Assembly (NCBI GenBank): GCA_050309605.1
Contig: JBNRMN010000047.1
Span: 1-17,686, forward strand
Reading direction: 5' to 3'
DNA length: 17,686 bases
Origin: Anaerohalosphaeraceae bacterium
GTDB taxonomy: Bacteria > Planctomycetota > Phycisphaerae > Sedimentisphaerales > Anaerohalosphaeraceae
In this document: piece after piece, positions 1 through 17,686 of the stretch
How the letters are laid out: each line of letters begins with the position of its first letter
Position numbering within the stretch: position 1 is the first letter of the stretch
Notes under the pieces: generated by a model
The model's input: the letters and a program-made list of their open reading frames with translations, nothing else
Told to the model about the DNA's origin: nothing
Databases searched by the model: none
Program-made: the position numbers and the translations under genes

Positions 1-18
1 CGTTTTGTCAAAAATTTT
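1..18 (+). repeat. Left terminal inverted repeat of the IS
   Basis: cgttttgtcaaaaatttt; positions 6-18 are the perfect reverse complement of 1869-1881. Confidence 0.85.
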
Positions 19-86
19 TCCTATATTTATCTTAAAATCCCTTATATCAAAGGACTTACACCAGTTACTGTTTTTCCCTGTTTTTA

Positions 87-109
87 TTGACTAATTTGGA
101 TTTTTGGAA
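87..109 (+). repeat. Inner inverted repeat, left copy (pairs with 1640-1662)
   Basis: ttgactaatttggatttttggaa versus reverse complement of 1640-1662 ttgacaatttggattttttggaa: 22 aligned identities with one single-base gap in each copy. Confidence 0.8.
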
Positions 110-112
110 AAA

Positions 113-172
113 ATGTGTGGGCGTCGGTTTTAACTTTAAATGCACCAAGCAAATAAAGGAGAGCCCACACAT
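113..172 (+). promoter_or_regulatory. Start-codon-sequestering inverted repeat in the transposase leader
   Basis: atgtgtgggc (113-122) is the perfect reverse complement of gcccacacat (163-172), which covers the SD-ATG spacer and the AT of ATG 171. SD aaggag at 156-161. Confidence 0.65.
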
Positions 173-1637
173 GAAATCAAATCTTTCTCGTTTAATTAAA
201 TGGTTTTGTCGTCACCTTACTTTTAATGATCTCGCTTCCGCTGTCGTGGTTTTCCATGAGATACTCAGCGGTGTCCGTAAAGATATTGAACTAAAGCCTA
301 ATGAAAAACCGCCGCATTATCGTATCTTCCAAGTTGACCCGGTACCACCTTTGCCCGAGCCGCCGGCTGTTATTGTCAAGCCTGCCGAGTCTGACTGGCA
401 AAAGCTGTTAGATCAATACAAGCGTCAACACGGCAAAGACCTTAAACCGGTCAGACGCAGAAAAGGATCACCGCAATTACCGCCGGGCTGTCGCTGCGAG
501 CACTGTAATGCCCCGCGTAAATATCTTTATCTCAATAACGGCAAGCATGCCTCACAAGCACGATGTAAAATCTGTAGCAAGACAAGTCCTACACATCGCA
601 TCCGAAAACAAAGTTCAGCCAAATATTGGTGTCCGCATTGCGGCTCTGCGCTGAGTCAGTGGAAATCAAGCAGCATTTGCACCATTTACAAATGCCCACG
701 GTATAACTGTTCTCATTACCTCGATAAGCTTAAAAGCCTTACCGCCGAAGAGAAGAAACAACGCGAATTACAAAAGTATGATCCCAATTACAAGCTTCAT
801 TACCAGTACCGCGAGTTTCACTTATCACCACAGGACCTGAAAACACAGCGTCCCGAAGGCTGCTGCTCCAAAGTCGATTTAAATCGCATACACAACAATC
901 ACCATGTCGTGGGACTGGTGCTGACATTCACGATCAATCTCGGACTCAGCGCCAGATTGACTGAAAAGGCCTTAAAAGGCATATTCGGCATTCCCATTTC
1001 ACATCAGACGGTGATCAACTATGCGAATGCTGCGGCGGCTAAGTTAGCGCCGCTGGTCGACCGTCACAATCCGGCTCCGACAGCAACAGCGGCAGCTGAT
1101 GAAACTTACATTATCGTCAAGAACTGCTGGCATTATACATGGTTCATTATCGACTCGGTAACAAGGGCTATATGCGGCTATAACCTTTCAACCAATCGAG
1201 ATACGCAACCGGCGTTGGCGCTGCTTTATGACTGCTACGGTCAGCCCGAGCAAAACAGTAAAAAGTCCATGTTGATTACCGACGGAAACCCGGCTTATGA
1301 CACCGCCGTTATGGCATTCAATGCCGGGGCCGAAAACAAGCTTGAAAAGCATACCGTTATCGGCCTTGAGAACCTCGACACCGAAAGCAGTGAATATCGT
1401 TGTTTCAAGCAGCTCGTTGAACGCCTGAACAGGACCTATAAATTTCACACCAGACCCAGAGCCGGTTTCAAAAGCTTCGAAGGTGCTGTTGCACTGACCA
1501 CTCTGTTTGTCGCTTATTACAACTTTATGCGACCTCATTCGGCGATTGGAAACTCCGCTCCGGTTCAGCTTGACTGCCTCAAAGAGGTCACTCTCATGCC
1601 CCAGGCATGGGTGAAGTTTCTTGGGCAAGCTGCATAG
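171..1637 (+). CDS. DDE transposase (IS6/IS240-like catalytic domain) with N-terminal zinc-ribbon extension, 488 aa
   Basis: Catalytic motifs AAADETYI..HYTWFIID, LITDGNPAY and KQLVERLNRTYK; C-terminal YYNFMRPHSA; HTH-like GLSARLTEKAL..ISHQTVINY; Cys pairs CEHC, CKIC, CPHC and CPRYNC. ATG 171 (good SD) is preferred over the TTG at 87 in the ORF track. Confidence 0.9.
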   Translation: MKSNLSRLIKWFCRHLTFNDLASAVVVFHEILSGVRKDIELKPNEKPPHYRIFQVDPVPPLPEPPAVIVKPAESDWQKLLDQYKRQHGKDLKPVRRRKGSPQLPPGCRCEHCNAPRKYLYLNNGKHASQARCKICSKTSPTHRIRKQSSAKYWCPHCGSALSQWKSSSICTIYKCPRYNCSHYLDKLKSLTAEEKKQRELQKYDPNYKLHYQYREFHLSPQDLKTQRPEGCCSKVDLNRIHNNHHVVGLVLTFTINLGLSARLTEKALKGIFGIPISHQTVINYANAAAAKLAPLVDRHNPAPTATAAADETYIIVKNCWHYTWFIIDSVTRAICGYNLSTNRDTQPALALLYDCYGQPEQNSKKSMLITDGNPAYDTAVMAFNAGAENKLEKHTVIGLENLDTESSEYRCFKQLVERLNRTYKFHTRPRAGFKSFEGAVALTTLFVAYYNFMRPHSAIGNSAPVQLDCLKEVTLMPQAWVKFLGQAA

Positions 1638-1639
1638 CC

Positions 1640-1662
1640 TTCCAAAAAATCCAAATTGTCAA
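1640..1662 (-). repeat. Inner inverted repeat, right copy
   Basis: ttccaaaaaatccaaattgtcaa begins at 1640, just after the transposase stop codon (1635-1637), and is inverted relative to 87-109. Confidence 0.8.
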
Positions 1663-1668
1663 AGAGCA
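1656..1668 (-). promoter_or_regulatory. boxA-like antitermination motif, antisense to the transposase
   Basis: The minus strand reads TGCTCTTTGACAA(TTT), versus E. coli rrn boxA TGCTCTTTAACAA(TTT): one mismatch. Confidence 0.45.
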
Positions 1669-1700
1669 CAGTACCAACTATTCCATTCGTGAGTTTGCGA

Positions 1701-1819
1701 GCCGCATAATTTCACAGTTTGCCGAGAATGGGCCTTCCAAAAGCTCGTCGGAGGCAATACTGTTAAATTCTGCGGCGGTGAGATAAGGATAATCTTTGCG
1801 ATAAAAGAATATCCGTTAT
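1701..1819. ncRNA. Candidate structured non-coding RNA/DNA element in the IS 3' end (two long stem-loops)
   Basis: Stem 1: gccgcataatttcacagtttgcc (1701-1723) with ggcaatactgttaaattctgcggc (1753-1776), 21 pairs, 2 mismatches, 1 bulge. Stem 2: ataaggataatcttt (1783-1797) with aaagaatatccgttat (1804-1819). Transcription is not shown. Confidence 0.45.
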
Positions 1820-1868
1820 TCATATTCACACACAAAATTTAAGACGATACGATTTTTCATTCTTTCAT

Positions 1869-1886
1869 AAAATTTTTGACACTACC
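1869..1886 (-). repeat. Right terminal inverted repeat of the IS
   Basis: aaaatttttgacactacc; reads GGTAGTGTCAAAAATTTT inward, and a GG terminus is typical of IS6-family ends. Confidence 0.88.
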
Positions 1887-1992
1887 ACGAGCGGTATGAT
1901 ATAACCGAAATGCCGAGCAAATGCAATGGGACAGCGCTCGAAATTATCGCCGAGCCACTAAGCGGATCAGGGAGAGATTTTTCAACAGCCGA

Positions 1993-2157
1993 GCCGCGCT
2001 GTTGAGCGCGCTGGTGCGTTGCGTCATCGTACAATAGCCGAGCGGCGCAAGCCGCCGGATAATCTGGCGTCTTGGAAAAACGCCCCATCTATTCGCATCT
2101 CCTATCGGGTAGCTTGCGCTGCCGCGCTATTGCGCACGCTGGTGCGCCGCGCTGTTG
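1993..2157 (+). repeat. Dispersed 26-bp direct repeat (2 full copies plus 1 partial)
   Basis: gccgcgctgttgagcgcgctggtgcg (1993-2018) versus gccgcgctattgcgcacgctggtgcg (2121-2146): 23/26. Partial copy gccgcgctgttg at 2146-2157. Confidence 0.7.
2035..2061. repeat. REP-like palindrome with GCAA tetraloop
   Basis: tagccg-a-gcggc-GCAA-gccgc-cggata. Confidence 0.5.
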
Positions 2158-2163
2158 TTTGAC

Positions 2164-2225
2164 TCCCCTCCTTTTCAAGGAGGGGACGTCCTGCGTCAGC
2201 AGGACAGGGGTGGTTGCGTCACCCC
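2164..2225. repeat. REP-like triple-hairpin palindromic element
   Basis: tcccctcctt-ttc-aaggagggga (10-bp stem, 2164-2186); gtcctgc-gtca-gcaggac (7 bp, 2188-2205); ggggtg-gttgcgt-cacccc (2207-2225). Confidence 0.7.
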
Positions 2226-2346
2226 CGGTTCCGCAATAAAAAAATTCAGGATAACATTGTACCCGAAACCGGCCAAAAAGCAAATAAAACCCCCGACGGG
2301 CGATAATGATAAGTAAAATTCACCCCAATTCAAAATTGAATCTACC

Positions 2347-2368
2347 CTCAGTGTCCTCTGTGGTTAAA
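2347..2368 (-). repeat. Short dispersed repeat unit (AACCACAGAGGACACTGAG) immediately after the photolyase stop
   Basis: Minus strand tttaaccacagaggacactgag has an internal ~9-nt periodicity (cacagagga/cactgaggg). From recollection it resembles the repeats flanking GxxExxY-protein genes (not verified). Confidence 0.45.
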
Positions 2369-2370
2369 CT

Positions 2371-3732
2371 TCATCGCCCATCTGATAGCGTTTCGATCCG
2401 CCGGATATAGGCGGTTACATCGAACTTGCGTGCCAGTCCCGCGGTGTTCATATAGCGCACCTTTCCGAAGACGGCACGTTCGCCCCAGGCCCGGTCATGT
2501 TTGCCAAAGCACCAGGCCACCCCCGCATAGCCGTTCGGATCGCGCCCGTCCAGCTCGTATTTATTGTTCAGATACAGCGCCCATTCAAAGCCCTGCTGCG
2601 GCGTTGTTGTCCACTCCAGGATTTTCTTGCCCCAGTACATCCGCATATAATTGTGCATCTTGCCGGTGATGACCATTTCCCGCTGGGCGGCGTTCCAGGC
2701 GTCGTCGTGGGTTTGCGCAGTTTCCAGTTGCTCAAGAGAGTAAAGGTACTCCCGTTTGTCTTTGGCGTGATAATGTAATGTCCGCAGCGCCCACGGCGGC
2801 AGCGCCTTTTCAAAGTCGTCATACGCGGTGTTGTAATACACAAAATTATAGCTCAGCTCCCGCCGCACGATGAGTTCTTCAAGAAAAGCCGCTTTGCCGT
2901 CGGCATCGCTTTGCATTACCGCCAGCGCAATTGTCAACGGCGAAATCTGTCCAAAATGCAGATACGGACTCAGGTTGGATTGGCAGTCCAGCAGGGGGTC
3001 ATTGCGGTCTTTGTCGTAGCGAGCCAGTTTGCGTTGAATGAACGCATCGAGCCGTTTGTGTGCCTGCTCGGTTCCGCCGACAAAGACGGGACTGGCCAAA
3101 ACAGACGTGTCCAGCTTCAATCTGGCCGGCAGTCGGACGTCGTTCACATCGATGCGGCCGGGCGGCTTGACCGCAAGGGCGTTCTTGTGCAGGCGTTGCG
3201 CCCTGAGCGGTATCAAAAAACGATCCTGCTGCCGCGCGATCCGCGGCCGCAGCGTCCCGGCTGAAAAGTTTTCTTTGTCCGAGGCGGTCTCGATCGGCAC
3301 AATCAGATTCGTCGTGACCTCTTCCAGCAAGCAATCCACGGCCTGCGCCACGCGCGTTCGCCATGTGCGCTGACTACGCAAATACCCCTCATCGACCACG
3401 ACCGCATCGGCGCGTCGGGCCAGTTGAATAACGGTGCTATCCGGCTCGCCTTTGACGACGACAAAAGGGATTTTTCGTTTGGCCATCGCCCGTTCGGTCT
3501 GCCGCAATCCCTCAAGCATAAACGTATAATGCCGAAGATTCGCCTCAGGGAAATGGTCGGTTAGTGAAAAACAGACCAGTGCCGGCTTGCCGCGCTGATT
3601 GGCGATTTCAATCGTCCGCTCAAGGGCGTGGTTATCCTCGGCACGCTGAGCGGCCTGCATCCAGTACAGCACATAATCGCGCTGACGCAGGGGGTGATCA
3701 TTGAGCCGCTCTATGCGTTCCGGCTGAATCAT
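2371..3732 (-). CDS. phrB: Deoxyribodipyrimidine photolyase, class II CPD photolyase
   Basis: YVLYWMQAAQRAEDNHAL, SNLSPYLHFGQIS, FLEELIVRREL, GKMHNYMRMYWGKKILEW and LNNKYELDGRDPNGYAGVAWC are class II photolyase motifs. Confidence 0.95.
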   Translation of the reverse strand: MIQPERIERLNDHPLRQRDYVLYWMQAAQRAEDNHALERTIEIANQRGKPALVCFSLTDHFPEANLRHYTFMLEGLRQTERAMAKRKIPFVVVKGEPDSTVIQLARRADAVVVDEGYLRSQRTWRTRVAQAVDCLLEEVTTNLIVPIETASDKENFSAGTLRPRIARQQDRFLIPLRAQRLHKNALAVKPPGRIDVNDVRLPARLKLDTSVLASPVFVGGTEQAHKRLDAFIQRKLARYDKDRNDPLLDCQSNLSPYLHFGQISPLTIALAVMQSDADGKAAFLEELIVRRELSYNFVYYNTAYDDFEKALPPWALRTLHYHAKDKREYLYSLEQLETAQTHDDAWNAAQREMVITGKMHNYMRMYWGKKILEWTTTPQQGFEWALYLNNKYELDGRDPNGYAGVAWCFGKHDRAWGERAVFGKVRYMNTAGLARKFDVTAYIRRIETLSDGR

Positions 3733-6700
3733 TCAAAGGCCTTTGTACATCTTCCTGAATGAGTGTGATAACCGCTTGCTTATCGACCGGCGTCAAGGTG
3801 TTGTAGTCATTGATTTGCCAGTCGAACCGACACAGACTTTTGTAGTCGCACCAGCGGCACGGCGTGTCTTTGTTGAGTCGATAAGGCTTCGCAGCAATAA
3901 CGCCGGAACGAATCCGTTCGATTTGCCGGGCCATCAGCCGCTTGGCCCAACTGAGCAGTGCGTCAAATTCGTCCGGCCTGACCGCGCCGCTGCTGCCGTA
4001 AAAACTGTAAGGCGAGCCGTCGTTCGCAACGTAAAAATTATAAAATCGACTCCATTGACGGGCGGTTTTGTCCAGCGTCTCGGCATACGCGCCGTTAAAG
4101 ATCCCTCTGGCTTTATAGGGAAAGGTGTGCCGCTGTGTCTCGATCATATCCGGAGTCCGAGTAACCGCATTGTACTCAAACGGCAGATAAAACGCCCCGG
4201 CGATGACATCGGCCCGGATGTGTTCAGGCAGATACGGCACGGCCGGCAAATACGTCAAAAGCTGAATGTCCAGCCCGTAAAACAGTCTGGCCCAGGCAAT
4301 CGAACGCGGCGTTCGCTTAAAATCAAAGATTGCTGCGATCCTTTGCCCGTCAATCTCAGCCACATCCACCCGATCAATACGCCCTTTGATTCGGACGGTG
4401 CTGTCCAGAGGGAATTGAAATGACAGTTCCGCCGCCGTCTGTCGCAATGCGCCGGCCCGTTCCAGTTCGGCCAGCGCCGCCACAAACTGACGCACTGTCT
4501 CGCAGGCGCATTCAATGACATAGCGGTGGTGCATCTGACGCCGCATAAAGGCGGTCATTGTCGGACTCTGCTCGATGGTTTCCTGAATGATCTGATCGCA
4601 CAACGTTGCCAATGCTTCAGTCGGTGCACTCGCCCATGTCCAGCCGCGCTGCTGAAGCCGGCCGAACAGGGTTTCAATCACAGTATGATAAAAACTGCCC
4701 ACATCCACCGGCTCGAATCGCAGAAGCGGCCGCTTTTCCAATTCGAGGATATATGCGGCAAAATGCTGATACGGGCAGGCCGCGAAGGTCTCCAGCCGCG
4801 ATGCGGAAAATGCAGAAATGTGCTTAAATTGCCGCAGGGCCGATTCGCTCGTCAGTGCCGCGGCGTTGGTATAAGTCAGCGCGCCCATCACGTGTTCAGC
4901 CGCCGCTCGAATCGATTCGCACGACGACCGCAGCGCCGCATGCAGCGCAAAGGCCGCTCCATCGGTCGGGCCTTGCGGCGGACGGTCTTTGCCGCAGGCG
5001 GCCGCGAGTCGTTCGGCCAATTCCGCAACGCTTTGGCTTTCCAGTATTTTCATGTTGCTGTGCATCGCCCGTGGCCGGACGTCGGTAAACAAACGGCTGA
5101 GCCGCTCAACCCAGGTCGAGGGTACCACCGGCGCGCCTTTTTCGTCCTGTTGCGGATAACTGACGGCGATGTACTCCGACGCCCGCGTCAGGGCGATATA
5201 GGCCAGATAGTGGCGTTTGGAAAGCTGCTGCGTCAGCGGATCGGTCAATTCCAGCCCCCCACTCTGAGCCGCCTGCCGTTCACCTCGTCCCAGAAGATCC
5301 GTGGTCGATAGCGGGGTAGGAAACTGATGTTGGGCGGCGCCGACCAGAAACATCGCCCGAATATCGGGATGACGGCTGCGCTCAATCGAACCGACCAGCA
5401 CCTGATCCAGCGTCGGCGGAATCAGTTTGATCGTCAGCGACGACAGGGCATCGGCCAGCGTCGAGACAAACACCGCCGTCGGCTCCGGATGTCCGCCGAA
5501 TACCCGCTCCATTTCATCCAGCACCGCCGTCAACTGCGTCCACGTTTGCCGATGTCCCTGCGCATCGGTAGGGTCGTCCTGTGCCCATGTCGCCAGCCGC
5601 TTGCGGGCCTCGATCCGTTCCAGAAAATCCCACACCGCCCGCACAAACGCCGACGCCTCAAGCGGTTTGTCCTCGGCATACAGCGATTCGTGCAGAGCAG
5701 ACAGCGCCGCGGTGACCATCTGTCGAAGCGGTTCTGCCGCGGCGTCTTCAGCCGGTTCGTCAGCCGCGGCAAACCGCCACGGCATCGGCGCCGTCCAGTC
5801 TTCCCGTTCAATTCCGTATTTCAGACAGTACCGTTCCAGCCGGTCTATCTGCTCGTCCGCCACGCCGGTCAGGCCGCTTTTCAGATAGCATAGAATATCC
5901 GTCGTGGCAAACTGCTCGGCCGCCGCCAGGGCCGCCTGCAGGGTCTCGGCCAACGGATGATGCCGCACGGCCGCAGGGCGGTCCAGAAAACAGGGGATGC
6001 CGCAGCGTGCAAAGGCCGACTCCAGATAGACGCCATACGTATCCATGTCCGGCACGGCCACCGCAATCTGTCGGTAGCGATACCCCTGGTGGCGTACCAG
6101 TTCGCAAATTCGCCGCGCCGTCCATTCGGCCTCGCCGCGCACATCCGGACAGCAGACCACCTCCACGGCTCCATTGGCCGATGCCGGTTCGCTCGTGTCC
6201 GTCGCCAGCGCCGATTCAATGGATTCCAGCGCAGGCGCGTCAGCATAACGGGCGGGGCGGCTCAAAATCCTCGGCGCCAGGATGTCAAACCGGCATTTGC
6301 GAAAAATGCCCAGCAACTCTGCATAAGTCTGCTCGGTGGTGTAAAACAAATCCGCCGGATCAAGTGTCTCAGGGTCGGTGTTGTCCAAATCGAGTTTTGC
6401 CGGGTCCAGACACAACGCGATGTGCATCGTTTTGCAATGCCGCGCTATGTCAACCAGCATCTCGCGTTCCTGCACCGTAAAACCCGAAAAGCCGTCCACC
6501 CAGATCTGCGCCTCTTTGATAAACGGCGACGCGGCGATATCCCGCCGGGCAAGGGTCAATTCCGCGTCCGGGTTGCGCAATGCCTCTGATGTCTTGAAAA
6601 AAGCGGCATATTCTGAATAAATGATGGCAATATCCCGCCATTTTCGGGTTGTTGTGCCGCCGGGATTTTCTCTTTCAAGCTGCTCGGCCAGTGCGGCGAC

Positions 6701-7111
6701 TTGTTCAGGTGAGCAGTCGGCCTGCTGAAGTTCGGTCAGCAAGCCGCTGATCCGTTCGGCCAGCCCTGCATGACGGGCGGCGGTGCGGTACAGGCTCAGC
6801 CGTTCGGCCTGTTCCAGCAGGATGCGATAGGCAGCCATTTGCCGCCCCAGCCGCGACAGTTCCGCACCGGTTCGCAGCCGCCGACTGAGCCAGAATACCA
6901 GCCGATTAAACGACAGCACCCGCAGCCGACTGAACCCCGCCACGCCCGGTTGAGCCAGCACCGCCCGCTCCATTTGATAGGTCGCCTGTTCCGGCGTCAG
7001 CAGAACCAGCGGCGCATCGCCCCCGGCCCGCAGCGCATCAGCCGCCGCCTCGACACACCGCGTCGTCTTGCCCGTTCCGCTGCGCCCCAGAATAAAACGT
7101 ATTTGCCCCAT
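3698..7111 (-). CDS. addB: ATP-dependent helicase/nuclease subunit B (AddB)
   Basis: N-terminal FILGRSGTGKT Walker A, LLTPEQATYQME and VLSFNRL. C-terminal RecB-type nuclease FSASRLETFAACPY..KGRIDRVD..IFDFK with Fe-S ligands (C..CRWCDYKSLC). 1137 aa matches Bacillus-type AddB size. Confidence 0.92.
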   Translation of the reverse strand: MGQIRFILGRSGTGKTTRCVEAAADALRAGGDAPLVLLTPEQATYQMERAVLAQPGVAGFSRLRVLSFNRLVFWLSRRLRTGAELSRLGRQMAAYRILLEQAERLSLYRTAARHAGLAERISGLLTELQQADCSPEQVAALAEQLERENPGGTTTRKWRDIAIIYSEYAAFFKTSEALRNPDAELTLARRDIAASPFIKEAQIWVDGFSGFTVQEREMLVDIARHCKTMHIALCLDPAKLDLDNTDPETLDPADLFYTTEQTYAELLGIFRKCRFDILAPRILSRPARYADAPALESIESALATDTSEPASANGAVEVVCCPDVRGEAEWTARRICELVRHQGYRYRQIAVAVPDMDTYGVYLESAFARCGIPCFLDRPAAVRHHPLAETLQAALAAAEQFATTDILCYLKSGLTGVADEQIDRLERYCLKYGIEREDWTAPMPWRFAAADEPAEDAAAEPLRQMVTAALSALHESLYAEDKPLEASAFVRAVWDFLERIEARKRLATWAQDDPTDAQGHRQTWTQLTAVLDEMERVFGGHPEPTAVFVSTLADALSSLTIKLIPPTLDQVLVGSIERSRHPDIRAMFLVGAAQHQFPTPLSTTDLLGRGERQAAQSGGLELTDPLTQQLSKRHYLAYIALTRASEYIAVSYPQQDEKGAPVVPSTWVERLSRLFTDVRPRAMHSNMKILESQSVAELAERLAAACGKDRPPQGPTDGAAFALHAALRSSCESIRAAAEHVMGALTYTNAAALTSESALRQFKHISAFSASRLETFAACPYQHFAAYILELEKRPLLRFEPVDVGSFYHTVIETLFGRLQQRGWTWASAPTEALATLCDQIIQETIEQSPTMTAFMRRQMHHRYVIECACETVRQFVAALAELERAGALRQTAAELSFQFPLDSTVRIKGRIDRVDVAEIDGQRIAAIFDFKRTPRSIAWARLFYGLDIQLLTYLPAVPYLPEHIRADVIAGAFYLPFEYNAVTRTPDMIETQRHTFPYKARGIFNGAYAETLDKTARQWSRFYNFYVANDGSPYSFYGSSGAVRPDEFDALLSWAKRLMARQIERIRSGVIAAKPYRLNKDTPCRWCDYKSLCRFDWQINDYNTLTPVDKQAVITLIQEDVQRPLNDSAGTHRAAQ

Positions 7112-7248
7112 TACAGAGCGTCTCTGTCCTTAAATGGTTTCTTTTTTTTCAATTTCATACACTTGTCCACCCATTTTGCAGAGAACAGGTTACTTTGGCA
7201 ACAGTATTATCCGAAGATTCCAATGTCGTCAGTTGAAGTATTTTTCGA

Positions 7249-7277
7249 TTTACTTTTCGCTGTTAATGTGATAAAAT
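7249..7277 (+). promoter_or_regulatory. Putative sigma70-type promoter for the subtilase gene
   Basis: TTTACT (7249-7254), 17-bp spacer, then TAAAAT (7272-7277) preceded by TGa (extended -10); lies in the AT-rich divergent intergenic region. Confidence 0.45.
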
Positions 7278-7311
7278 AATTGACTAATTGATGTTTCAAT
7301 GAGGGGATGGG

Positions 7312-8793
7312 ATGTCGCCCAGCGTTTTTAATATGGTCGTGTTGTTGTTATTCGGTGCCGGATCTCTCTTTGCCGAGGTCGTTCCGAACCGGTATATCGT
7401 CCAGTTTGAACCGACGGTGCGTACCGCCGATATGGAATCGCGTGCCGCCTGGGCCGAGCGTCAGACCGGCGGAGTCAGAGGCTATATCTAACGCAGAGCG
7501 TTGCGCGGCTTTACGATCAGCTTGCCCCCGAATGTGCCCATCGAACGACTGGGTCAACTGCCCGGCGTTCGGCTCATCGAACCGGATATGAAGATGGTTT
7601 TGGCCGCTCAGGCCACTCCCAACGGCGTGCAGCGGATCAATGCGCATCGGTGCCCCATCGCCAATATCAACGGCATCGATCAGCGTGTGGATGTTGATGT
7701 TGCGGTCATTGATACCGGCATTCAGCCCGACCATCCGGATTTGAATGTCGCAGGGGGGCGACGGTTTTATTCCGGGTATCGAGGATTGAACCTGCGTCAG
7801 TTTCAAGACGATCAGTACCATGACATCGACGGCCACGGTACACACGTCGCCGGCATTATCGGTGCGTTGGACAATCATATCGGTGTGGTCGGCGTAGCGC
7901 CGGGAGTGAGATTGTGGGCGCTGCGGGTGTTTAATGACGACGGCGATAGCTACCTCAGCGATGTTGCCGCGGCGATTGACTGGATGATCGACAACCTTGA
8001 TACGGTCAGCGTCGTGAACATCAGCCTTTCCGGCACAGGATATCATGACGCCTTGCATACCGCCATCCAAAATGCAGTCGCTCAGGGAATCGTGGTGGTT
8101 GCCGCCGCCGGCAATGATGCGAAGGATATTTACGGCGCCGACGGCATATTCGGAACAAACGACGATGTGGTCCCGGCCGCTTTTCCCGAAGTGGCGGCCA
8201 TTTCGGCGCTGTACGATACCAACGGCAAACCGGGCGGTTCGACATCCAACCTGAATGACGACTCCTTTGCTGTCTCCTTCAGCAATTTCAGCGGCTCGGT
8301 CGTGTCGTACAACCCCGTCCACTCTCCCGGTGCGGCGATTGATTTGATGATGCCGGGGGTTTCGATTAGATCAACGTTTCTTAACAGCGGCTACGCCACG
8401 AAAAGCGGCACGAGCATGGCCGCACCGCACGCGGCGGGCCTGGCGGCGCTGTATATTGCCGTCAACGGTCGAGCAGTCAACGCCGCCGGGGTCTATGCCG
8501 TTCGCCAGGCCCTGATCGACAGTGCTTCGGCGCAGACCTCGCCGCGCGGCCTGTCGCGGTTCAATGATCCTGATGCCAACCCCGAACCCATTGGCTACAT
8601 CATTCCGGCTGATCTCAATTATGACGGCGTGGTGGACGTGCTGGATCTGGTCATTCTGACCTCGGTCTGGATGGATACGGAGTCCGCCCCGTTTTTTTGC
8701 CGTCGATGTGATTTTGCGCTGCCGCCGAACGGTATCATCGACGTTCTCGATCTGGCTGAGCTGACCAAATACTGGCGGGTGGGATTGGATTAA
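7312..8793 (+). pseudogene. Secreted S8 subtilisin-like serine peptidase (signal peptide, I9 propeptide, S8 domain, C-terminal dockerin-like repeats) interrupted by in-frame TAA at 7489-7491
   Basis: The same frame from ATG 7312 (SD gagggg 7301-7306) reads MSPSVFNMVVLLLFGAGSLFA-EVVPNRYIVQFEPTVRTADMESRAAWAERQTGGVRGYI*RRALRGFTISL. Triad motifs VAVIDTGI, HGTHVAG and SGTSMAAPHAAG are intact. Tail ADLNYDGVVDVLDL..W / PPNGIIDVLDL..W. Family assignment is firm; true pseudogene versus sequencing error is unresolved. Confidence 0.85.
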
Positions 8794-8808
8794 GGTTTGC
8801 CGACGTAT

Positions 8809-9231
8809 TCAGTGATGCGTTGAGAGTCCTGTTACCTGGAGGTGGATGCGGCGGGTTCGCGGGCCGTCGAATTCGCAGAAAAAGACCGACTGCCATGTGC
8901 CCAGTTTCAAGCGACCGTTTTCAATCATCACCAGTTCATTGGCCCCGACCAGGGAGGTCTTGACGTGGGCGTCGCTGTTGCCTTCGCCGTGTCGGTAGCC
9001 GGGGCGATTTTTCGGCAGCAGTTCCTCCAGCGTCAGCAGGATGTCGTGCTGCACATCCGGGTCGGCATTCTCGTTGATGGTAATCGCCGCGGTGGTGTGC
9101 GGACAGAAGACCAGAACCGTACCGTTTTGAACGCCGCTTTCAGCGACGGCCTCGGCCACCTGCGCGGTGATATCCATCATCTGACACCGCCGATTCGTCC
9201 GTACCGAAATGGTTTTGTGTGTGGTCTGCAT
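8809..9231 (-). CDS. yjbQ: YjbQ/UPF0047 family protein (secondary thiamine-phosphate synthase)
   Basis: HTTAAITINENADPDV, HGEGNSDAHVK and LGTWQSVFFCEFDGPR motifs. Confidence 0.93.
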   Translation of the reverse strand: MQTTHKTISVRTNRRCQMMDITAQVAEAVAESGVQNGTVLVFCPHTTAAITINENADPDVQHDILLTLEELLPKNRPGYRHGEGNSDAHVKTSLVGANELVMIENGRLKLGTWQSVFFCEFDGPRTRRIHLQVTGLSTHH

Positions 9232-9290
9232 TTCTCTTGCCTTCCATCAATCATCCACGAAAATTCGCGAAATCCGTAGTTATGAATAAT

Positions 9291-11054
9291 CTACATTTGG
9301 TCGAGCACCTCAATGCCCAGCAGTTCGCTCAATCCGTGGCGAATGATCCGCGCAGCCAGGTCGCACAGCAGCAGCCGCGTCGGACGATGCGCCGCCTCGG
9401 CCGTCAAGACCGGACAAGCCGTGTAGAACCGGCTGAACGCCTGGGCCAGGTCGTACAGATAGCCCGTCAGATAGTTCGGGCGGCACTCGGCTATCGCCGC
9501 GGCAATCGCCTGATCGTACCGTACCAGCAGCTTGGCCAGCTCCTTTTCCGCCGGTTCGGTCAGCAGCAGGGCGTCCAAACCGTTCAGTTCATTTTGGATG
9601 TTCACCGCTTTGCCCGCCGCCTTGCGTTCGATGGATTTGATGCGGGCATAGGCGTACTGCATATACGGAGCGGTATTGCCGTCCAGCGACAGCATCCGAT
9701 CAAAGCTGAAGACATAATCGCTGTTGCGATTGTTGGCATAGTCGGCGTACTTGACCGCACCGATGCCGACGGCTTGGGCGATTTGGGCTTTCTGATCGGA
9801 CGGCAGATCGGGGTTTTTCTCCTCGACGACCGCTTTGGCTCGTTCCACGGCCTCATCCAGCAGGTCTTTGAGTTTGACCGTCCCGCCGGTGCGCGTCTTG
9901 AAGGGTTTGCCGTCGGCGCCCAGCATCGTGCCGAAGGTAACATGCTCCAGCGTAATTCGCTCATCGACCCACCCGGCCATCTGTGCCGTGGCAAACAGCA
10001 TCTGAAAATGCAGCGCCTGCCGCGCGTCGGTCACATAAATCACCGTATCGGCCTTCAATTCATTCACCCGAAACCGCAGTGCCGCCAGATCCGTCGTGGC
10101 GTACAGAAACGCCCCGTCTGATTTTTGAATAATGAACGGCAGCGGCTGGCCGTCCTTGTTCTTGAACCCTTCCGGAAACACACACATCGCCCCGTCCGAC
10201 TCAACCGCCAGCCCCTTGGCCTTCAGGTCCGCTACAACATCGGCCAGATGATCCGCATAAAAACTTTCACCGCGTTCATCGCTGACTTTAAGCGTGATAT
10301 TGAGCACGTCGTATATTGGCAGATAGTGCTGACGCGATTCATCGACAATTTTTTGCCAAACGCGCATTGTGTCGGCGTTGTGATTGTGTAAGCGGACGAC
10401 TTCCTGGCGAGCGGTCTTAGCGAATGCCTCATCCTCATCGGATTTTCGCTTGGCCTCCTGGTAAAATGCTTCCAGATCGGCGATATGCGCTCCTTCGGGA
10501 TTTTCCAGAATATGAGGGTGTTGTTCTTTCAAGTACGCGATGAGCATGCCGAACTGCGTGCCCCAGTCACCGATGTGGTTTTGGCGGATGACGGTGTGGC
10601 CGGTAAATTCATAGAGCCGGGCGATGCAGTCGCCGATGATGGTGCTGCGCAGATGCCCGACGTGCATTTGTTTGGCGATGTTGGGCGCGGAATAATCGAC
10701 CACGACGGTCCGGGGCGTGTCGGTTTGATCAATCCCCAGCCGCTCGGCGTCACGATACATCCCCAGCAGCCGCTCGGCCAAAAAGCCATCCGTCAGCCGC
10801 AGGTTGATAAACCCCGGCCCGGCCACTTCCGGCGGCTCGCAGATATCGTCGATCTCCATCACCTCCACAACCCGCTGGGCCAGTTCACGCGGATTGGTCT
10901 TGGCCTGTTTAGCCGCAGCCATTATGCCGTTGGCCTGATAGTCGCCGAATTTCGCGTCCGCCGCCGGACGCACCAGCGCCGCAGCGTCTGTGCCGATGAC
11001 CGCACCAATCGCCGCCGAAATCCGTTCTTCCAGAATATCCGTCAGTCTTCTCAT
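9291..11054 (-). CDS. argS: Arginine--tRNA ligase
   Basis: FGDYQAN, AGPGFIN, VDYSAPNIAKQMHVGHLRSTIIGD (HIGH), KSDGAFLYATTDLAA, KPFKTR, GNTAPYMQYAYAR. ATG 11054 is preferred to the TTG at 11066. Confidence 0.97.
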   Translation of the reverse strand: MRRLTDILEERISAAIGAVIGTDAAALVRPAADAKFGDYQANGIMAAAKQAKTNPRELAQRVVEVMEIDDICEPPEVAGPGFINLRLTDGFLAERLLGMYRDAERLGIDQTDTPRTVVVDYSAPNIAKQMHVGHLRSTIIGDCIARLYEFTGHTVIRQNHIGDWGTQFGMLIAYLKEQHPHILENPEGAHIADLEAFYQEAKRKSDEDEAFAKTARQEVVRLHNHNADTMRVWQKIVDESRQHYLPIYDVLNITLKVSDERGESFYADHLADVVADLKAKGLAVESDGAMCVFPEGFKNKDGQPLPFIIQKSDGAFLYATTDLAALRFRVNELKADTVIYVTDARQALHFQMLFATAQMAGWVDERITLEHVTFGTMLGADGKPFKTRTGGTVKLKDLLDEAVERAKAVVEEKNPDLPSDQKAQIAQAVGIGAVKYADYANNRNSDYVFSFDRMLSLDGNTAPYMQYAYARIKSIERKAAGKAVNIQNELNGLDALLLTEPAEKELAKLLVRYDQAIAAAIAECRPNYLTGYLYDLAQAFSRFYTACPVLTAEAAHRPTRLLLCDLAARIIRHGLSELLGIEVLDQM

Positions 11055-11056
11055 CG

Positions 11057-11081
11057 CAATCGTCAATGATCAATAGTCAAT
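11057..11081. repeat. 7-bp tandem repeat (CAATNNT x3.6) over the rsfS stop / argS leader
   Basis: caatcgt caatgat caatagt caat. Confidence 0.6.
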
Positions 11082-11522
11082 CTGCTTGGCGTCGCCCCAG
11101 AGCATTTCAAGGTTGTAGTAATCACGATATTTAGCGTCGAACAGATGAACCACCACGTTCACAAAATCCAGCAGAATCCACTGCCCCTGCTCATAGCCGG
11201 CATTGCCGAAGCACATCAGCTTGTACTTCTTTTTCGCCAGCATCATCATCTCATCGGCTACCGTGCGGCTTTGCCGGTCGCTGGTGCCGGTGGCGATCAG
11301 AAAATAATCCGTTGCCGGACTCAGCCCCCGCAGATCGAGCAGCACAATGTCCGTACAGTGTCGATCGCGCGCGATGCGGGCCGCCTCCACGGCAAACTGT
11401 CTGTCCGTTAAACGGGGCCGAGCCGTTTTTGTTTTCGCCGCGGCCGGGTCGGTTGTATTGGCAATCGCTTTGGGCGTTGTCTTATTTGCGGTTTTGGGCG
11501 TTTTAGAAGGCTTTTTCTGCAT
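11070..11522 (-). CDS. rsfS: Ribosome silencing factor RsfS (Iojap) with Lys/Thr/Ala-rich N-terminal extension
   Basis: DIVLLDLRGLSPATDYFLIATGTSDRQ, WILLDFVNVVVHLF and RDYYNLEMLWGDA. Confidence 0.95.
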   Translation of the reverse strand: MQKKPSKTPKTANKTTPKAIANTTDPAAAKTKTARPRLTDRQFAVEAARIARDRHCTDIVLLDLRGLSPATDYFLIATGTSDRQSRTVADEMMMLAKKKYKLMCFGNAGYEQGQWILLDFVNVVVHLFDAKYRDYYNLEMLWGDAKQIDY

Positions 11523-11546
11523 ACGTGTTTAATTTCCGGTTCAAAA

Positions 11547-11580
11547 CAAAAAAACAAGGGCGCCCCGTCAGGGACGCCCC
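11547..11580 (-). terminator. Rho-independent terminator after hppA
   Basis: Minus strand gggcgtccc-tgac-ggggcgccc (9-bp stem with one U-G pair, which pairs only on the minus strand) followed by ttgttttttt. Confidence 0.75.
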
Positions 11581-11583
11581 TAA

Positions 11584-11612
11584 AGCATACTCGATTTTCA
11601 GTACGTCGTCAA
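11584..11612 (-). promoter_or_regulatory. Putative sigma70 promoter for rsfS-argS
   Basis: TTGACG (11612-11607), 17-bp spacer, TATGCT (11589-11584). Confidence 0.6.
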
Positions 11613-11620
11613 CCGCACGT

Positions 11621-14014
11621 TTAGTTGCTCATGCCGAACCAGCCGCCGATGACCGAGCCGTACTTGACGACCACACCGCTGAACACCACGCTGACCATCA
11701 TCATCAGCTTGATCAGGATGTTCAAACTCGGCCCGGCGGTATCCTTGAACGGATCACCGACGGTATCGCCGACCACCGCCGCTTTGTGCGGTTCAGATCC
11801 TTTGCCGCCCAGATGTCCTTTTTCAATGAACTTCTTGGCGTTGTCCCAGGCGCCGCCGGAGTTGTTCAGCGTAATCGCCAGCGAAAAACCGGTCGTCAGT
11901 ACGCCGGCCAGCAGGCCGAGCACACCGGCCACATCCAGCAGCAGCCCCGTCGCTACCGGTACGATAATCGCCAGCAGACTCGGCAAAATCATCTCTTTTT
12001 GGGCGCCGGCGGTGGAAATATACACACAGCGGGCATAATCCGGTTTCTCGGTGCCTTCCATAATACCGGGTTTTTCGCGGAACTGGGTTCGCACCTCATT
12101 CACCATTGCACCGGCGGCCCGCCCGACGGCCTTAATCAGCAGGGCACAGAACACAAAGCACATCATCGAGCCGATAAAGATGCCGCCGATCAGACGCGGG
12201 TTCATGATCGTCAGGTTATACGCCTCAACGAAATCCGTCACCGAGGCCGTGGTCACGCTGTCATAGGTAAAGACCTTTTCGCCGACCTGATACACCCCGG
12301 CCATCCCCTCTTCGGTGGCCAGAATGAGCTTTTTAATCCAGATGCGCACTTCTTCAAGATAGGCCGCTAAAAGCGCCATCGCCGTCAGCGCCGCCGAACC
12401 AATGGCAAAGCCTTTACCCGTTGCTGCGGTGGTATTGCCCAGCGCGTCCAGCGCGTCGGTGCGTTTGCGAACTTCCTCGCCCAGACCGCTCATCTCAGCG
12501 TTGCCGCCGGCGTTGTCGGCAATCGGGCCGTAGGCGTCGGTCGCCAGCGTAATGCCCAGTGTGGACAGCATACCGACCGCCGCAAACCCGATACCGTACA
12601 GCCCCCAGGCGACATTCGTAAAGCCGCCGGCAAAGGTGAACGCACAAATAATGCCGAGCACGATCGTTACCACCGACCAGCCCGTTGAGGTCATACCGAC
12701 GGCAAAGCCGTCAATAATGGTGGTGGCCGGCCCCATCTGAGATTGATCGGCGATACCCTTGGTCGGCTTATATTCGTCTGAGGTATAGATTTCGGTAATT
12801 TGGCCGATGATGACGCCGGCAAACAGCCCCGAAACGACGGAGAAAAAGATTCCCCACGTCATAAACCCGGTCAAAACCAGCAACGCCATCACCACCACGA
12901 TCAAGATCGAACTGCCGGCTGTGCCTTTCAGCAAGGCGCGCAGAAGCTGTTTTTGGCTGGCGACTTCTTCGCATTTGACCATAAAGATACCGGCAATCGA
13001 CAGAAGAATACCGATACCGGCCACCAGCATTGGCGCCAGCACGGCCTTGAGCGGGGTCAGATTCCCCGGCAGCGCCGTCAGCGACAGGGCCGCGCCCAGT
13101 GTGGCGGTTGCCAAAATCGAACCGCAGTAGCTTTCGTACAGGTCAGCACCCATACCGGCCACGTCGCCCACGTTGTCGCCCACATTGTCGGCGATGGTCG
13201 CCGGATTGCGCGGGTCGTCTTCCGGGATACCCGCCTCGACCTTGCCGACCAGGTCGGCGCCGACGTCCGCGGCCTTGGTGTAGATGCCGCCGCCGACACG
13301 AGCAAACAGCGCCTGTGTCGAAGCACCCATACCGAACGTAATCATGGTGACCGTAATCTCAATCAACTTCTGTTCCTGCTGCATGCCCTGATAGACCAGC
13401 GTCAGGCCCATAAATTCAAGCCCCTCGCGCATATTCTGGGCGGTATAAATCACTTTGTCCAGGAACAGATACCATGCGGCAATATCCAGCAGGCCGAATC
13501 CGACCACGACCAGACCCATCACCGCGCCGGAGCGGAACGCGACCTGCAGGCCGCGATTGAGGCCTTCGCTGGCGCCTTGAGCCGTTCGGCTGGAGGCCAT
13601 CGTGGCGGTCTTCATCCCCAAAAAGCCGCACAGGCCGCTGAAAAAGCCGCCTGTCAAAAACGCCAGCGGCACAAACGGGTTCTGAATCCCCTGATAGGCC
13701 AGAACACCCAGAATGGCCACCAAAATGGCAAACACCACCGCCACGACCTTGTACTGGCGAAACAGATACGCGTAAGCACCTTCCTGGACGTGGGTGGCAA
13801 TTTCGATCATTTTTTCATTGCCGGCCGGGGCTTCGAGCACTTTTTTGTAAAAATAACGCGCAAAGCCCAGCGCCACCAAGGCCGAGACCAGCGCCAGCAG
13901 CGGTGCAAACCAGCGCAGCCCGACGCCCGGTTCAGCCCCGTCAGCCGCCCAGGCCGGTGCCGACATCAGCAGCATCCCCAAACCAACAGCCAGAGTTTTT
14001 CCTGTTCCTTTCAC
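11621..14014 (-). CDS. hppA: Membrane-integral K+-dependent cation-translocating pyrophosphatase (probably Na+,H+-PPase subfamily)
   Basis: [52 protein letters not shown] and [13 protein letters not shown] start with SD aaagga; N-terminal signal-like segment ending AWA-AD. Confidence 0.96.
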
Positions 14015-14067
14015 TGTAAGCCATCCTTTCTTAAGTTAACTCGGTTCTTCTGTGTAAAATTGAAGCC

Positions 14068-14095
14068 AGTTTAGCGATTAAAATTGGTTTTTCAA
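14068..14095 (-). promoter_or_regulatory. Putative sigma70 promoter for hppA
   Basis: TTGAAA (14095-14090), 16-bp spacer, TAAACT (14073-14068). Confidence 0.45.
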
Positions 14096-14180
14096 GCCTT
14101 TTCCGAACGGATTTTCAAATTCTTCACGGCATGAGATAATATAAGAGCAAAGAAGGCCAGCTAAGGAGTTAAAAGACCGA

Positions 14181-15386
14181 TTATGTATGATAGTCGGCGT
14201 TGATGGTGATGTATTCTCTGCCCAGGTCGCAGCCGAAGCAGAAATCGCTGTATGTGCCGACGTTCAGCTCCACTGTGATGGTATGTTCCTTTTGGGCGAT
14301 AATGGACGAGACTTTTTTGGCGTCAAACGCGGTCGGCTTTCCGTTACGGAAAACGTAGGTGTTGCCGATTTTGCAGCAAAGGCGGTCAGGATTGACCTTA
14401 ATTGCGCACGAGCCGACCGCACAGATAATCCGTCCCCAGTTCGGATCGGCCCCGTGAACGGCGCATTTGACCAGGTCGTAGTCGGCGACGGCTCTGGCGG
14501 CTTTGAAGGCGTCGGCTTGCGTGGCCGCCCCGTTGACGCGAACGGTAAACATCCGCGTTGCTCCCTCGGCGTCGAGGGCCATCTGTTTGGCCAGATCAGT
14601 GCAAAGATCCGTTAATGCCTGGGAAAATCGACGAAAGCCGATTTCGCGCTGAGTCTCGATCGGCTTGTTGTCCGCCAGCCCCGATGCCAGAATCATAGCG
14701 GTGTCGTTGGTGCTCTGGTGGCCGTCCACGGTCAGACGATTCAGCGAGCCGCCGATGGCGGTTTTGAGTGCTTTGGATAGCAGGGGCTTGCTGATGGCCG
14801 CGTCGGTGGTGAGGACGCAGATCGTTGTGGCCATATTCGGTCCGATCATCCCGGCGCCTTTGGCCGTTCCGGCCAGCGTAACGGTCTTGCCGCCGATAGT
14901 GGTCGTTCGGCAGGCCTGCTTGGGACGGGTGTCGGTGGTCATGATCGCTTTGGCAAAGTTCAGCCCGGCTGCGGCGTTGCCCTTGAGCGTTTCCACGGCC
15001 TGTTCGATGCCTGCTGTTATTTGTGTGATCGGCAGGGGGTGGCCGATAATGCCGGTCGAGGCCAGCAGGACCTTTTCGGCCTCGATCCCCAGGGCCTTGC
15101 CGGCTGTGCGGCACATCCGGCGAGCGTCGGCCAGCCCTTTAGCCCCGGTGCAGGTATTGGCGTTGCCGCTGTTGATCACGGCCGCATAAATTGGATTAGA
15201 GGCGATATGTTCCTTGCAGACGATGACCGCTGCCGATTGGATGGCGTTGGTCGTAAACAGCGCCGCCGCTTTCGCTCCGCTCGGACAAAACACCAGCCCC
15301 AAATCCGGATTGCCCGACGCTTTGACGCCGCAATGCAGCCCCGCCGCCACAAACCCCTTCGGTGCAGTAATCGTCTTATTCGTCAT
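14181..15386 (-). CDS. argJ: Glutamate N-acetyltransferase / amino-acid acetyltransferase ArgJ
   Basis: PKGFVAAG, INSGNANTCTG, STGIIG, IMTTDT, autocleavage motif KGAGMIGPNMAT-T, STNDT and DPNWGRI. ATG 15386 with SD ggag is preferred over the track start at 15458. Confidence 0.96.
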   Translation of the reverse strand: MTNKTITAPKGFVAAGLHCGVKASGNPDLGLVFCPSGAKAAALFTTNAIQSAAVIVCKEHIASNPIYAAVINSGNANTCTGAKGLADARRMCRTAGKALGIEAEKVLLASTGIIGHPLPITQITAGIEQAVETLKGNAAAGLNFAKAIMTTDTRPKQACRTTTIGGKTVTLAGTAKGAGMIGPNMATTICVLTTDAAISKPLLSKALKTAIGGSLNRLTVDGHQSTNDTAMILASGLADNKPIETQREIGFRRFSQALTDLCTDLAKQMALDAEGATRMFTVRVNGAATQADAFKAARAVADYDLVKCAVHGADPNWGRIICAVGSCAIKVNPDRLCCKIGNTYVFRNGKPTAFDAKKVSSIIAQKEHTITVELNVGTYSDFCFGCDLGREYITINADYHT

Positions 15387-15420
15387 ACTTTCACTCCGAT
15401 GAACAGGTGGAAATAATCGA

Positions 15421-16272
15421 TTAGATGGAGATTGTATTGGTAGATCGTGGGTCGTCAAGGGTTTCCGGGCCGTTGGTCAGTTTACCTGCGATGACCCGTT
15501 TGCGGAAGGCCGCCGACGGGTCGTAGAAGGTCTGGTTCAGGTCAACGGTGTTGACCATCAGGGCTTGTCGATGGTCGGGCAGTTGGGCCGCGATGCGTCC
15601 GTCGGGCAGGATGAAGCAGGACGGATACGGACAGAACCACCCGCAGGAGTTGGTCATGCTGGCCCACAGGCCGTTGTTGGCGGCGTTGGCCTGCATCGTT
15701 TGCCGCATGATCTCGCTGTGCACGCTCGGCCCTTGCTGGCGGGCGTTGTAGAACGACTGAAAGACGCATCGGACGTCGTGTTTGACCAGTTCCCGGTACA
15801 ATTCCGGAAAACGCAGGTCAAAACAAATCAACAGCGAACACATCACGCCGTTGATCTCGAAAAAGACAAACCGATTGCCCGGCGTATAGTGCAGCAAGTC
15901 GATTTCCGTGCCGAAGCGTTTATCATACCGATCAATCAGCCGGCCTTCGGGTGAAATCAAATATAAACAGTTGTGCGGCTTGTTCGGCGGCGTCAGCGGG
16001 TGGGAACTGCCCAGTACGACCCACAGCTTCAATTCGCCGGCCAATGCGACGATTTCCAACGTTCTGTCTTTGAGCCGTGACCAGTCGTAATTGGCAAAAC
16101 GGTCAAAATCCACACTTGCATAGCCGCTCAGTGCACACTCGGAAAAATGCACGATATCCGCCTTCTGTTCGGCGGCCTGTTGCATCAATTCCCGAATCCG
16201 GGCCGCATTGGCGTCAACATCGCCGCAGACCGCAAACTGACACGTCGCAATATGCAAAATCCCCTGAGTCAT
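15421..16272 (-). CDS. Carbon-nitrogen hydrolase (nitrilase superfamily) protein
   Basis: E-K-C triad in FSECALSGY, RYDKRF and LICFDLRFPE. Confidence 0.9.
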   Translation of the reverse strand: MTQGILHIATCQFAVCGDVDANAARIRELMQQAAEQKADIVHFSECALSGYASVDFDRFANYDWSRLKDRTLEIVALAGELKLWVVLGSSHPLTPPNKPHNCLYLISPEGRLIDRYDKRFGTEIDLLHYTPGNRFVFFEINGVMCSLLICFDLRFPELYRELVKHDVRCVFQSFYNARQQGPSVHSEIMRQTMQANAANNGLWASMTNSCGWFCPYPSCFILPDGRIAAQLPDHRQALMVNTVDLNQTFYDPSAAFRKRVIAGKLTNGPETLDDPRSTNTISI

Positions 16273-16319
16273 AACTCAATCAATATTCAAGTTAAATGTC
16301 AAACATGCCGCCACACATA

Positions 16320-16359
16320 CCTGCATTCTTGTGTTCCTGGGGCCTTGTGTTCTTGAACA
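16320..16359. repeat. Degenerate 8-bp tandem repeat (CYTGnnnn x5) directly after the argC stop
   Basis: cctgcatt cttgtgtt cctggggc cttgtgtt cttgaaca. Confidence 0.6.
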
Positions 16360-16360
16360 G

Positions 16361-17368
16361 TTACTCCAATCCCATGCTCTCCGGCAGGCTGAACAGGAGG
16401 TTCATATTCTGAATGGCCTGGCCGGAGGCGCCTTTGATCAGGTTGTCGATTGCCGAAAAGATGACGACTTTGCCTTTGGCGACCGTGGCGAAAATATGGC
16501 AATAGTTGCTCTGGGCGACGTGCTTGACGACCGGCGGCTTGGACAGCACCTGCACGAACCGCTCGTCTTTGTAAAAGTCCGCATACAATTCCTGCACCTG
16601 TTTTGCGGTCAGGCTGCCGGCCGGGTCGCAATAGACGCTGGACAAAATGCCGCGGTCAAACGGCCCGACGTGCGGCTGAAACAGCAGTTCGACCGGCTCG
16701 CCGGCAACCGCCGAGGCGACCTGTTCCATTTCCGGCATGTGCCGATGGACGCCGATGCCGTAAGGGTAGAGGTTTTCATTCATAAACGGAAAATGAAAAT
16801 TCGGCGACGGGTTCTTGCCGCCGCCGGACACCCCGGTCACCGAGCTGATGACGATGCCGCGGGTCTGGATGAGTTTGTGTTTCAGCAGCGGCGCCAGCGC
16901 CAGCGATGCACCGGTCGGATAGCAGCCGGGATTGGCGATGAGTTTGGCCTTTTTGATATCCTCGCGAAACAGTTCCGGCAGGCCATAGACCGCGTGCTTC
17001 AAATTGTCCCGGTCCGTGTGCGGCACGTAGAATTGTTCATACACGGCCACATCTTGAATGCGATAGTCGGCGCTGAAGTCAATCACTTTAACGCCGGCGT
17101 TGAGCAGTTTCGGTACAAAGCTCATCGACACCTTATGCGGCAGACAGCACAGTGCCACATCAGCCGCCTGAGCCAGCTTTGCCACGTCCAGCGGTTCGAC
17201 CATCATATCCAGCCGTCCGCGAAGCTGCCCGAACAGGTCCGCTACATGGCCGCATTCCTCCGGCAGGGCGGTCAGATAGGTCAGCTTTGCGCTGGGGTGC
17301 CGCAAGATAATGTCAATGGACTCAACGCCCGTATAGCCGCTGGCCCCGATGATGGCCACTCGTACCAT
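16361..17368 (-). CDS. argC: N-acetyl-gamma-glutamyl-phosphate reductase
   Basis: IIGASGYTG, DFSADYR, YGLPEL, IANPGCYPT, GVSGGG and DNLIKGASGQAIQNMN. Confidence 0.97.
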   Translation of the reverse strand: MVRVAIIGASGYTGVESIDIILRHPSAKLTYLTALPEECGHVADLFGQLRGRLDMMVEPLDVAKLAQAADVALCCLPHKVSMSFVPKLLNAGVKVIDFSADYRIQDVAVYEQFYVPHTDRDNLKHAVYGLPELFREDIKKAKLIANPGCYPTGASLALAPLLKHKLIQTRGIVISSVTGVSGGGKNPSPNFHFPFMNENLYPYGIGVHRHMPEMEQVASAVAGEPVELLFQPHVGPFDRGILSSVYCDPAGSLTAKQVQELYADFYKDERFVQVLSKPPVVKHVAQSNYCHIFATVAKGKVVIFSAIDNLIKGASGQAIQNMNLLFSLPESMGLE

Positions 17369-17453
17369 AAAAACTCCCTGTCTATTGTCTGATTAAAAAG
17401 TTGCCGGTTCAATAATTGCCGCTTTCCTGACGTAACGGCGGTATTATGGGAGG

Positions 17454-17482
17454 ATAGTAAGATGTCTTCCGATTGAATGCAA
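17454..17482 (-). promoter_or_regulatory. Putative sigma70 promoter for argC-hydrolase-argJ
   Basis: TTGCAT (17482-17477), 17-bp spacer, TACTAT (17459-17454). Confidence 0.5.
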
Positions 17483-17550
17483 GACAAAAGTTGCGCATCA
17501 ATAAACGAGGGTGTTTTTGCCCTCAACCGTTTTTTGTTCTCAGACAGGGA

Positions 17551-17686
17551 TTATTCCATCAGCCAGTTATCGGCCAGCATCAGCAGATCGAGCAGATCGA
17601 CCACGCCGTCGCCATCAGGAGGCGGGGCGATGTCCGCCGACGGCGTGCCGCCGGCGCCGAGCCACTGGGCGGCCAGCACGGCAAAA
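17551..17686 (-). CDS. 3' end of a protein with a C-terminal dockerin-like (EF-hand) repeat (partial, runs off the window)
   Basis: Manual translation from 17685 gives FAVLAAQWLGAGGTPSADIAPPPDGDGVVDLLDLLMLADNWLME*, with TAA at 17553-17551. Same motif type as the subtilase tail. Confidence 0.85.
   Translation of the reverse strand, partial: FAVLAAQWLGAGGTPSADIAPPPDGDGVVDLLDLLMLADNWLME

Follow-up and report, generated by a model that had tools for sequence, protein, structure and literature searches.

The window analysed here is a stretch of 17,686 nucleotides from a contig of an Anaerohalosphaeraceae bacterium, and its position 1 is the exact left end of an insertion sequence (IS). The bounds of the element were established using other copies from the same genome. 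Four other contigs end in the window's first 126–127 bases and two contain the last 125–128 bases of the element; in the alignment of the flanks the sequence common to the copies runs from position 1 to 1886. Two reconstructed copies are bracketed by 8-bp target duplications, ACGAGCGG for the window's copy and AAAGTCTC for L002/L007. The first-pass annotation had described the stretch 1638–1868 as a structured non-coding 3' end of approximately 250 nt. The right end lies at 1886, not at 1868, hence the 3' non-coding end comprises 1638–1886 (249 nt). A further 170 nt at the 5' end are non-coding. The features of the element are listed in Table 1.

Table 1. Features of the insertion sequence and its right flank (window coordinates)
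Feature	Position	Strand	Basis and remarks
Complete IS6-like insertion sequence with an extended transposase	1–1886	+	1886 bp; multi-copy; bounds set by other copies (four left ends, two right ends)
Left terminal inverted repeat (CGTTTTGTCAAAAATTTT)	1–18	+	13-nt perfect core, 6–18 vs 1869–1881
Promoter-like site TTGACT, 16 nt, AAAAAT	87–114	+	Consensus scan only; the spacer is the left inner repeat
Left inner inverted repeat	93–110	+	18 nt, 89% complementary to 1640–1657
Transposase gene, 488 aa, Zn-ribbon/DDE	171–1637	+	Sole long ORF in 1–1886
Right inner inverted repeat, then conserved TTGTCAAAGAGC motif	1640–1671	+	Repeat search
Conserved hairpin module	1700–1776	+	AGC-stem, GAGAATGG (1724–1731), GCC-loop (1732–1742), GCTCGTCGGAG (1743–1753), stem-GC
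Second stem-loop	1783–1819	+	MFE and centroid folds of the window; treated as element-specific
Two subterminal TTTCAT repeats just inside the right end	1853–1868	+	Read from the sequence
Right terminal inverted repeat, GGTAGTGTCAAAAATTTTAT read from the end	1867–1886	-	Flank alignment and repeat search
Right copy of the 8-bp target-site duplication ACGAGCGG	1887–1894		Also found as the last 8 bases of the contig C17 (L005) flank, immediately preceding the left end

The terminal repeats are imperfect, and homologues of the element are bounded by the same GTnnTGTCAAAA core. The right end begins with GGTAGTG and the left end with CGTTTTG, i.e. G at position 7 is present in both and GG in the right one only. 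The inner repeat pair is found at the same positions in homologues and is a family-wide feature, its sequence being specific for each element. Its left member occupies the whole spacer between the two promoter-like boxes, an arrangement suggestive of an operator-like DNA site; by eye, the same layout of promoter-like site and inner repeat was observed in L087, L090 and L095. Throughout the inspected 3' ends of homologues a motif similar to TTGTCAAAGAAC follows the stop codon at 15–25 nt, and pairs resembling TTTTCAT occupy the place equivalent to that of the subterminal repeats.

The transposase matches the Pfam families DDE_Tnp_IS240 (PF13610, 2.1e-12, 47.8 bits against a cutoff of 27) and rve_3, and contains invariant Cys pairs in its N-terminal half. 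With the NCBIfam model transpos_IS6 it scores 94.5 bits and does not reach the cutoff of 125. Using tblastn, 30–42% identity to unnamed genes on Firmicutes plasmids and 23% identity to Clostridium perfringens genes labelled "IS6 family" were observed. More than 1000 relatives of about 486–490 aa with approximately 60% identity were found in metagenomes, often on contigs of 1.8–2.2 kb. Among 61 related genomes searched, the transposase is present in the window's own genome and in none of the 60 others.

The size given for the main bacterial IS6 group is 789–880 bp (PMC6807381). Members of this group, of about 0.8 kb with short non-coding ends, are unlike the element in the window with its 1886 bp and long ends. 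Longer IS6-like elements are described as ISfinder clade i or clade VIII of Harmer and Hall (ISTet2, ISHahy6, ISHco2) and clade h/VII (ISCpe7), with a Zn finger and a further N-terminal domain, transposases of 453–454 aa, a length of 1713–1761 bp and target-site duplications of 8 bp (PMC6807381, PMC7986276). Compared with these descriptions, the element in the window is similar in the IS240-type DDE domain, the 8-bp target duplication, G at position 7 of both ends, a size in the range of 1.7–1.9 kb and the long, Cys-bearing N-terminal extension, and differs in the lengths of the protein (488 aa) and of the element and in the NCBIfam IS6 score under the cutoff. A term-based search of these two papers yielded no passage on a structured non-coding end.

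To describe the 3' ends in the transposase family, homologous loci were gathered from genomes (79) and metagenomes (55). In most of them the core of the outer repeat (TGTCAAA / TTTGACA) lies approximately 130–175 nt before the start codon and 160–280 nt past the stop codon, hence the long 3' end is a trait of the family. The median length of the 3' non-coding end is 231 nt in 80 distinct homologues (92 before near-identical ones were collapsed), where for loci without the right-end motif (16 of one added set) a fixed 217–260 nt or the bases available were used. A hairpin of at least 20 pairs is present in 38 of the 80 homologues and starts at a median distance of 75 nt past the stop codon. The stem sequences are wholly different among homologues, and the apices fall into few types: type A is that of the window, type B, CGTATAAA...TTTATGCCG, belongs to Victivallales-type relatives, and a third group consists of long perfect hairpins. 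In several lineages there is no hairpin, namely in the Pontiella-like ones and in most members at 40–45% identity.

The RNA fold of positions 1638–1887 has an energy of −59.9 kcal/mol on the plus strand (z = −4.13, 0 of 200 shuffles as good) and −59.8 kcal/mol on the minus strand (z = −1.35, 18 of 200 shuffles as good). The long stem-loop noticed at 1701–1723/1753–1776 is recovered by RNAfold and contains 21 Watson-Crick pairs, two mismatches and one bulge. The pairing proposed for its interior was likewise confirmed: TGGGC (1729–1733) pairs with GCTCG (1743–1747) via two G.U pairs, on the plus strand only. The second stem-loop, while predicted in the window, does not appear in the MFE folds of the five type-A relatives inspected in full (L008, L009, L010, L021 and L022). 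The first one is far beyond chance, since it is conserved with compensatory changes.

The stem-loop at 1700–1776 represents a single instance of a conserved hairpin module, a discrete unit whose stem positions covary. The module is approximately 78 nt long and consists of a variable stem arm, the invariant apex GAGAATGGGCC-loop-GCTCGTCGGAG and the second variable arm. The apex, which is almost invariant, includes a GA/GGA internal loop, a 2-bp step, a bulged A and a helix of 5–6 bp with two conserved G.U pairs. The apical loop, compared by eye, follows one pattern family-wide, C-rich and then A/T-rich. The foot, likewise compared by eye, is conserved as 5' AGC ... GCGG(G) 3'. All features defining the module family, that is, a paired variable stem, the apex GAGAATGGRC / GYTCGTCGGA with its U.G and G.U pairs and the foot AGC...GCGG, are present in the window, where the covariance model built for the module (R1) scores 52.5 bits on 1700–1776.

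Covariation was assessed in two alignments. In the first (A2; 12 distinct type-A hairpins, 82 columns, RNAalifold structure of 23 pairs), 87.7% of cells pair, compared to 70.2% in shuffles (0 of 500 reach the observed value) and 41–46% with slid partners, and 18 of the 23 pairs show double changes. The second (A4) contains 43 matches fitted to the model, including one minus-strand echo and near-duplicates. Here 92.2% of cells pair vs 66.1% after shuffling, the covariation score is 0.568 vs 0.166, and double (compensatory) changes are observed in all 16 lower-stem pairs. In the apical helix of this alignment the U.G pair is kept in 41 of 42 rows and replaced by U-A once, the G.U pair is kept in 37 rows and replaced by G-C in four, and a G-C pair is changed to A-U in four rows.

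The module has a preferred strand. When 100 sources were scanned with R1, only the type-A hairpins and four weaker variants were found, all on the transposase-sense strand; minus-strand echoes score 20–27 bits vs 52–85 bits for the module strand. As a count of G-T vs A-C mismatches over whole palindromes is confounded by loop positions, the strands were compared using the lower stem and flanks with the apex replaced by a tetraloop. The module strand then folds better in 25 of 30 distinct modules, by −3.56 kcal/mol on average, with 62 G.U pairs vs 35; for the full module, the better fold is on the module strand in 26 of 30. The conserved G.U pairs and the strand-biased folding point to a single-stranded form of the module strand. 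Folded single-stranded DNA (ssDNA) tolerates G.T pairs as well, and thus the bias does not separate RNA from ssDNA.

The module matches no Rfam family. In the search of window positions 1–2400 against Rfam 15 with E up to 1 nothing overlaps the module, the sole listed match being RMST_1 at 220–270 on the minus strand (E 0.96), and for eight module loci searched with E up to 0.1 there is no match on the module. Kink-turn, loop A of the hairpin ribozyme, attC, sigma-54 promoter, ssDNA promoter and CsrA site were considered and dropped for poor fit. A small ORF starting in the apex (ATG at 1728) was rejected as well: the distance from ATG to CGTCGG, read by eye, is 18, 18, 18, 19, 17 and 17 nt, a spacing that does not preserve the reading frame.

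Within the window's own family the module may instead reside in the 5' non-coding region (L095, L104, L116/L063), and the same outer-stem sequence is found in L093 and L107, where the module is at the 3' end, and in L095, L104 and L116, where it is at the 5' end. All 12 distinct copies of this family are sense to the transposase. In L095 the module lies approximately 55 nt upstream of a promoter-like TTGACA...TATAAA. A 262-bp transposase-less derivative from one genome comprises both ends, the promoter region and the module directly behind it. In the window's own genome R1 finds one place only, the IS.

The module is also present in other IS families. In a Desulfospira genome (G061) that also has the window's IS family, there are nine identical copies in a 1.4-kb IS3-type element, located downstream of orfB, on the opposite strand and approximately 125 nt from the end. 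In the order of this genome the pattern GAGAATGG-N8-24-CGTCGGA matches in 94 of 301 genomes, with approximately 175 matches vs approximately 19 in the reversed control (hand count). Examined by eye, 19 of 30 loci returned by this pattern adopt the module fold. The remaining ones are chance matches, of which several lie inside genes, e.g. rpoB and fusA.

In IS110 elements the module was found upstream of the transposase gene, antisense and facing outward, in four genomes (G279, G114, G139 and G476), the motif start lying approximately 100 nt away from where the repeat unit ends; typing by neighbouring genes gave one upstream sense copy (L183) and two downstream antisense copies (L233 and L173), and Pfam matches together with repeat boundaries identified further IS110 carriers (L164, L181 and L232). 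An IS21 element in G043, a genome from the same order as the window's, carries the module downstream of istB, antisense and 177 nt from the end. In an ISL3 element (L186, neighbour typing) it is upstream and sense. Other contexts are the neighbourhood of a tyrosine recombinase gene (L165) and a repeat unit with a 405-aa ORF without a Pfam match (G105). The copies examined were 4 of 10 identical ones in G043, 5 of 11 in G279 and 4 of 6 in G139.

Altogether, elements from at least five transposase families carry the module in a non-coding end. In the typed carriers (IS110, IS3, IS21, ISL3 and the window's family) it always lies between the transposase gene and an IS end, within approximately 100–180 nt of the latter. 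Both orientations relative to the transposase gene occur across the IS families. With respect to the end closest to it, the module points outwards in the window, in IS110 and in G296; it points inwards in IS3 and IS21, in G105 and G086, and where the window's family has it on the 5' side. The suggested structured 3' end is borne out as a conserved, covarying and strand-biased hairpin, while its supposed restriction to IS6-like DDE elements is not, as IS110, IS3, IS21 and ISL3 have it too.

The first-pass annotation had proposed that the element may encode a regulatory or end-recognising, guide-like RNA whose apical loop reads the element's own inner repeats, by analogy with bridge, seek and omega RNAs. 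The matches behind this proposal were reproduced: GCCTTCCAAAA at 1732–1742 is an exact copy of 1637–1647 (repeat search), TTTTGGAA is present at 102–109 in the left inner repeat with the loop complementary over 8 nt, and 0 of 300 shuffled loops match as well as the window's. Across the family, such likeness is at the background level, which makes the proposal highly improbable. Of the 39 distinct elements with a hairpin, the window alone has a high score (11/11); the 38 others score 4.07 with their own right inner repeat vs 3.84 with the repeats of other elements, and for the left inner repeats of all 39 elements these values are 4.54 and 4.42. The identity of loop and inner repeat is not conserved, the 11-mer being reproduced in no relative, and L009, L010 and L022 have one common inner repeat and three different loops. 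The C-rich and then A/T-rich pattern of the loop can explain a chance likeness to the C/A-rich inner repeat, and the likeness in the window is probably coincidental.

Complementarity of other kinds was not observed either. The stem arms taken as guides to their own IS (11 elements) yield longest matches at the shuffle level, the exception in L010 being a T-run. The loop as an anti-Shine-Dalgarno sequence gives −5.04 kcal/mol with its own translation start vs −5.28 kcal/mol with those of others, and no signal is seen with the last 120 nt of the leader (−8.38 kcal/mol own, −7.37 kcal/mol others). Further arguments against a guide RNA are the occurrence of one apex in five transposase families and the location of the left inner repeat in the promoter-like spacer, so that it may not be transcribed. 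Judging from the loop/repeat comparison, the guide-RNA reading appears largely refuted and is nearly excluded. The candidate classes also fail individually: the enzyme in the window is of the DDE/rve type and not a DEDD recombinase of the IS110 type, as bridge or seek RNA would imply, and no TnpB/IscB-type nuclease gene, as expected for omega RNA, adjoins the transposase (DDE/rve), the sole long ORF of the element.

Most simply, the module can be read as a host-factor site. In E. coli, sites for IHF, Dam or DnaA are common to unrelated ISs, and unrelated ISs in the same hosts could share the present apex in the same way. A possible form of this reading, which we put forward tentatively, is an accessory RNA or folded single strand common to many ISs: unrelated elements would each have acquired and kept the module because its apex recruits one widespread putative host factor controlling transposition, transposase expression or survival of the element.

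As regards the mode of action, we favour, again tentatively, the possibility that the module is a cis-acting boundary element, acting at the RNA level on transcripts that cross the IS end and binding a putative host factor. The active form would be the module strand by itself, unpaired with its complement and most likely RNA. A transcript running into or out of the element would fold into the hairpin, and its invariant apex would be bound by the putative factor, e.g. an RNA-binding protein or a double-strand RNase, which would then stop, cleave or destabilise the transcript. Expression of the transposase could thereby be uncoupled from the neighbouring genes, loosely similar to the retroregulation by lambda sib.

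Several observations agree with such a boundary element. The sense module is located upstream of a promoter-like site in L095 and downstream of the gene in the window; it is kept behind the promoter region in the 262-bp derivative; in one clade the stems are framed by A/T. RNA-library contigs of two studies cover 1633–1878 and 1626–1883, a weak hint, given that these Logan contigs come from relatives with 95–99% (X15) and approximately 90% (X18) identity, that contigs show neither the ends nor the strand or abundance of a transcript, and that DNA may be present in RNA libraries. The absence of a U-tract and of a terminator site at the window hairpin argues against it, and the outward antisense copies in IS110 (G279, G114, G139, G476) fit least well, as they would need a putative internal antisense promoter. 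Any orientation can be fitted to the role of a boundary, and thus orientation does not test it.

An ordinary intrinsic terminator of the transposase gene, acting as a bidirectional insulator in other ISs, would be another explanation of the same hairpin. In the window the hairpin starts 64 nt past the stop codon, and in the Desulfobacterales-type L008, L009, L010, L021, L022 and L155 an A-run and a T-run border the stem. This explanation nevertheless seems improbable. A terminator scan of the window yields no site at 1700–1790. A T-tail (at least five T in the 8 nt past the predicted helix) is absent from the window and from all 30 distinct modules (0/30; 36-nt flanks only), and one of the 30 has a 3' arm that ends in a T-run. 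Termination also leaves unexplained the invariant asymmetric apex across five IS families and the L095 copy, which precedes the promoter-like site.

Instead of RNA, the folded form could be ssDNA: the module strand would fold during replication or during copy-out or replicative transposition, and a host DNA factor would recognise it as a site for priming, restart or a recombination cofactor. Transposition of IS3, IS21, ISL3, IS110 and IS6 elements, the carrier families, includes replication-dependent steps. The strand bias with conserved G.T-compatible pairs, the location always within approximately 100–180 nt of an IS end and the persistence of the module in the transposase-less derivative, which needs cis-acting sites only, are consistent with this explanation, and antisense contexts need no promoter under it. 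On the other hand, the module may point either way with respect to the nearest end, and therefore a mechanism tied to one transferred strand does not fit. We consider the ssDNA variant unlikely.

It is also conceivable, with still lower probability, that the module is a selfish palindromic hitch-hiker, that is, a small mobile or recombining cassette residing in tolerant IS ends with no benefit to the IS. This would account for its presence in unrelated IS families, for its location at either the 5' or the 3' end within one family with the outer stem shared, and for both orientations relative to the gene, and the conserved foot (AGC...GCGGG) looks as termini of an element would. Contrary to this expectation, free-standing copies are nearly absent, the examined copies in seven genomes (G061, G043, G279, G139, G114, G105 and G296) being inside repeat units, and no mobilising enzyme is linked to the module. 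The uniform sense orientation of the 12 distinct copies in the window's family is not expected for a hitch-hiker, and the long-term compensatory evolution of the stem, together with the invariance of the apex, speaks for selection.

Most REP copies are free-standing, lie between genes and are linked to RAYT genes. With REP/REPIN and MITE-type repeats the module shares the length of approximately 80 nt, a long imperfect palindrome and a conserved foot, and the 262-bp derivative keeps it. However, unlike REP/REPIN sequences, the traced copies of the module reside inside repeat units, which are ISs where typed, and in the window's own genome the module is found in the IS only. A REP-like palindrome was therefore rejected.

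The module resembles the lambda sib/tI retroregulator and transcriptional insulators at IS ends as a long imperfect hairpin beside a recombinase gene. Its effect could differ with the transcript that passes through the hairpin, and it may work in a similar way to these systems. It differs from lambda sib in having no U-tract and in an apex that is conserved across elements, which is not required for sib; the role of RNase III or of termination is putative here.

Bridge, seek and omega RNAs belong to a single enzyme family each and have loops that covary with the target and donor DNA. Like bridge RNA/seekRNA of IS110/IS1111 and omega RNA of IS200/605, the module is a structured part of a non-coding IS end, conserved with covariation, and some IS110 elements carry it too. 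Unlike these RNAs, it has an invariant apex, five enzyme families as carriers, antisense orientation in the traced IS110 cases, no complementarity to its own IS and no Rfam match. In the literature we found no description of the module; two 2026 bioRxiv preprints on the mining of non-coding elements were searched by term, and their supplements may list such a cluster.

The module thus belongs with the structured non-coding elements borne by ISs, and there is a substantial chance that it is an unprecedented host-interface module shared across families. ISs are usually described as a transposase gene and two ends, and omega and bridge RNAs have made structured non-coding parts a major topic. Here one hairpin is kept by at least five mechanistically different IS families in several bacterial groups. 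If the reading as an accessory element of many ISs is true, it would be the first nucleic-acid module of bacterial ISs to serve as a "host interface" across families. If a host factor is bound, the module would mark a point of control common to many mobile elements of anaerobic environmental bacteria, with the apex as a handle to this factor. Were the module only an insulator or a hitch-hiker, it would still be a useful marker for the annotation of IS ends and a warning against taking every IS-borne hairpin for a guide RNA.

A blastn search with the module against plasmids returned chance-level matches of 19–27 nt only. In the window's phylum (401 genomes) the type B apex pattern AATAAA-N8-30-CTTTATGCCG gave 19 matches, approximately the level of the reversed control, and is uninformative. 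The canonical form of the module is rare in the same genomes, being present in G000, G007, G043, G476 and G511, with a variant in G383. In addition to its IS21 copies, G043 contains a weaker variant (L230, 33 bits) located behind an AraC-type gene.

Two metatranscriptome contigs from two different studies, X15 (247 nt) and X18 (260 nt), both coming from close relatives of the insertion sequence in the window, have nearly the same extent as the 3' non-coding region, corresponding to window positions 1633–1883. The hairpin loop of the X18 variant differs from that of the window at positions 1735 and 1736 and by an insertion after position 1733.

The 3' non-coding regions of loci from this IS family contain a second hairpin type with the apex CGTATAAA(A/T)AG-[small stem-loop]-GGCTTTATGCCG, its carriers including the collected loci L014, L016, L018, L019, L043, L044, L059, L087 and L115, among others. 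TGTCAA/TTGAC, which forms the core of the terminal repeats, also occurs in the stems of these hairpins. Five further loci (L093, L107, L095, L104 and L116) have hairpin modules with a common outer stem, AGTTRTCnACAG...CTGTGGRYAACT, located in 3' or 5' regions of elements whose transposases are just 45–68% identical to that of the window. One arm of this stem includes a 9-mer with what we take to be a resemblance to the DnaA box.

The module was also found in other contexts (see the table). Besides the hairpin module, the short derivative retains the two ends and the region with the promoter and inner repeat; it has no transposase gene. On one side of the IS3 copy, the Rfam model Intron_gpII matched with 68.7 bits; the open reading frame on the other side, judged by reading its sequence, looks like an intron maturase. 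In the repeat unit of genome G105 (loci L205–L207) the module precedes a 405-aa open reading frame by about 150 nt. The latter had no Pfam match at 1e-4 and may be a transposase of an untyped kind.

Features of the studied element, its surroundings and related loci
Feature	Location	Strand	Comment
Inner inverted-repeat pair	window 78–114 and 1640–1671		flanks the transposase gene on both sides
TTT(T)CAT repeats (two)	window 1853–1868; 3' ends of L008–L086		immediately internal to the right end
CCCCTCC...GGAGGGG hairpin	window about 2165–2186		
Photolyase gene	window 2371–3732	minus	downstream of the IS
AddB-type nuclease gene	window 3698–7111	minus	downstream of the IS
Transposase-less derivative of the IS family	L155 (G062:C67), about 1376–1637	reverse	262 bp
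Module-bearing IS3 copy within a group II intron	L157, 1050–1126 and 2772–3074	minus	

The TTT(T)CAT repeats are present at the right end only; they recur throughout the family, including in members with 40–45% identity. They may be additional, putative transposase-binding sites that render the ends of the element unequal.

In the window, a promoter-like site (TTGACT-16-AAAAAT) has the left inner-repeat arm as its spacer; its right-hand counterpart is located 3' of the transposase stop codon and is preceded by TTGACA on the minus strand. Since the positions of the inner repeats are constant across homologues while their sequence differs from element to element, the pair looks like an operator-type DNA site, possibly an autoregulatory one.

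The element has inserted into a G+C-rich region between genes (window 1895–2330), in which imperfect repeats of GCGCTG...CTGGTGCG segments were seen by eye.
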